Shown: piece by piece, positions 1 to 64,000 of the stretch | How positions within the stretch are numbered: position 1 is the first letter of the stretch | Layout of the letters: each line of letters opens with the position of its first letter | NCBI RefSeq assembly: GCF_003334305.1 | Contig: NZ_QOWS01000024.1 | Origin: Escherichia coli | GTDB taxonomy: Bacteria > Pseudomonadota > Gammaproteobacteria > Enterobacterales > Enterobacteriaceae | Length of the DNA stretch: 64,000 nucleotides | Direction: 5' to 3' (one strand) | Translations under genes and position numbers: made by a program | The notes under the pieces: generated by a model | What the model saw: the letters and a program-made list of their open reading frames with translations, nothing else | Database searches by the model: none | Told to the model about the DNA's origin: nothing

Positions 1-76
1 GGGTGATTAGCTCAGCTGGGAGAGCACCTCCCTTACAAGGAGGGGGTCGGCGGTTCGATCCCGTCATCACCCACCA
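1..76 (+). tRNA. tRNA-Val (anticodon UAC)
   Basis: 76-nt sequence GGGTGATTAGCTCAGCTGGGAGAGCACCTCCCTTACAAGGAGGGGGTCGGCGGTTCGATCCCGTCATCACCCACCA; anticodon loop CTTACAA; CCA end; matches E. coli tRNA-Val1 from memory. Confidence 0.9.
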
Positions 77-78
77 CC

Positions 79-154
79 GGGTCGTTAGCTCAGTTGGTAG
101 AGCAGTTGACTTTTAATCAATTGGTCGCAGGTTCGAATCCTGCACGACCCACCA
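79..154 (+). tRNA. tRNA-Lys (anticodon UUU)
   Basis: 76-nt sequence with anticodon loop CTTTTAA, T-arm GGTTCGAATCC, CCA end; 2-nt spacer from tRNA-Val as in the lys/val tRNA array. Confidence 0.9.
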
Positions 155-160
155 ATGTAA

Positions 161-187
161 AAAAGCGCCCTAAAGGCGCTTTTTTGC
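161..187 (+). terminator. rho-independent terminator after tRNA-Lys
   Basis: Hairpin AGCGCC-CTAAA-GGCGCT followed by a T-tract. Confidence 0.6.
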
Positions 188-293
188 TATCTGCGATACT
201 CAAAGATTCGAACCTGCAGCAGGTTTGAGTTGAGCGCAGCGAAACAACGGAGCCGCTCGCGGCGACGGCCCGAAGGGCGAGCGAAGCGAGTCA

Positions 294-346
294 TCCTGCA
301 CGACCCACCAATGTAAAAAAGCGCCCTAAAGGCGCTTTTTTGCTAT
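294..346 (+). repeat. direct repeat: second copy of tRNA-Lys 3' end plus terminator (copy of about 138..190)
   Basis: TCCTGCACGACCCACCAATGTAAAAAAGCGCCCTAAAGGCGCTTTTTTGCTAT occurs twice, about 156 bp apart; the second copy lacks the 5' part of a tRNA. Confidence 0.7.
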
Positions 347-478
347 TCAGGCATCCTCAATTTCACTTTGTAAACCTGATGACATCGTCAGAGCTTACTG
401 TGCAAGCAACTCTACGTCGGTGGAATTAGGCGTAATTCGAGTGACTTTTCCCCACCATTCGACTATCTTGTTTAGCAT

Positions 479-496
479 ATAAAACAAATTACACCG
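479..496 (+). promoter_or_regulatory. candidate NadR operator (NAD box-like) upstream of nadA
   Basis: TGTTTA-N6-AAAACA, close to the TGTTTA-N6-TAAACA consensus, about 60 bp upstream of nadA start. Confidence 0.4.
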
Positions 497-558
497 ATAA
501 CAGCGAATATTACGCTAATGTCGGTTTTAACGTTAAGCCTGTAAAACGAGATGGTAAG

Positions 559-1602
559 ATGAGCGTAATGTTTGATCCAGACACGGCGATTTATCCTTTC
601 CCCCCGAAGCCGACGCCGTTAAGCATTGATGAAAAAGCGTATTACCGCGAGAAGATAAAACGTCTGCTAAAAGAACGTAATGCGGTGATGGTTGCCCACT
701 ACTATACCGATCCCGAAATTCAACAACTGGCAGAAGAAACCGGTGGCTGTATTTCTGATTCTCTGGAAATGGCGCGCTTCGGTGCAAAGCATCCCGCTTC
801 TACTTTGTTAGTCGCTGGGGTGAGATTTATGGGAGAAACCGCCAAAATTCTCAGTCCGGAAAAAACAATTCTGATGCCGACACTTCAGGCTGAATGTTCA
901 CTGGATCTCGGCTGCCCTGTTGAAGAATTTAACGCATTTTGCGATGCCCATCCCGATCGTACTGTCGTCGTCTACGCCAACACTTCTGCTGCGGTAAAAG
1001 CGCGCGCAGATTGGGTGGTAACTTCAAGCATTGCCGTCGAACTTATTGATCATCTTGATAGTTTGGGTGAAAAAATCATCTGGGCACCCGACAAACATCT
1101 GGGGCGTTACGTGCAAAAACAGACGGGTGGAGACATTCTATGCTGGCAGGGTGCCTGTATTGTGCATGATGAATTTAAGACTCAGGCGTTAACCCGCTTG
1201 CAAGAAGAATACCCGGATGCTGCCATACTGGTGCATCCAGAATCACCACAAGCTATTGTCGATATGGCGGATGCGGTCGGTTCCACCAGTCAACTGATCG
1301 CTGCTGCGAAAACATTGCCACATCAGCGGCTTATCGTGGCAACCGATCGGGGCATTTTCTACAAAATGCAGCAGGCAGTGCCAGATAAAGAGTTACTGGA
1401 AGCACCAACCGCAGGTGAGGGTGCAACCTGCCGCAGCTGCGCGCATTGTCCGTGGATGGCCATGAATGGCCTTCAGTCCATCGCAGAGGCATTAGAACAG
1501 GAAGGAAGCAATCACGAGGTTCATGTTGATGAAAGGCTGCGAGAGAGGGCGCTGGTGCCGCTCAATCGTATGCTGGATTTTGCGGCTACACTACGTGGAT
1601 AA
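559..1602 (+). CDS. nadA: quinolinate synthase
   Basis: ORF track 347 aa, N-terminus [18 protein letters not shown]; recognised as NadA; followed by pnuC. Confidence 0.95.
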
Positions 1603-1639
1603 CGAATAATAAGGCGTAACGTTACGCTTTGGGGGAAAG

Positions 1640-2359
1640 ATGGATTTTTTTAGTGTGCAGAATATCCTGGTACATATACCAATAGGGGCAGGCGGTTATG
1701 ATCTCTCATGGATCGAAGCGGTAGGCACGATCGCCGGGTTGCTGTGTATTGGCCTTGCCAGTCTGGAGAAGATCAGCAACTACTTCTTTGGCCTGATCAA
1801 CGTCACCTTGTTTGGCATTATTTTCTTTCAGATTCAGCTGTATGCCAGCCTGCTATTACAGGTGTTTTTCTTTGCCGCGAATATTTACGGTTGGTATGCG
1901 TGGTCGCGACAAACCAGTCAGAACGAGGCGGAGTTGAAAATTCGCTGGTTGCCATTGCCGAAGGCACTCAGCTGGTTGGCGGTTTGCGTTGTTTCGATTG
2001 GTCTGATGACGGTATTTATCAATCCGGTGTTTGCATTTTTGACCCGCGTGGCAGTCATGATCATGCAAGCATTAGGATTACAGGTTGTGATGCCTGAACT
2101 GCAACCGGACGCTTTCCCGTTCTGGGATTCATGCATGATGGTGTTATCTATCGTGGCAATGATTCTGATGACGCGTAAGTATGTGGAAAACTGGCTGTTG
2201 TGGGTGATTATTAACGTGATTAGCGTCGTTATTTTTGCACTTCAGGGCGTTTACGCCATGTCTCTGGAGTACATCATCCTGACCTTTATTGCGCTCAACG
2301 GCAGCCGGATGTGGATCAACAGCGCACGTGAAAGAGGCTCACGCGCGCTGTCCCATTAA
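1640..2359 (+). CDS. pnuC: nicotinamide riboside transporter PnuC
   Basis: ORF track 239 aa, hydrophobic multi-TM protein; nadA-pnuC operon context. Confidence 0.92.
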
Positions 2360-3297
2360 TGGTGATGATGTGAATGGCCAGACACCCCTTCATTCAGGTG
2401 GCAGTCTGGCCCATGACAAGGTTGATATTCCATCTGAATGGTGGCGTGCTCAATCTGATAGTGATCCATCAGGTAGTGTTGGATCTGATCCAACAAGGCA
2501 TCGTGATCGTGTGGCGGGATCACCTGCACATGCAACGTCATCACCGGCTTCTCGCCTACCATCCATACATGTACATGGTGCACATTGCGGACTTCCGGGA
2601 TTTCCCGGCACATACGACGCTTCAGTTCAGCGATATCCAGCGATACCGGTGCACCTTCAAGTAATTCATTCACGCTATCTTTCAACAGTCGCCACGCGCT
2701 ACGCAGAACCAGAAGCGACACCAGTATCGAGAGAATGGGGTCAGCAGGTGTCCAGCCAGTCCAGATAATAATCAACGCGGCAATAATAGCCCCAACCGAA
2801 CCCAGCAGGTCCCCGAGCACATGCAGTGCCGCTGCTCGTACGTTGAGGTTTTTCTCTTCGCTGCCGTGATGAAGTAACCAGAAAGAAAGTATATTTGCCA
2901 GCAACCCAGCCACGGCAATTGCCATCATCATGCCGCCCTCGACCGGACGCGGCGTGCGGAAGCGTTCTATCGCCTCCCAGACAATCAAAATGGTAATTAC
3001 CACGAGGGCTATGGCATTCACAAACGCCGCGAGCGTGGTCAGTCTTAGCCAACCGAAAGTGTGGCGAATGGTGGGAGGACGACGTGAAAATTGCACGGCG
3101 AGTAGGGCGAAAAGCAGGGCGGCAGTATCGGTCAACATATGACCCGCATCGGCCAGCAATGCCAGAGAACCAGAAAGAAAACCACCAACGACTTCTACCA
3201 GCATAAACCCGGCAGTCACGCCGAAAGCATACAACAAGCGACGAGCATTATTATCTTCTGGCAGGTGTGAGGACGTGTGTGAGTGTGAGTGCGCCAT
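2356..3297 (-). CDS. zitB: zinc efflux transporter, cation diffusion facilitator family
   Basis: ORF track 313 aa, His-rich N-terminus [11 protein letters not shown] and C-terminal HSHHHH; convergent with pnuC and overlapping its end by 4 nt. Confidence 0.92.
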
Positions 3298-3410
3298 GAC
3301 GAGTCATCCCTTAATTATTCTCACTTAACTTTATGACATCATACTGCTTTTAGAAGTGAAAAATTAAAAGGGAGAGACTCCGCTCTCCCATTATTGGCTA
3401 TTTTGCAGGG

Positions 3411-3791
3411 TTACTGCGTGGTACCGTCGGTTTTGGTATCGACATCATTATTGATGCCATCACCGGTTTGTACCTTTTTATTGATATCCGGACAGCGACC
3501 ATCTTTGCACATGGTGTTCTTGTGCTCTTCATCTTTGGTCATTCCGTCATTGTTCATTGAAGAACCATCCGAATGCAGCATTGTGCCACCAGAACCGGTA
3601 TTTACCCCGTTATTGTCGACGTTATTTGGCGCGACATTTTCACGGGCGTCAGGGGCTACCTGGCCCGCATCAGCTGCGGCGTTTGCCTGGCCGTTATTAG
3701 TTTGCGCTCCGCTATCGGCAGCCAGTGCGGCACCGCTGGCAAGGCTTAGAGTGGCAGTCAGAAATAATGTGGCCAGTTTTGTCATTTTCAT
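3411..3791 (-). CDS. ybgS: secreted low-complexity protein YbgS
   Basis: ORF track 126 aa; signal peptide [24 protein letters not shown]; Asn/Gly/Asp/Thr-rich mature part. Confidence 0.85.
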
Positions 3792-4018
3792 AGGATGCTC
3801 CTGTTATGGTCGTTATGTCGGATAACCTCTTCCAACAGTGCATTTGCAGGTGAATATAAGGCATTGGTTTAAGATTTCAGCCAGGTTATGAAACGCAGCA
3901 GAGAATCTTGAAATAATTAACAAACAAAGGAGTTACAGTTAGAAATTGTAGGAGAGATCTCGTTTTTCGCGACAATCTGGCGTTTTTCTTGCTAATTCCA
4001 GGATTAATCCGTTCATAG

Positions 4019-4036
4019 TGTAAAACCCCGTTTACA
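4019..4036 (+). promoter_or_regulatory. TyrR box upstream of aroG
   Basis: TGTAAA-ACCCCG-TTTACA matches the TGTAAA-N6-TTTACA TyrR consensus, about 70 bp upstream of aroG. Confidence 0.55.
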
Positions 4037-4106
4037 CATTCTGACGGAAGATATAGATTGGAAGTATTGCATTCACTAAGATAAGTATGGCAACACTGGA
4101 ACAGAC

Positions 4107-5159
4107 ATGAATTATCAGAACGACGATTTACGCATCAAAGAAATCAAAGAGTTACTTCCTCCTGTCGCATTGCTGGAAAAATTCCCCGCTACTGAAAATG
4201 CCGCGAATACGGTTGCCCATGCCCGAAAAGCGATCCATAAGATCCTGAAAGGTAATGATGATCGCCTGTTGGTTGTGATTGGCCCATGCTCAATTCATGA
4301 TCCTGTCGCGGCAAAAGAGTATGCCACTCGCTTGCTGGCGCTGCGTGAAGAGCTGAAAGATGAGCTGGAAATCGTAATGCGCGTCTATTTTGAAAAGCCG
4401 CGTACCACGGTGGGCTGGAAAGGGCTGATTAACGATCCGCATATGGATAATAGCTTCCAGATCAACGACGGTCTGCGTATAGCCCGTAAATTGCTGCTTG
4501 ATATTAACGACAGCGGTCTGCCAGCGGCAGGTGAGTTTCTCGATATGATCACCCCACAATATCTCGCTGACCTGATGAGCTGGGGCGCAATTGGCGCACG
4601 TACCACCGAATCGCAGGTGCACCGCGAACTGGCATCAGGGCTTTCTTGTCCGGTCGGCTTCAAAAATGGCACCGACGGTACGATTAAAGTGGCTATCGAT
4701 GCCATTAATGCCGCCGGTGCGCCGCACTGCTTCCTGTCCGTAACGAAATGGGGGCATTCGGCGATTGTGAATACCAGCGGTAACGGCGATTGCCATATCA
4801 TTCTGCGCGGCGGTAAAGAGCCTAACTACAGCGCGAAGCACGTTGCTGAAGTGAAAGAAGGGCTGAACAAAGCAGGCCTGCCAGCACAGGTGATGATCGA
4901 TTTCAGCCATGCTAACTCGTCCAAACAATTCAACAAGCAGATGGATGTTTGTGCTGACGTTTGCCAGCAGATTGCCGGTGGCGAAAAGGCCATTATTGGC
5001 GTGATGGTGGAAAGCCATCTGGTGGAAGGCAATCAGAGCCTCGAGAGCGGGGAGCCGCTGGCCTACGGTAAGAGCATCACCGATGCCTGCATCGGCTGGG
5101 AAGATACCGATGCTCTGTTACGTCAACTGGCGAATGCAGTAAAAGCGCGTCGCGGGTAA
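4107..5159 (+). CDS. aroG: 3-deoxy-D-arabino-heptulosonate-7-phosphate synthase, Phe-sensitive
   Basis: ORF track 350 aa, MNYQNDDLRIKEIKELLPP; recognised as AroG. Confidence 0.95.
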   Translation: MNYQNDDLRIKEIKELLPPVALLEKFPATENAANTVAHARKAIHKILKGNDDRLLVVIGPCSIHDPVAAKEYATRLLALREELKDELEIVMRVYFEKPRTTVGWKGLINDPHMDNSFQINDGLRIARKLLLDINDSGLPAAGEFLDMITPQYLADLMSWGAIGARTTESQVHRELASGLSCPVGFKNGTDGTIKVAIDAINAAGAPHCFLSVTKWGHSAIVNTSGNGDCHIILRGGKEPNYSAKHVAEVKEGLNKAGLPAQVMIDFSHANSSKQFNKQMDVCADVCQQIAGGEKAIIGVMVESHLVEGNQSLESGEPLAYGKSITDACIGWEDTDALLRQLANAVKARRG

Positions 5160-5170
5160 GGTTTAATTGT

Positions 5171-5244
5171 CGGATGCGCCGTCAGAGTGGCGTATCCGAT
5201 GAATCACCACAGGCCTGATAAGTCGCGCAGCGTCGCATCAGGCA
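5171..5244. repeat. REP (repetitive extragenic palindromic) elements
   Basis: Imperfect palindromes CGGATGCGCC...GGCGTATCCG and GCCTGATAAG...CATCAGGC between convergent aroG and gpmA. Confidence 0.6.
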
Positions 5245-5264
5245 ATGTGCTCCATTGTTAGCAA

Positions 5265-5296
5265 CAAAAAAGCCGACTCACTTGCAGTCGGCTTTC
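5265..5296. terminator. bidirectional rho-independent terminator between aroG and gpmA
   Basis: Hairpin GCCGACT...AGTCGGC flanked by an A-tract upstream and T-tract downstream. Confidence 0.55.
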
Positions 5297-5316
5297 TCAT
5301 TTTAAACGAATGACGT

Positions 5317-6069
5317 TTACTTCGCTTTACCCTGGTTTGCAACCGCCGCTGCTTTCGCTGCGATCTCGTCAGCATTACCCAGATAATAGCGTTTCAGCGG
5401 TTTGAAATTCTCGTCGAACTCATACACCAGCGGCACGCCAGTCGGGATATTAAGCTCAAGAATCTCTTCTTCGCTCATGTTATCAAGATATTTCACCAGC
5501 GCACGTAAAGAGTTACCGTGTGCAGCGATGATCACGCGCTCACCGCTCTTCATACGCGGCAGAATAGTTTCATTCCAGTAAGGGATCACGCGGTCAATGG
5601 TCAGCGCCAGGCTTTCCGTCAGCGGCAGTTCTTTTTCGCTCAGTTTCGCGTAACGCGGATCGTGACCCGGATAACGCTCATCATCTTTAGTCAGTTCCGG
5701 CGGAGTCACTGCAAAACCACGACGCCACTGTTTCACCTGCTCGTCGCCATACTTTTCAGCAGTTTCCGCTTTGTTCAGACCCTGCAACGCACCGTAGTGA
5801 CGTTCGTTCAGTTTCCAGGATTTCTCAACGGGCAGCCATGCCTGATCCAGTTCGTCCAGCACATTCCACAGGGTATGGATAGCGCGTTTCAGCACAGAGG
5901 TGTAAGCAAAGTCAAAGCTGTAACCTTCCTCTTTCAGCAGCTTACCTGCTGCTTTTGCTTCGCTTACGCCTTTCTCAGACAGATCCACGTCGTACCAACC
6001 GGTGAAACGGTTTTCTTTGTTCCACTGACTTTCGCCATGACGAACCAGAACCAGCTTAGTTACAGCCAT
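5317..6069 (-). CDS. gpmA: 2,3-bisphosphoglycerate-dependent phosphoglycerate mutase
   Basis: ORF track 5317..6084; start trimmed to the internal ATG giving [17 protein letters not shown] (250 aa). Confidence 0.93.
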
Positions 6070-6095
6070 ATACTTACTCCTCAAATCATTTTTTA

Positions 6096-6116
6096 ATGAT
6101 AATAATTCTCATTATA
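6096..6116 (-). promoter_or_regulatory. candidate Fur box in gpmA promoter
   Basis: AATGATAATAATTCTCATTAT resembles the GATAATGATAATCATTATC Fur consensus, about 30 bp upstream of gpmA start. Confidence 0.4.
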
Positions 6117-6273
6117 TTGCCGTGACGAAGCAACAGCAATGCTTACGCATAACCATAGCGAAAATAGTGTCGCAGTGTAAGGTTGTTGTGAATATTGAGT
6201 TGCAAATATGTCGGTGTTTGCTGGTGATTTGAGCAATATAAGGATAAAGCCCTCATTACGAGGGCTTCAGGTG

Positions 6274-7314
6274 CTACTCAGCAATAAACTGATATTCCGT
6301 CAGGCTGGAATACTCTTCGCCAGGACGCAGGAAGCAGTCCGGTTGCGGCCATTCAGGGTGGTTTGGGCTGTCCGGCAGAAACTCGCTTTCCAGTGCCAGG
6401 CCTTGCCAGTCGGCGTAAGGTTCAGTTCCTCTTGATGGCGTGCCGCCGAGGAAGTTGCCGGAGTAGAATTGCAGAGCCGGAGCGGTGGTGTAGACCTTCA
6501 GCTGCAATTTTTCATCTGCTGACCAGACATGCGCCGCCACTTTCTTGCCATCGCCTTTGGCCTGTAACAAGAATGCGTGATCGTAACCTTTCACTTTGCG
6601 CTGATCGTCGTCGGCAAGAAACTCACTGGCGATGATTTTGGCGCTACGGAAATCAAAAGACGTTCCGGCGACAGATTTCAGACCGTCGTGCGGAATGCCG
6701 CCTTCATCAACCGGCAGATATTCGTCCGCCAGAATCTGCAACTTGTGATTGCGCACGTCAGACTGCTCGCCGTCAAGATTGAAATAGACGTGATTAGTCA
6801 TATTCACCGGGCAAGGTTTATCAACTGTGGCGCGATAAGTAATAGAGATACGGTTATCGTCGGTCAGACGATATTGCACCGTCGCGCCGAGATTACCCGG
6901 GAAGCCCTGATCGCCATCATCTGAACTCAGGGCAAACAGCACCTGACGATCGTTCTGGTTCACAATCTGCCAGCGACGTTTGTCGAACCCTTCCGGGCCG
7001 CCGTGCAGCTGGTTAACGCCCTGACTTGGCGAAAGCGTCACGGTTTCACCGTCAAAGGTATAACGGCTATTGGCGATGCGGTTGGCATAACGACCAATAG
7101 AGGCCCCCAGAAACGCAGCCTGATCCTGATAGCATTCCGGGCTGGCACAGCCGAGCAGCGCCTCGCGGACGCTGCCATCGGAAAGCGGAATACGAGCTGA
7201 AAGTAAAGTCGCACCCCAGTCCATCAGCGTGACTACCATCCCTGCGTTGTTACGCAAAGTTAACAGTCGGTACGGCTGACCATCGGGTGCCAGTGCGGGA
7301 GTTTCGTTCAGCAC
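6274..7314 (-). CDS. galM: aldose 1-epimerase (galactose mutarotase)
   Basis: ORF track 346 aa, [20 protein letters not shown]; last gene of galETKM. Confidence 0.95.
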
Positions 7315-8456
7315 TGTCCTGCTCCTTGTGATGGTTTACAAACGTAAAAAGTCTCTTTAATACCTGTTTTTGCTTCATATTGTTCAGCGACAGCTTGCTG
7401 TACAGCAGGCACCAGCTCTTCCGGGATCAGCGCGACGATACAGCCGCCAAATCCGCCGCCGGTCATGCGTACGCCACCTTTGTCGCCAATCACAGCTTTG
7501 ACGATTTCTACCAGAGTGTCAATTTGCGGCACGGTGATTTCGAAATCATCGCGCATAGAGGCATGAGACTCCGCCATCAACTCGCCCATACGTTTCAGGT
7601 CGCCCTGCTCCAGCGCGCTGGCAGCTTCAACGGTGCGGGCGTTTTCAGTCAGGATATGCCGCACGCGTTTCGCCACGATTGGGTCCAGCTCATGTGCAAC
7701 AGCGTTGAACTCTTCAATGGTGACATCGCGCAGGGCTGGCTGCTGGAAGAAACGCGCACCGGTTTCGCACTGTTCACGACGGGTGTTGTATTCGCTGCCA
7801 ACCAGGGTACGTTTGAAGTTACTGTTGATGATGACGACAGCCACACCTTTCGGCATGGAAACTGCTTTGGTCCCCAGTGAACGGCAGTCAATCAGCAAGG
7901 CATGATCTTTCTTGCCGAGCGCGGAAATTAGCTGATCCATGATCCCGCAGTTACAGCCAACAAACTGGTTTTCTGCTTCCTGACCGTTAAGCGCGATTTG
8001 TGCGCCGTCCAGCGGCAGATGATAAAGCTGCTGCAATACGGTTCCGACCGCCACTTCGAGTGAGGCGGAAGAACTTAACCCGGCACCCTGCGGCACATTG
8101 CCGCTGATCACCATGTCCACGCCGCCGAAGCTGTTGTTACGCAGTTGCAGATGTTTCACCACGCCACGAACGTAGTTAGCCCATTGATAGTTTTCATGTG
8201 CGACAATGGGCGCATCGAGGGAAAACTCGTCGAGCTGATTTTCATAATCGGCTGCCATCACGCGAACTTTACGGTCATCGCGTGGTGCACAACTGATCAC
8301 GGTTTGATAATCAATCGCGCAGGGCAGAACGAAACCGTCGTTGTAGTCGGTGTGTTCACCAATCAAATTCACGCGGCCAGGCGCCTGAATGGTGTGAGTG
8401 GCAGGGTAGCCAAATGCGTTGGCAAACAGAGATTGTGTTTTTTCTTTCAGACTCAT
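7308..8456 (-). CDS. galK: galactokinase
   Basis: ORF track 382 aa, [21 protein letters not shown]; GHMP kinase. Confidence 0.95.
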
Positions 8457-8459
8457 TTC

Positions 8460-9506
8460 TTACACTCCGGATTCGCGAAAATGGATATCGCTGACTGCGC
8501 GCAAACGCTCTGCTGCCTGTTCTGCGGTCAGGTCTCGCTGGGTCTCTGCCAGCATTTCATAACCAACCATAAATTTACGTACGGTGGCGGAGCGCAACAG
8601 AGGCGGATAAAAGTGCGCGTGCAGCTGCCAGTGTTGATTCTCTTCGCCATTAAATGGTGCGCCGTGCCAGCCCATAGAGTAGGGGAAGGAGCACTGGAAG
8701 AGGTTGTCATAACGACTGGTCAGCTTTTTCAACGCCAGCGCCAAATCGCTGCGCTGGGCGTCGGTCAAATCGGTGATCCGCAAAACGTGGGCTTTGGGCA
8801 GCAGTAGCGTTTCGAACGGCCAGGCAGCCCAGTAAGGCACAACGGCTAACCAGTGTTCGGTTTCGACAACGGTACGGCTACCGTCTGCCAGCTCGCGCTG
8901 AACATAATCCACCAGCATTGGTGATTTCTGTTCGGCAAAATATTCTTTTTGCAGGCGGTCTTCGCGCTCAGCTTCGTTAGGCAGGAAGCTATTTGCCCAA
9001 ATCTGTCCGTGCGGATGCGGGTTAGAGCAGCCCATCGCCGCACCTTTGTTTTCAAAGACCTGCACCCACGGGTACGTTTTTCCCAGCTCTGCGGTTTGCT
9101 CCTGCCAGGTTTTGACGATTTCCGTCAATGCCGCAACGCTCAGTTCTGGCAACGTTTTACTGTGATCCGGTGAAAAGCAGATCACCCGGCTGGTACCGCG
9201 CGCGCTCTGGCAACGCATCAAAGGATCGTTGCTTTCTGGCGCATCTGGCGTGTCAGACATCAAGGCCGCAAAGTCATTAGTGAAAACGTAAGTCCTGGTG
9301 TAATCGGGGTTTTTATCGCCTGTCACCCGCACATTACCTGCGCAGAGGAAGCAATCTGGATCGTGCGCAGGTAACACCTGTTTGGCTGGCGTTTCCTGCG
9401 CCCCCTGCCAGGGGCGCTTAGCGCGGTGCGGTGAAACCAGAATCCATTGCCCGGTGAGCGGGTTGTAGCGGCGATGTGGATGATCAACGGGATTAAATTG
9501 CGTCAT
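8460..9506 (-). CDS. galT: galactose-1-phosphate uridylyltransferase
   Basis: ORF track 348 aa, [28 protein letters not shown]. Confidence 0.95.
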
Positions 9507-9515
9507 GGTCGTTCC

Positions 9516-10532
9516 TTAATCGGGATATCCCTGTGGATGGCGTGACTGCCAGTGCCAGGTGTCCTGCGCCATTTCATCGAGTGTGCGCGTTACGCGCCAG
9601 TTCAGTTCACGGTCGGCTTTGCTGGCGTCCGCCCAGTAGGCCGGAAGGTCGCCTTCGCGACGCGGTGCAAAATGATAGTTAACCGGTTTGCCGCAGGCTT
9701 TGCTGAAGGCATTAACCACGTCCAGCACGCTGCTGCCTACGCCAGCACCGAGGTTGTAGATGTGTACGCCTGGCTTGTTCGCCAGTTTTTCCATCGCCAC
9801 GACGTGACCGTCCGCCAGATCCATTACGTGGATGTAATCGCGTACGCCAGTACCATCTTCGGTCGGATAATCGTTACCAAAAATCGCCAGCGAGTCGCGA
9901 CGGCCTACAGCAACCTGGGCGATGTATGGCATCAGGTTATTCGGAATGCCTTGCGGATCTTCGCCCATATCGCCCGACGGATGCGCGCCAACCGGGTTGA
10001 AGTAGCGCAGCAGGGCAATGCTCCAGTCCGGCTGGGCTTTTTGCAGGTCGGTGAGGATCTGTTCCACCATCAATTTGCTTTTGCCATAAGGGCTTTGCGG
10101 TGTGCCGGTCGGGAAGCTTTCAACGTATGGAATTTTGGGCTGATCGCCATAAACGGTAGCGGAGGAGCTAAAAATAAAGTTTTTGACGTTAGCGGCGCGC
10201 ATGGCGCTAATCAGGCGCAGAGTGCCGTTGACATTGTTGTCGTAATATTCCAGCGGTTTTTGTACCGATTCGCCGACGGCTTTCAGCCCGGCGAAGTGGA
10301 TCACGGTGTCGATAGCGTGATCGTGCAGTATCTCGGTCATCAACGCTTCGTTACGAATATCGCCTTCAACAAACGTTGGATGTTTGCCGCCTAAACGCTC
10401 GATAACAGGCAGTACGCTGCGCTTACTGTTACAGAGGTTATCAAGAATGATGACATCATGACCGTTTTGCAGTAATTGCACGCAGGTATGACTTCCAATG
10501 TAACCGCTACCACCGGTAACCAGAACTCTCAT
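9516..10532 (-). CDS. galE: UDP-glucose 4-epimerase
   Basis: ORF track 9516..10574; start trimmed to ATG giving MRVLVTGGSGYIGSH (Rossmann GxxGxxG), 338 aa. Confidence 0.95.
   Translation of the reverse strand: MRVLVTGGSGYIGSHTCVQLLQNGHDVIILDNLCNSKRSVLPVIERLGGKHPTFVEGDIRNEALMTEILHDHAIDTVIHFAGLKAVGESVQKPLEYYDNNVNGTLRLISAMRAANVKNFIFSSSATVYGDQPKIPYVESFPTGTPQSPYGKSKLMVEQILTDLQKAQPDWSIALLRYFNPVGAHPSGDMGEDPQGIPNNLMPYIAQVAVGRRDSLAIFGNDYPTEDGTGVRDYIHVMDLADGHVVAMEKLANKPGVHIYNLGAGVGSSVLDVVNAFSKACGKPVNYHFAPRREGDLPAYWADASKADRELNWRVTRTLDEMAQDTWHWQSRHPQGYPD
10498..10513 (-). promoter_or_regulatory. gal internal operator O_I (GalR/GalS site) inside the galE 5' end
   Basis: Plus-strand ATGTAACCGCTACCAC is the reverse complement of the known O_I sequence GTGGTAGCGGTTACAT. 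Confidence 0.55.
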
Positions 10533-10539
10533 AATTCGC

Positions 10540-10610
10540 TCCATTAGGCTTATGGTATGAAATAACCATAGCATAACAAAGATGCGAAAAGTGTGACATG
10601 GAATAAATTA
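10540..10610 (-). promoter_or_regulatory. gal P1/P2 promoter region with CRP site
   Basis: Reverse complement reads TGTCACACTTTTCGCATCTTTGTTATGCTATGGTTATTTCATACCATAAGCC, the classical gal promoter sequence with a TGTGA-type CRP half-site. Confidence 0.6.
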
Positions 10611-10626
10611 GTGGAATCGTTTACAC
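10611..10626 (-). promoter_or_regulatory. gal external operator O_E
   Basis: GTGGAATCGTTTACAC is the reverse complement of GTGTAAACGATTCCAC. Confidence 0.65.
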
Positions 10627-10794
10627 AAGAATTTAGCCGTTTTTTATATGCGATTAAGTGATTATAAAACAGAGGATTTATGAATGATTGCGCTTTTTAT
10701 CTGAAAAAAAAGACGCGGTTTCATGCCTTGATGCGTCGAACTGTAGGCCGGAGAGGGGGCTTACGCCACATCCGGCACAGTCAGCATTACCAAC

Positions 10795-12267
10795 TCAGTT
10801 TATTTTTGTCAGCGCATAGCGATAAAGGTCACCGTCCGACACGAACTCAAGGCGATGGGTAATACAGGCAGGCGCATCTTCAGCGTGGTGCGAAACAAAC
10901 AACAATTGCGTTTCACCTTCGCTAATCAGCACATCAACAAAACGGCGGATAAGTTGGCGATTGAGCGGATCAAGCCCCTGTAGTGGTTCATCGAGAATAA
11001 GCAACGTCGGATGTTTCACCAGTGCGCGGACGATCAGCGCCAGACGCTGCTGTCCCCAGGAAAGACTATGGAAAGGAGCGTCAGCCGTGCGTTTATCAAT
11101 GCCGAGAATATCCAGCCACTGCTGCACCAGTTTTTGCTGGCGATCCGAAACGGCCTGATAAATGCCAATCGAATCAAAATAGCCAGAAAGAATCACATTA
11201 CGCACAGTAGTACTGACCCGGTAATCCAGATGCAAACTACTGCTGACGTAACCGATATGCTTCTTGATATCCCAGATGGTTTCGCCGCTGCCACGACGTC
11301 GTCCGAAAAGCGTCAAATCGTTGCTGTAACCTTGCGGATGATCGCCAGTAATCAGGCTTAATAACGTCGATTTTCCCGCGCCATTTGGCCCGACAATTTG
11401 CCAGTGTTCACCTGGATTCACCTGCCAGCTAAGGTTATTAAGAATGGGGCGATCGTTATAAGAAACCACGCCATTGTTCAGCACAATGCGCGGTTCGTTG
11501 ACGGGTAAGGCGTGACGTGCTGAAGGTTCATCCGGCTCCGGCAGTTGCACACCTTCAAGCTGTTCGCTATGCGCCAGTTGCGCGACGAGTGCTTGCTGGA
11601 GCAGTTCCTCTTTAGCGCCCGTTTCCGCTAACGTACAATCCGCCAGCACGCCAGCAAACTGGACAAATTCCGGGATCTCATCGAAGCGATTGAGCACCAG
11701 TACCAAAGTAATACCGGACTGATGTAACGAGGCGAGTAGCTCAGCCAGCTGCTGACGTGAGGCAACATCCAGGCCATCGAACGGCTCATCAAGAATCAAC
11801 AAGTCAGGCTCCGACATCAGCGCCTGACACAGCAGGGTTTTTCGCGTCTCGCCAGTGGAAAGGTATTTAAAGCGTCGGTCGAGGAGGGCGGTAATACCGA
11901 ACTGCTGCGCCAGTTGCATGCAACGCGGTGCATCCTTTACTTCATCCTGAATAATCTCAGCCGTAGTGCGTCCGGTGTCATCTTCGCCAGGGCCGAGCAT
12001 ATCGGTGTTATTCCGCTGCCATTCGTCGCTGACGAGCTTTTGCAATTGCTCGAAGGAGAGACGAGTGATATGGGAAAACTGGCTTTGCCGTTCACCTTTC
12101 AAAAGCGGAAGTTCCCCCACCAGCGCGCGGGCCAGCGCCGATTTCCCGCTTCCATTCGAACCGACAAACGCCCAACTATCACCCGCGTTTAACGTTAGCT
12201 GAGGCAATTGCAGCGTTTTTGTGTCGCTAAGACGAAACGTGCCTTGCAAAATTTGCAACGATGACAT
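10795..12267 (-). CDS. modF: ABC-type ATPase ModF (two nucleotide-binding domains)
   Basis: ORF track 10795..12279; start trimmed to MSSLQILQGTF (490 aa); two Walker A motifs (GSNGSGKS, GPNGAGKS). Confidence 0.88.
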   Translation of the reverse strand: MSSLQILQGTFRLSDTKTLQLPQLTLNAGDSWAFVGSNGSGKSALARALVGELPLLKGERQSQFSHITRLSFEQLQKLVSDEWQRNNTDMLGPGEDDTGRTTAEIIQDEVKDAPRCMQLAQQFGITALLDRRFKYLSTGETRKTLLCQALMSEPDLLILDEPFDGLDVASRQQLAELLASLHQSGITLVLVLNRFDEIPEFVQFAGVLADCTLAETGAKEELLQQALVAQLAHSEQLEGVQLPEPDEPSARHALPVNEPRIVLNNGVVSYNDRPILNNLSWQVNPGEHWQIVGPNGAGKSTLLSLITGDHPQGYSNDLTLFGRRRGSGETIWDIKKHIGYVSSSLHLDYRVSTTVRNVILSGYFDSIGIYQAVSDRQQKLVQQWLDILGIDKRTADAPFHSLSWGQQRLALIVRALVKHPTLLILDEPLQGLDPLNRQLIRRFVDVLISEGETQLLFVSHHAEDAPACITHRLEFVSDGDLYRYALTKIN

Positions 12268-12334
12268 TTTATATCCCATTTTGTGCAGCGATTACTGACA
12301 GGGATACGTGTTTCATAACAAATTGTCAACACGC

Positions 12335-13123
12335 TTAGCACAGCGTGGCGATAATCACGCTGTCGGCATTAAAGTAGGCCGTGACATTCTGCCCTTGCTG
12401 AAGAGAAGTCGCTTCATTTACCGGCACTGTGGCGCACAGTGTTTGCCCGTCGGGTAGCGCCATTAATACTTCGCACTGCTCTGCGCCGCGCTCAATATGA
12501 CTAATAATACCCGGTAATTGGTTGTCAGCGTTTTGCGCGACCGCCTCGTCCTGAGTAATACCTACCCACGGCGCTTTTAGCAATATCAACACTTCTTTGC
12601 CTTCATCCAGCCCCAGACGCGCGCCGCTTTGTGCGGTAATTGCGACTTTCAGGCGTGTTTTTCCGTCAGCCAGTAAGACATCAACATGCTGTTGAACGTC
12701 ATCATGATCGCGGGCGGTGATGGTGCCGAACCACTGGTTACGGGCGCTGGTTTGCAGTGAAAAACGTGAGATCGCGGCCAGCAGGCTGTTCAGCGGCAGG
12801 GCGTCATCGTCACTTAACACATCAAAGGCTTTTTGCTGGATTTGCGCCAGTAAGTCATAGAGCTGAATCAGTCGCTGACCATAGCGGGTCAGTACTGCGC
12901 CGCCGCCACCTTTACCGCCTGTTGCGCGCTCGACCAGAATATGCTCACTTAACTGATTCATCTCGTTAATGGCATCCCAGGCGCTTTTATAGCTGATACC
13001 GGCATCTTTCGCTCCCTGGCTAATGGAACCGGAAAGCGCAATGTGTTTTAGTAGCGAAATCCGGCGCGGGTCGGCGAATAATTTTTGTTGGAGCTTAAGG
13101 GTGAGAAGGATTTCGGCCTGCAT
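12335..13123 (-). CDS. modE: molybdate-responsive transcriptional regulator ModE
   Basis: ORF track 262 aa, MQAEILLTLKLQQKLFADPRRISLLKHIALSGSISQGAKDAGISYKSAW. Confidence 0.93.
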   Translation of the reverse strand: MQAEILLTLKLQQKLFADPRRISLLKHIALSGSISQGAKDAGISYKSAWDAINEMNQLSEHILVERATGGKGGGGAVLTRYGQRLIQLYDLLAQIQQKAFDVLSDDDALPLNSLLAAISRFSLQTSARNQWFGTITARDHDDVQQHVDVLLADGKTRLKVAITAQSGARLGLDEGKEVLILLKAPWVGITQDEAVAQNADNQLPGIISHIERGAEQCEVLMALPDGQTLCATVPVNEATSLQQGQNVTAYFNADSVIIATLC

Positions 13124-13233
13124 AACAATGTCCTGGCAAAAGTCTTATTGTGACGGAAAACGAACGCCACGCAAAGCTGACCGCACAAAAGGGGAGTGCT
13201 TTTCTGTGCTTAGCGGTTAGAATAGTCTCATGA

Positions 13234-13401
<168 letters not shown>

Positions 13402-13408
13402 TTCCCTG

Positions 13409-13440
13409 AATGCCCGCTTAGTCGGGCATTTTCTTTTTCT
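13409..13440 (+). terminator. rho-independent terminator after acrZ
   Basis: Hairpin AATGCCCG-CTTAGT-CGGGCATT followed by a T-rich tract. Confidence 0.55.
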
Positions 13441-13524
13441 CAACTTCCTGCTTTTCCTGCCGATATTTTTTCTTATCTACCTCACAAAGGTTAGCAATAA
13501 CTGCTGGGAAAATTCTGAGCTAGC

Positions 13525-13556
13525 CGTTATATTGTCGCCTACATAACGTTACATTA
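13525..13556 (+). promoter_or_regulatory. ModE operator in modABC promoter
   Basis: CGTTATATTGTCGCCTACATAACGTTACATTAAG matches the known ModE-binding sequence (CGTTATATT ... TACAT repeats), just upstream of modA. Confidence 0.6.
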
Positions 13557-13567
13557 AGGGGTTACCA

Positions 13568-14341
13568 ATGGCTCGTAAATGGTTGAACTTGTTTGCCGGG
13601 GCGGCACTCTCTTTCGCTGTTGCTGGCAATACACTGGCAGATGAAGGGAAAATCACGGTGTTCGCCGCCGCATCACTGACTAACGCAATGCAGGACATTG
13701 CTACGCAGTATAAAAAAGAAAAAGGCGTGGATGTGGTTTCTTCTTTCGCTTCGTCATCTACTCTCGCCCGTCAGATTGAAGCGGGTGCGCCTGCGGATCT
13801 GTTTATTTCTGCCGATCAGAAATGGATGGATTATGCTGTTGATAAAAAAGCGATCGATACTGCTACGCGTCAGACACTGCTCGGCAATAGCCTGGTCGTT
13901 GTAGCACCGAAAGCCAGCGAGCAGAAAGATTTCACCATCGACAGCAAAACCAACTGGACTTCGCTGCTGAATGGCGGTCGTCTGGCGGTTGGCGATCCGG
14001 AACATGTTCCCGCTGGCATTTATGCAAAAGAAGCACTGCAAAAACTGGGCGCATGGGATACGCTCTCTCCGAAACTGGCTCCGGCGGAAGATGTTCGTGG
14101 CGCGCTGGCGTTGGTCGAACGCAATGAAGCGCCGCTGGGCATAGTTTACGGTTCTGACGCAGTTGCCAGCAAAGGGGTAAAAGTGGTCGCCACCTTCCCG
14201 GAAGATTCGCATAAAAAAGTGGAATACCCGGTTGCTGTTGTGGAAGGGCATAACAATGCGACAGTGAAAGCATTTTATGATTATTTGAAAGGGCCGCAGG
14301 CTGCGGAAATCTTTAAACGTTACGGATTTACAACCAAGTAA
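13568..14341 (+). CDS. modA: periplasmic molybdate-binding protein
   Basis: ORF track 257 aa with signal peptide MARKWLNLFAGAALSFAVAGNTLA. Confidence 0.95.
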   Translation: MARKWLNLFAGAALSFAVAGNTLADEGKITVFAAASLTNAMQDIATQYKKEKGVDVVSSFASSSTLARQIEAGAPADLFISADQKWMDYAVDKKAIDTATRQTLLGNSLVVVAPKASEQKDFTIDSKTNWTSLLNGGRLAVGDPEHVPAGIYAKEALQKLGAWDTLSPKLAPAEDVRGALALVERNEAPLGIVYGSDAVASKGVKVVATFPEDSHKKVEYPVAVVEGHNNATVKAFYDYLKGPQAAEIFKRYGFTTK

Positions 14342-15030
14342 TGATACTGACCGATCCAGAATGGCAGGCAGTTTTATTAAGCCTGAAAGTTTCTTCCCTG
14401 GCTGTGCTGTTTAGCCTGCCGTTTGGGATCTTTTTTGCCTGGTTACTGGTGCGTTGCACGTTTCCGGGCAAAGCTCTGCTCGACAGCGTACTGCATCTAC
14501 CGCTGGTGTTACCGCCCGTGGTCGTCGGTTACTTATTATTAGTTTCGATGGGACGGCGCGGGTTTATCGGTGAACGTCTGTATGACTGGTTTGGCATTAC
14601 CTTCGCCTTTAGCTGGCGCGGCGCGGTTCTCGCTGCCGCCGTCATGTCGTTTCCGCTGATGGTGCGGGCAATTCGTCTGGCGCTGGAAGGGGTTGATGTC
14701 AAACTGGAACAGGCCGCAAGAACACTGGGGGCCGGGCGCTGGCGCGTTTTCTTTACTATCACGATACCGCTGACCTTACCGGGAATTATTGTTGGTACGG
14801 TACTGGCTTTTGCTCGTTCTCTCGGTGAATTTGGCGCAACCATCACCTTTGTGTCGAACATTCCTGGTGAAACGCGAACCATTCCTTCTGCCATGTATAC
14901 CCTGATTCAGACCCCCGGCGGGGAAAGTGGCGCAGCGAGACTGTGCATTATTTCTATTGCGCTGGCGATGATCTCCCTGTTGATTTCAGAATGGCTGGCC
15001 AGAATCAGCCGTGAACGGGCGGGGCGCTAA
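14341..15030 (+). CDS. modB: molybdate ABC transporter permease
   Basis: ORF track 229 aa; start overlaps the modA stop. Confidence 0.95.
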
Positions 15031-15032
15031 TC

Positions 15033-16091
15033 ATGCTGGAACTGAATTTTTCCCAGACGTTGGGCAACCATTGCCTGACTATTAATGAAACGCTGCCCGC
15101 CAATGGCATCACTGCTATCTTTGGCGTCTCCGGTGCCGGAAAAACTTCGCTGATTAACGCCATCAGTGGACTGACGCGCCCGCAAAAAGGGAGGATTGTC
15201 CTCAATGGTCGGGTACTAAATGATGCCGAAAAAGGTATCTGCCTGACGCCAGAAAAGCGTCGCGTTGGCTATGTTTTTCAGGATGCGCGGCTGTTTCCGC
15301 ATTACAAAGTGCGTGGCAATCTGCGCTACGGCATGGCGAAAAGCATGGTCGATCAGTTCGATAAGCTGGTGGCGCTTTTAGGCATTGAACCGTTGCTTGA
15401 CCGTTTACCAGGCAGCCTGTCCGGAGGCGAAAAACAGCGCGTAGCGATTGGGCGGGCTTTGCTGACGGCACCAGAATTGCTGTTGCTGGATGAACCGCTG
15501 GCGTCACTGGATATTCCGCGTAAACGCGAACTGTTGCCTTATCTGCAACGTCTGACGCGGGAAATCAACATCCCGATGTTGTATGTCAGCCATTCGCTGG
15601 ATGAGATCCTCCATTTGGCAGACAGAGTGATGGTACTGGAAAACGGTCAGGTGAAAGCCTTTGGCGCACTGGAAGAAGTCTGGGGTAGTAGCGTGATGAA
15701 TCCGTGGCTGCCGAAAGAGCAACAAAGTAGCATTCTGAAAGTGACGGTGCTTGAGCATCATCCGCATTACGCGATGACCGCGCTGGCGCTGGGCGATCAG
15801 CATTTGTGGGTCAATAAGCTGGACGAACCGCTGCAAGCTGCGCTACGTATCCGCATTCAGGCTTCCGATGTTTCTCTGGTTTTACAACCGCCGCAGCAAA
15901 CCAGCATTCGTAACGTATTGCGGGCAAAAGTTGTTAATAGTTATGACGACAACGGCCAGGTGGAAGTGGAACTGGAAGTCGGAGGTAAAACGCTGTGGGC
16001 GCGTATCAGCCCGTGGGCCAGGGATGAACTGGTGATCAAACCTGGCCTGTGGCTGTACGCGCAAATTAAAAGTGTGTCGATAACCGCCTGA
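15033..16091 (+). CDS. modC: molybdate ABC transporter ATP-binding protein
   Basis: ORF track 352 aa; Walker [10 protein letters not shown], signature LSGGEKQR. Confidence 0.95.
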
Positions 16092-16910
16092 TTAAATCAG
16101 GTGGCTATAAATGAACTGGGCAATGCTGTCGGTGGTGTTATCACCAATCACAATGTTGGCGCGCGCTTTTACCGCGTCATCGGCGTTGCCCATCGCCACG
16201 CCTGTACCAGCGGCTTCCAGCATACTGATATCATTAAAGTTATCGCCGAATGCCACGACGTTTTCCATCGACCAACCTTGCGCCTCAACCCATTTCGTCA
16301 AACGTTTACCTTTGCTGTTGCCGCCGCGTGCAATATCAACCTGATCGTGCCAGGACCATTCACACTCCAGTCCCAGTTCATGTTCGACATGCTTACCAAA
16401 ATGCTGCAATTGCGGCAGGTCATCGTGCGTCAGGGCGAACTTCCATACGGCGTTAACTTGTTGCGCCGTTTCAGCCAGAGAAGCGACTTGTGTGAAAGTC
16501 GGACGCTGTTCCGGCGGCAGGGTTTGCGCCCAGTTAGACGTGCGAATGACATGCCCGGTCGGGTGCTCATAGACCATTGCATCATCGACATACATCAGAC
16601 CGTGAATGTGGTGTTCATTCAGCATCTCAATGAGTTGCAGGGCTTTATTAACGGGCATTGGGTCCGCTTCCAGCACGGTTTTTGCATGATAATCATACAA
16701 ATAGGTGCCATTACAGCAAATAGCAGGTGTATCCAGCGCCAGCGCCTGATAAAAAGGATGAATAGCGACGTGATGGCGACCTGTGACGATGATTAATTGA
16801 TAGCCTGCTTCGCGAGCGCGGGCCAGGGCTTCTATCGATGATGGAAGCAAGGTCTTTTTCGGGGTCAATAAGGTGCCGTCTAAGTCGAGAGCAATCACGC
16901 GTGTGGTCAT
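16092..16910 (-). CDS. ybhA: HAD-family sugar/pyridoxal phosphate phosphatase
   Basis: ORF track 16092..17012; start trimmed to MTTRVIALDLDGTLL (HAD motif I DxDGT), 272 aa. Confidence 0.88.
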   Translation of the reverse strand: MTTRVIALDLDGTLLTPKKTLLPSSIEALARAREAGYQLIIVTGRHHVAIHPFYQALALDTPAICCNGTYLYDYHAKTVLEADPMPVNKALQLIEMLNEHHIHGLMYVDDAMVYEHPTGHVIRTSNWAQTLPPEQRPTFTQVASLAETAQQVNAVWKFALTHDDLPQLQHFGKHVEHELGLECEWSWHDQVDIARGGNSKGKRLTKWVEAQGWSMENVVAFGDNFNDISMLEAAGTGVAMGNADDAVKARANIVIGDNTTDSIAQFIYSHLI

Positions 16911-17028
16911 GGCGTATTCCAGATTAAGGTTAAGAATTTTCGTCTGCGCGAATGGTACACCGATACCACTATCGGACAAAATTCTGCGTTTTAATTCAGC
17001 ATTCACCGCCAAAAGCGACTAATTTTAG

Positions 17029-18060
<1,032 letters not shown>

Positions 18061-18100
18061 CCGCTGATTTAACCGGCGCAGTCTCTCCTGCGCCGGTGTA

Positions 18101-19054
18101 TTAACCTATCTCCTGTAACGCATGTCTCTGGCGTTCGACGATATTGGTCCACAAATTGTCTTTATCGTCAGTCCACAAATTAATCAGCAAGGCAAAAAAG
18201 CGTTCTGCTGCCGGAGAAAGCACGGCATCTTTGCGGCGAATAATCCCCAATGTCCGACGTATAACGGGTTCCACCAGTGGAATACCAATAATCGAAGAAT
18301 AGGGCGCATGGGGCATTGCCAGACCAGGAAGCGCCGAAATCCCCAGTCCCGCCTCTACCAGTCCTAATGACGTCGAAAGATGACGCACTTCGTAAAACCA
18401 GTCCAGCTTCCAGGGCTTGTCGGCTAGCTGTTGTTCTATCAACAATCGGTTGCCGCTGGAGGAACGTACGCCAATCATTTTGTAACCCACTAACTCCTGC
18501 CATTCTACAAGCTGCTTTTTGGCCAATGGATGGTCACGCCGACAGGCCAGCACGAATGGCTCGTTGACCAGTGGGGTAAAATCAATGGATGAATTTGTGA
18601 CGTTGTTCATGTTTATGCCAAAGTCTGATTCGTTACACAGCACCGATTCCATGCAATTATTCGTGCCTTGTTCCAGAATCCGCACTTTAATATTGGGATA
18701 CAGCTCATTAAATTTACCGATTGCCAGCGGTAAAAAATAAAATACTGCGGTCGGAATACACGCTAACGTCACCATACCACGATGATAAGCATTCATATCA
18801 CGAATATTAAAAAGCGTTTCATCGAATTTCTTTATTAATTCCCGCGCCTCCGGGAGCAACCTTTTTCCTGCTTTTGTTAACGTAACCTTGCGAGTTTTAC
18901 GCTCAAATAGTTGAATATGTAAATCTTCCTCCATCTTTTTTATTCTTCGCGTTAATGCAGGTTGCGTAATATTGAGTAATTTAGCAGCATTGTTAAATGA
19001 ACTGGACTCTGCCAGTATGACAAATGCCTTCATACTTGATAATTCATGCTTCAT
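18101..19054 (-). CDS. ybhD: LysR-family transcriptional regulator
   Basis: ORF track 18101..19117; start trimmed to MKHELSSMKAFVILAESSSFNNAAKLLNITQPALTRRIKKME (LysR HTH); exact start uncertain (19054 or 19033). Confidence 0.8.
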   Translation of the reverse strand: MKHELSSMKAFVILAESSSFNNAAKLLNITQPALTRRIKKMEEDLHIQLFERKTRKVTLTKAGKRLLPEARELIKKFDETLFNIRDMNAYHRGMVTLACIPTAVFYFLPLAIGKFNELYPNIKVRILEQGTNNCMESVLCNESDFGINMNNVTNSSIDFTPLVNEPFVLACRRDHPLAKKQLVEWQELVGYKMIGVRSSSGNRLLIEQQLADKPWKLDWFYEVRHLSTSLGLVEAGLGISALPGLAMPHAPYSSIIGIPLVEPVIRRTLGIIRRKDAVLSPAAERFFALLINLWTDDKDNLWTNIVERQRHALQEIG

Positions 19055-19237
19055 TATTACTCCGGAAAATGGAAGCGACGATTTTGGGTGGCTGGTCGTT
19101 AAAAATTTTAACTGCATTTAGCCAACTTAAATTAATGAAAAAATGTTATTAATCGTTGAGCTAAAGTCATTAGAGATGCTTTGTCCTTAATGTAACCATA
19201 TCGCAATAAGTTATGTTTTTAAATTGAGGGCATTATT

Positions 19238-20290
19238 ATGAAAAAAATACCCTGCGTGATGATGCGAGGTGGAACCTCGAGGGGCGCGTTCCTGTTAGCG
19301 GAACATTTACCCGAAGATCAAACGCAGCGCGATAAAATATTGATGGCAATTATGGGTTCCGGTAACGATCTGGAAATTGACGGTATTGGCGGCGGTAATC
19401 CACTGACCAGTAAAGTCGCCATTATTAGCCGTTCCAGCGATCCGCGTGCTGATGTTGATTATCTGTTTGCTCAAGTTATCGTCCATGAGCAACGTGTCGA
19501 TACCACGCCTAACTGCGGCAATATGCTTTCTGGCGTTGGGGCATTCGCCATTGAAAATGGTTTGATTGCAGCGACATCACCGGTCACCCGTGTGCGTATC
19601 CGCAACGTCAATACGGGTACGTTCATCGAAGCTGATGTGCAAACGCCAAATGGTGTTGTCGAGTACGAGGGTAGTGCCAGAATTGACGGCGTACCGGGTA
19701 CTGCCGCACCGGTTGCGCTCACTTTCCTGAATGCCGCTGGAACCAAAACCGGAAAAGTTTTCCCGACTGATAATCAGATTGATTATTTTGACGATGTCCC
19801 GGTGACCTGTATCGATATGGCGATGCCAGTCGTCATTATTCCGGCTGAATATCTGGGAAAAACAGGTTATGAATTACCGGCGGAACTGGATGCCGACAAA
19901 GCATTATTAGCCCGCATTGAATCTATCCGTCTACAAGCGGGTAAAGCAATGGGCTTAGGTGATGTCAGTAATATGGTTATCCCTAAACCTGTGCTTATTT
20001 CTCCAGCGCAGAAAGGCGGGGCAATTAATGTGCGTTATTTTATGCCGCATTCTTGCCATCGCGCGCTGGCGATAACCGGTGCTATTGCTATTTCCAGTAG
20101 TTGTGCATTGGAAGGCACCGTCACCCGACAAATCGTCCCTTCTGTAGGATACGGCAATATCAATATTGAACACCCCAGTGGTGCGCTCGACGTTCATTTA
20201 AGTAATGAAGGTCAGGATGCCACGACGTTACGCGCATCTGTTATTCGGACAACCAGAAAAATATTTTCCGGTGAAGTTTATCTTCCCTGA
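19238..20290 (+). CDS. ybhH: PrpF/AcnD-accessory family isomerase-like protein
   Basis: ORF track 350 aa, MKKIPCVMMRGGTSRGAFL; divergent from ybhD. Confidence 0.85.
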   Translation: MKKIPCVMMRGGTSRGAFLLAEHLPEDQTQRDKILMAIMGSGNDLEIDGIGGGNPLTSKVAIISRSSDPRADVDYLFAQVIVHEQRVDTTPNCGNMLSGVGAFAIENGLIAATSPVTRVRIRNVNTGTFIEADVQTPNGVVEYEGSARIDGVPGTAAPVALTFLNAAGTKTGKVFPTDNQIDYFDDVPVTCIDMAMPVVIIPAEYLGKTGYELPAELDADKALLARIESIRLQAGKAMGLGDVSNMVIPKPVLISPAQKGGAINVRYFMPHSCHRALAITGAIAISSSCALEGTVTRQIVPSVGYGNINIEHPSGALDVHLSNEGQDATTLRASVIRTTRKIFSGEVYLP

Positions 20291-20365
20291 AAAAATTCGT
20301 TGTCAGGATAAGGACAATCAATAAAGGACTTCTGTATGAGTCATACAGAAAGAACAGGATTTTAA

Positions 20366-21799
20366 ATGAATAAGAAATCGTTATGGAAGCTAATTCTGAT
20401 ATTAGCGATCCCATGTATTATTGGCTTTATGCCAGCTCCGGCAGGATTAAGCGAACTGGCCTGGGTGCTTTTTGGTATTTACCTGGCGGCCATTGTGGGG
20501 CTGGTTATCAAGCCTTTCCCGGAACCTGTCGTACTGTTAATTGCCGTTGCTGCCTCGATGGTGGTGGTCGGTAACTTATCCGACGGTGCGTTTAAGACCA
20601 CCGCCGTATTAAGCGGTTACTCTTCAGGTACCACCTGGCTGGTGTTCTCGGCGTTTACCTTAAGCGCCGCATTTGTGACCACCGGCTTAGGTAAACGTAT
20701 TGCCTATTTGCTGATTGGTAAAATTGGTAGCACTACCCTGGGTCTGGGTTACGTTACGGTATTTCTCGATCTGGTACTGGCTCCGGCAACACCGTCTAAC
20801 ACCGCGCGTGCGGGCGGCATTGTGTTACCGATCATCAACAGCGTGGCGGTGGCTTTGGGGTCCGAACCGGAAAAAAGTCCGCGTCGTGTCGGACATTACC
20901 TGATGATGTCCATTTACATGGTCACCAAAACCACCAGCTATATGTTCTTTACCGCAATGGCGGGGAACATTCTGGCGCTGAAAATGATCAACGACATTCT
21001 GCACCTGCAAATTAGCTGGGGTGGATGGGCGCTGGCCGCCGGATTGCCGGGCATCATTATGCTGCTGGTCACCCCGCTGGTGATTTACACCATGTATCCG
21101 CCAGAAATTAAGAAGGTGGATAACAAAACCATCGCCAAAGCGGGCCTTGCCGAACTGGGACCGATGAAAATCCGCGAAAAAATGCTGCTCGGTGTCTTTG
21201 TGCTGGCGCTACTGGGCTGGATTTTCAGTAAGTCTCTGGGGGTTGATGAATCCACCGTGGCAATCGTTGTTATGGCGACCATGCTGCTGCTGGGTATCGT
21301 TACCTGGGAAGACGTGGTTAAAAATAAAGGCGGCTGGAATACCTTAATCTGGTACGGCGGTATTATCGGCTTAAGCTCCTTATTATCGAAAGTTAAATTC
21401 TTCGAATGGTTAGCTGAAGTCTTTAAAAATAACCTGGCATTTGATGGTCACGGTAACGTTGCTTTCTTCGTTATTATTTTCCTCAGCATTATCGTGCGTT
21501 ATTTCTTCGCTTCCGGTAGTGCCTATATCGTTGCTATGTTACCGGTATTTGCCATGCTGGCGAACGTCTCCGGCGCACCGTTAATGTTAACTGCGCTGGC
21601 ACTGTTGTTCTCCAACTCCTATGGCGGCATGGTTACTCACTATGGCGGCGCGGCAGGTCCGGTCATCTTTGGCGTGGGTTATAACGATATTAAATCCTGG
21701 TGGTTGGTCGGTGCGGTACTGACGATATTAACCTTCCTGGTGCATATCACCCTCGGCGTGTGGTGGTGGAATATGCTGATCGGCTGGAACATGCTGTAA
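20366..21799 (+). CDS. ybhI: DASS-family (divalent anion:Na+ symporter-like) transporter
   Basis: ORF track 477 aa, polytopic membrane protein. Confidence 0.85.
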   Translation: MNKKSLWKLILILAIPCIIGFMPAPAGLSELAWVLFGIYLAAIVGLVIKPFPEPVVLLIAVAASMVVVGNLSDGAFKTTAVLSGYSSGTTWLVFSAFTLSAAFVTTGLGKRIAYLLIGKIGSTTLGLGYVTVFLDLVLAPATPSNTARAGGIVLPIINSVAVALGSEPEKSPRRVGHYLMMSIYMVTKTTSYMFFTAMAGNILALKMINDILHLQISWGGWALAAGLPGIIMLLVTPLVIYTMYPPEIKKVDNKTIAKAGLAELGPMKIREKMLLGVFVLALLGWIFSKSLGVDESTVAIVVMATMLLLGIVTWEDVVKNKGGWNTLIWYGGIIGLSSLLSKVKFFEWLAEVFKNNLAFDGHGNVAFFVIIFLSIIVRYFFASGSAYIVAMLPVFAMLANVSGAPLMLTALALLFSNSYGGMVTHYGGAAGPVIFGVGYNDIKSWWLVGAVLTILTFLVHITLGVWWWNMLIGWNML

Positions 21800-21800
21800 A

Positions 21801-21926
21801 TATACTCGTCATACTTCAAGTTGCATGTGCTGCGTCTGCGTTCGCTCACCCCAGTCACTTACTTATGTAAGCTCCTGGGGATTCACTCGCTTGTCGCCTT
21901 CCTGCTACTCGAATTATTTAGAGTAT
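21801..21926. repeat. ERIC/IRU element (enterobacterial repetitive intergenic consensus)
   Basis: Contains ATGTAAGCTCCTGGGGATTCAC (ERIC1R primer sequence) and the reverse complement of AAGTAAGTGACTGGGGTGAGCG (ERIC2); terminal inverted repeat ATACTC...GAGTAT. Confidence 0.8.
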
Positions 21927-21981
21927 ATCCATTTATTATCTTTCTGCGCACTTCACGGTGCGCAGATATCGGGAGCATTTG

Positions 21982-35394: not shown

Positions 35395-35515
35395 CCACTA
35401 AACACTCTAGCCTCTGCACCTGGGTCAACTGATACGGTGCTTTGGCCGTGACAATGCTCGTAAAGATTGCCACCAGGGCGAAGGAAGAAATGACTTCGCC
35501 TCCCGTATCTGGAAA
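35395..35515 (+). promoter_or_regulatory. molybdenum cofactor (Moco) riboswitch in moaA leader
   Basis: Structured leader immediately upstream of moaA containing a CCUCCC element and GGAAAGG RBS; the E. coli moaA 5' UTR is known to carry the Moco RNA motif; boundaries approximate. Confidence 0.5.
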
Positions 35516-35522
35516 GGTGTAC

Positions 35523-36512
35523 ATGGCTTCACAACTGACTGATGCATTTGCGCGTAAGTTTTACTACTTGCGCCTGTCGATTACCGATGTGTGTAACTTT
35601 CGTTGCACCTACTGCCTGCCGGATGGCTACAAACCGAGCGGCGTCACCAATAAAGGCTTTCTTACCGTCGATGAAATTCGCCGGGTTACGCGCGCCTTCG
35701 CCAGTCTGGGCACCGAAAAAGTGCGCCTGACAGGCGGTGAGCCGTCTTTACGCCGCGACTTTACCGATATCATCGCCGCTGTGCGGGAAAACGACGCTAT
35801 CCGCCAGATTGCGGTCACCACCAATGGTTACCGTCTGGAACGCGATGTGGCGAACTGGCGCGATGCGGGACTTACTGGCATTAACGTCAGTGTCGACAGT
35901 CTGGACGCCCGCCAGTTTCACGCTATTACCGGGCAGGATAAATTCAACCAGGTCATGGCGGGGATTGATGCTGCATTTGAGGCCGGTTTTGAGAAGGTCA
36001 AAGTCAATACCGTGCTGATGCGTGATGTTAATCATCACCAGCTCGACACCTTTCTGAACTGGATCCAGCATCGCCCTATCCAGCTGCGTTTCATCGAACT
36101 GATGGAAACGGGCGAGGGCAGCGAGCTCTTCCGTAAGCATCACATCTCTGGTCAGGTTCTGCGTGACGAGCTACTGCGTCGCGGCTGGATCCACCAATTA
36201 CGTCAACGCAGCGACGGTCCCGCGCAAGTCTTTTGCCATCCAGATTACGCCGGAGAGATTGGCCTTATCATGCCGTATGAAAAAGACTTCTGCGCCACTT
36301 GCAACCGCCTGCGCGTTTCCTCCATTGGTAAACTCCATCTCTGCCTGTTTGGTGAAGGCGGCGTTAACCTGCGCGATCTGCTGGAAGACGATACCCAGCA
36401 ACAGGCGCTGGAAGCGCGTATTTCAGCGGCGCTGCGGGAGAAGAAACAGACCCATTTCCTGCATCAAAACAACACCGGTATTACGCAAAACTTATCGTAC
36501 ATTGGCGGCTAA
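35523..36512 (+). CDS. moaA: GTP 3',8-cyclase (radical SAM)
   Basis: ORF track 35442..36512; start trimmed to [31 protein letters not shown] (CxxxCxxC), 329 aa. Confidence 0.93.
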
Positions 36513-36533
36513 AACGTCAAAAGGAGAGATCAG

Positions 36534-37046
36534 ATGAGTCAGGTAAGCACTGAATTTATCCCGACCCGTATTGCTATTCTTACGGTTTCTAATCGTCGCG
36601 GTGAAGAAGACGATACCTCCGGTCACTATCTGCGCGATTCGGCGCAAGAAGCGGGCCATCACGTTGTCGATAAAGCCATTGTGAAAGAAAACCGCTACGC
36701 TATTCGCGCTCAGGTATCTGCGTGGATCGCCAGCGACGATGTACAAGTGGTATTGATTACGGGTGGTACTGGCCTGACGGAAGGTGATCAGGCTCCCGAA
36801 GCATTGCTGCCGTTGTTCGACCGTGAAGTTGAAGGTTTTGGTGAAGTGTTCCGGATGTTGTCGTTTGAAGAGATTGGCACTTCCACGTTGCAATCTCGTG
36901 CGGTAGCGGGCGTCGCCAACAAAACGCTGATTTTCGCCATGCCGGGTTCGACCAAAGCGTGCCGTACCGCATGGGAAAATATCATCGCGCCGCAGCTGGA
37001 TGCCCGTACGCGTCCGTGTAATTTCCATCCACATTTGAAGAAATAA
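36534..37046 (+). CDS. moaB: molybdenum cofactor biosynthesis protein B
   Basis: ORF track 170 aa. Confidence 0.93.
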
Positions 37047-37048
37047 GT

Positions 37049-37534
37049 ATGTCGCAACTGACCCATATCAACGCCGCTGGCGAAGCGCACATGGTGGATG
37101 TCTCCGCCAAAGCGGAAACCGTGCGTGAAGCGCGGGCGGAAGCCTTTGTCACCATGCGCAGCGAGACGCTGGCGATGATTATTGATGGTCGCCACCACAA
37201 AGGCGACGTATTTGCCACTGCGCGTATTGCCGGTATTCAGGCGGCAAAACGCACCTGGGATCTGATCCCGCTCTGTCATCCGCTGATGCTCAGCAAAGTT
37301 GAAGTCAATTTACAGGCCGAGCCGGAGCACAATCGGGTGCGTATAGAAACCTTATGCCGCCTGACCGGGAAAACCGGTGTCGAAATGGAAGCATTAACCG
37401 CGGCCTCCGTGGCGGCGCTGACCATTTATGACATGTGCAAAGCGGTGCAAAAAGATATGGTGATTGGTCCGGTACGTTTGCTGGCGAAGAGCGGCGGCAA
37501 GTCGGGTGACTTTAAGGTGGAAGCGGATGATTAA
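37049..37534 (+). CDS. moaC: cyclic pyranopterin monophosphate synthase
   Basis: ORF track 161 aa. Confidence 0.93.
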
Positions 37535-37772
37535 AGTTCTTTTTTTCGCCCAGGTGCGCGAGTTGGTGGGAACAGATGCAACCGAAGTGGCTGCGGATTT
37601 CCCAACTGTTGAAGCGTTACGCCAGCACATGGCTGCGCAGAGCGATCGCTGGGCGCTGGCGCTGGAAGATGGCAAATTACTGGCTGCCGTCAACCAGACG
37701 CTGGTGAGTTTTGACCATCCGCTGACTGACGGCGACGAAGTAGCTTTCTTCCCGCCGGTAACCGGAGGTTAA
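37527..37772 (+). CDS. moaD: molybdopterin synthase sulfur-carrier subunit
   Basis: ORF track 37464..37772; start trimmed to [13 protein letters not shown]; C-terminal GG (..FFPPVTGG), 81 aa; overlaps moaC end. Confidence 0.92.
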
Positions 37773-37773
37773 G

Positions 37774-38226
37774 ATGGCAGAAACCAAAATTGTTGTTGGT
37801 CCGCAGCCGTTCAGCGTAGGAGAAGAGTACCCGTGGCTGGCGGAGCGTGACGAAGACGGTGCGGTAGTCACCTTTACTGGTAAGGTGCGCAACCATAACC
37901 TGGGCGACAGCGTCAAAGCATTAACCCTCGAACACTATCCGGGGATGACTGAAAAAGCACTGGCAGAAATTGTTGATGAAGCGCGTAACCGCTGGCCGCT
38001 GGGGCGCGTCACTGTGATTCACCGCATCGGGGAATTATGGCCGGGCGATGAAATCGTTTTTGTCGGTGTCACCAGTGCGCATCGCAGCAGTGCGTTTGAA
38101 GCCGGGCAGTTTATTATGGATTATCTCAAAACCCGCGCACCGTTCTGGAAGCGCGAAGCCACGCCGGAAGGCGACCGCTGGGTTGAAGCTCGGGAGAGCG
38201 ATCAGCAGGCGGCAAAACGCTGGTAG
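37774..38226 (+). CDS. moaE: molybdopterin synthase catalytic subunit
   Basis: ORF track 150 aa. Confidence 0.93.
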   Translation: MAETKIVVGPQPFSVGEEYPWLAERDEDGAVVTFTGKVRNHNLGDSVKALTLEHYPGMTEKALAEIVDEARNRWPLGRVTVIHRIGELWPGDEIVFVGVTSAHRSSAFEAGQFIMDYLKTRAPFWKREATPEGDRWVEARESDQQAAKRW

Positions 38227-38236
38227 TTTTTTGTTA

Positions 38237-38264
38237 GCCGGATAAGGCACCGCTGCGTCCGGCA
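38237..38264. repeat. REP element
   Basis: GCCGGATAAGGCACCGCTGCGTCCGGCA palindrome after moaE. Confidence 0.6.
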
Positions 38265-38362
38265 ATTTCACCGCTCAGTACATGCGTTTACGCTGCGTCG
38301 ATGCACAGCCTCATCATTTTGCAGTATCCTTAAGATATTCCTTATATCTTCAGGAGATCGTC

Positions 38363-39067
38363 ATGGACAGATTCCCACGTTCTGATTCAATCGTACAACC
38401 CCGGGCTGGCTTGCAAACTTATATGGCGCAAGTCTATGGCTGGATGACCGTTGGCTTGTTGCTGACCGCATTTGTTGCCTGGTATGCGGCTAATTCCGCG
38501 GCCGTGATGGAGCTGTTGTTTACTAACCGTGTCTTTTTAATCGGTCTGATCATCGCGCAATTAGCATTGGTTATTGTGTTATCAGCGATGATTCAAAAGC
38601 TGAGCGCAGGTGTAACGACGATGCTCTTTATGCTTTATTCGGCGCTGACGGGTCTTACGCTTTCCAGTATATTCATTGTCTATACCGCTGCTTCTATCGC
38701 CAGTACTTTCGTCGTTACTGCCGGGATGTTCGGCGCAATGAGCCTGTACGGTTACACCACGAAGCGCGATTTAAGTGGCTTTGGCAATATGCTGTTTATG
38801 GCGTTAATCGGCATTGTGCTGGCATCGCTGGTCAACTTCTGGCTGAAAAGCGAAGCATTGATGTGGGCAGTTACCTACATCGGCGTGATTGTCTTTGTCG
38901 GATTGACGGCGTATGACACTCAGAAATTGAAAAATATGGGTGAGCAGATTGATACCCGCGACACGTCGAACCTGCGCAAATATTCCATTCTTGGCGCGTT
39001 AACCTTGTATCTGGACTTCATCAACCTGTTCCTGATGTTGCTGCGAATTTTTGGCAACCGCCGTTAA
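38363..39067 (+). CDS. ybhL: BAX inhibitor-1 (TMBIM) family inner membrane protein
   Basis: ORF track 38282..39067; start trimmed to MDRFPRSDSIVQPRAGLQTYMAQVYGWM (234 aa); 7-TM profile. Confidence 0.88.
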   Translation: MDRFPRSDSIVQPRAGLQTYMAQVYGWMTVGLLLTAFVAWYAANSAAVMELLFTNRVFLIGLIIAQLALVIVLSAMIQKLSAGVTTMLFMLYSALTGLTLSSIFIVYTAASIASTFVVTAGMFGAMSLYGYTTKRDLSGFGNMLFMALIGIVLASLVNFWLKSEALMWAVTYIGVIVFVGLTAYDTQKLKNMGEQIDTRDTSNLRKYSILGALTLYLDFINLFLMLLRIFGNRR

Positions 39068-39085
39068 TTCTTTTTCACCATCAAT

Positions 39086-39114
39086 ATCCCGGCCATGTGT
39101 CGGGATTTTTTTTC
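39086..39114 (+). terminator. rho-independent terminator after ybhL
   Basis: Hairpin ATCCCGGCC-ATGTG-TCGGGAT followed by TTTTTTTT. Confidence 0.55.
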
Positions 39115-39271
39115 TTACTAAAAACGACACTTAACAAGTACCAGGTATAAAATACGCCTTATGGCGAGCGGAAGCGTTTTCCGTATCCATAAATACAAAA
39201 GTATTTTGTATGCGTGGTTTTAAATTTATTGATGGTGAATATTAATATTTTTTCTAAGGACAACTAAAAGA

Positions 39272-39985
39272 ATGGAATCATATTCACAAAACAGCAATAA
39301 ATTAGATTTTCAGCACGAGACCAGGATATTAAACGGTATATGGCTCATTACCGCTTTAGGTTTGGTGGCAACCGCAGGACTGGCCTGGGGAGCTAAGTAT
39401 CTCGAAATTACGGCAACCAAATATGATTCACCAACAATGTATGTCGCCATAGGGTTATTATTAGTTTGTATGTATGGCTTAAGTAAGGATATCAACAAGA
39501 TAAATGCCGTCATCGCAGGCGTAATATATCTGTTTTTACTCTCTTTGGTGGCGATTGTCGTTGCAAGTTTAGCTCCTGTACCTGCCATTATCGTCGTGTT
39601 CAGCACTGCGGGCGCGATGTTTTTAATCAGTATGCTGGCCGGTTTATTATTTAATGTTGATCCTGGTTCTCACCGTTTTATCATTATGATGACGTTGACA
39701 GGTTTGGCCCTGGTGATCATCATGAATGCCGCATTAATGAGTGAACGACCCGTTTGGGTAATAAGTTGCTTAATGATTGTGTTATGGTCAGGCATTATCT
39801 CGCATGGACGAAATAAGCTCCTTGAATTGGCTGGGAAATGCCATAGTGAAGAGTTGTGGAGTCCGGTTCGTTGCGCTGTTACAGGTGCATTAACACTCTA
39901 TTACTATTTTATCGGCTTCTTTGGGATACTTGCCGCGATAGCTATAACGCTTGTCTGGCAAAGGCATACGCGTTTTTTTCATTAG
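39272..39985 (+). CDS. ybhM: BAX inhibitor-1-like inner membrane protein (paralog of ybhL)
   Basis: ORF track 237 aa; shares the C-terminal GALTLY motif with YbhL. Confidence 0.85.
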   Translation: MESYSQNSNKLDFQHETRILNGIWLITALGLVATAGLAWGAKYLEITATKYDSPTMYVAIGLLLVCMYGLSKDINKINAVIAGVIYLFLLSLVAIVVASLAPVPAIIVVFSTAGAMFLISMLAGLLFNVDPGSHRFIIMMTLTGLALVIIMNAALMSERPVWVISCLMIVLWSGIISHGRNKLLELAGKCHSEELWSPVRCAVTGALTLYYYFIGFFGILAAIAITLVWQRHTRFFH

Positions 39986-40020
39986 TCGTAAATGCAGATA
40001 CTAAAGAACTTAACTAAACT

Positions 40021-40977
40021 TCACATCGCCGCTTCATTTTTCGCCCGTAGCTTCTTCGCCTGGCTTTCCAGTAGCAGGTAACAGATCAGCGCCAGCAGCA
40101 GCGGGATAAAGTAATACAGGACGCGATAAGCGAGTAGGGCGGCGATAATTGTGCCTTTGGATGTATGCTCCCCAGCCAGTAGCGCGATAAACACCGCTTC
40201 CAGCACACCGATCCCCGCCGGAATATGCACGATGACGCCAGCAATACTACTAACCAGTAACACGCCCAGTACAAAGAAATAGTTCACGCTTTGACCAAGT
40301 AACAGCCAGATAATCGCCCCCATTACCATCCAGTTAACGCTGGAAATCAGCATCTGAGCGAGGGCGAATTTCCATGAAGGCAGCACCAGTTTTTGCCCTT
40401 TGATGGTCATATGGCGGTGCTTCGCGAAAGCGCAAAACCACAAATAAACCGCGATAATCATCAGTAAGCCAATGCCGAGAATACGCAGCGTAGTTTGATC
40501 GACATACCAGTGATCCGGCAACTCCACCACGCCTGCGGTAAAGATAATCCCTGCCAGTAAAATATAGCCCAGCCAGTTGGTGGTAATACTGAGCGAGAAA
40601 ATCCGCGTAATAGTGCTGCCCGGTAACCCTAGTCGGGAGTACAAACGATAGCGCATACCAATGCCGCCGACCCAGGTACTGAGCGTCAGGTTGAAGGCGT
40701 AGCAGATAAACGACACCAGCATCACCTGGCGCTTCGCCAGTTTGTGACCGCAGTAAAAGCGGGCGAGCAGGTCATAGCAGCCGTAAATCAGATAGCTGAC
40801 GACCACCAGCCCGACCGCACTAAGCAGCGCAACGCGATTGTAGTCGCGGATGACCTTCCAGACCTCTTCCCAGTCCACTTTTTTGGCGTAGACCACCAGC
40901 AACACAATCACCGCGATAAAAAACAGCCAGGTGAGGATCTTCTTTGCTAAGCGCCAGCGCGGGTGTGATTTACTCAT
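40021..40977 (-). CDS. ybhN: inner membrane protein, flippase-like
   Basis: ORF track 318 aa; polytopic membrane protein; start codon overlaps clsB stop. Confidence 0.85.
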   Translation of the reverse strand: MSKSHPRWRLAKKILTWLFFIAVIVLLVVYAKKVDWEEVWKVIRDYNRVALLSAVGLVVVSYLIYGCYDLLARFYCGHKLAKRQVMLVSFICYAFNLTLSTWVGGIGMRYRLYSRLGLPGSTITRIFSLSITTNWLGYILLAGIIFTAGVVELPDHWYVDQTTLRILGIGLLMIIAVYLWFCAFAKHRHMTIKGQKLVLPSWKFALAQMLISSVNWMVMGAIIWLLLGQSVNYFFVLGVLLVSSIAGVIVHIPAGIGVLEAVFIALLAGEHTSKGTIIAALLAYRVLYYFIPLLLALICYLLLESQAKKLRAKNEAAM

Positions 40978-42218
40978 CAGGGTTTTACCCCCGTGTTTTC
41001 AGTTTCTACCCGATCCTGCGTTTCCATTGTCGGTTGTGCGGGCGGATCAACCTGCGCCAGACGTGGTGTGTGTGCCGGAAGCCAGCCAACCAGCGCCGGG
41101 AAGTGGCGTAAAAAGTGGAACGCCAGCACGCTTTTGGTCAGGTTCCACCAGGTGCGTTTCGGCAGCATGGTCTCATCGACCTGCTGACAATCTGCGGCAA
41201 TAATGCCGTTCAGATTATCGCGCAGCGTCTGGTTAAAATGACGATCGTGGATGATGACATTTGCTTCGAGATTCAGTGACAAACTGAGCGGATCGAGATT
41301 ACTGGACCCTACTGTCGCCCAGTGATCGTCCATCAATGCCACTTTGCCGTGGAGCGGGCGGCGGCGGTACTCAAATACCTGAACGCCGCCTTTAACCAGA
41401 TAGTTATACAGCAAGCGCGCACCGACTCTGACAATCGGCATATCCGGTTCGCCCTGAATGATCAGTTTGATCCGCACCCCGCGCCGTGCCGCTTTACGCA
41501 AGGCGTGTAAAAATCGATAGCCGGGGAAGAAGTAGGCGTTGGCGATAATGACTTCTCGCCGCGCCTGAGTGAGCATTTTCAGATAGTGACGTTCAATATC
41601 ATCGCGATGTTCTTCGTTATCGCGCCAGACCAGCAATACCTGCGCTTCTCCCGGCTGGCGGTTCTCTTCCGCTTTGTGATGACGTCGCCACCAGCGTCGT
41701 GCCGCGCTCTGTCCAGGCAGGTTTTCCAGCTCAAACTGGAGAATATCTTCGACAATCGGCCCTTCAAGGCGTACCGCGTAATCCTGTTTAGCCTCTGGAC
41801 CGTAGCTGGACATATGCTCGGCGGAGTAATTCAGCCCGCCAATAAAGGCGATACGCGCGTCGATCACCACAATTTTGCGATGCATCCGGCGAAACACATT
41901 GGTGCGCATACCAAAAAGGCGAGGGCGGGGATCGTAGTAGCGAAATACCACGCCAGCTGCCGTCAGTTCATTGACAAACTCATCGCTGAGATCCGGCGAA
42001 CCGTAGCCATCCAGCAAGACTTCCGCTTTAACCCCGCGTTGCGCTGCTGCCAGTAGTGCCGCATGCAGCTGTTTGCCGACGTCATCCTCAAACCAGATAA
42101 ACGTTTCAAGAATGATGCGTTCTTGTGCCTCGCCAATCGCCTTAAACACCGCGGGATAATATTGCTCGCCGTTTTCCAGCAACTGGATCTTATTGCCTTC
42201 GCGCCAGCTACATTTCAT
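40977..42218 (-). CDS. clsB: cardiolipin synthase B (phospholipase D family)
   Basis: ORF track 413 aa; two HxK(x)4D-type PLD motifs ([17 protein letters not shown]). Confidence 0.9.
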
Positions 42219-42976
42219 AAATGAATCTCCGCACTTAAAGGGGCATGATCAGAAAGGTGTCGCCATGTCCGCAGCGGCAACGCGGTTGGCGCGCTGGCGC
42301 TGGCATTTTTGACGTAGATCCTGTCCAGTCGTAGTAGAGGAAATTGCACCGGAAACGTGCGCGCCGGGCGTCCGTGGGCGCGGGTAAAAATCTCATCCAG
42401 TCCGGCCTGCACTTTTAACGGATGATTAGCTTTTTGCCGCCAGTCATTGAAATCACCCGCCACCAATACCGGTTCGCCGTCCGGTAGCTCATTCACCCAT
42501 TCGGCGAGCATCGCAAGCTGCGCCTGACGGTGCGCCTCACGCAGGCCCAGATGTACGCACATCACATGAATCGCTTTTCCGGTCATCGGTGGCACAATGC
42601 GGCAGTAGAGCACGCCGCGCTTTTCCGCACCATCGACCGAAACATCGCGATTCTCATAATGTTCAATGGGATAACGCGACAGTACGGCGTTGCCGTGATG
42701 CCCTTCCGGGTATACGGCATTGCGACCGTAGGCAAAATCGCTCCACATCGTGTCGGCGAGAAACTCGTAGTGCGAGGTATCGGGCCAGTTTTCCACATGC
42801 AGCGGATGAACTTCGTGCGCGCCCATCACTTCCTGCAGGCAAACAATATCGGCGCTGACGGTACGCACCGCGTCGCGAAGTTCCGGCAAAATGAAGCGTC
42901 GGTTAAACGCGGTAAAACCTTTGTGAATGTTGATGGTGAGCACCTTGAACGAAAATTGTTGTGTTTGATCGGGCAT
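42215..42976 (-). CDS. ybhP: endonuclease/exonuclease/phosphatase (EEP) family protein
   Basis: ORF track 253 aa; stop overlaps clsB start by 4 nt. Confidence 0.85.
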
Positions 42977-43108
42977 AATTTTCCTGTCTTTGCCTCTTAT
43001 CTCATTGAAATAGTGTAGTCGGCGTCACAAAAAGGTGCGGTCTTACGGAATTTTCCGTAAAGTTCGGTACTCTGAGTAAGTAGAGATAAATTCTTCAGGA
43101 GAGAAGCC

Positions 43109-43519
43109 ATGAAGTGGCAACAACGTGTTCGTGTCGCAACTGGTCTAAGTTGCTGGCAGATTATGTTGCATTTACTGGTAGTGGCGCTGCTGGTGGTGGG
43201 CTGGATGAGTAAGACTCTGGTTCACGTCGGCGTGGGATTATGCGCACTGTATTGTGTCACGGTAGTGATGATGTTGGTGTTTCAGCGCCACCCCGAGCAA
43301 CGCTGGCGTGAGGTGGCAGACGTGCTGGAAGAGCTGACCACGACCTGGTATTTTGGCGCAGCGCTGATTGTGCTGTGGCTGTTGTCCCGTGTACTGGAAA
43401 ACAACTTTTTGCTGGCAATTGCAGGGCTGGCAATCCTTGCCGGCCCGGCGGTAGTTTCTTTGCTGGCGAAAGATAAGAAGTTACATCACCTTACGTCTAA
43501 ACATCGCGTACGCCGCTGA
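43109..43519 (+). CDS. ybhQ: inner membrane protein
   Basis: ORF track 136 aa; 4 predicted TM helices; 3' end overlaps convergent ybhR. Confidence 0.8.
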
Positions 43520-44587
43520 CCCTGTCGTGGCCGTTATCACCAGTAGCGGCCACAAACTATTCCACACAATATCCAGACTCGCATCCTTCAAATAAATCTG
43601 CTTGGTAATGTCCGTAAAGTGGCGAATAGGGTTAATCCACGTCAGGTTTTGCAGCCATACTGGCATGTTTTCCACCGGAGAAACGTAACCGGAAAGGAGA
43701 ATGGCGGGCATCATAAAAACAAACACGCCGATAAACGCCTGCTGTTGTGTCGAGCAGAGTGATGAAATCAACAGACCGAATCCCACCAGCGATAAACCGT
43801 AAATCACCATCGTAAAGTAGAACAGCGCCAGCGATCCGGCGAAGGGGATTTGATACGCCCAGATACCAATCGCCAGCACAATGGTGGCCTGGAAGGTGGC
43901 GACAATTAACGCCGGTACGGCTTTGCCGATGAAGATCTGCCAGGTGGTGAGCGGCGAAACCAGTAGCTGATCGAGCGTACCTTGTTCACGTTCGCGGGCG
44001 ACGGAAAGTGAAGTGACGATCATTACGCCGATAGTGGTGATCATGGCGATCAGCGACGGCACCACAAACCATTTGTAGTCAAGATTCGGGTTATACCAGT
44101 TGCGTACCACCAGCTCGCTGTTGTTAGGTTTCGGTTTTCCTTCCAGCAGCTCCTGCTGATAATTTTTGACGATCTGTTGCAGGTAGTTGGCGGCAATTTG
44201 CGCACTGTTGGAGTTACGCCCGTCGAGGATCAACTGCAACGGCGCGGTCTGGAAGGTATCCAGTTTGCGCGAGAAGTCAGCCGGGAAACGCACCAGTAGT
44301 AACGCCTTTTGTGTGTCGATGGTTGGGCGGATCTCCTGTGGGCTTTTCAGCAGCAGCACATGAGTAAAGGCGCTGGCGCGGGCAAAACGTTGGGTCAGCT
44401 CCACCGAATGCTCGCCGTTATCTTCATCGTAGATGGCGATGGTGGCGTTAGTCACTTCCAGCGTGGCGGCGAACGGGAACAGAATCACCTGAATAAGCAC
44501 AGGTAAAATCAGAATCGCGCGGGTTTGCGGTTCGCGCAGCAGCGACTGCAACTCTTTGCGGATTAACGTCCATAAGCGATGAAACAT
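43481..44587 (-). CDS. ybhR: ABC-2 type transporter permease
   Basis: ORF track 368 aa. Confidence 0.88.
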
Positions 44588-44597
44588 GCTCTTCTCC

Positions 44598-45723
44598 CTA
44601 ATCCAGCCGACGTTTGGTTTTCAGCCACGTCAGGCCGATAAACATCACCGCCGAAGCGATCAAAAACAGCACGTTTACCACCAGCACCACTGGAATATTC
44701 CCGGCGAGGAACAGGCTTTGCAGGGTGCTGACGAAATAACGAGCGGGAATAATGTACGTCACCGCGCGGATCACCGCGGGCATACTGTCGATCTGAAAAA
44801 TAAAGCCAGAGAGCATAATCGACGGCAGGAACGCGGCGTTCAGGGCGACCTGAGCGGCATTGAACTGGTTGCGGGTAATCGTGGAAATCAGCAGCCCCAT
44901 CCCCAGGGTACTGAGTAAAAACAGGCTGGAGATAAAAAACAGAATCAGCAGCGACCCGCGATACGGCACGCCGAGAATAAACACCGACACCAGCATACAC
45001 AGCAGCATCGCCAGCATCCCGAGAAAGTAATAGGGGATCAGCTTACACAGCAGCAGCTCCGTGCGGGTAATCTCCGTAGAGAGCAGAGCCTCCATGGTGC
45101 CGCGTTCCCATTCTCGCGCCACCACCAGCGAGGTGAGAATCGCGCCGATGACCGTCATGATGATGGTCACCGCACCGGGGATAATAAAGTGCTGGCTAAT
45201 CGCCGCCGGGTTAAACCAGTAGCGGGTTTGTACATCAATAAGCGGCTCAAAGGTCTGCCCGTTGTCCTCCGCCCGCTGCATTTGCCAGATCTGCCAGATC
45301 CCTTCGACATACCCCTGCACAAAGTTAGCGGTATTCGGCTCACTGCCGTCGGTGATCACCTGAATCGGTGCGGTGGCGTTGGCGCGCTCCATCTGTTCGG
45401 CGAAATCCACGGGAATAACCACCAGACCGCGAATTTTCCCCGCCTGCATTTTGGCGATCAGTTCCTGACGGTTATCGCTGATGGTGGCGTCGATGTAGGG
45501 CGAACCGGTCATGGTGTGGGTGAAATCCAGCGCCGCTTCGCTACGCTGTTCCAGCAAAATCCCGACCCGCAGCTTGCTGGAGTCGAGGTTAATGCCGTAA
45601 CCAAAAATAAACAGCAGTAGCAGTGGGATCACTACCGCAATCAGCCAGCTACTCGGATCGCGAACGATCTGCCGCGTCTCTTTGACGCACAGCGCCCGCA
45701 CGCGACGCCAGGAAAGGATCGGG

Positions 45724-45731
<8 letters not shown>
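44598..45731 (-). CDS. ybhS: ABC-2 type transporter permease
   Basis: ORF track 377 aa; paralogous to ybhR. Confidence 0.88.
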
Positions 45732-49122
<3,391 letters not shown>

Positions 49123-49350
49123 CGCACAGTCCATTCTTAATCAAATGATTGATTAAGATTATGACTCCATATGGGAGTTGTCCAGTATGGCTAAGAATTT
49201 TAGCTACGCCAGTCACAGGGATAATTTATGCGCTGCGTCACAAAAACTGCTACACTCCGCTCCCTCATGACATTGTGGTTTTTGTCATTTTCCTTTTCAG
49301 TATCTCCCTGAAAACTACACCGGTAACGGTCGGGGCGGTTCGGAGTAGTT

Positions 49351-50715
49351 ATGTCTTTCGATTCTTTGGGTTTAAGCCCTGATATCCTGCGCGCCGTTGC
49401 CGAGCAGGGTTACCGTGAACCCACCCCTATTCAGCAGCAGGCGATCCCTGCGGTGCTGGAAGGCCGCGACCTGATGGCTAGCGCCCAGACCGGTACCGGT
49501 AAAACAGCGGGCTTTACGCTGCCGCTGTTGCAACACCTGATCACTCGCCAGCCGCACGCCAAAGGGCGTCGTCCGGTACGTGCGCTCATTCTTACCCCGA
49601 CCCGTGAACTGGCTGCGCAGATTGGCGAAAACGTCCGTGATTACAGCAAATATTTGAACATTCGTTCGCTGGTGGTGTTTGGCGGTGTCAGCATTAACCC
49701 GCAAATGATGAAGCTGCGCGGCGGCGTTGATGTTCTGGTGGCAACACCGGGACGTTTGCTGGACCTGGAACATCAAAATGCAGTGAAGCTGGATCAGGTT
49801 GAAATCCTCGTCCTCGATGAAGCTGACCGCATGCTCGACATGGGCTTTATCCACGATATCCGTCGCGTGTTAACAAAACTGCCAGCGAAACGCCAGAACC
49901 TGCTGTTCTCTGCGACCTTCTCTGACGATATTAAAGCCCTGGCGGAAAAACTGTTGCACAACCCGCTGGAAATCGAAGTGGCACGCCGCAATACCGCGTC
50001 TGATCAGGTGACCCAGCACGTTCACTTTGTTGATAAGAAACGCAAACGCGAATTGCTGTCGCACATGATTGGTAAAGGGAACTGGCAGCAGGTGCTGGTG
50101 TTTACCCGTACCAAACACGGCGCTAACCATCTGGCTGAGCAGCTCAATAAAGATGGCATCCGTAGTGCGGCGATCCACGGGAATAAATCGCAAGGTGCGC
50201 GTACCCGTGCGCTGGCTGATTTTAAATCGGGTGACATTCGCGTACTGGTGGCGACCGATATCGCTGCGCGCGGTCTGGATATCGAAGAGTTGCCGCACGT
50301 CGTCAACTATGAACTGCCAAACGTACCGGAAGATTATGTCCACCGTATCGGGCGTACCGGTCGTGCGGCTGCTACCGGTGAAGCGTTGTCGCTGGTGTGT
50401 GTTGATGAACACAAACTGCTGCGTGATATCGAAAAACTGCTGAAAAAAGAGATCCCGCGCATTGCGATTCCGGGCTATGAGCCGGACCCGTCAATCAAAG
50501 CCGAACCGATCCAGAACGGTCGCCAGCAACGTGGCGGCGGCGGTCGTGGGCAAGGTGGTGGTCGCGGTCAACAGCAACCACGCCGTGGGGAAGGTGGCGC
50601 AAAATCTGCAAGCGCGAAACCTGCAGAAAAACCGTCTCGCCGCCTCGGCGATGCCAAACCGGCAGGCGAACAACAACGTCGCCGCCGTCCGCGTAAACCT
50701 ACCGCTGCGCAGTAA
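49351..50715 (+). CDS. rhlE: ATP-dependent DEAD-box RNA helicase
   Basis: ORF track 454 aa; Q motif, Walker [13 protein letters not shown] box (LVLDEADRM), RG-rich C-terminal tail. Confidence 0.95.
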
Positions 50716-50723
50716 TCTTTTAT

Positions 50724-50740
50724 GCCGGGCTATGCCCGGC
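50724..50740 (+). terminator. hairpin (likely rhlE terminator)
   Basis: GCCGGGC-TAT-GCCCGGC directly after the rhlE stop. Confidence 0.45.
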
Positions 50741-50767
50741 ATCAGGCTGATGAACAAACGCAAAACT

Positions 50768-50866
<99 letters not shown>

Positions 50867-50946
50867 TTTCACAACAAGCACTTGTCAGCAATTTGAGAAC
50901 ACGGGAAAAAATTTATCTGTTTTACCGCCCATAAGCCACCGAGACG

Positions 50947-51429
50947 TTACTTCTCTATAGCCAATTGTTCGCGCAACTCCATTAAAAGGTAGCCCAGTCG
51001 ATTCTTGCCCTTACCATTACCACCGTCTCCCCAGTAAGCATCGTTTTCCGTATGCTCAACCAGTTTTGCGGGCGCGGTTGCCAGCAAGAGCGCACGCAGT
51101 TCTGGATGCTGTTCGAATTTAGCGCGAAGTGCTTTTCGCATCACCTGTTCTTTGACCGACTCCCAGTTTTTACGCAGAGGCTTAGAACGATCGCGCCCCA
51201 TGCGTGCGGCGACCATAGGGGAAGAAACCCGACGGATCTCTTCGCGGTATTTTTCATCAAGGAATTTTTGTGCCTGAAAATAGTGTTCTGAGGTGGGCCA
51301 GGTTTTCCCGTCAACCTTGATGGGCCAGGCGGCAAAGTTAGAAAAATCACCGTAGTCATCGCTGGTGCTGTAGAAATTTATGATGGTGTCTTGCATGACG
51401 TGTTGGATCCTTTGTGCTCGAACGGGCAT
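50947..51429 (-). CDS. ybiA: N-glycosidase YbiA (DUF1768)
   Basis: ORF track 160 aa. Confidence 0.88.
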   Translation of the reverse strand: MPVRAQRIQHVMQDTIINFYSTSDDYGDFSNFAAWPIKVDGKTWPTSEHYFQAQKFLDEKYREEIRRVSSPMVAARMGRDRSKPLRKNWESVKEQVMRKALRAKFEQHPELRALLLATAPAKLVEHTENDAYWGDGGNGKGKNRLGYLLMELREQLAIEK

Positions 51430-51514
51430 TAAACCGCATTATGTTGGTGGTTATTGCGAGCCGCTTTCCAGAAACAGAAAAACCATTACCCCTGAAAACC
51501 GAAAAATGCCACAA

Positions 51515-51534
51515 TATTGGCTGTTTATACAGTA
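51515..51534 (+). promoter_or_regulatory. non-canonical LexA box upstream of dinG
   Basis: TATTGGCTGTTTATACAGTA, matching the reported dinG SOS box, 15 bp upstream of the dinG start. Confidence 0.6.
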
Positions 51535-51548
51535 TTTCAGGTTTTCTC

Positions 51549-53699
51549 ATGGCATTAACCGCCGCGCTTAAAGCGCAAATTGCCGCCTGGTATAAGGCGC
51601 TTCAGGAACAGATCCCCGACTTTATTCCCCGTGCGCCGCAGCGGCAGATGATTGCGGACGTCGCCAAAACGCTGGCCGGAGAAGAAGGGCGGCATCTGGC
51701 GATTGAAGCCCCCACCGGCGTTGGGAAAACGCTCTCCTATTTGATCCCCGGCATCGCCATTGCCCGCGAAGAGCAAAAAACGCTGGTGGTGAGTACCGCC
51801 AACGTGGCGTTGCAGGATCAGATTTACAGCAAAGATTTACCGCTGCTGAAAAAGATCATTCCCGATCTTAAATTCACTGCCGCTTTTGGGCGTGGGCGCT
51901 ACGTTTGCCCGCGTAATCTGACGGCGCTCGCCAGCACTGAGCCCACGCAACAGGATCTGCTGGCGTTTCTTGACGACGAACTGACGCCAAATAATCAGGA
52001 AGAGCAAAAACGTTGTGCGAAGCTGAAGGGCGATCTCGACACTTATAAATGGGATGGTCTGCGCGATCATACTGATATCGCTATAGATGACGATCTCTGG
52101 CGTCGTTTAAGTACCGACAAAGCCAGCTGCCTCAACCGCAACTGTTACTACTATCGTGAATGCCCGTTTTTTGTTGCTCGTCGGGAGATTCAGGAAGCGG
52201 AAGTGGTGGTGGCAAACCATGCGCTGGTGATGGCGGCGATGGAAAGCGAAGCCGTACTACCTGACCCGAAAAATCTGCTGCTGGTGCTGGACGAAGGTCA
52301 TCACCTGCCAGATGTGGCCCGGGATGCGCTGGAGATGAGTGCCGAAATCACCGCGCCCTGGTATCGACTACAGCTGGACTTGTTCACGAAACTGGTCGCT
52401 ACCTGCATGGAGCAGTTTCGCCCGAAGACCATCCCACCGCTGGCGATCCCTGAACGTTTGAATGCGCATTGTGAAGAGTTGTATGAGCTTATCGCCTCGT
52501 TAAACAACATTCTCAATCTCTACATGCCTGCCGGGCAGGAGGCAGAGCACCGTTTTGCGATGGGCGAACTGCCTGATGAAGTGCTGGAGATCTGCCAGCG
52601 GCTGGCAAAACTCACCGAGATGCTGCGTGGTCTGGCGGAGTTATTTCTTAACGATTTAAGTGAGAAAACCGGCAGCCACGATATTGTGCGTCTGCATCGG
52701 TTGATTTTGCAGATGAACCGCGCGTTGGGGATGTTCGAGGCGCAAAGCAAACTCTGGCGGCTGGCGTCTCTGGCGCAATCTTCCGGTGCGCCGGTGACCA
52801 AATGGGCGACGCGGGAAGAGCGCGAAGGGCAGCTGCATCTCTGGTTTCACTGCGTGGGGATACGTGTCAGCGATCAGCTGGAAAGGCTGCTGTGGCGCAG
52901 TATTCCGCACATTATTGTTACCTCCGCAACCTTGCGTTCGCTGAATAGTTTTTCGCGTTTGCAGGAGATGAGTGGTCTGAAAGAGAAAGCGGGCGACCGT
53001 TTTGTGGCGCTGGATTCCCCCTTTAACCACTGCGAACAGGGCAAAATTGTTATTCCCCGGATGCGCGTTGAGCCTTCCATCGACAACGAAGAGCAGCATA
53101 TTGCCGAAATGGCGGCCTTTTTCCGTAAGCAGGTGGAGAGCAAAAAACATCTCGGTATGTTGGTACTGTTTGCCAGCGGACGGGCGATGCAGCGCTTTCT
53201 CGACTATGTGACGGATTTACGCCTGATGCTGCTGGTGCAGGGCGATCAGCCGCGTTATCGCTTAGTTGAACTGCACCGCAAACGCGTTGCCAACGGTGAG
53301 CGTAGTGTGCTGGTGGGCTTACAGTCATTTGCCGAAGGGCTTGATTTGAAAGGTGATCTGCTCAGCCAGGTGCATATCCACAAAATCGCTTTTCCGCCCA
53401 TCGACAGCCCGGTGGTGATCACCGAAGGGGAATGGCTGAAAAGCCTCAACCGCTATCCGTTTGAGGTGCAAAGCCTGCCGAGCGCCTCGTTTAACCTGAT
53501 TCAGCAGGTTGGGCGACTGATTCGAAGCCACGGTTGCTGGGGCGAAGTGGTTATCTACGACAAACGCTTGCTGACCAAAAATTATGGCAAGCGACTACTG
53601 GATGCATTACCGGTATTTCCGATAGAGCAACCGGAAGTCCCTGAAGGTATAGTTAAAAAGAAAGAAAAAACGAAATCCCCACGCCGTCGGCGGCGTTAA
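51549..53699 (+). CDS. dinG: ATP-dependent DNA helicase DinG
   Basis: ORF track 51414..53699; start trimmed to MALTAALKAQIAAWYKALQEQIPDFIPRAPQRQMIADV (716 aa); Walker A APTGVGKT, DEGH box. Confidence 0.93.
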   Translation: MALTAALKAQIAAWYKALQEQIPDFIPRAPQRQMIADVAKTLAGEEGRHLAIEAPTGVGKTLSYLIPGIAIAREEQKTLVVSTANVALQDQIYSKDLPLLKKIIPDLKFTAAFGRGRYVCPRNLTALASTEPTQQDLLAFLDDELTPNNQEEQKRCAKLKGDLDTYKWDGLRDHTDIAIDDDLWRRLSTDKASCLNRNCYYYRECPFFVARREIQEAEVVVANHALVMAAMESEAVLPDPKNLLLVLDEGHHLPDVARDALEMSAEITAPWYRLQLDLFTKLVATCMEQFRPKTIPPLAIPERLNAHCEELYELIASLNNILNLYMPAGQEAEHRFAMGELPDEVLEICQRLAKLTEMLRGLAELFLNDLSEKTGSHDIVRLHRLILQMNRALGMFEAQSKLWRLASLAQSSGAPVTKWATREEREGQLHLWFHCVGIRVSDQLERLLWRSIPHIIVTSATLRSLNSFSRLQEMSGLKEKAGDRFVALDSPFNHCEQGKIVIPRMRVEPSIDNEEQHIAEMAAFFRKQVESKKHLGMLVLFASGRAMQRFLDYVTDLRLMLLVQGDQPRYRLVELHRKRVANGERSVLVGLQSFAEGLDLKGDLLSQVHIHKIAFPPIDSPVVITEGEWLKSLNRYPFEVQSLPSASFNLIQQVGRLIRSHGCWGEVVIYDKRLLTKNYGKRLLDALPVFPIEQPEVPEGIVKKKEKTKSPRRRRR

Positions 53700-53726
53700 T
53701 GATGTGAGTCAGGTAAGGAGTCGTAA

Positions 53727-54689
<963 letters not shown>

Positions 54690-54695
54690 TTCTTT

Positions 54696-54772
<77 letters not shown>

Positions 54773-54773
54773 A

Positions 54774-55915
<1,142 letters not shown>

Positions 55916-56029
55916 AAAAAGCCCGTCCAGTAACGGACGGGCAAACAAGGGTAATATAGGATCAATGAGGGTTAGAGCATATGCGTCTGTCGGCAAACAG
56001 ACAGGGAAATACTTGTGCTGGACGTAGCG

Positions 56030-56140
56030 TAAACGCCTGATCCGTCCAACGGTTCGGATTTTGTAGGCCTGATAAGACGCGGTAGCGTCGCATCAGGCAT
56101 CTGTTGCCGGATGCGGCGTAAACGCCTTATCCGTCCTACG
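56030..56140. repeat. BIME/REP array
   Basis: Three REP-like palindromes (GCCTGATAAGACGCGG..CATCAGGC; GCCGGATGCGGCGTAAACGCCTTATCCG). Confidence 0.7.
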
Positions 56141-56142
56141 AA

Positions 56143-56403
56143 TTACTTATAAATTACCGCAGTACCGCTTAATTTATTGTTGTTGGTGGCGGAAGTGATG
56201 CTGTATCCACTGGCACCGGCTGCCGCGGCTTTCTCAGCCAGTTTCGCTTCCAGGGCATCGAGGGTGGATGCGCCATCGGCAGAAACCACGCCGATTTTAT
56301 TCATGTTCTGTGCCTGGGATGCCGTTACCGGTTCCGCGGCAAACACGCCAAATGACAGAGTTGAAAGAGCCATAGCAGCAACAACAGTATTGATAGTTTT
56401 CAT
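56143..56403 (-). CDS. ybiJ: DUF1471 (YhcN-family) periplasmic protein
   Basis: ORF track 86 aa; signal peptide MKTINTVVAAMALSTLSFGVFA; paralog of mcbA. Confidence 0.88.
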   Translation of the reverse strand: MKTINTVVAAMALSTLSFGVFAAEPVTASQAQNMNKIGVVSADGASTLDALEAKLAEKAAAAGASGYSITSATNNNKLSGTAVIYK

Positions 56404-56667
56404 AATTAATCTCTCGCAGGTGATTTTTGTATAAGTGACGTTGTTTCGTCGATGTGATGAGTATCACGTTTTTTTACGAGAGATAAAATCGAAGAGAATT
56501 GACCGCCTTGTTCAAATAAATTGATTGATATCTAACCTACTGATAAACCATTTATTTGTTGTACTTATGAACTTGTTTTATACCGCGTGGCAGTCACAGC
56601 AGCGTTAAAGGCACGGAATGCCACGCAAAATACAAATTATACTCGCTATGCATCTCGCCAGTTGTAG

Positions 56668-56934
56668 TTAACGTAACTGGCTGTCTTTCGAACCTCTGCG
56701 ATTATATCCTGTATAAGCTGGTTTTTGTAAATCTTTCTCCTGCTGACAATGAATACATAAGCGCACGCCAGGAATGGCTTCCCGACGGGCCTGCGGGATG
56801 GGGGCACCGCACTCTTCACATTCATCCAGGCTTTCGCCGCGCGGAATTTCACCCCGAGCGCGGGAAATCGCATCTTCAATTGTACTGTTGATCTGTTCGT
56901 TGACGGCGTCATCGTTAGCCCAACCGGATGCCAT
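56668..56934 (-). CDS. ybiI: DksA/TraR-family C4-type zinc-finger protein
   Basis: ORF track 88 aa; CEECGAPIP...CIHCQ four-Cys zinc finger. Confidence 0.85.
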   Translation of the reverse strand: MASGWANDDAVNEQINSTIEDAISRARGEIPRGESLDECEECGAPIPQARREAIPGVRLCIHCQQEKDLQKPAYTGYNRRGSKDSQLR

Positions 56935-57007
56935 ATCGACCTCCCCATATCAATACTTGTACAGTTAAGTGTAGCTAATCCAGGGACGAACTCGGGCAGT
57001 TCAAGCA

Positions 57008-57685
57008 TCAGATCTCCGACCATTCCCGCAGCAGATTATGATAAAGATTAAGCAGCGACAGGATCTCTTCACTTTCGCCGTAGCGGCTTTTCAGCGACTG
57101 AATATTGTTGTCCAGTTCAAACAGCATGGCGCGCTTTTTATCATCGCGGATCATCGACTGGATCCACATAAATGATGCCACTCGTACGCCGCGGGTTACG
57201 GGTGTCACGCAATGCAGGCTGCTGGAGGGATACAACACGAGATCGCCTGCCGGGAGTTTTACCCGATGTTGTCCGAAGGTGTCATTAACGACCAGTTCGC
57301 CGCCGTCGTAGCTTTGTGGATCGCTTAAAAACAGCGTGGCAGAAAGGTCAGTACGCATCCAGCCGTTTTGTGGATGGCTGCGTACTGCGCCATCCACATG
57401 GAAACCATAGGTTTCATTGTTCTGATAGCGATTAAACAGCGGCGTGGAAAGGGTACGCGGCAAGGCCGCGGCAAAGAATAAAGCATGTTGGTTAACCGCG
57501 TTCAGCACCTCATTTTGCAGGGCGGCGTATAACGTGCTGCGGGTGTCGACCTGTTGATTGTTCTTAACTTGCGCACCTTGTGCGCCGGTGGTGACGCGTC
57601 CATCCACCCATTCGGCTTGTTCCAGTTGTTCGCGAAACCGGGCGACGTCCTGTGGCGATAACACGCCGGGAATGTGGTACATCAT
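57008..57685 (-). CDS. ybiX: PKHD-type Fe(II)/2-oxoglutarate-dependent hydroxylase
   Basis: ORF track 57008..57721; start trimmed to [17 protein letters not shown] (225 aa); directly downstream of fiu. Confidence 0.88.
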
Positions 57686-57726
57686 ACAAGTTCTCCAAAA
57701 AGTGGGGCCTGCGCCCCACATCTGAA

Positions 57727-60009
57727 TCAGAAATGCATATTGGCTGTGAGCAAGAAGGTTCTTGGCTCGCCCGGGTGATAACGGTAGCCGCTCTTGTTGA
57801 TTGAGGCGACGTAATCGGTATCAAACAGGTTGTAAACGTTTAGCTGGAAGTCGAGATTGCGATTAACCCGATACCCCAGTTTGGCATCGGCGACCCAGTA
57901 ACCTTCGGTAAACGCTGGCGTTCCCACCGCGCCGTCTGAACCTTTATGCATACTGCCGATATAGCGTGCGCCCGCGCCAACAGAGATATCATCGGTTGCC
58001 TGATACTGGCTCCATAAGGTGAAGGCGTGCTCCGGGGTATACGGCAGCGATGAGGAACCATCCTGGGCAACATCTTTGCCGTTTTTGATGGTTGCTTTTT
58101 GCTGGGTATAGCCGCCAATCACCTGCCACGCGGGAGTGATATTCCCGGCCACGGATATCTCATAGCCTTCGACACGTTTCTTACCGTATTGCGAGTAAGT
58201 TCCGTCATCATTTTGCTCAACTTCATTTTCGATATCAGTACGGAATAGCGCGGCGGTGAGCAACAGGCGTTTATCCAGAACCTGCCATTTGGTGCCAATC
58301 TCGCTGGTGTTGGCTTTTTGCGGTTTAAAATCGGTGCGGTTGGCACTGTTACCGCTGCCAGACTGCGCAAGGGCGAAGTTGTTGCCGCCCGGAGGCTGCT
58401 GGGAAACGGCATAGTTAATATAGACATTACCGTTTTCCGTCAGGTGATACAGCGCCCCGGCTTTCCAGTTCACCAGATTGCCCGACTTGGCGGTGTCGAC
58501 GGTGGTGACCGGAGAACCTTTTGCCACACCAGTTGGGCAGGTGATGGCACCGCGTCCGCTGCCGCCGCAGGCGGTGGCACTGTCATATTCAGTATGATAA
58601 TTATCCAGACGGATCCCGCCGTTCAGCTCAAAATCACGGGTGATTTGCAGCGTATCGAAGGCGTAAATTGCGAAGGTATCCGTCTGACCATTGGCGTTTG
58701 CGCCGTTGCGCGTCAGGCCGCCGGGATGAATGCTGCTGTCAGGATGATAAATATTTACCGCGGGTAACGTCACCGGATTAACGCCGTAGTTAGTCTGCGT
58801 TTCACGGGTAAATTCCACGCCGGTACTGACATCATGACCGATAGAACCGGTATAGAACGTCGAGGTCAGGTTGGTCTGGTTGGTGAGAATTTTATTACTC
58901 ACATCTTTGGTATTCGCCGTGCGTGACCAGGTCCAGCTATTCACATCGCTGGTGGGCTGAGTAATATTCGACGCCCCGCCCATAATCGCCGTCATCAGGT
59001 AATCCTGCTTTACGCGCGACCAACGGGTAGTATTGCGAATGGTGGTGTTATCGTTGATGTCGTGCTCAAAACGCATGGTGGCGGTGTCGGTGGTCGAATC
59101 GTCGTAATCGGAATCCGTGCCGTAAAAGTTATGAGTATCAACTTTTCCGGAATGATTCAGAGCCGCTGTTCCCGCAGATGGGGCAGAATAACCCGGCAAA
59201 CCGATGGTCGGAATGCCGCCGTCTGGCGTGTTGTGCTGGGTGACATGCAGATAATTAAGATACAAACGATTCGCTGTACCAAGGCCAAAAGCGATAGAAG
59301 GGGCGACGCCGTAACGCTCATTTTTGACTTTGTCGCGTCCGGCATCGTGCGTTTTTTCGCCCATCACATTCAGGCGCACCGCAGTGGTATCACCAATGAC
59401 CTGATTGACGTCCAGCGTGCCGCGGCGGAACCAGGCGCTGCCAATACTGGCGGAGGCGTCAATGCCGGAATCATTGCGCGGCTGCTTGCTGATCATATTG
59501 ATCGAGCCCGTCGGCGCGCTGCGCCCGTAGTCGGTGCCGGAAGGCCCTTTAATCACTTCGACCTGCTCAGTATTGAAGGTGTCGCGCGAGACGCTGCCGA
59601 TATCGCGAATGCCATCAATATAAATACTGTTAGAGGTATCAGCACCGCGCATATAAATGGCGTCGCCAGTGGTGGAGTTACCGTTCTCACCCGCAAAAAA
59701 CGCACCCACGCCGGGGACGTTTTTGAGCGCGTCGGTAAGGTTGGTTGCGCCCTGATCTTTAATCACTTGTTCAGAAATCACCGTCATCGTGCGGGTAGTA
59801 TCCGCTACCGGACGCGAGAATTTCGGATCGGCAGATTGTTGTGGCGCATAAAGCGAAGGCGTTGATGCTTCGACAACCAGCGTGTCATCCGCGTTAGTTT
59901 GCCCTTCGGCGGCGAGTGCCTGAGCCACAGGCGTGATGCCAATACAAAGACCGGCAAAGAACGTGAGCGAATGAAATTGTCTGGCAGGGAAATTGCGATT
60001 GTTTTCCAT
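57727..60009 (-). CDS. fiu: TonB-dependent outer-membrane catecholate siderophore receptor
   Basis: ORF track 760 aa; signal peptide, TonB-box region (DTLVVEAS), C-terminal aromatic residue (..ANMHF). Confidence 0.93.
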
Positions 60010-60112
60010 TTTGCAGGTGACTTTTTTTATATGTTGAAATTTTCACTGCCACGAGAAAGCCTCTCTGCGGATGCGATGCCACTGTTAATCTCGTGATAGT
60101 GTTCGTGCAAGT

Positions 60113-60137
60113 GATAATAATTTTGATAAGCATTATC
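60113..60137 (-). promoter_or_regulatory. Fur box in fiu promoter
   Basis: GATAATAATTTTGATAAGCATTATC (GATAAT/ATTATC repeats) about 110 bp upstream of fiu start. Confidence 0.55.
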
Positions 60138-60272
60138 ACTTGGCGCGATTTTCTATCACCCATTGCGCGAAAAAGAAATACATTTATTTACATTGCGTTC
60201 ATATTTGATGTTTTTTGATTACAAAACAGGCGAAAACTGCATCCAGAGGCGAATGCAGTTACGTTGGTGGGG

Positions 60273-60533
60273 TTATTTGTAGATGGTTGCAGTACCGAAC
60301 ATCTGGTCATTTCCGCCTGCGGAATTAATGACATAACCTTTCGCGCCTTGCTCGCGCGCTTTTTCTGCCAGTTTATCCTCCAGATCGCTTAGGTTTGATG
60401 CGCCAGTTGCCGAAACGGTACCGGCGGGCCGTAGCTGACCGCTGTCCAGGTTACTCATCGGTTGCGCGGCATAAGCCGTGAGAGAGATTCCGCTCAGGAC
60501 GGTGGCAATCAGTAGTGTGAGGCACTTTTTCAT
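60273..60533 (-). CDS. mcbA: DUF1471 (YhcN-family) periplasmic protein McbA
   Basis: ORF track 60273..60677; start trimmed to MKKCLTLLIATVLSGISLTAYA (signal peptide), 86 aa; C-terminus ..GTATIYK like YbiJ ..GTAVIYK. Confidence 0.85.
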   Translation of the reverse strand: MKKCLTLLIATVLSGISLTAYAAQPMSNLDSGQLRPAGTVSATGASNLSDLEDKLAEKAREQGAKGYVINSAGGNDQMFGTATIYK

Positions 60534-60808
60534 AATGACATCCTCATAAATACAACGGGTAGTGCCTGATAAGTGTAGGTCGCCTGGGCGATGAAAATGA
60601 CGCAAAAAATTGACAGAGATGTGCTTATTTTTTGAACGATATATTTTTACAAAATAAGACAAATCAATGACATGCATAATGCTGATTTTTATGATGAATT
60701 GCCATAAACCATAGCCATGTTAAGGTTTTGGGGAATGATAAACGCAGCCAGATATTTACCCTGTCGCGTTATGCGGGTATCTTACGCCGCTGCTTAAAGG
60801 AGAATGCT

Positions 60809-61735
60809 ATGTCCGCCCAGAAACCGGGGTTGCATCCGCGCAACCGTCATCACAGCCGCTACGATCTCGCCACGCTTTGTCAGGTCAATCCTGAACTCAG
60901 GCAATTCCTCACGCTTACACCCGCCGGGGAGCAAAGCGTAGACTTTGCCAATCCGCTGGCGGTGAAGGCGCTCAATAAGGCGTTGCTGGCCCATTTTTAC
61001 GCCGTAGCGAACTGGGAAATCCCCGACGGTTTTCTCTGCCCACCAGTACCGGGCCGGGCGGATTATATTCATCACCTTGCCGATTTACTGGCTGAAGCAA
61101 GCGGAACAATTCCAGCGAATGCCAGCATTCTGGATATCGGCGTTGGTGCGAACTGTATTTATCCGCTGATTGGCGTACATGAATATGGCTGGCGTTTTAC
61201 CGGTAGTGAAACCAGCAGCCAGGCGTTAAGCAGTGCGCAGGCGATTATCAGTGCTAATCCGGGGCTTAACCGCGCCATTCGTCTGCGTCGGCAAAAAGAG
61301 AGTGGGGCAATTTTTAACGGCATCATCCATAAAAACGAGCAATACGACGCGACCTTGTGTAACCCGCCATTCCACGATTCCGCCGCTGCAGCGCGGGCAG
61401 GTAGTGAGCGTAAACGCCGTAACCTGGGGCTGAACAAAGACGATGCACTGAACTTTGGTGGTCAGCAACAGGAGTTGTGGTGTGAAGGTGGTGAAGTCGC
61501 CTTTATCAAAAAGATGATTGAAGAGAGCAAAGGCTTCGCGAAGCAGGTGATGTGGTTTACCTCGCTGGTATCTCGTGGTGAAAACTTACCGCCGTTGTAT
61601 CGTGCTCTGACCGACGTGGGCGCGGTGAAGGTGGTAAAAAAAGAGATGGCCCAGGGGCAAAAGCAGAGTCGCTTTATTGCCTGGACCTTTATGAACGACG
61701 AGCAGCGCCGCCGTTTTGTTAATCGCCAACGTTAA
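60809..61735 (+). CDS. rlmF: 23S rRNA m6A1618 methyltransferase
   Basis: ORF track 60728..61735 (TTG); start trimmed to [20 protein letters not shown] (308 aa); NPPF motif present. Confidence 0.9.

Positions 61736-64000: not shown

Follow-up and report, generated by a model that had tools for sequence, protein, structure and literature searches.

When the 3' end of a tRNA gene recurs, together with its terminator, a short distance downstream, the question is how the second copy arose: as the scar of an integrated element, as the residue of a further tRNA gene, or as part of a repeat with a character of its own. We addressed this question for a duplication near the start of a 64,000-nucleotide stretch of an Escherichia coli contig (NZ_QOWS01000024.1, assembly GCF_003334305.1), hereafter the window, in which a copied tRNA-Lys tail lies in the spacer between a lys/val tRNA operon and nadA, the downstream gene for quinolinate synthase (559-1602, + strand; ORF list and RefSeq annotation of matching genomes). 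We read window positions 191-346 as one unit of the tRNA-linked repeat (TLR) or RtT family, the number of units shifting by recombination or slippage and the unit probably serving as a second terminator reached by read-through, and we give this reading a probability of about 85%.

Anatomy of the duplicated tRNA-Lys tail

The window opens with tRNA-Val at 1-76, followed on the + strand by tRNA-Lys(UUU) at 79-154, here the final gene of the lys/val tRNA operon (both from ARAGORN; the Rfam tRNA model scores tRNA-Lys at 79.2 bits), and ARAGORN detected no tRNA beyond these two within window positions 1-5000. The repeat search reported a single direct-repeat family, consisting of two + strand copies of 54 nt at 137-190 and 293-346 that are 100% identical and 156 nt apart, and an exact 54-mer repeat of this kind is far beyond chance. 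Each copy comprises the last 18 nt of tRNA-Lys, ATCCTGCACGACCCACCA (137-154 and, as an orphan 3' end, 293-310), and a 36-nt trailer with a rho-independent terminator hairpin, AAAAAAGCGCC-CTAAA-GGCGCTTTTTT, at 159-185 and 315-341. The preliminary description had already noted that the tail and terminator are duplicated 156 bp on, and the repeat is exact, with the tRNA part measuring 18 nt and not the 17 nt given there. A promoter/terminator scanner flagged neither hairpin on the + strand, probably because its stem extension uses up the T run, and the terminator call is based on a reading of the sequence and on published mapping (PMC4176162).

Between the two copies lies a body of 102 nt (191-292, +), and body and second copy (293-346) together make up a unit of 156 bp that is gained or lost as a block. 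The left arm of the body at 205-217 (+), GATTCGAACCTGC, is the perfect reverse complement (13/13) of T-arm positions 127-139, that is, of the T-stem 5' strand and T-loop of tRNA-Lys. It is followed by the forward 5' half of the T-arm, GCAGGTT at 219-225, and in the minimum-free-energy fold the inverted and the forward pieces face each other in hairpin P2 (206-230, +), where ATTCGAACCTGC pairs with GCAGGTTTGAGT. The remainder of the body (231-292, +) is a conserved core made up of GAGCGCAGCGAAACAACG, a hairpin, GGCCCGAAGGGCGAG, a second hairpin and GAGTC (alignments A1 and A2; sequence comparison), and the same fold places a G+C-rich stretch in a stem-loop at about 249-296, so that both the inverted T-arm-like fragment and the GC-rich stem-loop described beforehand were recovered. 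On the + strand the body has no ATG and no tpr-like ORF as in tyrT, and the ORFs crossing the region on either strand are only short and unconvincing ones in the ORF list.

The body looks like a T-arm split by an insertion, as judged from its forward T-arm 5' half combined with the T-stem 3' strand, acceptor strand and CCA end, and this resemblance speaks for a decayed tRNA-Lys gene, an extra array member left by an internal deletion during array contraction; the array itself is rearranged between strains. However, neither a D arm nor an anticodon arm nor an acceptor 5' strand is present, and positions 155-346 gave zero tRNA matches with ARAGORN and with the Rfam tRNA model at E values up to 10, in line with the earlier statement that the filler holds no complete tRNA. 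An inverted left arm is unexpected from simple decay, intermediate alleles are absent from thousands of genomes, and the core (about 60 nt), with covarying hairpins of its own, recurs in conserved form after unrelated tRNAs and 5S rRNA. We consider a decayed tRNA gene very improbable. The preliminary description had offered a decayed tRNA copy arising from recombination within the array; the recombination can be retained, but the decayed tRNA gives way to T-arm and acceptor 3' pieces joined to a distinct core.

The other reading put forward at the outset was integration of an island or prophage at the tRNA-Lys 3' end by a tyrosine integrase, with later deletion of the element leaving attL and attR behind. 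Such an integration does duplicate the tRNA 3' end as a direct repeat, and as in att sites of tRNA genes the repeat extends from the T-loop through the CCA end. Unlike an att scar, in which the repeat is confined to the crossover segment of the tRNA 3' end, the repeat here occupies 54 nt and continues 36 nt past the tRNA, taking in the whole terminator hairpin. No integrase, cargo or remnant was found between the repeats, either in the ORF list for the 102-nt body or in the alleles seen, and a search of 2.9 million viral contigs returned 0 matches for the core motif and 1 match for a second pattern. That sole match was considered as a phage link and rejected, as it is host DNA beside a Mu-like prophage with a transposase and without an integrase.

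The tRNA-linked repeat family

TLRs were first seen in 1978 (Egan & Landy) and were catalogued by Rudd (1999, Res Microbiol 150:653), and E. coli K-12 has 22 copies at 10 loci, with 1-5 per locus (PMC8144298). In a scan of window positions 1-700, the Rfam RtT RNA model (RF00391) matched 185-310 on the + strand over its full length (model positions 1-130) with 46.7 bits (E = 7e-8), barely passing the gathering score of 45, and our own covariance model, R1, placed its sole match in the 64-kb window at 189-310 with 78.9 bits. The features by which the literature defines these repeats were found as well: tRNA-Lys at 79-154 is followed on the same strand by a repeat body that runs to 310, positions 293-310 equal 137-154 at 18 of 18 nt with identity continuing for 36 nt more, and the similarity to the covariance model lies above the curated threshold. 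The outer helix seen in other copies has largely been lost here, and it does not belong to the literature definition.

The same assignment has been made automatically elsewhere. A megablast search of 5,426 complete E. coli genomes showed that in many strains, among them K-12, RefSeq (PGAP) places an 'RtT sRNA' exactly here; in the curated K-12 record NC_000913.3 the only such annotation is rttR at tyrT. With the Rfam model, the K-12 lysT operon yielded five RtT matches, one behind each tRNA-Lys gene, a number consistent with the 1-5 copies per locus, and the unit in the window corresponds to the terminal one. In nothing essential does the window unit differ from the K-12 TLRs, which likewise stand directly 3' of a tRNA gene on the same strand, end in the last 18 nt of that tRNA and share the core; it is simply a terminal, post-terminator copy with a decayed outer helix, and its repeat reaches 54 nt because the terminator was duplicated along with the tRNA end. 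Neither the element nor its family or hallmark is new. For annotation purposes this is an ordinary catalogued repeat, which should be reported neither as an integration scar nor as a tRNA pseudogene.

Within the family the parts come in a fixed order. A left arm, complementary to the T-stem and acceptor 3' strand of the local tRNA, is followed by the 5' half of a T-arm in forward orientation (GGTTCGAG) and then by a conserved core that forms three hairpins over about 60 nt, and a copy of the final 18 nt of that tRNA closes the repeat. The core form ...GAGCG-AGCGAGA-AACGTTGC-NNNN-GCAACGGCCCG(A/G)AGGG... is common to the window copy, the four internal lys spacers, the tyrT repeats and the region distal to the rrnB 5S gene, and the repeats of the internal lys spacers, tyrT and rrnB each terminate in the 3' end of their own local RNA. 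Across many Enterobacterales the core occurs behind tRNA-Lys, Ser, Arg, Tyr and Pro genes and behind 5S rRNA. A metagenome scan with a core 22-mer, GGTTCGAGNCGAGCGNAGCGAG, as query gave 116 stretches, in which it follows tRNA-Lys, Ser(GGA), Ser(GCU), Tyr, Arg(CCG) and Pro(UGG), and the 22-mer is identical behind five tRNA types from different genera. About two thirds of the metagenome TLRs with an upstream tRNA carry its last 18 nt at 16-18 of 18 positions, often at 18 of 18, with the tRNA-like tail lying about 65-72 nt past the start of the core. Such a conserved, structured filler, shared with tRNA-Ser, Arg, Tyr, Pro and 5S rRNA loci, is hard to reconcile with the integrase reading, and sets the locus apart from att sites in tRNA genes.

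The match between the left arm and its local tRNA was quantified in fixed alignment columns with only Watson-Crick pairs counted. Against tRNA positions 61-68, left arms formed on average 6.6 of 8 pairs with the cognate tRNA and 4.9 of 8 with non-cognate ones, and the cognate means reached 7.7 for Arg, 7.5 for Ser and 7.75 for Tyr (of 8). An earlier version of the test, which allowed free offsets and G-U pairs, barely separated the two sets (8.5/11 cognate and 7.4/11 non-cognate). The complementarity could stem from the way in which the repeats are generated rather than from selection on an RNA. This quantified rule for five tRNA types is an addition of the present survey, along with population frequencies and a cross-genus picture, though it may already stand in Rudd's 1999 catalogue.

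RNAalifold applied to the MAFFT alignment A2 found only invariant mini-helices, because the variable stems are misaligned there, and this approach was replaced by a hand-specified structure, a covariance model built from 25 of the TLR sequences and a model-based alignment; the model found 123 copies in the loci fetched for comparison. Both-sided changes were seen in 28 of 29 pairs in this model-based alignment, which is fitted to the tested structure and so leans towards it; on this alignment 86.8% of cells were paired, compared with 72.7% after shuffling and 29-45% when partners were slid by 1-3 columns. Covariation is seen in all helices of the family. In the window copy, the model alignment retains 5 of 9 pairs in P1, 6 of 6 in P2, 4 of 6 in P4, 4 of 4 in P5 and 2 of 4 in P6. 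The 5/9 pairs of its outer helix compare with 7-9/9 in most family members, the variable part of this helix has 3 of 8 Watson-Crick pairs, and the left-arm segment expected to pair with 293-301, for which the consensus is GTGCAGGAT, now reads ACTCAAAGAT. On this alignment the window copy is a degenerate TLR with a decayed outer helix.

Two better-known members of the family allow a closer comparison. The RtT RNA, or rttR, of tyrT-tyrV (RF00391) has the same order of parts and the same tandem organisation, with about three units of 178 bp at tyrT. In contrast to that locus, the ends of the window unit derive from tRNA-Lys and not from tRNA-Tyr, a tpr-like ORF is lacking, the score is only 46.7 bits with the outer helix mostly unpaired, and an intrinsic terminator follows the unit, whereas the tyrT units are not each followed by one. 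RrA, RrB and RrF are TLRs located between T1 and T2 of rrnA, rrnB and rrnD (PMC8144298), and their layout is that of the window: a mature 3' end, a first terminator, a TLR with an 18-nt copy of that end and a second terminator (T1-RrB-T2 in rrnB), at a spacing of 150 bp for the rrn copies and 156 bp here, with the core AACGTTGC-NNNN-GCAACGGCCCG(A/G)AGGG shared. They differ from the window unit in that the rrn tails are copies of the 5S rRNA 3' end and that T1 and T2 have different sequences, while the two terminators of the window are identical. The RNAs of RrA, RrB and RrF arise by read-through of T1, RrB being a discrete RNA that is released with the tail copy at its 3' end, and binding to Hfq and CsrA has been shown for rrn copies only (PMC8144298).

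Unit number at lysQ-nadA and lysV

Population frequencies were obtained from the same 5,426 complete E. coli genomes. With a junction-specific query (191-420), the 156-bp unit was present between lysQ and nadA in 2,511 genomes (46%) and was accordingly missing from this site in about 54%, and the lysV-xapR site, also assessed at its junction, was occupied in 1,911 (35%). The 102-nt body occurred somewhere in 3,243 genomes (60%), at a median of two places per genome, leaving 40% without it altogether. A query covering 240-420 at 80% coverage or more had given 4,079 genomes as lysQ occupancy; this figure was dropped as inflated, since it joins pieces from internal TLRs.

The alleles at lysQ-nadA differ by whole units. 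Strain LA3 has 0 units and an exact empty site with flanks that are otherwise identical, the window and K-12 have 1, and strain 10035776-3 has 2 in tandem, the middle repeat of which carries the A variant of the lysV type. O157:H7 and YY76-1 are likewise without a unit, on a diverged spacer haplotype. In K-12 a near-identical unit, with 1 SNP relative to that of the window, closes the valU operon behind lysV. Strains without the second copy, and an occupied/empty polymorphism in the spacer, had been anticipated beforehand; both exist, the former as the LA3 allele and the latter, among the 5,426 genomes surveyed, as 0-, 1- and 2-unit alleles with exact boundaries.

An occupied/empty polymorphism is also what integration and loss of an element would leave, but here the alleles step by complete tandem 156-bp units (0, 1 or 2) with no cargo in any of them, and tandem variation in copy number is foreign to tRNA-gene att sites, as is a locus with neither integrase nor cargo and a repeat that enters the terminator. 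Together with a filler that belongs to the conserved TLR family and the lack of any viral link, this leads us to abandon the insertion scar first suggested for the locus, which we now hold to be exceedingly improbable.

Several further features of these loci were noted in passing. E. coli strains differ in how many lys and val tRNA genes and internal repeats the operon contains and in how these are ordered, and the arrangement with Val-Lys directly before the terminal unit is rare, occurring as one continuous match in 3 of the 30 best-matching genomes. At lysV-xapR in K-12 (830-1021 of the fetched locus) the repeat also includes CTGCGAT, which brings it to 61 nt, and a REP-like sequence comes next. 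The spacer between terminator and nadA (window 347-450) exists as two haplotypes, K-12-like and O157-like, which are about 88-90% identical, and the repeat unit occurs on both. Nearer to nadA, K-12 has a 28-bp insertion, AAATGACGCATCCTGCACATTAGGCGTA, between window positions 436 and 437 (1537-1564 of the fetched locus), flanked by the short direct repeat ATTAGGCGTAA and containing ATCCTGCAC, with which the tRNA-Lys 3' end motif begins; other strains have a different segment of about 29 bp at this site. The sequence TCTTGTTTAGCATATAAAACAA upstream of nadA (window 465-490), a putative NadR operator (NAD box), hardly varies among all the enterobacterial nadA upstream regions that were fetched. 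In nine genera Rfam identified the CpoB/ybgF thermometer element (RF02782) ahead of the lys tRNA operon, with 125-156 bits; it lies about 200-860 upstream of the tRNA array and so beyond the window, which begins inside the array.

Units of the same type were found in other genera. Among NadA-anchored loci, RtT matches above threshold stand beside lys tRNAs in Mangrovibacter (107 bits), Yersinia, Pectobacterium, Rahnella, Acerihabitans, Enterobacter spp. and Citrobacter, and units that duplicate the terminator occur in Enterobacter sp. BIGb0383, a clear ortholog, in Enterobacter sp. Ag1 and, as two units, in Mangrovibacter. An IMG/VR contig (positions 7595-11605 and 12170-12712) has three tandem repeat-plus-terminator units of 153 bp behind tRNA-Lys in the flank of a Mu-like prophage. 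The prophage, which is inserted beside tRNA-Lys, encodes a MuA-like transposase, a MuB-like ATPase, a Ner-like protein and a repressor. Escherichia albertii is without the unit and has about 600 bp with an apparent ORF between the lys terminator and nadA (about 1750-2380 of the fetched locus).

Possible roles of the repeat

Judging from the alleles, the identical 54-nt repeats would allow the number of units to change through slippage or homologous recombination, and ectopic exchange with the near-identical unit at lysV probably contributes as well. As to expression, published mapping in K-12 (PMC4176162) puts the 3' end of the primary lysT transcript, of about 1,100 nt, at the first terminator behind lysQ, which RNase P removes 2-3 nt past the CCA; the lysV terminator is identical to that of lysQ and was likewise mapped as a transcript end. 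Since the unit stands downstream of the point at which the lysT transcript stops, only read-through would transcribe it. Such an RNA would be cleaved after its tRNA-like tail in the manner of the rtT RNA of the tyrT operon, annotated as a discrete species of 171 nt that ends at the CCA, and the practical effect of the unit is probably that of a second, fail-safe terminator ahead of nadA. The unit is dispensable, as it is missing from about half of the strains.

A more ambitious reading is that the window copy acts as a functional RtT-type sRNA or cis-regulatory RNA, either binding or sponging Hfq and CsrA in the way of RrA, RrB and RrF or serving as a decoy for factors that act on tRNA 3' ends. 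The family offers some encouragement, since its structure is conserved and covarying, five tRNA types from different genera are followed by an identical core 22-mer, rtT RNA exists as a discrete product, and TLRs distal to rrn operons yield, after processing, RNAs with in vitro binding to Hfq and CsrA (PMC8144298). Yet among TLRs a known function is confined to these rrn-distal copies, an early claim of a role for rtT in the stringent response was withdrawn, and TLRs of tRNA operons score below 0.01 for predicted CsrA binding (PMC8144298). The copy in the window, moreover, lies beyond the mapped terminator (PMC4176162), has lost most of its outer helix (5 of 9 pairs left), barely passes the Rfam threshold and is absent from many strains at this locus and from a large minority altogether. 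In view of its post-terminator position, its decayed outer helix and its patchy presence, we regard a function of this copy as an RNA as improbable, and the reading as a terminal TLR with at most a read-through role is the one that we retain. Roles that may be worth testing for such units are those of a fail-safe terminator, of a substrate for RNA processing and of a recombination substrate that reshapes tRNA arrays.

At the level of the family, the appearance of the core behind at least five tRNA identities and 5S rRNA, always with the local 3' end copied in the tail and, at tRNA loci, with a left arm complementary to that end, suggests that it behaves like a small propagating module. This might reflect an undescribed non-autonomous element, or a template switch, that targets the 3' ends of stable RNAs, or else selection for an RNA that imitates the 3' end of the local tRNA or takes its place, and we put both ideas forward as rather unlikely ones. 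If either were true, the 0-, 1- and 2-unit alleles at lysQ-nadA and the alleles at lysV would be ready-made test material, and, more generally, the match of the left arm to its cognate tRNA, the covariation of the helices and the natural presence/absence alleles at two E. coli loci may help to test whether TLRs do anything.

Follow-up and report, generated by a model that had tools for sequence, protein, structure and literature searches.

YbgS of Escherichia coli, an exported stress protein of predicted disorder with a conserved cysteine loop

The gene located on the minus strand at positions 3411..3791 of the window, a stretch of 64,000 nucleotides of Escherichia coli DNA, is ybgS, a monocistronic and already catalogued core gene of the species, and its product is tentatively read here, with slightly less than even confidence, as a hydrophilin-like periplasmic stress protein. 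The coding sequence comprises 126 codons and a TAA stop (3411..3413), as given by the list of open reading frames, by Pfam and by the RefSeq annotation of identical DNA, and in that list the precursor has 126 amino acids. The four peptides quoted in the earlier note, CKDGRCPD among them, are all present in it. Pfam aligns residues 3-126 with positions 1-124 of the 124 of model PF13985 (YbgS; E 8.6e-62), the family of UniProt YbgS of E. coli K-12 (b0753), without differences. Several E. coli chromosomes carry the 807-bp ybgS region with 100% identity, and the gene, annotated as ybgS, 'YbgS-like family protein', is carried by 5426 of 5426 complete E. coli genomes. Its position between zitB, encoding a CDF zinc transporter (2356..3297, minus strand), and aroG (4107..5159, plus strand) is the same as in E. 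coli K-12, and its GC content (50%) differs little from the 52% of the whole window. Gene, family, export and stress regulation are all on record already, and no new entity is described. YbgS deserves attention as an abundant, strongly stress-induced small protein of the E. coli envelope without assigned function, whose apparent disorder is unusual for a periplasmic protein.

The precursor begins with a Sec-type signal peptide (residues 1-24, 3720..3791, minus strand) that starts with MKMTK, has the n-h-c layout and carries an AxA cleavage site, between ALA and AD; no lipobox Cys is present in its sequence. Secretion, read earlier from the sequence, is confirmed by published mass spectrometry: top-down MS/MS of the identical protein showed removal of exactly these 24 residues, the signal peptide being lost from the mature form (PMC8629258). 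The calculated mass of the mature protein, 10464.9 Da, equals the theoretical value tabulated in that paper for the oxidised form, whose ion was observed at m/z 10469, and among the host proteins that the paper calls 'high copy' in MALDI spectra YbgS stands with HdeA, HdeB and YahO (PMC8629258). Mature YbgS (residues 25-126; 102 amino acids, 10.46 kDa) is composed of N (14.7%), D (12.7%), G (12.7%), A (9.8%) and T (9.8%) as dominant residues, with N, G, D and T making up 50% of the chain, and contains two Cys and no F, W or Y; its GRAVY is -1.15 and its pI 4.4. The protein is acidic, with 16 D+E versus 8 K+R. The low-complexity composition, which had been singled out as unusual, is indeed extreme, since the N+G+D+T fraction of the precursor (0.44, against 0.215 +/- 0.053) lies about 4.4 SD above the mean of the 91 open reading frames of at least 100 amino acids from the same window and is the highest of all. 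No DNA tandem repeats were found in ybgS as a source of this bias.

Intrinsic disorder of YbgS is predicted by structural modelling. AlphaFold2 returned a mean pLDDT of 47 and a pTM of 0.11, with no secondary structure among the DSSP elements, from a shallow alignment of 23 sequences of close relatives, so that the low confidence supports disorder without proving it. In the Uversky charge-hydropathy analysis the mean hydropathy (0.372) falls below the boundary (0.441), which is the unfolded side; searched with a profile, the PDB gave 0 matches even at E = 10. Together these results support the disorder that the earlier note had suggested; the contrary outcome that it had named, a defined globular fold together with no association with metal or stress, is not what was found. 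They also bear on a legacy database label by which YbgS would be a 'homeobox' DNA-binding regulator, a reading to which we give practically no credence. What speaks for it is names only: 'Homeobox protein' in UniRef, 'putative homeobox protein' in one paper (PMC2634741) and treatment as a DNA-binding hub in another (PMC12282026). A regulator of this kind would have a homeodomain helix-turn-helix and a cytoplasmic location. It is refuted by the protein itself, as PF13985 remains the sole Pfam domain when matches up to E <= 10 are admitted, YbgS loses its signal peptide and is exported, and no helix is predicted.

The distribution of the family is restricted. A phmmer search of 1.84 billion representative proteins retrieved only 61 YbgS clusters, many of them fragments, and no sign of any other related family; every cluster with a named organism belongs to Enterobacterales, the named homologues coming from Citrobacter, Enterobacter, Klebsiella, Salmonella, Cedecea, Pantoea, Erwinia, Rahnella, Nissabacter and Sodalis. 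A profile of the core around the Cys loop gave 50 matches, 49 of them fragments of PF13985 and the remaining one a 29-residue fragment without a Pfam domain. By these searches YbgS appears as a narrow orphan family. The range of the Rcs system is likewise Enterobacterales. A class II microcin or bacteriocin, which would have a double-glycine leader, genes for a dedicated exporter and for immunity, and a place in the accessory genome, was considered as well and rejected: YbgS has a Sec signal peptide, is encoded by a core gene present in 5426/5426 genomes with housekeeping neighbours, and its sole match to a bacteriocin family has an E of 0.35.

An alignment (A2) of 23 members of the family, drawn from several named genera and from metagenomic sequences, divides the mature protein into conserved and variable segments, and shows an architecture of conserved short motifs flanking a length-variable linker. 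The N-terminal block (residues 31-66; 3594..3701, minus strand), NNGxANxxAxAG..AP.A..N.APNNVDN..IN, contains the invariant residues N37, P55 and N64 and the nearly invariant N33 and G34. It is followed by a low-complexity linker rich in G, S, T and N (residues 67-83; 3543..3593, minus strand; alignments A1 and A2), whose length differs by genus, being nearly absent in P0130, a cluster named Cedecea, and much longer in P0126 and P0127. The linker has the highest dN of all segments, 0.76 against Enterobacter and 1.14 against Pantoea, whereas the values for the core are 0.20 and 0.36. This conserved core (residues 84-108; 3468..3542, minus strand; A2 and A6) reads M(T/S)KDE.[HD]KN..CKDG(R/K)CPD.NKKV; K91, K96 and P101 are nearly invariant and position 90 holds either H or D throughout. 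Within it lies the Cys loop C95-K-D-G-R-C100 (3492..3509, minus strand), in which C95, D97, G98 and C100 are invariant (A2). The C-terminal tail (residues 109-126; 3414..3467, minus strand) ends in the conserved TKTDGT(T/S)Q (A2) and has a dN of 0.00-0.17 over four comparisons. A dN of about 0.10 against Citrobacter with saturated synonymous sites indicates purifying selection, and the indel alleles of ybgS in E. coli are all located N-terminal of the Cys loop.

A Cys pair in the periplasm is expected to be oxidised by DsbA. The mass spectrometric data agree with this expectation: an intramolecular disulfide between C95 and C100 (C71 and C76 in the mature numbering) was inferred from MS/MS fragmentation (PMC8629258), and the loop of YbgS is probably closed by it, as judged from this one paper. 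The two invariant cysteines have been given another meaning in a study of plasmid cost in Salmonella, which proposed that YbgS is a redox or antioxidant protein and grouped ybgS with ahpC among mutated 'oxidative stress' genes (PMC9599605); up-regulation of ybgS under oxidative stress in a meta-analysis (PMC9501238) goes in the same direction. We consider a redox role very improbable. A thioredoxin fold would have a CxxC, whereas the cysteines of YbgS are spaced as C-x4-C and lie in a chain of predicted disorder, and the profile search of the PDB gave no fold match; the proposal is speculation only in its source paper (PMC9599605), and a structural disulfide in the oxidising periplasm is a simpler reason for the conservation of the pair.

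The earlier note had taken the composition of YbgS as a sign of a disordered or metal-binding polypeptide and had pointed to the zinc exporter gene next to ybgS. In its full form this reading makes YbgS a periplasmic buffer of Zn, Ca or Cu linked to ZitB, with ligands provided by the Asp and Asn residues or by [H/D]90-C95-D97-C100. The protein is acidic and rich in Asp and Asn; residue 90 together with C95, D97 and C100, all conserved, would give four possible ligands if the cysteines were reduced, the disulfide having been inferred from fragmentation without direct demonstration; and ybgS adjoins zitB in Escherichia, Citrobacter, Enterobacter and Rahnella. Nevertheless, other features of the protein speak against it. 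Its invariant residues are N, P, N, C, D, G and C, with no cluster of His, Glu or Asp among them and no conserved His/Met/Glu cluster in the 23 sequences of A2; the cysteines are reported as a disulfide; and of the only two His of the mature form, H73 is not conserved. An EF-hand-like calcium loop of 12 residues (78-89) was rejected, as its ligand positions vary across the family.

The neighbourhood argues in the same sense. Downstream of ybgS a Rho-independent terminator (3360..3389, minus strand), GGGAGAG-CGGAGT-CTCTCCC followed by TTTTAATTTTT, was found by a terminator scan; it lies 22 nt past the ybgS stop, before zitB starts at 3297. Six genera retain the hairpin, with compensatory double changes in 3 of 8 pairs, and such a covarying terminator indicates that ybgS is its own transcription unit. 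In Pantoea a two-component system is inserted between the two genes, and in one genome assembly of Sodalis endolongispinus ybgS is kept with no zitB called beside it. Moreover, the synteny extends over a wider block, aroG-ybgS-zitB-pnuC-nadA, and because it reaches aroG, pnuC and nadA the adjacency of ybgS and zitB reflects a conserved block and not a functional pair. An accessory coupled to ZitB would be co-transcribed or co-regulated with it; here a terminator separates the genes and the regulators of ybgS are RpoS and RcsB, its control being through RpoS, Rcs and osmolarity. Of 8 papers naming both ybgS and zinc, none presents itself by its title or the opening of its abstract as a study of the zinc response. 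Hence neither the metal binding nor the significance given earlier to the zitB neighbourhood found support, and a metal-binding YbgS is judged improbable.

The association with envelope and general stress, in turn, was already published. Expression of ybgS is RpoS-dependent (PMC2907692), and the gene belongs to the Crl regulon (PMC6469107), to an osmolarity-induced class (PMC2634741) and to the known targets of RcsB (PMC3631615). An inhibitor of LolCDE, which blocks lipoprotein transport to the outer membrane, raises its expression 15- to 32-fold (PMC5105897) and the organic acid acrylic acid 5.4-fold (PMC6699081), and it is a hub within the set of genes that multiple stressors induce (PMC9501238). 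In the DNA, the Shine-Dalgarno AGGAG (3798..3802, minus strand) is placed 6 nt before the ATG, and alignment A3 shows ACAGGAGCA conserved across E. coli, Citrobacter, Enterobacter and Pantoea. The divergent ybgS-aroG intergenic region of 315 bp (3792..4106, given for the minus strand), analysed by alignment A3, a promoter scan and the sequence, includes a conserved ybgS leader (about 3792..3845, minus strand) and a candidate sigma-S-like -10 element, CTACAAT (3945..3951, minus strand), which lies in a conserved CTACAAT/CTAGACT block. A sigma-70-like site predicted by the promoter scan (3880..3853, minus strand) is not conserved in Citrobacter. The same spacer holds the TyrR box of aroG (4019..4036), and an RpoN gSELEX peak falls in it (PMC8743547). 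The promoter scan, A3 and the sequence allowed no confident assignment of an RcsB box upstream of ybgS, and in a scan of 3200..4200 against Rfam the sole match, to MicX (E 0.37), was at chance level.

Taking into account the export, composition, predicted disorder and regulation of YbgS, we propose that it would be an abundant, heavily hydrated and non-folding polypeptide. On water loss from the envelope or damage to it, YbgS would accumulate in the periplasm and protect envelope proteins and surfaces from aggregation or collapse; its conserved motifs, the Cys loop above all, would be contact points and not a catalytic or metal centre. Hydrophilins are defined by a Gly content above 6% and a hydrophilicity index above 1 (Garay-Arroyo et al. 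2000, as quoted in PMC3983491). They are further expected to accumulate under water deficit and to protect enzymes during dehydration; for ybgS, osmotic induction is reported (PMC2634741). Gly accounts for 12.7% of mature YbgS and 11.1% of the precursor. The index is 1.15 for the mature protein and 0.71 for the whole precursor; only the mature form passes the threshold, and the value of the precursor stands against a hydrophilin role. The literature on YbgS records neither a protective activity nor a binding partner, and no stress phenotype upon loss of function; the one effect of a deletion that was found comes from Salmonella, where plasmid cost is slightly relieved (PMC9599605).

A purely entropic or hydration function needs neither an invariant Cys-x4-Cys nor N37, P55 and N64, and the invariance of the loop and of these three residues argues for specific recognition. 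YbgS could accordingly be a specific ligand or adaptor, whose disordered chain displays the disulfide-closed CKDGRC turn, the NNG..VDN..IN block and the TKTDGTTQ tail to one defined partner in the envelope and regulates or protects it under stress. The partner might be a protease, an outer-membrane protein, a peptidoglycan enzyme or a sensor, perhaps one from the Rcs pathway. The adaptor model is a possible reading, if a rather doubtful one. It would account for the invariance of C95, D97, G98, C100, N37, P55 and N64 and the near-invariance of K91, K96 and P101 in 23 sequences, while the linker between the motifs is free to vary in length and sequence and the indel alleles of E. coli spare the loop; the core module is found only in the YbgS family, and the family is limited to Enterobacterales, the order with the Rcs system that controls ybgS. 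However, the literature records no partner, the high abundance reported in stationary phase is easier to reconcile with a bulk role than with a stoichiometric regulator, and apart from the housekeeping aroG and zitB there is no conserved neighbour to suggest a partner. A more ambitious version of the hydrophilin reading, which we regard as unlikely, takes YbgS as the founding periplasmic hydrophilin, a disordered envelope protectant specific to Enterobacterales whose disulfide-closed CKDGRC turn docks on an envelope target or feeds back on the Rcs pathway. If true, disorder-based stress protection would be a feature of the Gram-negative periplasm.

For YbgS, export, composition, predicted disorder, control by RpoS and Rcs and independence from zitB are solid; metal binding, a redox role and the 'homeobox' label that misleads some papers are not. 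The invariant CKDGRC loop is the obvious starting point for mutagenesis.

Several known systems resemble YbgS in part. SilE and PcoE are small, Sec-exported periplasmic proteins that are disordered without ligand; they have many conserved His/Met motifs and are encoded in metal-inducible operons. In YbgS there are 2 His and 4 Met, all poorly conserved, and its gene has a terminator of its own and is regulated by stress and not by metal. A His/Met sponge of that kind was rejected, H73 and M94 being variable and the MLH motif limited to close relatives. The MXKDX pentapeptide repeat proteins (NCBIfam TIGR02953) are small and secreted, as is YbgS. Instead of an array, YbgS has two M-x-K-D units only, MTKDE and MCKDG, 10 residues apart, and the Met of the second is not conserved across the family. 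Two such pentapeptides are unlikely by composition (P = 2.6e-4); the model itself matches residues 78-116 weakly, with 12.6 bits (E 0.098) against a curated cutoff of 41, and YbgS is not a member.

With OsmY, OsmB, Bdm, Ivy and YahO, small envelope stress proteins of the RpoS and Rcs regulons, YbgS shares co-induction by the LolCDE inhibitor, osmotic stress and stationary phase, and it is seen together with YahO, HdeA and HdeB among the prominent small proteins. It has no sequence similarity to OsmY, OsmB, Bdm, Ivy or YahO and appears unfolded and soluble, whereas OsmB is a lipoprotein and a folded structure is found in Ivy and, with BON domains, in OsmY. The hydrophilins or LEA-like proteins, such as E. 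coli YciG, share with mature YbgS a Gly content above 6%, an index above 1, predicted disorder, RpoS dependence and osmotic induction. YbgS differs from them in being rich in Asn, Asp, Gly and Thr and not in Lys, Glu and Gly, in having an invariant disulfide loop, and in lacking sequence homology to them. Hydrophilins such as YciG are cytoplasmic; YbgS, unlike them, goes to the periplasm.

The ybgS gene is a 126-codon open reading frame on the minus strand at 3411..3791, exactly where the earlier note placed it, and its product contains all four peptides quoted there. It is flanked by zitB (2356..3297, minus) and aroG (4107..5159, plus) in the order nadA, pnuC, zitB, ybgS, aroG, gpmA, galM, galK, galT. 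Several E. coli chromosomes are 100% identical to an 807-bp query comprising the ORF and its flanks, and the region is present in 5426 of 5426 complete E. coli genomes, annotated as ybgS, 'YbgS-like family protein'. The feature belongs to PF13985 (YbgS), its single Pfam match (full length, E 8.6e-62), while NCBIfam holds no family for it, the best matches being at chance level. The gene is already on record, with no function assigned, and is of low to moderate interest. An antisense ORF of 143 aa at 3394..3825 (plus) covers all of ybgS and was taken for the shadow of an Asn/Gly/Asp-rich gene, with no sign of coding. Elsewhere, an Rfam scan of the whole window placed two tRNAs, with an RtT element behind them, at the left end (1..310, plus), and detected a Moco (molybdenum cofactor) riboswitch at 35391..35535 (plus), naRNA4 at 56066..56136 (minus) and two ES036 elements at 34085..34126 and 50789..50831 (both minus).

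Removal of the 24-residue signal peptide leaves a mature protein of 102 residues, of which Asn makes up 14.7%, Asp and Gly 12.7% each, and Ala and Thr 9.8% each. It has two Cys, lacks aromatic Phe, Trp and Tyr, and has a computed GRAVY of -1.15 and pI of 4.4. The N+G+D+T fraction is 0.44 in the precursor and 0.50 in the mature form, against a mean of 0.215 +/- 0.053 over the 91 window ORFs of at least 100 aa, of which ybgS is the highest; the unusual low-complexity composition previously noticed is thus real, and the bias is beyond chance. The GC content of the gene is ordinary, and a search within it for a DNA tandem repeat underlying the bias found none. Two M-x-K-D pentapeptides, MTKDE and MCKDG, are spaced by 10 residues (3492..3542, residues 84-100), a pair improbable from composition (P = 2.6e-4, shuffles); for the MXKDX pentapeptide repeat family TIGR02953, however, the protein reaches a weak 12.6 bits where 41 are required, and it is not a member. 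Recorded with that segment (3492..3542) are seven [N/D]-G dipeptides versus 3.6 expected (P = 0.03). Such dipeptides favour turns and isoaspartate formation.

YbgS constitutes a narrow orphan family whose internal organisation is clear. When 1.84 billion representative proteins were searched in full with HMMER, only 61 clusters emerged, many fragmentary, and the named members are all Enterobacterales (Escherichia, Citrobacter, Pseudocitrobacter, Enterobacter, Klebsiella, Salmonella, Cedecea, Pantoea, Erwinia, Rahnella, Nissabacter and Sodalis). Two family alignments, one of 23 members, resolve five segments. Behind the signal peptide comes a conserved N-terminal stretch, residues 31-66, in which N37, P55 and N64 never vary, and then a linker rich in G, S, T and N that is near-absent in some genera and far longer than that of E. 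coli in others. The fourth segment is a conserved core, M(T/S)KDE.[H/D]KN..CKDG(R/K)CPD.NKKV, with C95, D97, G98 and C100 invariant, and the fifth a conserved C-terminal motif, TKTDGT(T/S)Q. A core-only profile had 50 matches, 49 of them PF13985 YbgS fragments and one a 29-residue fragment devoid of Pfam domains, so that within the reach of the search the core module is absent from other protein contexts. Comparisons across genera find synonymous sites saturated and a dN of about 0.10 versus Citrobacter; the linker evolves fastest (dN 0.76 versus Enterobacter, 1.14 versus Pantoea), compared with 0.20 and 0.36 for the core and 0.10 and 0.17 for the tail. Hence the protein is under purifying selection, acting on the motifs more than on the spacer. 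Rare in-frame indel alleles between short direct repeats (variants P0003, P0004, P0005, P0007, P0011 and P0015, two of them named E. coli) include duplications of GQANAAADA and SGAALAAD and deletions of NNVD and DGSSMNN. Every one of these indels (3414..3719) falls on the N-terminal side of the Cys loop; slippage is tolerated by the low-complexity part and not by the core. This motif-linker-motif anatomy is one useful outcome of the analysis.

Export of YbgS is an experimental fact. Top-down MALDI-TOF-TOF of E. coli O104:H4 identified exactly the mature sequence, the 24-residue signal peptide being cleaved at ALA|AD, and fragmentation pointed to an intramolecular disulfide joining the two cysteines (PMC8629258). 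The theoretical mass of the oxidised form, 10464.9 Da (ion seen at m/z 10469), equals the mass computed here, and that study places YbgS with HdeA, HdeB and YahO among the 'high copy' conserved host proteins of such spectra (PMC8629258). A redox role for this Cys pair seems very improbable. The mature chain is predicted to be intrinsically disordered, a view supported by AlphaFold2 on the shallow 23-sequence family alignment (mean pLDDT 47, pTM 0.11, zero secondary-structure elements), by charge-hydropathy on the natively unfolded side (H 0.372 versus a boundary of 0.441) and by a family profile search that retrieved no related solved structure even at E = 10. The legacy name 'homeobox protein' persists in UniRef, and a 2025 proteomics paper building on it treats YbgS as a DNA-binding hub (PMC12282026); the label is refuted by PF13985 as sole domain, by export and by zero predicted helix. 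YbgS is not a microcin either.

The earlier note also suggested metal binding and pointed to the neighbouring zinc exporter gene zitB; neither the metal role nor a meaning of that neighbour was borne out. Conserved residues make no His/Glu/Asp cluster, an EF-hand-like 12-residue stretch is not conserved in either alignment, and of 8 papers naming both ybgS and zinc, none is by its title and abstract opening a zinc-response study. Metal buffering tied to ZitB is improbable. One point in favour of a metal site remains: residue 90 is H or D throughout and might form a small site with C95, D97 and C100 if the cysteines were reduced, but the periplasmic location and the MS data favour the disulfide (PMC8629258). 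Nor is YbgS a SilE/PcoE-type sponge. As for zitB, a canonical intrinsic terminator (3389..3360, GGGAGAG-CGGAGT-CTCTCCC plus a T-run) lies 22 nt past the ybgS stop; its hairpin is also found in Citrobacter, Enterobacter, Rahnella and Pantoea, with double (compensatory) changes preserving 3 of 8 pairs. This conservation argues that ybgS is a transcription unit of its own, in agreement with its tabulation as a single-gene operon (PMC2634741). The adjacency is old, as gene order in Rahnella shows (aroG<>ybgS>zitB<pnuC<nadA), yet it belongs to a larger conserved block, and ybgS and zitB are separable. In Pantoea (L004 5459..9123) genes for a response regulator (Response_reg + GerE) and for a hybrid histidine kinase of 1031 aa are inserted between them, the Sodalis endolongispinus genome retains ybgS with no zitB called beside it, and a second Sodalis-cluster contig carries merely a truncated CDF gene there. 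Evidence for this independence is a further useful outcome.

The stress association is real and had already been published. ybgS is RpoS-dependent in O157:H7 (PMC2907692), belongs to the Crl regulon (PMC6469107), is osmolarity-induced and reduced in a stationary-phase hupAB mutant (PMC2634741) and, like bdm, is called a 'known target gene of the RcsB response regulator' (PMC3631615). It rises 15- and 32-fold with a LolCDE inhibitor, along with osmB, bdm, ivy and colanic acid genes (PMC5105897), and 5.4-fold with acrylic acid (PMC6699081); it is a hub of multi-stressor-induced genes (PMC9501238) and is listed as up-regulated in UPEC (fold change 4.3; PMC9239202). An OmpR regulon study in Klebsiella found a homologue to be differentially expressed (PMC10783089), Salmonella bears a slightly lower cost of an IncHI2 plasmid once the gene is deleted (PMC9599605), and an RpoN gSELEX peak lies within the ybgS-aroG spacer (PMC8743547). 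Upstream (3792..3951, minus), E. coli, Citrobacter and Enterobacter are near-identical over some 50 nt ahead of the ATG. About 150 nt upstream, at 3945..3951, the conserved block CTACAAT/CTAGACT is a candidate sigma-S-type -10 element; conservation of a predicted sigma-70-like site (3880..3853) does not extend to Citrobacter. The spacer also holds a TyrR box, TGTAAA-N6-TTTACA (4019..4036), complete in E. coli, Citrobacter and Rahnella, with its TGTAAA half invariant in 7 of 7 aligned genera; presumably it serves TyrR control of aroG rather than ybgS.

Overall, the original observation on YbgS is confirmed, and its interpretation holds for disorder and stress and fails for metal and zitB. The present data and the cited papers show an acidic protein that is exported by Sec, processed and described as 'high copy'; it is predicted to be disordered and is expressed from its own transcription unit under sigma-S and Rcs control. 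Since its mature form, though not the precursor, has the composition that defines hydrophilins (Gly >6%, hydrophilicity index >1) and its inducing signals would be of the water-deficit and envelope-damage type, the role that we tentatively prefer for YbgS is that of a hydrophilin, or 'molecular shield', of the periplasm, in which the conserved motifs may act as contact points. The strongest rival, which we regard as rather unlikely, is that the disordered chain only displays short linear motifs, chiefly the CKDGRC turn, to a single, specific partner in the envelope; that the loop is invariant speaks for it, but the reported abundance of YbgS and the absence of a candidate partner do not. As a putative shield, YbgS has no sequence homology to the known hydrophilins, yet these are the proteins it would most resemble in its mode of working, and it differs from them in being periplasmic.

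Follow-up and report, generated by a model that had tools for sequence, protein, structure and literature searches.

The spacer between ybhI and ybhJ in Escherichia coli contains an ordinary full-length member of the ERIC/IRU repeat family, and this copy is essentially fixed in the species. By analogy with Yersinia, we consider there to be an even chance that the element is a passenger, transcribed along with its neighbours, that modestly affects segmental mRNA decay, in which case it would be a by-product of insertion and not a selected regulator. Coordinates (Table 1) refer to the window, the whole 64-kb stretch of DNA that was analysed. Over the tested stretch, identity is 100% with strain 504838 and 99.1% with K-12 derivatives.

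Table 1. Genes, repeat features and structures at the ybhI-ybhJ junction, in window coordinates.
Feature	Position	Strand	Basis or remark
ybhD	18101-19117	-	
ybhH	19238-20290	+	
ybhI, putative tricarboxylate/anion transporter	20366-21799	+	TAA stop at 21797-21799
Full-length ERIC/IRU element	21801-21927	+	127 bp including TA at each end; primers, empty-site alleles, 28-copy alignment
Left copy of TA target-site duplication	21801-21802	.	Occupied (window, K-12, E. albertii) versus empty alleles (L005, L082)
Right copy of TA target-site duplication	21926-21927	.	Same occupied-versus-empty alignment
Left terminal inverted repeat, TATACTC	21801-21807	+	Hairpin base; 1 nt past ybhI stop
Right terminal inverted repeat, GAGTATA	21921-21927	+	
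Central conserved 44-bp ERIC core	21843-21886	+	ERIC2 complement, then ERIC1R; hairpin tip
V_AS5 / isrH sub-threshold matches	21805-21928 and 21799-21937	-	Rfam
Intercistronic stem-loop	21943-21966	+	10-bp stem, 4-nt loop (TCTGCGCACT-tcac-GGTGCGCAGA); 4 nt upstream of ybhJ Shine-Dalgarno
ybhJ Shine-Dalgarno, GGGAG	21971-21975	+	6 nt ahead of ATG
ybhJ, putative aconitase-family hydratase, 753 aa	21982-24243	+	ATG at 21982
ybhC	24477-25760	-	

The ERIC1R primer (ATGTAAGCTCCTGGGGATTCAC) matches the + strand at 21865-21886 and the ERIC2 primer (AAGTAAGTGACTGGGGTGAGCG) matches the - strand at 21843-21864, each with 0 mismatches. The two sites lie back to back and face outward. Each primer has a single match in the 64 kb, even when up to 3 mismatches are allowed (shuffled sequences predict 0), and the element is the only ERIC copy within the window. 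Its sequence runs TATACTCG...AGAGTATA. In the sense direction, from ybhI to ybhJ, the element runs opposite to the written ERIC2 primer, as its reverse complement. The K-12 copy lies at NC_000913.3 803322-803448, and both the open reading frames and the K-12 annotation place the element in intergenic DNA.

We assembled a family sample by using an 18-mer of the ERIC core to scan viral and metagenome contigs. The resulting 127 loci include 86 full-length ERIC copies in 29 distinct flank contexts, and 35 copies are at the ybhI-ybhJ locus itself. The window copy aligns over positions 1-127 with ERICs of the 28 other flank contexts (79-99% identity), nearly all copies of which have the ends TATAC...GTATA. 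A megablast query spanning the element (21700-22050) matched a median of 5, and at most 10, places per E. coli genome. The sequence-only reading had proposed a complete ERIC/IRU repeat with both primer sequences in inverted orientation, occupying most of the 182-bp gap. The exact primer matches, the 127-bp length and the end-to-end family alignment bear this out, and the element fills 70% of the gap. The extent proposed there, 21801-21926, is correct at the left end and one base short at the right, where the empty-site alleles (below) give 21927.

The element is a non-autonomous transposon relic of the miniature inverted-repeat (MITE) type. It is also an already-known kind of element, and the K-12 reference carries the same copy. 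Repeats of this kind in Enterobacteriaceae (ERIC, IRU or RU-1) were reportedly described by Sharples and Lloyd in 1990, by Hulton et al. in 1991 and by Wilson and Sharp in 2006. The window copy agrees with them in its 127-bp length, exact core, imperfect palindrome, TATAC...GTATA ends, flanking TA and intergenic site. There is no structural difference, and the only window-specific SNPs are T at 21906, inside the element, and G at 21971, just outside it. The first is private or rare (38 other sequences have A). One survey counted 19 ERIC copies in K-12, compared with 21 in the literature.

Rfam has no ERIC family, and nothing in the element region reaches its gathering thresholds. On the - strand, there is a sub-threshold match over the full model length of V_AS5 (RF02818, a Vibrio antisense RNA; 40.5 bits, E 2e-7) and a partial sub-threshold match to isrH (RF01391). 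We rejected membership in either family, given scores far under the gathering thresholds of 96 and 45 bits, respectively. Both models appear to hold ERIC-derived sequence. Elsewhere in the window, matches that reach the Rfam gathering threshold are a Moco riboswitch (35391-35535, +, 103.6 bits), naRNA4 (56066-56136, -), two ES036 (34085-34126, -, and 50789-50831, -), and two tRNAs followed by an RtT element (1-310, +).

A search of a genome collection with the YbhJ N-terminus returned at least four enterobacterial orthologous loci. E. albertii has the ERIC at the identical ybhI-ybhJ position, and the element is absent from 'E. coli' SCPM-O-B-8794, Citrobacter sp. FP75 and Edwardsiella hoshinae. 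SCPM-O-B-8794 has ~93% identity to the window and probably belongs to a cryptic Escherichia clade. The empty site reads CTGTAA-ATAT-CC and the occupied site CTGTAA-A-TA-[TACTCG...CGAGTA]-TA-T-CC. Because the two alleles align in this way, we place the insertion at a TA one base past the ybhI stop codon. The ATAT context makes the length of the duplication ambiguous (2-4 bp). Reviews describe a TA duplication and TA termini for ERIC, and the empty and occupied alleles at this junction are consistent with that description. Insertion brought a net gain of 125 bp, from a 57-bp spacer to one of 182 bp. In Citrobacter and Edwardsiella the spacer measures 68-73 bp. The comparison with Enterobacteriaceae that lack this copy, which had been suggested from the sequence, thus yielded clean empty sites in Escherichia and, across the ERIC-less relatives, spacers of 57-73 bp.

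About 5,330 of 5,426 complete E. coli genomes have the occupied junction (at least 80% of 21700-22050). The ybhJ 5' region is intact in 5,329 of the 5,426 and absent in 51. It is partial in about 46, which have only part of 21929-22300; H71 (NZ_CP062851.1) matches only window 22209-22300 (query bases 281-372). A 48-nt empty-junction probe, unable to match occupied alleles at the E-value used, matched exactly one genome, that of E. coli GF4-3. Two metagenome contigs (L184 and L135) are E. coli-like through ybhI, the ERIC and the first 750-930 bp of ybhJ, and have only 67-73% nucleotide identity beyond that point. This fall in identity points to a mosaic ybhJ.

GF4-3 (NZ_CP053258.1, L082, locus positions 3520-3580) was isolated from a guinea fowl in the Gambia. 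No other complete E. coli genome has a precise ERIC-less junction of ybhI and ybhJ (TAAATATCC, a 57-bp gap). Its locus is 97-98.5% identical to the window, so the strain is true E. coli here. The empty allele has the flank variants 21931C and 21934C in common with the cryptic-clade sequence. Identity between these two alleles is 98% over ~200 bp at the junction and ~93% elsewhere. This pattern of sequence identity suggests that a short recombination patch probably removed the ERIC in GF4-3.

The ybhI-ybhJ gap has the same length in the K-12 annotation (803321-803502). The sequence around the window-specific G at 21971 is TCGGGAG, compared with TCTGGAG in K-12, E. albertii, GF4-3 and SCPM-O-B-8794. 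This private or rare SNP lengthens the ybhJ Shine-Dalgarno sequence from GGAG to GGGAG. The stem-loop just upstream is also present in the ERIC-less GF4-3 and SCPM-O-B-8794, and in E. albertii, where the sole change is in the loop. The equivalent position in Citrobacter FP75 is occupied by a weaker stem of 7 bp. By this sequence comparison, the stem-loop predates the ERIC insertion, and it may already have been an intercistronic structure before the ERIC arrived. A 58-codon open reading frame (21826-22002, +) has its ATG within the ERIC, spans the remainder of the gap and stops within ybhJ, out of frame with that gene. It lacks a Shine-Dalgarno sequence, and its translation is improbable.

Antisense RNAs have been reported opposite ybhJ. 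The Term-seq data of Adams et al. (2021) include an antisense 3' end inside the gene (K-12 805363, window ~23842, -). Opposite the coding region of ybhJ, Shinhara et al. (2011) listed ECS012, a candidate cis-antisense sRNA with a size of ~66 nt by sequencing and ~120 nt by Northern blot.

Co-transcription of ybhI and ybhJ across the ERIC is plausible from the arrangement of the locus, because ybhI and ybhJ run in the same direction, their ancestral spacer is short, gene order is conserved and no convincing promoter or terminator occurs in the gap. The order ybhD/ybhH-ybhI-ybhJ is kept in Escherichia, Citrobacter and Edwardsiella. Among the matches listed, YbhJ occurs within the Enterobacterales only in Escherichia, one Citrobacter and Edwardsiella hoshinae. 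Other YbhJ homologues among the matches listed (loci L006-L081; 60-72% full-length identity) are from Lachnospiraceae, other Clostridia, Collinsella, Synergistaceae and Megasphaera, and mostly have no adjacent ybhH or ybhI. The lack of these neighbours in Clostridia, Collinsella and Synergistaceae counts against co-transcription. This patchy distribution looks like horizontal transfer of ybhJ.

No sigma-70-like promoter in the ybhI-ybhJ gap passes a standard scan. A relaxed scan of the gap gave only 8-of-12 matches with spacers of 15 or 19 bp (e.g., TCGAAT-19-TATTAT, 21909-21939). There are 4 of these compared with a shuffle mean of 1.4 (sd 1.6), a count within ~1.7 sd of that mean. Matches of this kind, and the outward promoters that a review describes in some MITEs (e.g., Correia elements), would favour a promoter carried or created by the ERIC, with ybhJ transcribed independently from within or just after the element. 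Reviews, however, list the terminal inverted repeats (TIRs) as the sole DNA motif of ERIC. With both scans against a promoter inside or after the element, we rejected this candidate, and independent transcription of ybhJ by such means is extremely improbable.

A scan for terminator-like sites in 21800-21981 finds none. The ybhI and ybhJ genes are poorly expressed under standard conditions. The Term-seq supplement of Adams et al. (2021) has no 3' end at the junction, a result that carries little weight given the low expression, and the SMRT-Cappable-seq supplement has nothing for the ybhI-ybhJ junction. These results bear on the idea that the element is a barrier that stops part of the transcription, acting through the hairpin and a U-rich tract after it or through Rho loading on the 182-nt untranslated C-rich spacer, so that ybhJ would be under-expressed or uncoupled from ybhHI. 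The spacer is indeed C-rich on the + strand (C/G of 1.3-1.9 in 78-nt windows), and CCAUUUAUUAUCUUUCU follows the ERIC. In addition, ybhHI and ybhJ are treated separately in published discussion, a point that also counts against co-transcription. Rodionova et al. (2022) discuss the locus as 'ybhHI' and mention ybhJ separately, list only ybhH and ybhI as YbhD targets, and report upregulation of ybhH in a ybhD mutant. However, the C-rich arm is mostly sequestered in the predicted hairpin, and this, with the empty terminator scan and the Term-seq supplement, makes a barrier unlikely. An intrinsic terminator was also rejected, given that the AU-rich stem base is followed by UCCAUUUAUU, with no immediate U run, and that the scan is negative.

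The RNA of either strand is predicted to fold into one long imperfect hairpin. The folding energy is -39.0 to -40.8 kcal/mol for the + (sense) strand (z -5.5 for -40.8) and -48.7 to -53.2 kcal/mol for the - strand (z -8.5 for -53.2). The sense RNA is the weaker-folding orientation in the window copy and in all 28 other copies folded. The family consensus (RNAalifold) is a single hairpin with 31 pairs, 8 of which have compensatory changes; at column pair 6-123, for example, 16 copies have C-G and 9 have U-A. This covariation alone is no proof of RNA function, because matching of the TIRs at the DNA level predicts it equally.

Variation within E. coli was assessed using 34 E. coli-type sequences, and no compensatory changes within the ERIC were found among them. 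Polymorphisms at element positions 4, 89 and 111 break pairs and one at position 36 turns a C-G pair into a U-G wobble, all uncompensated. Position 4 (21804) is T, not A, in about half of the E. coli sequences sampled and in K-12, which breaks one pair. Since the polymorphisms break pairs and none compensate, there is no sign of selection for the structure in E. coli. The long stable mRNA hairpin that had been anticipated from the letters thus stands as a predicted fold, in the weaker of the two orientations and with no mark of selection in E. coli variation. In the same 34 sequences, nucleotide diversity is 0.012 in the ERIC and 0.002 in the rest of the gap, compared with 0.025 and 0.064 at third codon positions of ybhI and ybhJ, respectively. 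The value for the ERIC is not far under that for ybhI synonymous sites, which argues against a strong or selected role.

The element may, as a second and less probable possibility, be a neutral passenger that, transcribed or not, has no measurable effect on ybhI or ybhJ and was fixed by drift or hitch-hiking. Several observations fit this. Stem-breaking polymorphisms are present at intermediate frequency and are uncompensated, the sense RNA has the weaker fold, and the spacer already held an older hairpin. The GF4-3 locus shows no visible damage from loss of the ERIC, probably by way of a short recombination patch. Stop-proximal copies among the 29 ERIC loci, for which open reading frames were crudely called, have orientations of 6:5, with no bias visible. 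The weaker sense fold, the pair-breaking SNPs, the 6:5 orientations and the older stem-loop also count against a strong or selected role. Complete neutrality is harder to reconcile with a hairpin of about -39 kcal/mol placed 1 nt past a stop codon in polycistronic RNA, which would normally affect access of exonucleases and RNase E, with the measurable effects described in reviews for comparably placed Yersinia ERICs (PMC2229807, PMC3184786, PMC10969869), and with the conservation between E. coli and E. albertii (below).

The reading that we prefer, of a passenger with a modest effect on decay, draws on the stop-codon-proximal ERICs of Yersinia. As summarised in reviews, Yersinia ERICs are co-transcribed with their neighbours and have an orientation-dependent effect, and refolding caused by ribosomes unmasks a site for RNase E in the 3' TIR, so that the upstream message decays (PMC2229807, PMC3184786, PMC10969869). 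The window copy resembles these elements in belonging to the same family, in lying between same-strand genes and in abutting the upstream stop codon. Yersinia copies have an AU-rich tract in the 3' TIR that can be exposed by melting of the 5' arm, and the window copy has such a tract, judging by its sequence. Copy number differs, at ~20-30 ERICs in E. coli compared with hundreds in Yersinia. The work on Yersinia enterocolitica is reportedly that of De Gregorio et al. in 2005. We know of no functional ERIC study other than this Yersinia work of 2005, and to our knowledge ERIC function in E. coli has been essentially untested since.

In the window copy, the AU-rich motif CGAATTATTTA (21910-21920, +) lies in the 3' arm and is near-invariant across aligned ERIC copies. 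The 3' arm of the sense RNA thus contains GAAUUAUUUAG. The GA/AUU within the motif fits the RN/WUU rule for RNase E, and the motif is a candidate RNase E entry site. Presumably the copy is in the destabilising orientation, as judged by the position of the AU-rich motif. When 21760-21812 was forced to be single-stranded, as a mimic of a terminating ribosome, the hairpin base opened and the unpaired probability of the AU-rich tract rose from 0.50 to 0.66. In the same constrained fold, the freed 3' arm of the ERIC paired with the ybhJ Shine-Dalgarno sequence. We rejected that pairing as an artefact, since it needs the window-specific G at 21971, where other sequences have T. A Yersinia-type reading is suggested because the 5' arm begins one base past the stop codon, the 3' arm carries the near-invariant motif, and the ribosome mimic opens the fold.

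The steps of such a mechanism would be as follows. The ybhH, ybhI and ybhJ genes would be carried on one transcript from the ybhD-ybhH divergent region, with the ERIC inside the mRNA, where it would form a long imperfect hairpin of about -39 kcal/mol. Because the stop codon abuts the 5' arm, ribosomes terminating on ybhI would repeatedly melt the hairpin base. Melting would make the 3' arm, with its conserved AU-rich sequence, available for entry of RNase E, and a cut between the cistrons would give faster 3'-to-5' decay of the ybhH-ybhI segment relative to ybhJ. The predicted outcome is a modest lowering of ybhH-ybhI mRNA relative to ybhJ. The differential stability or processing that the sequence-only reading suggested for the two messages is, in this light, a reasonable analogy to Yersinia.

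The ERIC of E. albertii (L002, L133) and the consensus ERIC of E. coli agree at 127/127 positions. In contrast, flanking third codon positions differ by ~25% between the two species, and the remainder of the gap by ~7%. On either side of the identical tract, the nearest differences are at 21781 and 21954, and their spacing is not clearly unlike the background. Introgression of a short tract, independent insertion of one master copy at this TA, homogenisation between copies and constraint could each account for the identity. Strict constraint is disfavoured, because the element is polymorphic within E. coli. The contrast between complete identity and ~25% flanking synonymous divergence is the reason to consider selection, in the form of an ultra-conserved intercistronic element that would act as a translation-coupled RNase E switch and set the ratio of transporter to hydratase. 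We regard such a switch as very unlikely. If it were true, the copy would be neither a recent nor a homogenised repeat.

Other repeats provide comparisons. REP/BIME intercistronic hairpins (e.g., in malE-malF) can be barriers to 3'-to-5' exonucleases and so give differential stability of mRNA segments, as the ERIC may. Like the ERIC in its putative operon, they are repetitive palindromes between co-transcribed genes. However, REPs are ~35 bp long and GC-rich and are unrelated in sequence, whereas the ERIC, a MITE of 127 bp, has AU ends and a TA duplication. The Correia/NEMIS elements of Neisseria, like ERICs, are TA-duplicating MITEs that are co-transcribed with neighbouring genes and form long hairpins processed by ribonuclease. 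RNase III cuts Correia hairpins where the TIR duplexes are near-perfect, and promoters or IHF sites are present in some of these elements. In contrast, the ERIC stem has many mismatches, and ERIC is not known to carry motifs of this sort.

The ERIC may slightly alter processing of the ybhI and ybhJ message, and nothing in this analysis shows that it is important. Two natural comparators exist within E. coli. The precise ERIC-less allele of GF4-3, in a background that is ~98% identical, is one for the effect of an ERIC on a polycistronic mRNA. The roughly 50:50 split of E. coli at the TIR-breaking SNP at 21804 (A/T) is the second.

What the first reader, a model, noticed from the sequence alone, without database searches (positions are those of the whole stretch)
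38363..39985. Adjacent paralogous BAX-inhibitor-like membrane proteins ybhL and ybhM separated by an AT-rich spacer
Two 7-TM proteins of nearly equal length (234 and 237 aa) sit in tandem on the same strand and share a C-terminal GALTLY motif, indicating an ancient tandem duplication. The 204-bp spacer before ybhM is AT-rich, and ybhL has its own terminator, so the copies are probably regulated independently. Eukaryotic TMBIM homologs are Ca2+/pH-responsive channels; the bacterial role is unclear.
Basis: seen in the sequence. Interest (0 to 1): 0.3.

Follow-up and report, generated by a model that had tools for sequence, protein, structure and literature searches.

The report
E. coli ybhL–ybhM BI-1 paralog pair
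These are the already annotated E. coli genes ybhL and ybhM: ybhL is a conserved Bax-inhibitor-type membrane channel gene, and ybhM is a fast-evolving, often damaged copy that has lost the channel's acid-sensing residues and is what remains of a longer, variable gene array seen in related bacteria.

Summary
The window is E. coli chromosome (moaABCDE-ybhL-ybhM / ybhN-clsB). ybhL (38363-39067, 234 aa) and ybhM (39272-39985, 237 aa) are tandem, same-strand homologues. BLASTP gives E=5e-11; both match Pfam Bax1-I. RefSeq names both in about 5,400 complete genomes, so the pair is already known.

The two copies are very unequal.
- ybhL keeps both aspartates of the BsYetJ pH sensor and is tightly constrained (dN/dS 0.017).
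- ybhM has Gly and Tyr at those positions, is AT-rich (GC3 0.44 against 0.59-0.67), and has dN/dS 0.30.
- About 11% of genomes cover under 80% of ybhM; one example examined has a 108-codon in-frame deletion.
- Its relatives were named only in a few Enterobacteriaceae genera.

The ybhL-ybhN interval is a variable array. 14% of E. coli carry a third paralogue in place of part of the spacer. E. albertii-like and rare E. coli genomes carry a fourth paralogue plus small genes, one a SUKH-4 match. In Salmonella a YbhM-like gene sits with two remote Sip4-like genes at two loci.

Independent transcription is supported. "Ancient duplication" is not shown. An immunity-like role for ybhM is possible but untested.

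The parts
38237..38263 (+). REP-type palindromic element between the moaE stop and the ybhL promoter (context, not part of the gene pair)
   Evidence: The sequence is GCCGGATAAGGCACCGCTGCGTCCGGC. The 12-mer GCCGGATAAGGC, with at most 1 mismatch, occurs 7 times in the window against 0.32 expected.
38302..38330 (+). ybhL sigma-70 promoter (TGCACA-17-TATCCT)
   Evidence: Listed as a constitutive RpoD promoter in PMC3946193. Located in the window by exact pattern match. My consensus scan did not pick it up.
38363..39067 (+). ybhL coding sequence, 234 aa: canonical BI-1/TMBIM-type seven-helix inner-membrane protein with K79, D185 and D218 at the BsYetJ R60/D171/D195 positions
   Evidence: Pfam Bax1-I 1.1e-62. 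Sequence match to BsYetJ 4pgr at E=1e-8. Residue mapping. dN/dS 0.017. RefSeq annotation.
39086..39113 (+). Intrinsic terminator of ybhL: hairpin 39086-39106 plus T run 39107-39113
   Evidence: 8-bp stem with 5 G-C pairs and a 5-nt loop. Fold energy -11.6 kcal/mol, z = -1.98. The stretch up to 39112 is conserved in the three- and four-gene haplotypes.
39113..39237 (+). Haplotype-specific middle of the spacer; it carries the ybhM promoter
   Evidence: Present in 4,646 of 5,426 complete E. coli genomes. The extra paralogue X is carried at >=80% coverage by 749 other genomes, and the two counts together roughly equal the number of genomes with ybhM. No detectable similarity to the X region.
39124..39151 (+). 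ybhM sigma-70 promoter (ACGACA-16-TATAAA), in an H-NS-marked AT-rich spacer
   Evidence: PMC3946193 table row 'ybhL > HNS > ybhM'. Pattern match in the window. An overlapping site was found by the consensus scan at 39124-39153.
39272..39985 (+). ybhM coding sequence, 237 aa: divergent BI-1-fold paralogue with K76, G179 and Y212 at the sensor positions
   Evidence: Pfam Bax1-I 2.7e-19. AF2 model with pLDDT 91.3 and seven helices. Alignment A2. GC3 0.437. dN/dS 0.30.
39381..39704 (+). Segment of ybhM (codons 37-144) removed in frame in the deletion allele examined
   Evidence: Locus L014 has a 129-aa remnant and an IS200C in the spacer. 612 of the 5,400 genomes with a ybhM match cover less than 80% of the gene.

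Best explanation
ybhL and ybhM are two homologous BI-1/TMBIM-fold inner-membrane protein genes with very unequal histories.

ybhL is the conserved, housekeeping copy. It keeps the basic residue and both aspartates that form the pH-sensing latch of the solved bacterial homologue BsYetJ. It is therefore most likely a pH-gated cation (Ca2+/H+) leak. This is inferred by homology and not shown here.

ybhM belongs to a small, fast-evolving, AT-rich subfamily whose named members are all Enterobacteriaceae. No member of the subfamily keeps both sensor aspartates; E. coli YbhM has Gly and Tyr. It therefore cannot work by the YetJ latch mechanism.

ybhM is transcribed from its own promoter behind the ybhL terminator, in an H-NS-marked spacer. 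It is under weak but real purifying selection. It is dispensable, since it is damaged or truncated in roughly a tenth of complete E. coli genomes.

The two-gene arrangement in this window is the reduced form of a variable tandem array (ybhL, X, ybhM, Z, then small genes). That array is still present in E. albertii-like genomes, in the L003 genome (tentatively a cryptic-clade Escherichia, from cluster names only) and in a minority of E. coli.

My best guess for ybhM's present role is a conditional accessory membrane protein in slow decay. It is neither a second copy of the channel nor a dead gene.
For: Homology and family:
- BLASTP E=5e-11. Pfam Bax1-I hits for both proteins.
- YbhL matches BsYetJ at E=1e-8.

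Sensor residues:
- BsYetJ numbering of R60, D171 and D195 was checked. [quoted passage not shown]
- In alignment A2, YbhL and four other canonical BI-1 proteins keep both aspartates. E. coli YbhM has G and Y. Other YbhM-like proteins have E, K or D at position 171 and S, G, C or D at position 195. None has both.

Rates:
- Ten Escherichia alleles give mean dN/dS of 0.30 for ybhM. The values for moaE, ybhL, ybhN and clsB are 0.028, 0.017, 0.039 and 0.024. dS is similar across the genes.
- Flanking proteins are 87-92% identical between E. coli and Salmonella, whereas the YbhM-like proteins are 28% identical.

Composition: GC3 is 0.437 for ybhM against 0.59-0.67 for its neighbours.

Restricted family: the exhaustive scan gave 88 hits, with only about 12 full-length clusters at 25-35% identity. 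The named ones come from Escherichia, Salmonella, Kluyvera, Superficieibacter and Pseudocitrobacter. AFDB adds Kosakonia and Phytobacter.

Array:
- Gene orders are shown.
- X is present in 749 of 5,426 genomes. The alternative 125-bp spacer segment is present in 4,646.

Dispensability: 612 of 5,400 genomes cover under 80% of ybhM. One example examined has a 324-bp in-frame deletion plus IS200C. One genome has an IS1 insertion.

Remaining constraint:
- The subfamily has invariant residues: A28, W39, G114, M116, F117, G144, N152, W162, S165 and W172.
- The AF2 model is confident.

Transcription: terminator; promoters and H-NS mark.
Against: - No activity was measured for either protein. The channel role of YbhL rests on homology to BsYetJ and eukaryotic TMBIMs.
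- Loss of the two aspartates rules out the YetJ-type latch but not some other ion pathway. Several relatives keep a Glu at the first position.
- The tree does not place YbhM-like proteins next to enterobacterial YbhL (0/200 bootstraps). Origin by local duplication is inferred from position only.
- The promoter evidence is in vitro (genomic SELEX), not a mapped in vivo start site.
- dN/dS of 0.3 cannot separate uniform relaxation from a mixture of constrained and positively selected sites.
Confidence: 0.7

Rival explanations
1. YbhM-like proteins are BI-1-derived protective (immunity-like) membrane proteins against membrane-depolarising, pore-forming toxins delivered by rival bacteria. On this view the ybhL-ybhN interval is an orphan-immunity island and E. 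coli ybhM is its residual member.
For: - In Salmonella the YbhM-like gene is followed by two membrane-protein genes. All four copies examined hit only NCBIfam NF053812 'immunity protein Sip4', nearly full length, at E = 8.2e-8, 3.4e-5, 3.5e-8 and 3.1e-4.
- Sip4 is the inner-membrane immunity protein to the Serratia pore-forming T6SS effector Ssp4 (PMC12669606).
- The three-gene order is kept at two unrelated loci, ybhL-ybhN and downstream of guaA. The copies are 43, 37 and 40% identical, and the module GC is 0.39-0.43.
- A rare E. coli haplotype carries a SUKH-4 immunity-family gene in the same interval (Pfam E = 3.7e-5).
- Copy-number polymorphism, AT-richness, the H-NS mark and a tenfold raised dN/dS fit accessory conflict genes.
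Against: - No toxin, VgrG, PAAR, Rhs or CdiA gene lies next to a YbhM-like gene in any of the nine contexts read.
- YbhM-like proteins hit no immunity or defence model.
- They are not homologous to the Sip4-like proteins (hhalign probability 0.3%).
- The Sip4 hits are far below the 240-bit family cut-off.
- No region of ybhM has dN/dS above 1.
- The window itself holds none of the immunity-type genes.
- No paper links Bax inhibitor proteins with T6SS immunity.
Confidence: 0.18
2. ybhM is a functionless duplicate on its way to being lost. H-NS keeps it silent and its open reading frame survives only by chance.
For: - 612 of 5,400 complete genomes cover under 80% of ybhM; an example has a 108-codon deletion, and IS200C and IS1 insertions occur.
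- Many truncated forms are present in protein databases.
- dN/dS is ten to fifteen times that of the neighbours and is raised evenly along the gene.
- The spacer is H-NS-marked.
- Most E. coli have already lost paralogues X and Z.
Against: - dN/dS is 0.25-0.37, well below 1, for all three paralogues at dS of about 0.17-0.2.
- The 714-nt frame is intact in all ten diverse alleles read, and most genomes cover at least 80% of the gene.
- Ten residues are invariant across a subfamily that is otherwise only 24-36% identical.
- The family alignment gives a confident AF2 model.
Confidence: 0.2
3. ybhM did not arise by duplication of the adjacent ybhL. It came in by horizontal transfer as part of a mobile AT-rich cassette that landed next to ybhL.
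For: - GC3 is 0.437 against 0.59-0.67 for the neighbours.
- The YbhM-like clade is never sister to enterobacterial YbhL.
- A YbhM-like module sits downstream of guaA in some Salmonella.
- The interval also holds unrelated low-GC accessory genes.
Against: - In eight of nine contexts the YbhM-like genes lie directly downstream of ybhL on the same strand. That would be an unlikely landing site by chance for a member of the same family.
- The nearest non-family hits of YbhM are YbhL-type proteins with the AYDTQK and LYLDFINLF motifs.
- The long branch makes the tree uninformative.
Confidence: 0.2
4. YbhL and/or YbhM act like the third E. coli paralogue YccA, binding and modulating the FtsH protease, rather than acting as channels.
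For: - YccA is a BI-1 relative that is both a substrate and an inhibitor of FtsH. Human TMBIM5 controls the homologous m-AAA protease (PMC9379554).
- YbhL gives a weak hit to the YccA model (E = 4.7e-5).
Against: - YbhL scores 23 bits against a 353-bit cut-off for the YccA equivalog, and YbhM does not hit it at all.
- Nothing in the locus links it to ftsH or hflKC.
- The cytoplasmic N-terminal tail, which FtsH uses on YccA (my own knowledge), is the most variable part of YbhM (dN/dS 0.49 for codons 1-20).
Confidence: 0.1

Closest known systems
BsYetJ (Bacillus subtilis), the solved bacterial TMBIM/BI-1 homologue (PDB 4pgr and related entries); Pfam PF01027 Bax1-I
   Same: YbhL aligns over residues 34-231 at E=1e-8. 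It keeps the equivalents of R60 (as Lys), D171 and D195, and the LYLDFINLF helix-7 motif. YbhM matches the same Pfam model end to end and is predicted to have seven helices.
E. coli YccA (FtsH modulator; NCBIfam NF007765)
   Same: Same superfamily and the same organism. RefSeq names all three 'Bax inhibitor-1/YccA family'.
   Different: YbhL reaches only 23 bits against a 353-bit cut-off, and YbhM gives no hit. yccA lies elsewhere on the chromosome, outside the window.
Orphan immunity gene clusters of polymorphic-toxin / T6SS systems (for example Sip4 of Serratia and SUKH-family immunity proteins)
   Same: In relatives the same interval holds Sip4-like and SUKH-4-like genes. The array is variable in copy number, AT-rich and fast-evolving.
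   Different: No immunity-family model matches YbhM. No toxin is adjacent in any context read. The window's own locus contains only ybhL and ybhM.
ybhL RNA motif (Rfam RF00520) upstream of ybhL homologues in Rhizobiales
   Same: It precedes genes of the same COG as ybhL (PMC1273637).
   Different: It is not present here. The Rfam scan of 38000-40200 at E<=1 gave only a sub-threshold PsrR1 hit on the terminator.

Membership tests
BI-1 / TMBIM (Pfam PF01027 Bax1-I) | Significant, near full-length match to the family profile | tested here: met
   YbhL scores 1.1e-62 over model positions 1-207 of 207. YbhM scores 2.7e-19 over positions 3-205 of 207.
BI-1 / TMBIM (Pfam PF01027 Bax1-I) | Seven transmembrane helices | tested here: met
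   The AF2 model of YbhM built from a 58-sequence alignment has pLDDT 91.3, pTM 0.87 and seven helices. YbhL aligns helix for helix with BsYetJ.
BI-1 / TMBIM (Pfam PF01027 Bax1-I) | Fold match to the solved BsYetJ structure | tested here: inconclusive
BI-1 / TMBIM (Pfam PF01027 Bax1-I) | Di-aspartyl pH sensor (BsYetJ D171 and D195) | tested here: not met
   YbhL meets it (D185, D218). YbhM does not (G179, Y212). No YbhM-like protein in alignment A2 has both.
BI-1 / TMBIM (Pfam PF01027 Bax1-I) | pH-dependent Ca2+ leak activity | not testable with these tools
   This needs liposome or cell flux assays.
YccA-type FtsH modulator (NCBIfam NF007765) | Score above the curated equivalog cut-off (353 bits) | tested here: not met
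   YbhL scores 23.3 bits and YbhM gives no hit.
Tandem duplicate of the neighbouring gene | Adjacent on the same strand with significant pairwise similarity | tested here: met
   Shown. YbhM-like genes follow ybhL in eight of nine contexts.
Tandem duplicate of the neighbouring gene | The copies are each other's closest relatives in a tree | tested here: not met
   In the neighbour-joining tree of 58 sequences, the YbhM-like clade joined with enterobacterial YbhL in 0 of 200 bootstraps. Distances are saturated at about 2.3 substitutions per site, so the test has little power.
Polymorphic-toxin / T6SS immunity protein | Match to a described immunity family | tested here: not met
   YbhM and paralogues X and Z give no hits in NCBIfam or PADLOC. 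They show no homology to the Sip4-like neighbours.
Polymorphic-toxin / T6SS immunity protein | Encoded next to a cognate toxin or within an immunity-gene array | tested here: inconclusive
   No toxin was found in the nine contexts read. Sip4-like and SUKH-4 genes do share the interval or module in Salmonella and in one E. coli haplotype. None of these genes is in the window.
Polymorphic-toxin / T6SS immunity protein | Protects against a specific toxin | not testable with these tools
   This needs competition or co-expression assays.

The most novel reading that the evidence does not exclude
A BI-1/TMBIM-fold protein family (YbhM, X, Z and their Salmonella, Kluyvera and Pseudocitrobacter relatives) has been turned from an ion channel into a fast-evolving protective factor against pore-forming interbacterial toxins. 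On this reading it moves as a module with Sip4-like immunity proteins, and E. coli ybhM is the remnant of such an orphan-immunity array.
Probability: 0.15. Interest if true: 0.6.

Novelty: already known. Interest (0 to 1): 0.3.

Why it matters
The gene pair itself is textbook annotation and changes nothing. What may be useful is the contrast between the copies.
- It gives a natural experiment on the BI-1 fold. One copy keeps the di-aspartyl sensor under strong constraint. The other has dispensed with the sensor, evolves ten times faster, and is gained and lost between strains.
- It warns against transferring 'Ca2+/pH channel' annotation to YbhM.
- The repeated linkage of YbhM-like genes with Sip4-like membrane proteins in Salmonella suggests a cheap, testable idea: this subfamily may act in defence against membrane-depolarising toxins. 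If true, that would be a new role for a fold best known from cell-death regulation in eukaryotes.

Tried and rejected
- **Rfam scan of 38000-40200 at E<=1.** The only hit was PsrR1 at 21 bits against a 42-bit threshold, lying on the terminator, and I treat it as chance. The Rhizobiales ybhL motif is absent.
- **PADLOC.** No hit for YbhL, YbhM, X, Z or the accessory genes.
- **NCBIfam and Pfam on the small genes of the Pseudocitrobacter and unidentified-enterobacterium arrays.** Nothing was found.
- **The Salmonella guaA island.** The 331-aa neighbour matches TPR/Sel1-like repeat models, not a toxin family.
- **Are the Sip4-like proteins themselves degenerate BI-1 proteins?** hhalign gave probability 0.3%, so I rejected this.
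- **Is the window's spacer a remnant of paralogue X?** Only the ybhL 3' end and terminator (up to 39112) and the last roughly 35 bp before ybhM align with the three-gene haplotypes. The segment 39113-39237 shows no similarity above shuffles.
- **Genome-contig scans.** The Sip4-like alignment matched patterns, but none was confirmed.
- **Word-indexed profile searches.** These returned only Escherichia or Salmonella sequences and did not extend either family.
- **Single-sequence AF2 of YbhM.** It was poor (pLDDT 58) and was replaced by the alignment-based model.
- **First Biopython tree script.** It timed out and was replaced by a numpy neighbour-joining script.
Full report
**What is there**

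The window is Escherichia coli chromosome. The 1,851 bases around the finding match 5,425 of 5,426 complete E. coli genomes, some at 100% identity. The RefSeq annotation of one such genome gives the gene order moaABCDE, ybhL, ybhM on the + strand, then ybhN, clsB and ybhP on the - strand.

- ybhL is 38363-39067 (234 aa) and ybhM is 39272-39985 (237 aa).
- The spacer is 204 bp with GC 0.333, against 0.521 for the window.
- The two proteins are homologous. BLASTP gives 24% identity over 151 aa with E=5e-11 and includes the shared GALTLY motif.
- Both match Pfam Bax1-I almost end to end, YbhL at 1.1e-62 and YbhM at 2.7e-19.

RefSeq already names both genes 'Bax inhibitor-1/YccA family protein', so the pair is known.

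**Transcription**

- A hairpin of 8 bp with 5 G-C pairs, followed by a T run, lies at 39086-39113, 19 nt after the ybhL stop. It folds at -11.6 kcal/mol, z = -1.98.
- This stretch is conserved in the other haplotypes of the locus.
- Shimada et al. (PMC3946193) list separate constitutive RpoD promoters for ybhL (TGCACA-17-TATCCT) and ybhM (ACGACA-16-TATAAA). They also mark H-NS for the ybhL-ybhM spacer.
- Both promoter strings are in the window, at 38302-38330 and 39124-39151. My consensus scan found the second one independently.

Independent regulation is thus supported. The promoter evidence is in vitro.

**The two copies are not equivalent**

I checked the numbering of BsYetJ so that R60, D171 and D195 fall where the literature puts them. 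The role of the di-aspartyl motif in TMBIM proteins is described in PMC9379554.

- In an alignment with BsYetJ, YbhL and four other canonical BI-1 proteins keep both aspartates. In YbhL these are D185 and D218, with K79 at the R60 position.
- E. coli YbhM has G179 and Y212 at the aspartate positions.
- YbhL hits BsYetJ in the PDB at E=1e-8. YbhM hits nothing there even at E<=10.
- ybhM is AT-rich, with GC 0.423 and GC3 0.437. GC3 is 0.59-0.67 in moaE, ybhL, ybhN and clsB.

**Rates**

I collected ten diverse Escherichia alleles of the whole locus and computed Nei-Gojobori dN/dS.

| Gene | Mean dN/dS |
|---|---|
| ybhM | 0.30 |
| moaE | 0.028 |
| ybhL | 0.017 |
| ybhN | 0.039 |
| clsB | 0.024 |

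- dS is similar across the genes.
- The rise in ybhM is spread along the gene. It is 0.22-0.29 in the body and 0.49 in the N-terminal tail, and nowhere exceeds 1.
- Between this window and the genome of locus L003 (tentatively a cryptic-clade Escherichia, from cluster names only), the flanking proteins are 98.4-100% identical and YbhM is 88% identical.
- Between E. coli and Salmonella the flanks are 87-92% identical and the YbhM-like proteins are 28% identical.

ybhM is also dispensable.

- 612 of the 5,400 genomes that have ybhM cover less than 80% of it.
- An example has a clean 324-bp in-frame deletion (window 39381-39704, codons 37-144) together with an IS200C just after the ybhL terminator.
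- One genome has an IS1 insertion.

The gene is nevertheless not neutral.

- dN/dS stays well below 1.
- The frame is intact in all ten alleles.
- Ten residues are invariant across a subfamily that is otherwise only 24-36% identical.
- An AF2 model built on a 58-sequence alignment is confident, with pLDDT 91.3, pTM 0.87 and seven helices.

**A small, young-looking subfamily**

- An exhaustive HMMER scan of 1.84 billion cluster representatives with YbhM found only 88 hits at E<=1e-3. Apart from Escherichia fragments there were about a dozen full-length proteins at 25-35% identity, followed by ordinary YbhL-type BI-1 proteins.
- The named clusters come from Escherichia, Salmonella, Kluyvera, Superficieibacter and Pseudocitrobacter. 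AFDB adds Kosakonia and Phytobacter.
- In a neighbour-joining tree these proteins form one long-branched clade (121/200 bootstraps). The clade never joins enterobacterial YbhL (0/200). Distances are saturated, so the tree neither proves nor disproves a local duplication.
- Position argues for local duplication. In eight of nine contexts the YbhM-like genes lie directly after ybhL.
- 'Ancient' is therefore unsupported. What can be said is a duplication, or less likely an acquisition, within Enterobacteriaceae, followed by fast divergence.

**The locus is a variable array**

| Source | Gene order |
|---|---|
| 749 of 5,426 complete E. coli genomes | ybhL, third paralogue X (234 or 246 aa), ybhM |
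| Other 4,646 E. coli genomes (this window) | 125-bp segment 39113-39237 instead of X; it carries the ybhM promoter and has no detectable similarity to the X region |
| Pseudocitrobacter and an unidentified enterobacterium | One or two YbhM-like genes interleaved with small unknown genes |
| Kluyvera | One YbhM-like gene |

X and Z show the same raised dN/dS as ybhM, at 0.37 and 0.25. The two-gene state in this window is therefore the reduced form of a longer array.

**An unexpected neighbourhood**

- In one E. coli haplotype, a 186-aa gene that shares the interval matches the Pfam SUKH-4 immunity family at E=3.7e-5.
- In Salmonella the YbhM-like gene is followed by two membrane-protein genes. 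Both hit only NCBIfam NF053812 'immunity protein Sip4', nearly full length, at E = 3.4e-5 and 8.2e-8. These scores are far below the 240-bit equivalog cut-off, so the proteins are remote relatives.
- Sip4 is the inner-membrane immunity protein to Ssp4, a pore-forming T6SS effector of Serratia (PMC12669606).
- A minority of Salmonella carry a second, diverged copy of the same three-gene module in the same order at an unrelated site downstream of guaA. The copies are 43, 37 and 40% identical and the module GC is 0.39, against 0.56 for guaA. Its two Sip4-like genes again hit the Sip4 model, at 3.5e-8 and 3.1e-4.
- Conserved order across that much divergence and at two loci argues for a functional link between YbhM-like and Sip4-like proteins.
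- The two families are not homologous to each other.

Evidence against an immunity role:

- No toxin or T6SS gene is adjacent in any context read.
- YbhM-like proteins hit no immunity or defence model.
- No paper in the library links Bax inhibitor proteins with T6SS immunity.
- None of these extra genes is in the window.

**Verdict**

The genes are homologous and independently transcribed, but the duplication is not shown to be ancient. The channel analogy applies to YbhL only.

- The best-supported picture is a conserved BI-1 channel gene (ybhL) next to a sensor-less, weakly constrained, H-NS-marked accessory paralogue (ybhM). That paralogue is the survivor of a shrinking array.
- Shown here: homology, residue loss, rate asymmetry, copy-number polymorphism, the deletion allele and the Salmonella module.
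- Inferred: channel activity of YbhL, loss of that activity in YbhM, origin by local duplication, and any present role of ybhM.
- The most interesting reading that the data do not exclude is that the YbhM-like family serves in protection against pore-forming toxins. I put it at about 15%.

Noticed in passing
window 38363-39067 compared with L003 1642-2346 and L011 1389-2093: ybhL has synonymous divergence of 0.51-0.60 between L003 and all other alleles, and 0.25-0.35 for L011. That is two to three times the dS of the flanking moaE, ybhN and clsB in the same genome pairs, while dN stays near zero. This looks like imported ybhL alleles (recombination), but I did not test it.
   Followed up: partly
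window 38237-38263: A REP-type palindrome (GCCGGATAAGGCACCGCTGCGTCCGGC) lies between moaE and the ybhL promoter. The 12-mer, with at most one mismatch, occurs 7 times in the window against 0.32 expected.
   Followed up: partly
L014 1573-2031 (E. coli strain elppa5); insertion point corresponds to about window 39103-39112: An IS200C copy sits right after the ybhL terminator hairpin, in the same haplotype that carries the 324-bp in-frame deletion of ybhM.
   Followed up: partly
L018 6001-7900 (Salmonella enterica GCA_025402555.1): A low-GC three-gene module (one YbhM-like gene and two Sip4-like genes) is inserted downstream of guaA. It is followed by a gene matching TPR/Sel1-like repeat models, DUF1266 and DjlB-like genes, and an IS fragment.
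   Followed up: partly
L015 (Kluyvera) and L019 (E. albertii-like contig): In these genomes ybhQ follows the BI-1 array directly and the ybhN-clsB-ybhP operon is absent from this position. The right-hand flank of the interval is therefore also variable between genera.
   Followed up: no
window about 35391-35535 (from L001 1192-1336): RefSeq annotates a molybdenum-cofactor riboswitch upstream of moaA in the matching genome. I did not check it in the window.
   Followed up: no
L003 4708-5299, L006 4231-5775, L007 3508-4099, L019 6500-7090: A DUF3969 gene, together with one to three small acidic proteins, recurs after the last BI-1 paralogue in Escherichia. One of the small proteins matches the SUKH-4 family. 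No paper in the library mentions DUF3969.
   Followed up: partly
window 39043-39110: There is a sub-threshold Rfam hit to the cyanobacterial sRNA PsrR1 (21.4 bits against a 42-bit threshold, E=0.52). It lies on the ybhL terminator and is almost certainly chance.
   Followed up: yes

Follow-up and report, generated by a model that had tools for sequence, protein, structure and literature searches.

Locus and gene content

The window, by which is meant the whole 64,000-nucleotide stretch of DNA analysed here, is a piece of E. coli chromosome, and its list of open reading frames contains ybhP, clsB and ybhN as three minus-strand genes at coordinates that had been claimed beforehand (Table 1). DNA of the locus is 100% identical to that of many E. 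coli chromosomes, the ybhP-clsB-ybhN locus was found in 5423 of 5426 complete genomes, and in RefSeq an identical E. coli genome is annotated with the same three genes and boundaries. What lies here is the stress-induced ybhP-clsB-ybhN operon, real and already known: it has been described for E. coli and Salmonella, with a two-hybrid interaction between YbhN (PplT) and ClsB (bioRxiv 10.1101/2022.03.11.483950), and has been cloned as ‘the clsB operon’ (PMC9241728). Set against the E. coli K-12/Salmonella operon of those two reports, the locus, its genes, their order and their boundaries are the same, with no difference at the level of sequence. The gene identities, shared strand and overlaps put forward in a first-pass annotation of this DNA were all right, in agreement with the reading frames, RefSeq, family profiles and the literature, and its interpretation mostly restated published knowledge. 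As the locus is textbook-adjacent, its discovery value is low.

Table 1. Genes, gene junctions and candidate control sites of the ybhP-clsB-ybhN locus, in window positions
Feature	Position	Strand	Description
ybhP	42976..42215	-	253 aa; predicted cytoplasmic phosphoesterase of the endonuclease/exonuclease/phosphatase (EEP) family
clsB	42218..40977	-	413 aa; PLD-superfamily transphosphatidylase (cardiolipin synthase B), without transmembrane helices
ybhN (pplT)	40977..40021	-	318 aa; polytopic membrane protein, homologue of the MprF flippase domain
ATGA overlap, ybhP stop/clsB start	42215..42218	-	4 nt; GGAG at 42227-42230
TGATG overlap, clsB stop/ybhN start	40975..40979	-	1 shared base (40977); G-run at 40988-40992
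Conserved block TTTGTGAC (43031-43024), then CTACACT (43018-43012), upstream of ybhP	43012..43031	-	candidate promoter
Inverted repeat TTACGGAA-NN-TTCCGTAA, ybhQ/ybhP divergent intergenic region	43043..43060		candidate regulator-binding site

Long antisense reading frames also cross the locus (e.g. 41586-42056 and 42530-43018, both on the plus strand) and were taken as the usual shadow frames of a GC-rich coding strand. An Rfam scan (E <= 0.1) of positions 39000-44000 returned no RNA family. In earlier annotation, YbhP has appeared as a ‘predicted DNase’.

Gene junctions and conservation of the cluster

Both junctions combine an overlapping stop and start codon with a Shine-Dalgarno sequence inside the preceding gene. 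At the first (...CAT TTA TGA, with the clsB ATG at 42218-42216), the GGAG stands 8 nt upstream of the ATG and is embedded in the conserved YbhP end ...A/V-E-I-x-L*; at the second, the run GGGGG stands 10 nt upstream of the ybhN ATG. The overlapping codons favour the view that translation of the three genes may be coupled. A fixed stoichiometry, which the first-pass annotation had drawn from the same overlaps, does not follow from them, since overlaps are common nearby (6 of 25 further same-strand pairs of adjacent genes within the surrounding 43 kb overlap too) and published transcript changes fall along the operon, as under a LolCDE inhibitor (17.6-, 12.3- and 4.4-fold; PMC5105897); RpoS dependence has been given as 251 versus 7 for ybhP/ybhO, ybhO being another name of clsB (PMC2907692).

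The overlapping genes are thus real but ordinary; the ybhP/clsB junction itself is conserved far beyond E. coli. Judged from inferred start codons in the other genomes, the A/GTGA junction is kept in 64 of 72 related loci, with ATG or GTG at -4 and the ClsB frame open, and at the clsB/ybhN junction 40 of 69 loci offer a start codon at -1 or -4, with longer overlaps in further Pseudomonas loci. The order ybhP>clsB>ybhN on one strand was found at 69 of the 80 YbhP loci compared, which span Enterobacterales, Pseudomonas, Burkholderiales, Halomonadaceae and Cellvibrio (Gamma- and Betaproteobacteria). Synteny published for Enterobacteriaceae only (Escherichia, Shigella, Klebsiella, Pantoea) is hereby extended to the last four of these groups and to fused forms.

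Were the cluster a matter of transcriptional convenience, the overlaps would be ordinary operon packing and YbhP a nucleic-acid phosphodiesterase without a role in lipid metabolism. We consider this very improbable, given that the junction is kept in two classes of Proteobacteria and that nature has joined the two proteins outright. At least three divergent EEP-PLD fusions exist, namely P0220 (648 aa), P0271 (645 aa, 42% identical) and P0272 (710 aa, 30% identical), each with a PF03372 and two PLDc_2 domains, and the gene for P0272 is followed by an overlapping PF03706 (ybhN-like) gene. The same reading is at odds with YbhP homologues at 37-41% identity, which still adjoin ClsB-like genes in other orders and orientations. 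Several distant YbhP homologues had no PLD neighbour, or lay on contigs too short to tell, so the EEP-PLD linkage is frequent rather than universal; Pseudomonas, moreover, carries stand-alone ybhP paralogues. Conserved adjacency, linkage independent of gene order and natural fusion would between them tie the function of YbhP to that of ClsB.

The three proteins

YbhP matches PF03372 (E 3e-23), with an EEP domain and the four-layer alpha/beta sandwich fold, and the residues N16, E49, N96, D175, N177, D218, D243 and H244, its metal-binding and catalytic set, do not vary among 54 homologues (35-63% identity); by hydropathy it has no transmembrane segments. On this evidence the protein is predicted to be a soluble EEP phosphoesterase with its catalytic site intact. 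Among characterised proteins, those nearest to it in fold include both DNA/RNA enzymes (TDP2, nocturnin, CNOT6L) and sphingomyelinases, a mix that gives no pointer to a lipid substrate, whilst the structures nearest of all are the uncharacterised structural-genomics proteins 4RUW, 3G6S and 3L1W. Identity to neutral and bacterial sphingomyelinases and other EEP phosphodiesterases (PDB 8J2F, 7CNE, 4FPV) is only 18-23%, and comparison with these enzymes identified no membrane-binding element in YbhP.

ClsB scores 751.2 bits on NCBIfam NF008427 (curated equivalog cut-off 281; residues 1-408 of 409 profile positions) and 208 bits against the general model for bacterial cardiolipin synthases. It has two PLDc_2 domains and two HxKx4D motifs, HRKIVVID at 113 and HGKVALMD at 290, and the H290A form of Salmonella ClsB is catalytically dead (PMC9241728). 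Among solved structures it has no sequence relative at E <= 0.001. The highest 19-residue Kyte-Doolittle mean is 1.16, no segment reaching 1.6, so that ClsB has no transmembrane segment, in agreement with the reported absence of N-terminal membrane helices (PMC12846801). Published work describes a promiscuous PLD-type transphosphatidylase, forming cardiolipin, PG, phosphatidyl-alcohols and the trehalose phospholipids (PMC6446866, PMC9241728); the reactions on record lead from PG to cardiolipin, from glycerol to PG and from trehalose to phosphatidyl- and diphosphatidyl-trehalose (PT/diPT), and the trehalose phospholipids require ClsB (PMC6446866). With ClsA, the main cardiolipin synthase of E. 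coli, ClsB shares the PLD superfamily, two HKD motifs and the PG + PG reaction; unlike ClsA, it is without N-terminal membrane helices, is induced in stationary phase and by RpoS, has a broad acceptor specificity and is accompanied by two dedicated partners. Another counterpart is ClsC-YmdB, reportedly described by Tan et al. in 2012 as a two-gene cardiolipin synthase system of E. coli, which is likewise said to join a PLD-type synthase lacking transmembrane segments to a co-encoded accessory protein and to be active in stationary-phase/osmotic conditions. There the accessory protein is reportedly a macrodomain protein, rather than an EEP enzyme and a flippase-like membrane protein, and ClsC is said to use PE and PG.

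YbhN has about eight hydrophobic segments and matches PF03706 (LPG_synthase_TM; E 4.6e-15). Positions 3-301 of the 841 in the MprF profile NF033480 align to it with E 4e-48 and 164 bits against a cut-off of 600, and at 318 aa it is without the fused C-terminal aminoacyl-PG synthase domain of a bifunctional MprF. Structural comparison with MprF flippase domains, the check proposed in the first-pass annotation, returned the same fold: Foldseek matched YbhN to six MprF structures at TM-scores of 0.74-0.76 and to nothing else, and profile matches to solved MprF chains ran from E 4e-38 (the best, PDB 7F47) to 2e-34. Alignment with MprF (PDB 7DUW, 7F47, 9J8Q) extends over the whole N-terminal flippase domain at a TM-score of about 0.75, and the shared motifs include RYRLY, PxGxGVxE with the gate Glu and YRxxY with the gate Arg. 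YbhN carries the family set D69, R109-Y110/R111, P253...E260 and Y284-R285...Y288...P292, for which the reference residues are E280, Y303, R304 and Y307 of RtMprF and D71, R112-Y, P247/D254 and R279-Y-P286 of SaMprF (PMC4324311, PMC8131360). Profile alignment places E260, Y284, R285 and Y288 of YbhN at those four RtMprF residues, whose gate and head-group roles are set out in PMC8131360; in 33 YbhN orthologues D69, E260, R285 and Y288 are invariant, and Y284 is conserved, invariant or nearly so.

One position departs from this pattern. Asn215 of YbhN, Asn in 33 of 33 orthologues, occupies the place of RtMprF D234, where all three solved MprF species have Asp; RtMprF D234 and SaMprF E206 are the mid-membrane acidic residues that bind the aminoacyl (lysyl/alanyl) head group. 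YbhN thus belongs to the domain family without, it would seem, being an aminoacyl-PG flippase. To our knowledge, aminoacyl-PG is not made by E. coli. YbhN and MprF are alike in that a lipid-modifying enzyme is paired with a flippase-type domain, and they differ in that YbhN is a separate protein whose partner is a PLD-type transphosphatidylase, not a tRNA-dependent aminoacyl transferase. Deletion of pplT in strain CFT073 left the phospholipid pattern on TLC unchanged and caused only a moderate growth defect. The name PplT was given to YbhN as an MprF-flippase homologue interacting with ClsB (bioRxiv 10.1101/2022.03.11.483950).

That interaction could also mean that YbhN, instead of being a translocator, does no more than anchor the helix-less ClsB to the membrane or activate it, in the manner of YmdB, which is needed for full ClsC activity. 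Such a role would suit an enzyme without a transmembrane segment that binds PplT in a two-hybrid assay and that coupled translation would deliver beside nascent YbhN, and the evidence for flipping by YbhN is indirect even in the literature. A pure anchor, however, would not need gate residues, and so the conservation of the MprF gate and head-group positions (E260, Y284, R285, Y288 and D69) across the 33 orthologues counts against it. It also sits poorly with those loci in which the neighbouring position holds, instead of ybhN, a gene with a DedA/VTT domain, another family proposed to move lipids. We judge the anchor to be distinctly unlikely as the whole of YbhN's function.

Expression under stress

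Upstream of ybhP, the block TTTGTGAC-N4-5-ACTACAC is invariant in an alignment of 11 genera from Escherichia to Erwinia, and CTACACT has the form of a sigmaS-type -10 element with C at -13; the block may well be the promoter of the operon. A consensus scan of 39800-43300 for sigma70 promoters and terminators yielded no more than shuffling would lead one to expect, and no site in front of ybhP, so the proposal rests on the alignment together with the published RpoS dependence of the operon (PMC2907692). The inverted repeat TTACGGAA-NN-TTCCGTAA is conserved in Enterobacteriaceae and degenerate in Pantoea and Erwinia, making it a candidate site for a regulator; an inverted-repeat scan returned only an insignificant 12-nt palindrome within clsB. 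Both substrate and trigger had been called ill defined. That holds for the physiological substrate and no longer for the trigger: besides RpoS control, clsB is induced about 9-fold in late stationary phase (PMC12846801), the operon is also induced by envelope stress, and a sigmaE ChIP peak lies in the Salmonella ybhP/ybhQ intergenic region (PMC4577112).

A probable module for lipid head-group exchange

The locus probably encodes a core, stress-induced, translationally coupled module for lipid head-group exchange, in which ClsB is served by YbhN for docking and translocation and by YbhP for editing or recycling. A single transcript would arise from the sigmaS-type promoter in the ybhQ/ybhP intergenic region, and its three cistrons would be translated in a coupled way through the ATGA and TGATG junctions. 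At the cytoplasmic face, as published work shows, ClsB acts as a PLD-type transphosphatidylase, passing phosphatidyl from PG or PE to an alcohol acceptor. YbhN/PplT, seemingly an MprF flippase domain that stands on its own and that binds ClsB in the published two-hybrid data, would dock the enzyme on the membrane and might move non-cationic ClsB products or substrates between leaflets through a Glu260-Arg285 gate, whilst YbhP may hydrolyse a phosphoester on a substrate, product or side product of ClsB. The general idea of a lipid head-group module, already present in the first-pass annotation, agrees with the literature (bioRxiv 10.1101/2022.03.11.483950, PMC9241728, PMC6446866). One published result might seem to make the partners dispensable: a Salmonella clsB mutant regained PT/diPT when given nothing but plasmid-borne clsB. 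That strain still had an intact ybhP on its chromosome, and what became of ybhN, downstream of the insertion, was not examined; the rescue is therefore silent on the need for either.

A more specific reading makes the triad a dedicated trehalose-phospholipid pathway, with PT/diPT made when trehalose accumulates (stationary phase/osmotic stress), cardiolipin a side activity, YbhN exporting the bulky neutral head group and YbhP setting the PT/diPT balance or recycling. Its appeal lies partly in gene neighbourhood: the triad sits between treY-glgX and glgB-treS in five Pseudomonas/Cellvibrio genomes, a lone ybhP paralogue takes that position in six others, and a rough NJ tree places these lone paralogues beside a triad copy from a glg locus. 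RpoS control of the operon, the invariant Asn in YbhN in place of the cation-binding Asp of MprF, and the finding that Salmonella ClsB is essential for PT/diPT and not for cardiolipin levels would all suit it. Yet only 11 of the 80 loci, all from Pseudomonadales and Cellvibrionales, show the trehalose-locus linkage; no PT/diPT was detected in P. aeruginosa, Bordetella, Shigella or S. bongori, all of which carry clsB; and PT/diPT were made by only four of six E. coli strains. A literature search found no paper linking YbhP or YbhN to trehalose phospholipids, and cardiolipin is overproduced from the plasmid-borne clsB operon (PMC9241728). On balance we hold a dedicated trehalose pathway to be unlikely.

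A broader version takes the triad to be a glycophospholipid module of ancient origin, complete in itself and linked to the metabolism of trehalose and alpha-glucan. Trehalose or a related sugar would receive the phosphatidyl group from ClsB; YbhN, with Asn in place of the cation-binding Asp, would turn the resulting neutral sugar head group outward; and YbhP would be a lipid head-group phosphodiesterase with an editing or recycling role. This we think unlikely; if it were true, cardiolipin synthesis would be secondary and the name ‘ClsB’ misleading. The triad of P. aeruginosa presumably lies between its two trehalose operons, a placement given no weight here, and a literature search with its locus tags PA2154-PA2156 gave nothing useful.

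For the head-group exchange module that we favour, attention narrows to two points, the compound that YbhP acts on and the possible movement of lipids, in the Gram-negative inner membrane, by an MprF-type domain standing alone. Comparative handles are provided by the EEP-PLD fusions, the conservation of the junction in two classes, the Asp-to-Asn change at the MprF head-group site and the placement at the Pseudomonas trehalose locus. These comparative results are in keeping with the trehalose phospholipids of Salmonella, immunologically relevant lipids that serve as ligands of Mincle.

A known operon with broadly conserved junctions

The ybhP-clsB-ybhN operon, encoding an EEP-family phosphoesterase, a PLD-type transphosphatidylase and a homologue of the MprF flippase domain, is real and was correctly placed and named in the first-pass annotation, but it had already been described in a model organism. 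That description of three same-strand genes with overlapping codons is accurate, matching ORF table and sequence exactly, since the coordinates, both junctions and their upstream elements can be read from the sequence: the ybhP 3' end (CAT TTA TGA) forms a four-base ATGA overlap with clsB, GGAG lies 8 nt upstream of the clsB start, the clsB 3' end (TGATG) shares one base between its stop and the ybhN ATG, and a five-G run lies 10 nt upstream of the ybhN start. RefSeq places the boundaries of all three genes identically. A 3.25-kb query spanning the cluster matched many E. coli chromosomes at 100% identity, and 5423 of the 5426 complete E. coli genomes carry this region. Against the ClsB equivalog model ClsB scores 751 bits (cut-off 281); it has two PLD-like domains, and its two HxKx4D motifs lie at residues 113 and 290. 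YbhP is a PF03372 EEP domain over its full length, and YbhN hits both PF03706 and the MprF model, the latter over its first 300 positions. Some eight membrane-spanning hydrophobic segments occur in YbhN, and hydropathy revealed no segment of such length in YbhP or ClsB.

Features of the ybhP-clsB-ybhN region (genes of the operon from ORF table and sequence)
Feature	Coordinates	Strand	Details
ybhP	42976..42215	minus	253 aa
clsB	42218..40977	minus	413 aa
clsB start codon	42218-42216	minus	ATG
ybhN	40977..40021	minus	318 aa
clsB stop/ybhN start	40977	minus	shared base
Invariant block	43031-43012		TTTGTGAC-N4-5-ACTACAC(T)
Inverted repeat	43043-43060		TTACGGAA-NN-TTCCGTAA, 8+2+8
ybhL and ybhM	38363-39985		adjacent genes
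ybhQ/ybhR 3' overlap	43481-43519		39 nt; ybhQ (plus) ends 43519, ybhR (minus) ends 43481

Overlap by itself is not special, such junctions being routine: 6 of 25 other same-strand neighbour pairs in the surrounding 43 kb overlap, in the bio, moa and ybhRSFG operons. The notable point is the breadth over which the arrangement is conserved. A degenerate-peptide scan, taking one genome per species, yielded 80 loci with YbhP relatives at 57–89% identity, from Enterobacterales, Pseudomonas, Halomonadaceae, Cellvibrio and many Burkholderiales (L-numbers below denote related loci in other genomes or metagenomes, in their own coordinates). A same-strand ClsB gene comes after the YbhP gene in 72 of these, followed by a YbhN gene in 69 of the 72; two of the three exceptions reach a contig edge, leaving Dickeya as the only true absence. 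With start codons outside E. coli inferred, an ATG (48) or GTG (16) at -4 opens the ClsB frame in 64/72 loci, and the conserved YbhP C-terminus, ...A/V-E-I-x-L, embeds GGAG ahead of this start. Of the 69 loci with ybhN, 40 offer a start codon at -1 or -4 for the second junction; overlaps are longer in P. fluorescens-group genomes.

Departures from the standard order were also seen. Dickeya undicola (L014:5872-7949) has ybhP-clsB with a GTGA junction and no ybhN in its 12.7-kb locus, the sole sufficiently long locus without the membrane partner. In a Cellvibrio MAG (L078:6747-11311) ybhP precedes two tandem clsB-ybhN pairs, and a Ramlibacter MAG (L073:8105-9987) carries two tandem ybhN copies downstream of clsB.

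The proposal that these genes form a lipid head-group remodelling unit agrees with the current view and is not new, as the operon, the interaction of its products and the promiscuity of ClsB are already published. A 2022 preprint named YbhN PplT, reported the operon in Enterobacteriaceae, identified ClsB and PgpA/B/C as two-hybrid partners of PplT, and found that mutation of pplT left the lipid pattern on TLC as it was and moderately impaired growth and competition (10.1101/2022.03.11.483950). The 'whole clsB operon' of Salmonella, ybhP-clsB-ybhN, has been cloned on a plasmid, which restored and even overproduced cardiolipin in a triple cls mutant, except with H290 mutated; ClsB promiscuously makes PG, phosphatidyl-alcohols and phosphatidyl- and diphosphatidyl-trehalose (PT and diPT) (PMC9241728). 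clsB is needed for 6-phosphatidyltrehalose and 6,6'-diphosphatidyltrehalose, not for cardiolipin levels, and additional factors determine which clsB-positive strains produce PT/diPT (PMC6446866).

YbhN retains the MprF gate residues

Structural comparison of YbhN with MprF flippase domains, as the first-pass annotation had suggested, matched MprF only, by profile and by model: a PDB profile search with 33 YbhN orthologues returned only MprF chains (E 4e-38 to 2e-34), and a YbhN model (pLDDT 86) superposed only on six MprF structures (TM-score 0.74–0.76). In a residue map drawn from the printed alignments, E280, R304 and Y307 of RtMprF, the MprF chain used for numbering, correspond to YbhN E260, R285 and Y288, all invariant in the 33 orthologues; Y303 corresponds to the nearly invariant Y284 (31 Y, 2 W), and YbhN also keeps the RYRLY motif and D69. 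E280-R304 forms the gate between two lipid cavities of MprF (PMC8131360), and the equivalent S. aureus residues are critical (PMC4324311). In contrast, RtMprF D234, to which the lysyl head group binds and whose position holds Asp or Glu in MprFs (PMC8131360), corresponds to YbhN N215, Asn in 33/33 orthologues; all three solved MprF species have Asp there. Because E260, R285 and Y288 are conserved and D234 is replaced, YbhN appears to have kept the translocation apparatus and lost the cation-binding carboxylate, a pattern that would fit cargo whose head group is neutral or anionic, as in the products of ClsB. YbhN could instead be only an anchor or activator, to which its two-hybrid contact with ClsB is relevant; given these retained gate residues, we consider that unlikely.

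YbhP is linked to ClsB

YbhP is the least understood member of the triad. In P0220 (648 aa; L081:3180-5126) a single ORF joins an EEP domain to two downstream PLD domains, and a search with this protein recovered further full-length fusions, P0271 (645 aa, 42% identity) and P0272 (710 aa, 30%), together with shorter ones. The three long fusions lie on different contigs (the other loci being L092:4001-5938 and L093:1147-4111) and share 30–42% mutual identity. Downstream of the P0272 gene is an overlapping PF03706 (YbhN-like) gene; this locus is in effect a triad whose first two members have become one protein. YbhP homologues at 37–41% identity adjoin ClsB-like genes in several arrangements: convergent (L082), EEP then overlapping PLD (L087), or an inositol-monophosphatase-family gene, then PLD, then EEP (L083/L084); elsewhere, distant homologues lack a PLD neighbour or sit on short contigs. 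Such fusions and order-independent adjacency indicate that YbhP is functionally tied to ClsB. As none of its active-site residues (N16, E49, N96, D175, N177, D218, D243 and H244) varies across 54 diverse homologues, YbhP is an enzyme rather than a degenerate scaffold. Membership of a family that includes nucleases leaves room for an unrelated nuclease, an explanation that we regard as highly improbable beside this linkage.

A further candidate, the 84%-identical Enterobacteriaceae entry P0033, combines PF03372 and PLD domains in one 389-aa product on a 2.4-kb contig; a frameshift at the ATGA junction or faulty assembly is its probable origin, and a true fusion is less likely. The tight row of inositol-monophosphatase-family, ClsB-like and YbhP-like genes (L083:1947-4753; L084:693-3499) is suggestive of a pathway for polyol or sugar-phosphate head groups. 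In two metagenomic loci where no YbhN-like gene was detected, a DedA/VTT-domain gene overlaps the EEP start by 4 nt (L082:3411-6050), or a DedA/VTT domain fused to a pyridine-nucleotide oxidoreductase lies beside EEP/PLD (L081:5136-7268); this may represent non-homologous replacement of YbhN by another putative lipid-moving family.

A possible trehalose connection in one clade

When neighbour families were clustered over the 80 loci and assigned NCBIfam names, the triad was found inside a trehalose/alpha-glucan locus in P. saliphila, P. kuykendallii, P. oryzihabitans, P. subflava and the Cellvibrio MAG (L056:68-12693, L023, L015, L064, L078), in the order treY-glgX-(PIG-L-like deacetylase)-(DUF72)-ybhP-clsB-ybhN, with glgB and treS/maltokinase following on the opposite strand. 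Six P. fluorescens-group genomes (L070, L072, L074, L075, L079, L080) have a lone ybhP paralogue between glgX and glgB and a complete triad elsewhere, beside an MscK-like mechanosensitive channel gene; a rough neighbour-joining tree, which carried no support values, clusters these lone paralogues with one glg-locus triad copy. This linkage agrees with the ClsB-dependent trehalose phospholipids of Salmonella and favours these lipids as the main physiological product, yet it is confined to 11/80 loci in one clade; it is thus a lead and not proof, and we hold that interpretation to be rather doubtful.

In 11 Pseudomonas loci (L024:3438-5564, L055:3547-5760 and nine others of the P. fluorescens group) the triad has a divergently oriented MscK/YbiO-like mechanosensitive channel gene upstream; the E. 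coli ybiO channel gene is ~19 kb from the triad. A DUF72 gene immediately precedes ybhP in 16 loci.

Regulation and expression

A consensus sigma70 scan found no site upstream of ybhP. In an alignment of the ybhQ/ybhP intergenic region, one block is invariant in 11 genera, from Escherichia to Erwinia. Its CTACACT we take to be a putative sigmaS -10 element, with C at -13. Such an element fits the RpoS dependence of the operon, the ~9-fold rise in clsB expression late in stationary phase (PMC12846801), strong upregulation under envelope stress (PMC5105897) and a sigmaE ChIP peak over the Salmonella ybhP/ybhQ intergenic region (PMC4577112). With these findings published, the trigger, previously called ill-defined, is reasonably well defined. 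Nor does the fixed stoichiometry once read from the overlaps follow: overlapping codons favour termination-reinitiation coupling without fixing protein ratios, and published transcript changes are uneven, with 17.6-, 12.3- and 4.4-fold induction of ybhP, clsB and ybhN by a LolCDE inhibitor (PMC5105897) and RpoS dependence of 251 for ybhP vs 7 for ybhO (clsB) (PMC2907692), which argues against a flat expression profile along the operon.

The inverted repeat in the same divergent region is conserved only in Enterobacteriaceae. A candidate sigmaE-type promoter for ybhQ, GGAATTT-N17-TCTGA, lies on the plus strand.

Proposed mechanism

ClsB has been shown to be a broad-acceptor PLD-type transphosphatidylase; stationary phase induces it, and YbhN is an interaction partner. 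The sequence itself shows ClsB and YbhP to be soluble and YbhN polytopic, with overlapping cistrons and intact catalytic and gate residues. We propose that coupled translation would bring ClsB to nascent YbhN, that YbhN would tether ClsB and carry non-cationic compounds made or used by ClsB through the inner membrane, and that YbhP would hydrolyse a phosphoester in a compound that ClsB uses, makes or forms as a by-product; taken as a whole, we judge this general picture to be probable. What value remains comes from the comparative observations, through which the functions of YbhP and YbhN can be put to a direct test.

Neighbouring genes

The adjacent ybhL and ybhM genes encode Bax-inhibitor-1/YccA-family membrane proteins and are convergent with ybhN; the ybhM and ybhN stop codons are 35 nt apart, and no terminator-like hairpin was found in the gap. 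On the other side of the operon, the 3' ends of ybhQ and ybhR converge and overlap, as they do in RefSeq.

What the first reader, a model, noticed from the sequence alone, without database searches (positions are those of the whole stretch)
56143..60533. Paralogous DUF1471 periplasmic proteins ybiJ and mcbA bracket the fiu-ybiX-ybiI iron-uptake cluster
Both are 86-aa proteins with signal peptides and share a conserved C-terminal region (..GASNLSDLEDKLAEKAREQGAKGYVINSAGG...GTATIYK versus ..GASTLDALEAKLAEKAAAAGASGYSITSATN...GTAVIYK). They lie on the same strand on either side of the Fur-regulated fiu operon, an arrangement suggesting duplication around, or insertion of, the fiu-ybiX-ybiI block.
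Basis: seen in the sequence. Interest (0 to 1): 0.3.

Follow-up and report, generated by a model that had tools for sequence, protein, structure and literature searches.

The report
Known E. coli paralogs flanking fiu
Two small secreted stress proteins of a known family (ybiJ and mcbA) do sit on either side of the E. coli fiu iron-uptake genes, but this is an old, already annotated arrangement whose only variable part is a fiu-ybiX cassette that relatives have repeatedly lost.

Summary
ybiJ (56143-56403) and mcbA (60273-60533) are 86-aa PF07338/DUF1471 proteins. They are 47% identical without gaps, lie on the same strand and flank ybiI-ybiX-fiu. All five genes are annotated in E. coli K-12 (b0802-b0806), and the paralogy is published.

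- YbiJ, McbA and the distant BhsA form an unresolved trichotomy. Bootstrap support for YbiJ+McbA is 17%, so the two are no closer to each other than to BhsA.
- Both clades span Cedecea to Escherichia in conserved positions, so the duplication predates the sampled Enterobacteriaceae. There is no sign of gene conversion, and the flanks share no similarity.
- Across 78 species the variable unit is Fur box-fiu-ybiX. ybiI stays with ybiJ.
- E. albertii and Citrobacter werkmanii carry remnants showing recent deletion of that cassette.
- Fiu divergence tracks that of neighbouring housekeeping genes.
- Fur boxes occur only upstream of fiu, never upstream of ybiJ or mcbA.

This is ordinary and already known, so interest is low.

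One by-product may be new. The rpoS-pairing core of the ybiJ 3'UTR sRNA ZbiJ is conserved in 63 of 73 species. It shares an exact 11-mer with BhsB, the 3'UTR sRNA of bhsA. mcbA lacks the motif.

The parts
56143..56403 (-). ybiJ (b0802): 86-aa DUF1471/PF07338 periplasmic protein
   Evidence: ORF; RefSeq annotation; Pfam hit. Orthologs sit in the same slot in 73 of 78 Enterobacteriaceae loci.
60273..60533 (-). mcbA (ybiM, b0806): 86-aa DUF1471/PF07338 periplasmic protein
   Evidence: ORF (the long ORF 60273-60677 contains the annotated start at 60533); annotation; Pfam hit. Orthologs lie next to rlmF in 51 of 78 loci.
56668..56934 (-). ybiI: C4 (DksA/TraR-type) zinc-finger protein. It stays linked to ybiJ and is not part of the variable cassette.
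   Evidence: Annotation. Present next to ybiJ in 68 of 78 loci regardless of fiu. Belongs to the Fur-1 iModulon in E. coli.
57008..57685 (-). ybiX: PKHD-type 2OG/Fe(II) hydroxylase, the distal gene of the variable cassette
   Evidence: Annotation. Always co-present or co-absent with fiu. The Fiu/PiuA transporter plus dioxygenase pair is reported as co-conserved across Proteobacteria.
57727..60009 (-). fiu: TonB-dependent catecholate siderophore receptor
   Evidence: Annotation. Present in 30 of 78 loci. Its divergence tracks flanking housekeeping genes (r=0.83, slope 0.99).
60112..60138 (.). Two overlapping Fur boxes in the fiu promoter (15-mer TGATAATNATTATCA; 2 and 1 mismatches), overlapping a sigma-70-like site at 60159-60132(-)
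   Evidence: A Fur box with at most 2 mismatches lies 95-122 bp upstream of fiu in 29 of 30 fiu+ loci. In the thirtieth (L080) the box is about 900 bp from the truncated fiu match. None lies upstream of ybiJ, ybiI or mcbA in fiu-less Enterobacteriaceae loci.
57024..60231 (-). Extent of the Fur box-fiu-ybiX cassette, as delimited by the E. albertii deletion. It runs from just after the mcbA terminator to 16 nt inside the 3' end of ybiX.
   Evidence: The C. werkmanii deletion has near-identical ends relative to C. braakii (L018 6253..9485). The fiu remnant in E. albertii scores 39 against a shuffled mean of 19.9 (sd 2.4).
60233..60258 (-). Terminator-like hairpin (CTGCAT...ATGCAG) plus T-run, 15 nt after the mcbA stop
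   Evidence: Sequence. An equivalent hairpin follows mcbA in the fiu-less species. Function is inferred.
60534..60660 (-). mcbA upstream region with blocks conserved across nine genera (GTTCAAAAAA, TTTTTTGCG and CTACACTTA; the last at 60570-60578)
   Evidence: Alignment. It has no similarity to the ybiJ upstream region. The promoter assignment is inferred. McbR repression of mcbA is known only from the literature cited.
55913..56009 (-). ZbiJ (asYbiE), an Hfq-associated sRNA from the ybiJ 3'UTR. It ends in the terminator at 55942-55921. Its conserved core GCTCTAACCCTCATTGATCCT lies at about 55960-55980.
   Evidence: K-12 annotation, coordinates converted. Terminator. Literature. Core conserved downstream of ybiJ in 63 of 73 loci.
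56066..56136 (-). REP/BIME element (Rfam naRNA4) inserted between the ybiJ stop and the ZbiJ core in Escherichia
   Evidence: 78.4 bits, E=3e-13. It explains the median of 11 matching places per genome. In other genera the core lies only 14-99 nt after the stop.

Best explanation
ybiJ and mcbA are two ancient members of the Enterobacterales-restricted DUF1471 (YhcN/BhsA/McbA) family of small Sec-exported envelope proteins. Their duplication predates the radiation of the sampled Enterobacteriaceae, and which paralog is closest to which cannot be resolved.

The order ybiJ-ybiI-[ybiX-fiu]-mcbA-(flavin reductase-like gene)-rlmF is ancestral or near-ancestral for the family. It is not a feature created in E. 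coli.

The only piece that behaves as a block is a self-contained, Fur-controlled cassette (Fur box/promoter-fiu-ybiX). It sits exactly between the mcbA terminator and the ybiI upstream region and has been lost many times. mcbA has also been lost repeatedly.

The genes work as separate units:
- mcbA has its own conserved upstream region and terminator. McbR repression is known from the literature.
- fiu-ybiX is Fur-repressed.
- ybiI is probably read through from fiu in E. coli (inferred).
- ybiJ has its own promoter and a 3'UTR that yields the sRNA ZbiJ.

Shown here: paralogy, family membership, synteny, deletions and Fur-box distribution. Inferred: the promoters, the read-through, and the envelope function of the two proteins.
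For: **Identity and family**
- Annotation, BLASTP and Pfam agree.
- The family is small and restricted: 430 cluster representatives among 1.84 billion proteins.

**Age of the duplication**
- YbiJ, McbA, BhsA and YhcN clades are each monophyletic in the observed NJ trees (bootstrap: McbA 76-78%, BhsA and YhcN 97-99%, YbiJ only 38-50%). The YbiJ and McbA clades hold orthologs from the same wide range of genera, in conserved positions and orientation.
- Third codon positions are 31% identical, and the flanks show no similarity.
- YbiJ-McbA identity is the same within a genome (43.6%) as between genomes (43.0%), so there is no concerted evolution.

**The cassette**
- All four combinations of ybiX-fiu presence/absence with mcbA presence/absence occur.
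- fiu and ybiX always travel together and carry the Fur box.
- E. albertii and C. werkmanii have clean deletions with remnants.
- Fiu distances correlate with flanking housekeeping distances (r=0.83, slope 0.99).
- Parsimony needs at least 6 state changes, or 12 losses under a single gain.
- The transporter-dioxygenase pair is described as co-conserved and Fur-regulated across Proteobacteria.

**Separate regulation**
- Fur boxes occur only at fiu.
- The mcbA upstream blocks are conserved.
- ybiI, ybiX and fiu are in the Fur-1 iModulon; ybiJ and mcbA are not listed there.
Against: - The species tree used for mapping is an NJ tree built from five proteins of this same locus, so the loss counts are approximate.
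- Repeated re-acquisition of the cassette by homologous recombination through the conserved flanks cannot be told apart from repeated loss for the deep events. Only two events carry remnants.
- No outgroup family (Yersiniaceae, Erwiniaceae) was sampled well enough to polarise the deepest state. The single Pantoea locus lacks ybiI, fiu and mcbA, and Fitch parsimony puts absence at the root for fiu and mcbA.
- Promoters, read-through into ybiI and protein function were not tested.
Confidence: 0.8

Rival explanations
1. An ancestral DUF1471 gene duplicated in tandem at this locus to give ybiJ and mcbA. ybiI and/or the fiu-ybiX cassette were later inserted between the copies.
For: - The two genes are on the same strand in all 47 species that have both.
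- They are directly tandem in Cedecea, 403 bp apart with no ybiI.
- Only ybiI separates them in 18 fiu-less species.
- E. coli YbiJ and McbA align without gaps.
- The family is known for adjacent pairs: yjfN-bsmA in K-12 and yhcN with a ycfR-like gene in Salmonella.
Against: - Phylogeny gives no sister signal. YbiJ+McbA has 17% bootstrap and 31-36% of quartet replicates.
- In a family-wide tree the two clades do not group together.
- BhsA is the second-best E. coli hit for all 51 McbA orthologs.
- No flank similarity remains.
- ybiJ shares a 3'UTR motif with bhsA that mcbA lacks.
- The Cedecea arrangement could equally be a secondary loss of ybiI.
Confidence: 0.3
2. mcbA descends from a bhsA-like gene, by dispersed duplication or transfer. 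It landed next to rlmF, close to the unrelated-by-descent neighbour ybiJ, so the bracketing is coincidental.
For: - The NJ topology and 53-59% of quartet bootstrap replicates favour (McbA,BhsA).
- BhsA is the second-best hit for every McbA ortholog. Citrobacter McbA is up to 51% identical to E. coli BhsA.
- Salmonella lacks mcbA, and its closest sequence to McbA is YcfR/BhsA.
Against: - Support is weak (23-27% bootstrap).
- McbA evolves about twice as fast as YbiJ: 63.5% versus 81% mean identity in the same 47 species. Long-branch effects are therefore likely.
- Mean McbA-BhsA identity (42%) is no higher than McbA-YbiJ (43-45%).
- mcbA lacks the 3'UTR motif that bhsA carries.
Confidence: 0.3
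3. This would be a recent event in the Escherichia lineage. Either ybiJ and mcbA are young duplicates (or are homogenised by gene conversion), or the fiu block was inserted between them in E. coli.
For: Only the raw appearance of two similar genes flanking an operon in one genome.
Against: - The same order occurs in Citrobacter, Leclercia, Silvania, Pseudocitrobacter and two Enterobacter-labelled species.
- The two proteins are 47% identical, and third codon positions are saturated.
- There is no excess similarity within a genome.
- Within Escherichia the difference is a deletion in E. albertii that leaves a fiu remnant.
Confidence: 0.02

Closest known systems
DUF1471 / YhcN / BhsA-McbA family (Pfam PF07338) of Enterobacteriaceae, as described by Eletsky et al. 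2014 (PMC4092069)
   Same: Both proteins are textbook members. They are ~86 aa with a signal sequence and a single C-terminal PF07338 domain, and they belong to a set of multiple paralogs per genome: ten in K-12, all located here. The paper already attributes family expansion to duplication and divergence and lists adjacent pairs. A 2025 study states outright that YbiJ is a paralog of McbA.
   Different: Nothing differs in kind. What this work adds is the synteny map across 78 species, the unresolved YbiJ/McbA/BhsA trichotomy, and the roughly two-fold faster evolution of McbA.
Adjacent DUF1471 pairs: yjfN-bsmA in E. coli, and yhcN with a ycfR-like gene in Salmonella
   Same: These are same-strand neighbouring paralogs of the same family. 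yjfN and bsmA lie 148 bp apart in K-12. The Salmonella pair is reported.
   Different: ybiJ and mcbA are separated by ybiI in almost all species, and by a further 3.2-kb cassette in E. coli. Their sister relationship is not supported. YjfN-BsmA are reciprocal best hits, whereas YbiJ and McbA are not.
Fiu/PiuA-type TonB-dependent transporter plus 2OG/Fe(II) dioxygenase gene pair (fiu-ybiX, piuA-piuC, cciT-cciO)
   Same: It is a Fur-regulated, syntenic, co-conserved two-gene unit. In these data fiu and ybiX are always gained or lost together, along with their Fur box.
   Different: ybiI is not part of the conserved pair and persists without it.
3'UTR-derived Hfq sRNAs ZbiJ (asYbiE) and BhsB
   Same: ZbiJ maps to window 55913-56009 and is a published repressor of rpoS translation. 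BhsB is the analogous 3'UTR sRNA of the paralog bhsA.
   Different: The papers found treat the two sRNAs separately; Bar et al. 2021 does not use the word 'paralog'. Here they share an exact 11-mer, TAACCCTCATT. The ZbiJ core is conserved across genera.

Membership tests
DUF1471 / YdgH-BhsA-McbA-like (PF07338) | Significant match to the Pfam domain model over the C-terminal ~55 residues | tested here: met
   YbiJ E=1.2e-17 and McbA E=3e-19. Both cover model positions 1-55 at residues 34-86.
DUF1471 / YdgH-BhsA-McbA-like (PF07338) | Small (~90 aa) single-domain protein with an N-terminal Sec signal sequence | tested here: inconclusive
   The length of 86 aa and the single domain are shown. The signal peptide was judged only by eye (MK..., hydrophobic core, VFA|A and AYA|A), because no predictor was available. 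The literature supports it.
DUF1471 / YdgH-BhsA-McbA-like (PF07338) | Restricted to Enterobacterales, with several paralogs per genome | tested here: met
   Ten paralogs were located in K-12. Only 430 cluster representatives match among 1.84 billion proteins. All syntenic loci come from Enterobacteriaceae or Pantoea.
DUF1471 / YdgH-BhsA-McbA-like (PF07338) | Alpha+beta fold of the solved members (SrfN, YahO, YdgH domains) | not tested
   Only a sequence search was run. It gave weak hits to 2noc_A (E=9e-5) and 2ma4_A (E=4e-4). No structure was predicted.
Tandem (sister) duplicates | The two genes are each other's closest relatives | tested here: not met
   E. coli bit scores are 72 (YbiJ-McbA), 74 (YbiJ-BhsA) and 70 (McbA-BhsA). 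YbiJ+McbA has 17% bootstrap support and 31-36% of quartet replicates. The alternative pairings are equally unsupported, so the node is unresolved rather than contradicted.
Tandem (sister) duplicates | Adjacent, same orientation | tested here: met
   Same strand in all 47 species that have both. Directly adjacent in Cedecea. Separated only by ybiI in 18 species.
Tandem (sister) duplicates | Residual similarity of flanking or regulatory DNA | tested here: not met
   Upstream regions z=1.3 and downstream regions z=-0.9 against shuffles. The CDS is 50% identical, with third positions at 31%.
Fur regulon (shared regulation of the two paralogs with fiu) | Fur box in the promoter region | tested here: not met
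   Within this locus, Fur boxes occur only at 60112-60138, upstream of fiu. None with at most 2 mismatches lies upstream of ybiJ or mcbA in any of the 77 Enterobacteriaceae loci. For fiu itself the feature is met.

The most novel reading that the evidence does not exclude
The ybiJ transcription unit, rather than its pairing with mcbA, may hold the interesting biology. Its 3'UTR sRNA ZbiJ has an rpoS-pairing core conserved across Enterobacteriaceae. That core shares an AACCCUCAUU element with BhsB, the 3'UTR sRNA of the paralog bhsA, and possibly with the yhcN 3'UTR.

On this reading, duplication of a DUF1471 gene also duplicated an embedded regulatory RNA. The copies then diverged in their targets (rpoS for ZbiJ; ompC and ytfK for BhsB). 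mcbA lost the element. That would make ZbiJ and BhsB a homologous sRNA pair born by gene duplication. It would also be a character linking ybiJ to bhsA rather than to its neighbour mcbA.
Probability: 0.4. Interest if true: 0.35.

Novelty: already known. Interest (0 to 1): 0.12.

Why it matters
It matters little for discovery. The genes, their family, their paralogy and the Fur control of fiu are all in the literature and in RefSeq.

The comparative result tidies the picture in four ways:
- The unit that turns over is the Fur box-fiu-ybiX cassette. This is relevant to catecholate and cefiderocol uptake, because species such as E. albertii, Salmonella and the Enterobacter cloacae complex lack it at this site.
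- ybiI belongs evolutionarily with ybiJ.
- mcbA is a fast-evolving, frequently lost paralog.
- Nothing supports treating YbiJ and McbA as a special functional pair.

The conserved ZbiJ core and its motif shared with BhsB are a small but testable lead on how 3'UTR sRNAs are inherited when genes duplicate.

Tried and rejected
- **19-bp Fur consensus.** With 3 mismatches it missed the fiu promoter and hit only window 6098-6116. The 15-mer 7-1-7 form found the sites.
- **Remnants of mcbA in 27 mcbA-less genomes.** A tblastn search found nothing convincing (best E about 0.007-0.01). The slot is usually occupied by a 204-aa flavin reductase-like gene. Loss versus never-present could therefore not be decided from remnants.
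- **Context of distant representatives.** P0176 lies in an unrelated pqq/tag context and P0197 is on a 1.3-kb contig. Neither helped polarise the origin.
- **Family-wide NJ tree** with 50%-cluster representatives. It is a star-like bush and resolves nothing deep.
- **Full-length RNA duplex folding** of ZbiJ or BhsB against the rpoS leader was uninformative, no better than shuffles. Only the core-restricted test discriminated.
- **nhmmer profile of ybiJ 3'UTRs.** It detected only the K. pneumoniae bhsA 3'UTR (E=0.0011), not the E. coli one, so sRNA homology rests mainly on the short exact motif.
- **Housekeeping.** The first 'ZbiJ' literature search matched surnames. Two scripts failed on file naming.
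- **Rejected ideas.** Gene conversion between the paralogs. An E. coli-specific insertion of fiu.

Full report
**1. What is there**

The window is E. coli chromosome. The 5.7-kb stretch around the finding is 100% identical to strain A7 and is present at >=80% coverage in 5417 of 5426 complete E. coli genomes.

RefSeq annotation, transferred to window coordinates, gives the following genes:

| Gene | Coordinates | Strand |
|---|---|---|
| hcxB | 54830-55915 | + |
| ybiJ | 56143-56403 | - |
| ybiI | 56668-56934 | - |
| ybiX | 57008-57685 | - |
| fiu | 57727-60009 | - |
| mcbA | 60273-60533 | - |
| rlmF | 60809-61735 | + |

YbiJ and McbA are both 86 aa. They are 47% identical over their full length without a gap (E=1e-22). 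Both match Pfam PF07338 over residues 34-86.

These are the K-12 genes b0802 and b0806. The family and its paralogy are described in Eletsky et al. 2014, and a 2025 study states that YbiJ is a paralog of McbA.

**2. Are they each other's closest paralogs?**

I located all ten K-12 DUF1471 genes: yahO, bhsA, ydgH, yhcN, yjfN, bsmA, yjfY, rclB, ybiJ and mcbA. I then compared them all against all.

| Pair | Bits | Identity |
|---|---|---|
| YbiJ-McbA | 72 | 47% |
| YbiJ-BhsA | 74 | 47% |
| McbA-BhsA | 70 | 43% |
| YbiJ-YhcN | 65 | 45% |

To add taxa, I anchored a search on RlmF and retrieved 80 loci, 78 of them enterobacterial.
- A family HMM found exactly one DUF1471 gene in the ybiJ slot in 73 species and one in the mcbA slot in 51.
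- These always lie on the strand opposite to rlmF, and no other family member occurs in the loci.
- Every one of the 51 McbA orthologs has BhsA, not YbiJ, as its second-best E. coli hit.

I built NJ trees from these sequences plus BhsA and YhcN homologs from a protein search.
- In the observed trees each of the four groups is monophyletic. Bootstrap support is 76-78% for McbA, 97-99% for BhsA and YhcN, and only 38-50% for YbiJ.
- YbiJ+McbA+BhsA has moderate support (52-58%).
- Inside that group there is no resolution: McbA+BhsA 23-27%, YbiJ+McbA 17%, YbiJ+BhsA 10-19%.
- A clade-level quartet bootstrap gives (McbA,BhsA) 53-59% and (YbiJ,McbA) 31-36%.
- A family-wide tree with 50%-identity cluster representatives is a star-like bush in which YbiJ and McbA do not group together.

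It is essentially met.

**3. Age of the duplication and mode of evolution**

Both clades contain orthologs from Cedecea through Escherichia in conserved positions, so the duplication predates the sampled Enterobacteriaceae.

In E. coli the two coding sequences are 50% identical, with third positions at 31%. The upstream and downstream regions share nothing above shuffled controls.

Across the 47 species that have both genes:
- YbiJ-McbA identity is the same within a genome (43.6%) as between genomes (43.0%), so there is no gene conversion.
- YbiJ orthologs average 81% identity and McbA orthologs 63.5%, so McbA evolves about twice as fast.

**4. What varies at the locus**

Gene maps of the 78 loci show four independent presence/absence elements between ybiB and rlmF:
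- hcxB
- ybiX-fiu
- mcbA
- a 204-aa flavin reductase-like gene next to rlmF

ybiJ (73 of 78) and ybiI (68 of 78) are nearly universal and adjacent to each other. All four combinations of ybiX-fiu presence/absence with mcbA presence/absence occur.

The fullest order, ybiJ-ybiI-ybiX-fiu-mcbA-flr-rlmF, is found in Pseudocitrobacter vendiensis and two Enterobacter-labelled species. Two Kluyvera species have the same order without ybiI.

fiu and ybiX are always together. A Fur box lies 95-122 bp upstream of fiu in 29 of the 30 fiu+ loci; in the thirtieth (L080, Kluyvera genomosp. 3) the box sits about 900 bp from the truncated fiu match. No fiu-less Enterobacteriaceae locus has a Fur box upstream of ybiI, ybiJ or mcbA. 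The one exception is a 2-mismatch site upstream of the ybiJ-like gene in the Pantoea outgroup.

In fiu-less genomes the mcbA-ybiI spacer is only 111-223 bp. It consists of the mcbA terminator hairpin followed by a conserved promoter-like block for ybiI. The mobile unit is therefore Fur box-fiu-ybiX, inserted between the mcbA terminator and the ybiI upstream region. ybiI is not part of it. This agrees with published evidence that Fiu/PiuA-type transporters and an adjacent 2OG/Fe(II) dioxygenase form a co-conserved, Fur-regulated pair across Proteobacteria.

In E. coli, ybiI nevertheless falls in the Fur-1 iModulon with fiu and ybiX. I attribute this to read-through, as an inference: no terminator-like site was found between ybiX and ybiI.

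**5. Direction of change**

- E. albertii lacks window 57024-60231. It retains a degenerate piece of the fiu signal-peptide coding region (score 39 against a shuffled mean of 19.9, sd 2.4).
- C. werkmanii lacks the equivalent 3.2 kb relative to C. braakii. It retains the last ~20 nt of ybiX.

Both are deletions nested inside fiu+ clades.

Fiu protein distances track those of the flanking housekeeping proteins (r=0.83, slope 0.99), which is consistent with vertical descent. On an approximate species tree, ybiX-fiu needs at least 6 state changes, or 12 losses under a single gain. mcbA needs at least 8.

For the deep events, loss cannot be separated from re-insertion by homologous recombination. 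No mcbA remnants were found in mcbA-less genomes.

**6. Verdict on the interpretation**

A local tandem origin remains possible. The arguments for it are the shared strand, the direct tandem arrangement in Cedecea, and the other adjacent pairs in this family. It has no phylogenetic support.

'Insertion of the fiu-ybiX-ybiI block' is wrong in its boundaries. Where the direction can be tested, it is wrong in direction too. There is no shared Fur regulation of the two paralogs.

**7. How it works (best account)**

The region contains four units:
- **mcbA.** It has conserved upstream blocks across nine genera and its own terminator. McbR repression is reported in the literature.
- **fiu-ybiX.** It is Fur-repressed and probably reads into ybiI.
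- **ybiI.** It has its own upstream block.
- **ybiJ.** It has a 3'UTR that yields ZbiJ.

The proteins are exported DUF1471 domains. Their molecular role is not established. Published ideas include stress protection, and OMP interaction by analogy with the RcsF fold.

**8. By-product: the ZbiJ sRNA**

K-12 annotation places the sRNA ZbiJ at window 55913-56009. It is published as asYbiE, a repressor of rpoS translation that pairs at -24..-7, and as a RIL-seq sRNA alongside BhsB from the bhsA 3'UTR.

- ZbiJ and BhsB share an exact 11-mer, TAACCCTCATT. My estimate of the chance expectation is about 0.002. The local alignment scores 25 against a shuffled mean of 14.3 (sd 2.4).
- AACCCTCATT, with at most 1 mismatch, lies 14-192 nt after the ybiJ stop in 63 of 73 species. 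It never follows mcbA (0 of 51).
- An alignment shows a conserved core plus terminator.
- In Escherichia, a REP/BIME element (Rfam naRNA4, 56066-56136) has been inserted between the stop codon and the core.
- The motif is also present after bhsA in Salmonella and Lelliottia. A one-mismatch copy directly follows the K-12 yhcN stop. The background rate is 0.03 per 300 nt.
- The ZbiJ core pairs with rpoS -25..-6 at -23 kcal/mol (0 of 500 shuffles reach this), and the consensus of other genera gives -23.2. The BhsB core does not pair better than shuffles.
- A profile of ybiJ 3'UTRs hits only the K. pneumoniae bhsA 3'UTR (E=0.0011).

This suggests, but does not prove, that the 3'UTR sRNA was duplicated along with the gene. 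If the motif is ancestral to the subgroup, its absence from mcbA is a loss and says nothing about which paralogs are closest.

**9. Scores**

The finding is real but ordinary and already known. Interest is 0.12.

Noticed in passing
window 55913-56009 (-), core about 55960-55980; L004 6304-6403; L008-L087 downstream of ybiJ: The ybiJ 3'UTR sRNA ZbiJ (asYbiE) has a core, GCTCYAACCCTCATTGAYCCT, conserved after ybiJ in 63 of 73 Enterobacteriaceae species. The core is complementary to the rpoS SD region (-23 kcal/mol). It shares an exact 11-mer with BhsB, the 3'UTR sRNA of the paralog bhsA. A 1-mismatch copy follows yhcN, and mcbA has none.
   Followed up: partly
window 56066-56136: A REP/BIME element (Rfam naRNA4, 78 bits) sits between the ybiJ stop and the ZbiJ core in Escherichia only. 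It lengthens the 3'UTR from about 50 nt to about 170 nt before the core, and it explains the ~11 matching places per E. coli genome.
   Followed up: partly
L049 9288-9902, L040 9291-9905, L071 9272-9898 and 31 other loci; absent from the window: A 204-aa flavin reductase-like gene lies immediately upstream of rlmF in 34 of 78 species, including Pantoea and Cedecea. It has been lost in Escherichia, Citrobacter, Salmonella and the Enterobacter cloacae complex. Where mcbA is absent, it occupies the place beside rlmF. It was identified by its sequence alone, since no family scan was run on it. A Flavin_Reduct Pfam hit was seen for a gene in the unrelated L089 context.
   Followed up: partly
L012 (E. 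albertii) 9330-9430 and 10900-11100: E. albertii keeps a degenerate ~70-nt remnant of the fiu signal-peptide coding region after deleting ybiX-fiu. It also shows no ybiO match, with glnQ following rlmF directly.
   Followed up: partly
window 60570-60578 (-) and 56966-56974 (-): The same 9-mer, CTACACTTA, lies upstream of both mcbA and ybiI. From my own knowledge it resembles a sigma-S-type extended -10 element. The mcbA copy is conserved across nine genera, and TATACTTA/TACACTTA variants precede ybiI in fiu-less Citrobacter. Promoter function was not tested.
   Followed up: partly
window 54830-55915 (hcxB); L008-L087: hcxB (ybiC), between ybiB and ybiJ, is present only in Escherichia, part of Citrobacter and Intestinirhabdus (17 of 78 loci). 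It is another presence/absence element in this interval.
   Followed up: no
L057 and L058 (Pseudescherichia) between ybiI and mcbA; L069 (Leclercia MAG): Pseudescherichia has a 7.6-8.2-kb insertion, and one Leclercia MAG a 1-kb insertion, at the same site where the fiu cassette sits in E. coli (between the mcbA terminator and ybiI). The Pseudescherichia insertion includes ABC-transporter ATPase-like genes, seen as weak GlnQ hits. The junction may be a recurrent integration or replacement spot.
   Followed up: no
window 6097-6116: This is the best Fur-box match in the whole window outside the fiu promoter: 1 mismatch to the 15-mer and 3 mismatches to the 19-mer. The gene context was not examined.
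   Followed up: no
E. coli strain MARGA_3, NZ_CM170101.1 3153447-3160426: One E. coli genome carries an IS621 (IS110-family) insertion within this ybiJ-mcbA interval (hit H6).
   Followed up: no

Follow-up and report, generated by a model that had tools for sequence, protein, structure and literature searches.

Probable head-to-tail arrangement of a Fur-repressed fiu–ybiX operon and a sigma-S-driven ybiI gene in Escherichia coli

The fiu, ybiX and ybiI genes of Escherichia coli probably make up two units arranged head to tail: a Fur-repressed fiu–ybiX operon, and a ybiI gene that is driven by sigma-S and additionally receives read-through. This reading takes in the role of the fiu–ybiX hairpin and the need for YbiX that are described below. 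The identities of the genes, the Fur box and its conservation, the conservation of the hairpin, the sigma-S promoter and the separability of ybiI are established by sequence or by published experiment. The ybiI gene is a separate stress gene that lies downstream of fiu–ybiX by chance only. The locus itself was already known, and the observation is real but ordinary; as this is a textbook locus, its confirmation adds little.

Region 56668-60137 of the window (the whole stretch of DNA that was analysed, 64,000 nt) corresponds to fiu, ybiX and ybiI as annotated for E. coli in RefSeq, and the gene names match those used in an earlier note made from the sequence alone. A 4.4 kb stretch was 100% identical to several E. 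coli chromosomes, and at least 80% of this stretch was covered in 5417 of 5426 complete genomes. The three genes, the Fur box array, the two promoters, the AT-rich block and the intercistronic hairpin described below all lie on the minus strand. [quoted passage not shown] It is followed by ybiX (57008..57685, 225 aa), encoding a cytoplasmic PKHD-type Fe(II)/2-oxoglutarate (2OG) oxygenase that is an ortholog of PiuC and CciO, and by ybiI (56668..56934, 88 aa), encoding a TraR-like C4 zinc-finger protein of family NF008243. The ATG of ybiX lies exactly 41 nt past the fiu stop codon, the spacing that the earlier note had given, and the gap between ybiX and ybiI is 73 nt. The genes and coordinates proposed in that note were all present, as judged by open reading frames and by RefSeq, Pfam, NCBIfam and PDB matches; they include the four-cysteine zinc finger of YbiI, a C4 zinc ribbon formed by Cys39, Cys42, Cys60 and Cys63 (Pfam zf-dskA_traR, PF01258, 5e-12). 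In an Rfam E-value scan of 54000..62500, the only match was a REP-derived naRNA4 outside the locus; neither the spacers nor the fiu 5′ UTR contained a known sRNA or riboswitch.

The candidate Fur box upstream of fiu proved to be real. It is an array of overlapping, hexamer-shifted 19-mers at 60107..60143, with the core GATAATGCTTATCAAAATTATTATC at 60113..60137. The best 19-mer (60119..60137) agrees with the consensus GATAATGATAATCATTATC at 15 of 19 positions and ranks second among loci in the window; further overlapping matches of 14/19 and 13/19, shifted by 6 nt, span the array. A scan at no more than three mismatches misses this box, which has four; every position was therefore scored instead, and significance was assessed by resampling. 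When the 263-nt mcbA–fiu spacer was resampled 5000 times at matched composition, the chance probability of a match of at least 15/19 was P = 0.002. At a threshold of at least 13/19, the spacer contains six overlapping matches versus 0.14 expected, and six were reached in none of 2000 resamplings. Enterobacterales loci that keep a full-length fiu have a Fur box of 14–17/19, compared with a background maximum of 12–14. The box lies 120–137 nt before the fiu ATG in most of these loci, and at 165–200 nt or, in Tatumella, 49–61 nt in the remainder.

The predicted sigma-70 promoter of fiu (60132..60159) consists of a −35 hexamer GTGATA (60154..60159), a 16-nt spacer and a −10 hexamer GATAAT (60132..60137). 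It agrees with the consensus at 9 of 12 positions, both hexamers are kept in the cross-genus alignment, and the predicted −10 coincides with the first Fur-box hexamer. An operator resembling the 19-mer consensus, or an array of GATAAT hexamers, placed over the core promoter is the sequence hallmark of the Fur regulon, and fiu has it. Transcription would start at about 60125, giving a 5′ UTR of about 115 nt. Upstream of the −35, an AT-rich block, AATGTAAATAAATGTATTTCTTTTT (60170..60194), with a pair of TGTA repeats spaced by 10 nt, is kept from Escherichia to Serratia, more so than the flanking sequence in the cross-genus alignment. ArcA binds the fiu promoter region (PMC4676285), and this block is a candidate site for ArcA or another regulator. 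Published work lists fiu–ybiX as a Fur target operon with a Fur-repressed fiu promoter–lacZ fusion (PMC4676285), and ChIP-exo together with a fur deletion assigned fiu to the core Fur regulon (PMC10164565). With iron present, Fur–Fe(II) would sit on the hexamer array over the fiu −10 and block RNA polymerase; without iron, transcription would proceed from about 60125 through fiu.

A GC-rich intercistronic hairpin (57697..57719) separates fiu from ybiX. It has the form GUGGGGC-GCAG-GCCCCAC (57702..57719) followed by UUUUU (57697..57701), and the U-tract directly adjoins the ybiX Shine–Dalgarno sequence GGAGA (57692..57696). With its 7-bp GC stem, tetraloop and U-tract, the E. coli hairpin resembled an intrinsic terminator in the terminator scan. 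The RNA fold has an energy of −23.4 kcal/mol (z = −4.15), and none of 200 shuffled sequences folded as well. The hairpin was found in Enterobacterales loci with an intact fiu–ybiX junction. A MAFFT alignment of the spacer left the Klebsiella and Tatumella stems out of register and was not used for counting pairs; stems were instead compared position by position after each sequence had been folded separately. Among loci with a fiu–ybiX spacer shorter than 100 nt, there were 27 distinct hairpins, with compensatory changes at all seven of the seven stem positions. The hairpin may end some transcripts after the fiu stop codon or protect their 3′ ends, while the rest run into ybiX; we propose that Fiu, an abundant outer-membrane receptor, would thereby be made in excess over cytoplasmic YbiX.

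YbiX contains the Pfam domains 2OG-FeII_Oxy_3 and PKHD_C, scored 520 bits for the NCBIfam equivalog NF003972 (cut-off 399), and matched the structures PDB 3DKQ (2e-76) and PiuC 9GHL/9QN0-4 (2e-69). Residues H96, D98, H158 and R168 are invariant in 79 orthologs, and the HxD...H iron triad is intact; from the general fold pattern, we take R168 to be the 2OG-binding arginine. The ATGATG start of ybiX is conserved across the loci compared. Of 80 related loci, 79 have a TonB-dependent receptor gene upstream of ybiX in the same orientation, and in beta-, alpha- and epsilon-proteobacteria this receptor is 22–40% identical to Fiu. The TonB-dependent receptor and YbiX-type oxygenase are a recurring module across Proteobacteria. 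[quoted passage not shown] Together with the conserved upstream receptor, these reports uphold the functional pairing of fiu and ybiX that had been suggested from the sequence. YbiX, as an intact Fe(II)/2-oxoglutarate oxygenase, would be needed for productive Fiu-dependent uptake.

For ybiI, we propose independent expression as a general-stress gene from its own sigma-S-type promoter in the ybiX–ybiI spacer. The candidate −10 region, GCTACACTTAA (56965..56975), includes the hexamer TACACT (56968..56973) with an upstream C at 56974, in agreement with a sigma-S −10 of the type C(−13)-TAYACT-TAA accompanied by a weak −35. It is kept as CTAYAMT in most ybiI-bearing genera, and the block is identical in Salmonella, where rlmF, not ybiX, adjoins it upstream. 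Sigma-S-dependent expression and an open complex at the ybiI promoter have been reported on the basis of ChIP-seq, qRT-PCR, gel shift and permanganate footprinting (Peano et al. 2015, PMC4447067), and genomic SELEX placed an RpoS-holoenzyme peak in the ybiX–ybiI spacer (PMC5493296). The published promoter probably corresponds to the TACACT hexamer. No ybiI promoter was reported by the sigma-70 consensus scan, in keeping with a promoter of the sigma-S type whose −35 is poor. The gene is induced at stationary-phase entry in O157:H7, and by NaCl in Salmonella along with dps and proX.

We weighed this arrangement against a single Fur-controlled fiu–ybiX–ybiI operon whose products jointly serve the uptake of catecholate iron or a dedicated response to iron stress, and consider such an operon improbable. 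The three genes do follow one another on one strand across the short gaps of 41 and 73 nt, the terminator scan found no terminator with a U-tract in the E. coli ybiX–ybiI gap, all three genes belong to the Fur-1 iModulon (PMC10164565), serum induces ybiI, and the literature sometimes terms the three genes an operon (PMC12004943; PMC2613031). However, ybiI has its own sigma-S promoter, and the two parts occur apart. Salmonella and Enterobacter retain ybiI with the same promoter block but have neither fiu–ybiX nor the Fur box. Conversely, fiu–ybiX is unaccompanied by ybiI in seven loci of the Kluyvera group (six from Kluyvera and one from an Enterobacteriaceae isolate) and in ten from Pantoea, Rouxiella, Serratia and Tatumella, and ybiI is absent from 34 of 34 non-Enterobacterales loci carrying the receptor–oxygenase pair. 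Where fiu and ybiX have decayed, ybiI is intact: Citrobacter sp. Awk 4 has lost fiu and has a nonsense codon in ybiX, which also speaks for the pairing of these two genes. Among the collections searched, the closest full-length relatives of YbiI outside Enterobacteriaceae are in lytic phages, and distant homologs lie in unrelated gene neighbourhoods. The earlier note had counted ybiI as part of the module and had itself named a ybiI promoter of its own among the results that would overturn this; a separate promoter exists (PMC4447067, PMC5493296), and that part of the note did not hold. Under the two-unit arrangement, read-through best accounts for the way ybiI responds to iron in E. coli: given the lack of a U-tract terminator after ybiX, we propose that transcription under Fur control runs on into ybiI and superimposes an iron response on the one driven by sigma-S. 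Direct iron control of ybiI through a second Fur operator, the Fur-like site at 57034..57052 (14/19) in the 3′ end of ybiX, is very improbable. This site is one of only six loci of at least 14/19 in the window and is some 100 nt ahead of the ybiI ATG, but it sits 60–90 nt upstream of the ybiI −10 rather than over it. In other genera, the match is lost through synonymous changes (CTCAACCTCTACCATAACCTG) that leave the protein sequence LLNLYHNLL intact, and in Salmonella and Enterobacter there is no Fur match of at least 12/19 upstream of ybiI. We rejected the site as a chance match, with synonymous positions unconserved and the match absent where ybiI stands alone.

The hairpin and the oxygenase each admit another reading. 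Rather than contributing to termination, the hairpin could be an mRNA-stabilising or decay-blocking stem-loop, or a REP-attracting remnant, which is a possibility to be taken seriously although we do not favour it. The stem is always kept, whereas Leclercia, Rouxiella, and some Citrobacter and Tatumella loci have a weak U-tract or none; a terminator role is therefore not general there, and mRNA stabilisation is the alternative. REP/BIME-like insertions were also found within the hairpin or in its place in Escherichia sp., E. whittamii and Pseudocitrobacter. Termination is favoured by the tract of 4–7 U that follows the stem in E. coli, Kluyvera, Klebsiella and some Tatumella loci, and by several distant proteobacteria that have a strong stem and a U run in the same receptor–oxygenase gap. 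Concerning the oxygenase, cefiderocol has a periplasmic target, as is the case for beta-lactam action. It is doubtful that YbiX processes cargo, i.e., that it hydroxylates or degrades Fiu-imported catecholate in the cytoplasm for iron release or ligand detoxification: the cargo of Fiu is delivered to the periplasm only, and the locus contains no inner-membrane transporter gene. A cargo-processing role has been proposed for PiuC and YbiX (PMC12004947, PMC12004943), the receptor–oxygenase pairing is conserved and co-regulated, and a ybiX nonsense mutation is cited in PMC12004943 as giving resistance to a catechol-conjugated antisense oligomer that needs cytoplasmic entry. Yet cefiderocol, too, has a higher MIC when ybiX is lost (bioRxiv 10.1101/2025.02.14.638246), a poor fit with the siderophore modification suggested in the earlier note, and the growth benefit of CciT is wholly lost without CciO even though CciT transports neither cefiderocol nor an obvious catechol (PMC12004947). 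YbiX is not known to act on any siderophore. It is more likely to target some cellular component of the transport pathway than simply to break down the imported cargo.

The YbiI protein is identical at 87 of 88 residues to PDB 2KGO, "Uncharacterized protein ybiI", and matched the TraR structures 5W1S/6N57 with E ~1e-10. Its NCBIfam scores were 159.9 for NF008243 (cut-off 96) and 59.7 for the TraR subfamily TIGR02419 (cut-off 59.7), with 45.5 for the TraR equivalog NF010268, far below the cut-off of 108. To our knowledge, YbiI is the only chromosomal TraR-like protein of E. coli. TraR and lambda Orf73 depend for their activity on a DxxDxA motif that opens the N-terminal helix. In YbiI, this motif is absent in register: when the alignment is anchored at V11-x-E13-Q14, residues D3, D6 and A8 of TraR face S3, A6 and D8. 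The N-terminal logo of the YbiI family is G4-W5-A6-x-D8-G9-A10-V11, i.e., GWxxDxAV in place of the DxxDxA tip. Only after a shift of two residues does D8-x-A10 mimic D6-x-A8 of TraR, with W5 then replacing D3. Residues R50 and R51 of YbiI (PIPQARRE) align with R48 and R49 of TraR (PIPEARRK), of which R48 is directed to the rim helices and R49 to beta′ Si3 (PMC9239242). The C-terminal tail of the family, NRRGSKDSQL(R/K), is nearly invariant. Overexpressed YbiI rescues dksA auxotrophy, not relA spoT auxotrophy; high expression was needed, and the result is given as "data not shown" (PMC2613031). From the TraR matches, the conserved core and this rescue, YbiI may bind RNA polymerase in a TraR-like manner. 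No recurring partner gene, and no clue to function, was found in the neighbourhoods of four distant YbiI homologs; the neighbours were an amidohydrolase and CobW (one case), an amidase (two cases) and QRPTase with YCII (one case), and one was too short.

With ybiI outside the module, YbiX is best studied with Fiu alone. How a cytoplasmic 2OG oxygenase would enable an outer-membrane catecholate transporter bears on resistance to cefiderocol and other siderophore–drug conjugates. YbiI is best studied as a sigma-S stress gene product with an unusual N-terminal tip and an invariant C-terminal tail. We suggest, tentatively, that it represents a large branch of the TraR/DksA proteins (NF008243), present on proteobacterial chromosomes and in unrelated lytic phages, that has near-invariant ends (M-A-x-G-W-A-x-D-G-A-V-Q-[DE]-Q-I-D at the N-terminus and [YIF]-N-R-R-G-S-K-D-S-Q-L-[RK] at the C-terminus). 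Should these ends touch RNA polymerase, or some other conserved host machine, in a way unlike TraR, E. coli would possess a sigma-S-induced, ppGpp-independent transcription modulator, it would also respond to iron starvation via read-through, and phages would have borrowed the same protein.

Compared with known systems, the fiu–ybiX(–ybiI) locus of E. coli K-12 (RefSeq, Fur-regulon literature) is the same locus with the same gene names and no difference. Caulobacter cciT–cciO and Pseudomonas/Acinetobacter piuA–piuC resemble fiu–ybiX in their two-gene architecture and Fur control, and in cciT–cciO, as in fiu–ybiX, the oxygenase is genetically required for receptor-dependent phenotypes. They differ in that the Caulobacter operon has an sRNA gene (PMC12004943), CciT imports no cefiderocol and, among the related loci fetched, no ybiI-like gene lies downstream of pairs of the cciT–cciO or piuA–piuC type. 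YbiI and DksA have the C4 zinc-finger domain PF01258 in common, but the match to DksA is weak (E = 0.047 to 1TJL; 20 bits versus a cut-off of 115), and YbiI is half the size and does not have the two-helix coiled coil. F-plasmid TraR and lambda Orf73 are RNA polymerase secondary-channel regulators that mimic DksA plus ppGpp. YbiI is similar to TraR in size, its N-terminal segment aligns with the TraR N-terminal helix and is followed by the C4 zinc ribbon, and the core CxxCGxPIPxARRxxxPGVxLCxxCQ is conserved. It differs from TraR in the N-terminal sequence M-A-x-G-W-A-x-D-G-A-V-Q and in a 12-residue C-terminal tail that TraR does not have, and its gene is chromosomal and sigma-S-driven, outside any transfer operon.

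The region 56300..60700 was identical (100%) to several E. coli strains when compared with complete genomes, 5417 of 5426 of which cover at least 80% of it, and is ordinary E. coli chromosome. All genes named here by RefSeq (mcbA, fiu, ybiX, ybiI, and ybiJ) lie on the minus strand. The gene fiu (57727..60009) encodes the solved protein Fiu (PDB 6BPM). Its stop codon is followed after 41 nt by ybiX (57008..57685), the product of which contains 2OG-FeII_Oxy_3 and PKHD_C domains and scores 520 bits as a YbiX equivalog. The gene ybiI (56668..56934) encodes an 88-aa protein whose zf-dskA_traR domain contains four cysteines and for which an NMR structure is available (2KGO). Annotation and the domain and structure matches thus agreed in all details with the earlier description of the genes, their coordinates, the 41-bp gap, and the four-cysteine zinc finger. 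The interpretation attached to it, a single module of all three genes, was half right: fiu and ybiX belong together, and what links ybiI to them is position and not function. The fiu–ybiX–ybiI block is bracketed by two DUF1471 (YdgH/BhsA-like) paralogs, ybiJ (56143..56403) and mcbA (60273..60533), between which it may have been gained or lost; both mcbA and fiu–ybiX are missing from Salmonella, and mcbA is retained in Enterobacter. A REP-derived element matching Rfam naRNA4 (CssrE, RF02564; 56066..56136, 78 bits) is located in the ybiE–ybiJ interval, immediately downstream of ybiJ.

The Fur box proposed upstream of fiu (60137..60113, minus strand, GATAATGCTTATCAAAATTATTATC) proved to be real. 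Its best 19-mer matches the Fur consensus at 15/19 positions, and composition-matched resampling of the 263-nt spacer gave a match as good in 0.2% of cases. Overlapping matches shifted by 6 nt span 60107..60143, as is typical of hexamer arrays; six of them reached at least 13/19, a number seen in none of 2000 resamplings. In related Enterobacterales loci with a full-length fiu, the best upstream site scored 14–17/19 (background maximum there, 12–14) and in most cases lay 120–137 nt from the fiu ATG; in the remaining loci, it was located further upstream (165–200 nt) or nearer the ATG (49–61 nt, Tatumella). The first hexamer of the box, GATAAT, is the predicted fiu -10 element (60132..60137, minus strand), with the predicted -35 element GTGATA 16 nt upstream, and both are conserved. 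The only better match in the window was the gpmA site (6098..6116, 16/19, TATAATGAGAATTATTATC), located between galM and gpmA, 26–44 nt upstream of the start of gpmA, a known Fur-regulated gene. Fur control of fiu–ybiX is real and already published: the two genes are listed as a Fur target, and fiu belongs to the core Fur regulon (PMC4676285; PMC10164565). Upstream of the -35 element, an AT-rich block (60170..60194, AATGTAAATAAATGTATTTCTTTTT) containing two TGTA repeats 10 nt apart is better conserved than the flanking sequence in genera from Escherichia to Serratia. This block may represent the ArcA site reported for the fiu promoter (PMC4676285).

A YbiX scan limited to one genome per species yielded 80 loci. 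In 79 of these, a TonB-dependent receptor gene was found upstream of the oxygenase gene and in the same orientation, and in nearly all cases its end immediately precedes the oxygenase gene. This order is shared by beta-, alpha-, and epsilonproteobacteria despite receptors that are 22–40% identical to Fiu. Residues H96, D98, H158, and R168 of YbiX are invariant in 79 orthologs, so its catalytic machinery is intact. Citrobacter sp. Awk 4 (locus L043, about 4465–6023) has a nearly deleted fiu, with a 42-aa remnant beside mcbA, and a ybiX that lacks its 5' part and contains a TAC-to-TAG nonsense change; its ybiI and ybiJ genes are intact. This suggests that fiu and ybiX were lost together, and looks like joint decay of the receptor–oxygenase pair, independent of ybiI. 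The Caulobacter pair cciT–cciO was described as co-conserved and Fur-regulated in two 2025 papers in J Bacteriol (PMC12004947; PMC12004943), with CciT function strictly dependent on CciO (PMC12004947), and the cefiderocol MIC was strongly raised in an E. coli cirA ybiX double mutant (2025 preprint, bioRxiv 10.1101/2025.02.14.638246). Together, the conserved gene order and the published Caulobacter and E. coli genetics bear out a functional fiu–ybiX pairing, which is real and already in print.

The spacer between the two genes contains a GC-rich hairpin (GUGGGGC-GCAG-GCCCCAC), which was detected by a terminator scan. It begins seven nucleotides past the fiu stop and is followed by UUUUU and the ybiX Shine–Dalgarno sequence GGAGA (hairpin to GGAGA, 57719..57692, minus strand); its region folds at -23.4 kcal/mol (z = -4.15). 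A GC-rich hairpin was present at the same place in every Enterobacterales locus with an intact fiu–ybiX junction. Loci with spacers under 100 nt contributed 27 distinct hairpins, all with complete stem pairing, and several pair types occurred at each of the seven stem positions; the Tatumella stems were of unrelated sequence. The U-tract was good in Escherichia, Kluyvera, Klebsiella, and some Tatumella loci and weak or absent elsewhere; therefore, the conserved function of the hairpin may differ between genera, with partial termination in some and protection of 3' ends in others. Strong terminator-like stems occupied the same gap in several distant proteobacteria, and no structure was found on folding the 6–25 nt gaps of others. 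The hairpin would likely yield more receptor than enzyme from one promoter. In Escherichia sp. MOD1-EC7003 (L003:4776-4990) and E. whittamii (L004:4786-5000), a REP/BIME-like element of ~171 nt sits inside the hairpin loop, extending the spacer from 41 to 212 nt with the outer stem and U-tract kept. A REP-like palindrome replaces the hairpin in three Pseudocitrobacter loci (L022, L024, and L026).

The chemistry of YbiX is one remaining point of interest at this locus. Cefiderocol, a beta-lactam, acts in the periplasm. Its activity is affected by ybiX loss, and YbiX has no evident signal peptide; therefore, a pure cargo-processing enzyme explains the cefiderocol data poorly. We favour a role for YbiX in the transport pathway itself.

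A separate promoter for ybiI is supported by published data and by sequence conservation. [quoted passage not shown] The spacer contains a candidate sigma-S-type -10 element with an upstream C (56975..56965, minus strand, GCTACACTTAA). Most of the fetched genera that carry ybiI share this block in the form CTAYAMT, and GCTACACTTAAC is identical upstream of Salmonella ybiI. In Raoultella terrigena (L030:5700-5870) and Enterobacter sp. 10-1 (L032), and in these genomes only, a GC-rich insertion of ~120 nt between the -10 block and the start codon creates a long structured leader.

The distribution of ybiI also separates it from the pair. Among the loci fetched, ybiI followed ybiX only in Escherichia, Citrobacter, Leclercia, Silvania, Pseudocitrobacter, Klebsiella, and Raoultella. 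No ybiI was present in seven Kluyvera-group loci (six Kluyvera and one other Enterobacteriaceae isolate), in ten loci of Pantoea, Rouxiella, Serratia, and Tatumella, or in any of the 34 loci from outside the Enterobacterales. Conversely, Salmonella enterica (rlmF, ybiI, ybiJ) and Enterobacter kobei (mcbA, ybiI, ybiJ) each encode a YbiI at 80–82% identity and lack fiu–ybiX, and no Fur-like site of at least 12/19 was found upstream of ybiI in either genome. Expression of ybiI rises at stationary-phase entry in O157:H7, is induced specifically by NaCl in Salmonella, alongside dps and proX, and is induced during exposure of E. coli to serum; in E. coli, the gene is also placed in the Fur-1 iModulon with fiu and ybiX (PMC10164565). 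As neither the sequence nor a terminator scan revealed a U-tract terminator after E. coli ybiX, the simplest explanation of this iron response would be read-through of fiu-promoter transcripts into ybiI. A 14/19 Fur-like site inside ybiX (57034..57052) was rejected as a Fur operator, its synonymous positions not being conserved.

The YbiI family is the other remaining point of interest. Searching 1.84 billion cluster representatives (E <= 1e-10) yielded 288 relatives, with near-invariant N-termini (M-A-x-G-W-A-x-D-G-A-V-Q-[DE]-Q-I-D) and C-termini ([YIF]-N-R-R-G-S-K-D-S-Q-L-[RK]) in their logos. Full-length homologs with 53–56% identity are encoded by lytic phages from three groups that are unrelated to one another (Privateervirus, Vequintavirinae, and T4-like Slopekvirus). 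Their C-terminal tail YNRRGSKDSQLR is identical while only 20–25 of the 36 nucleotides encoding it match, so it is the peptide that is under selection. In Privateervirus phages (L082:1144-3901 and L083:2501-4806), the homolog is grouped with genes for polynucleotide kinase, a MazG-like pyrophosphatase, ribose-phosphate pyrophosphokinase, and nicotinamide phosphoribosyltransferase in a block resembling early genes; the label "holin" for a phage homolog in one GenBank record is a mis-annotation. On a metagenome contig (L090:562-4931), a 64% identical homolog lies between an Ldh_2 gene (the family of E. coli hcxB/ybiC, which is located close to ybiI) and amidohydrolase and CobW/COG0523 genes, an order that recalls Zur-regulated zinc-sparing clusters holding DksA paralogs.

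Overexpressed YbiI was reported to rescue dksA but not relA spoT auxotrophy (Blankschien et al., data not shown; PMC2613031). YbiI matches TraR structures at E about 1e-10 and DksA at just 0.047. It belongs to NF008243; its score equals the TraR-subfamily cut-off and falls far short of those set for the TraR and DksA equivalogs. YbiI probably works like TraR without being its ortholog. Conserved features of YbiI include the zinc-ribbon core and the counterparts of TraR R48/R49. The DxxDxA tip, required in TraR and lambda Orf73, is not in register in an alignment with TraR, and the N- and C-terminal ends of YbiI are distinct.
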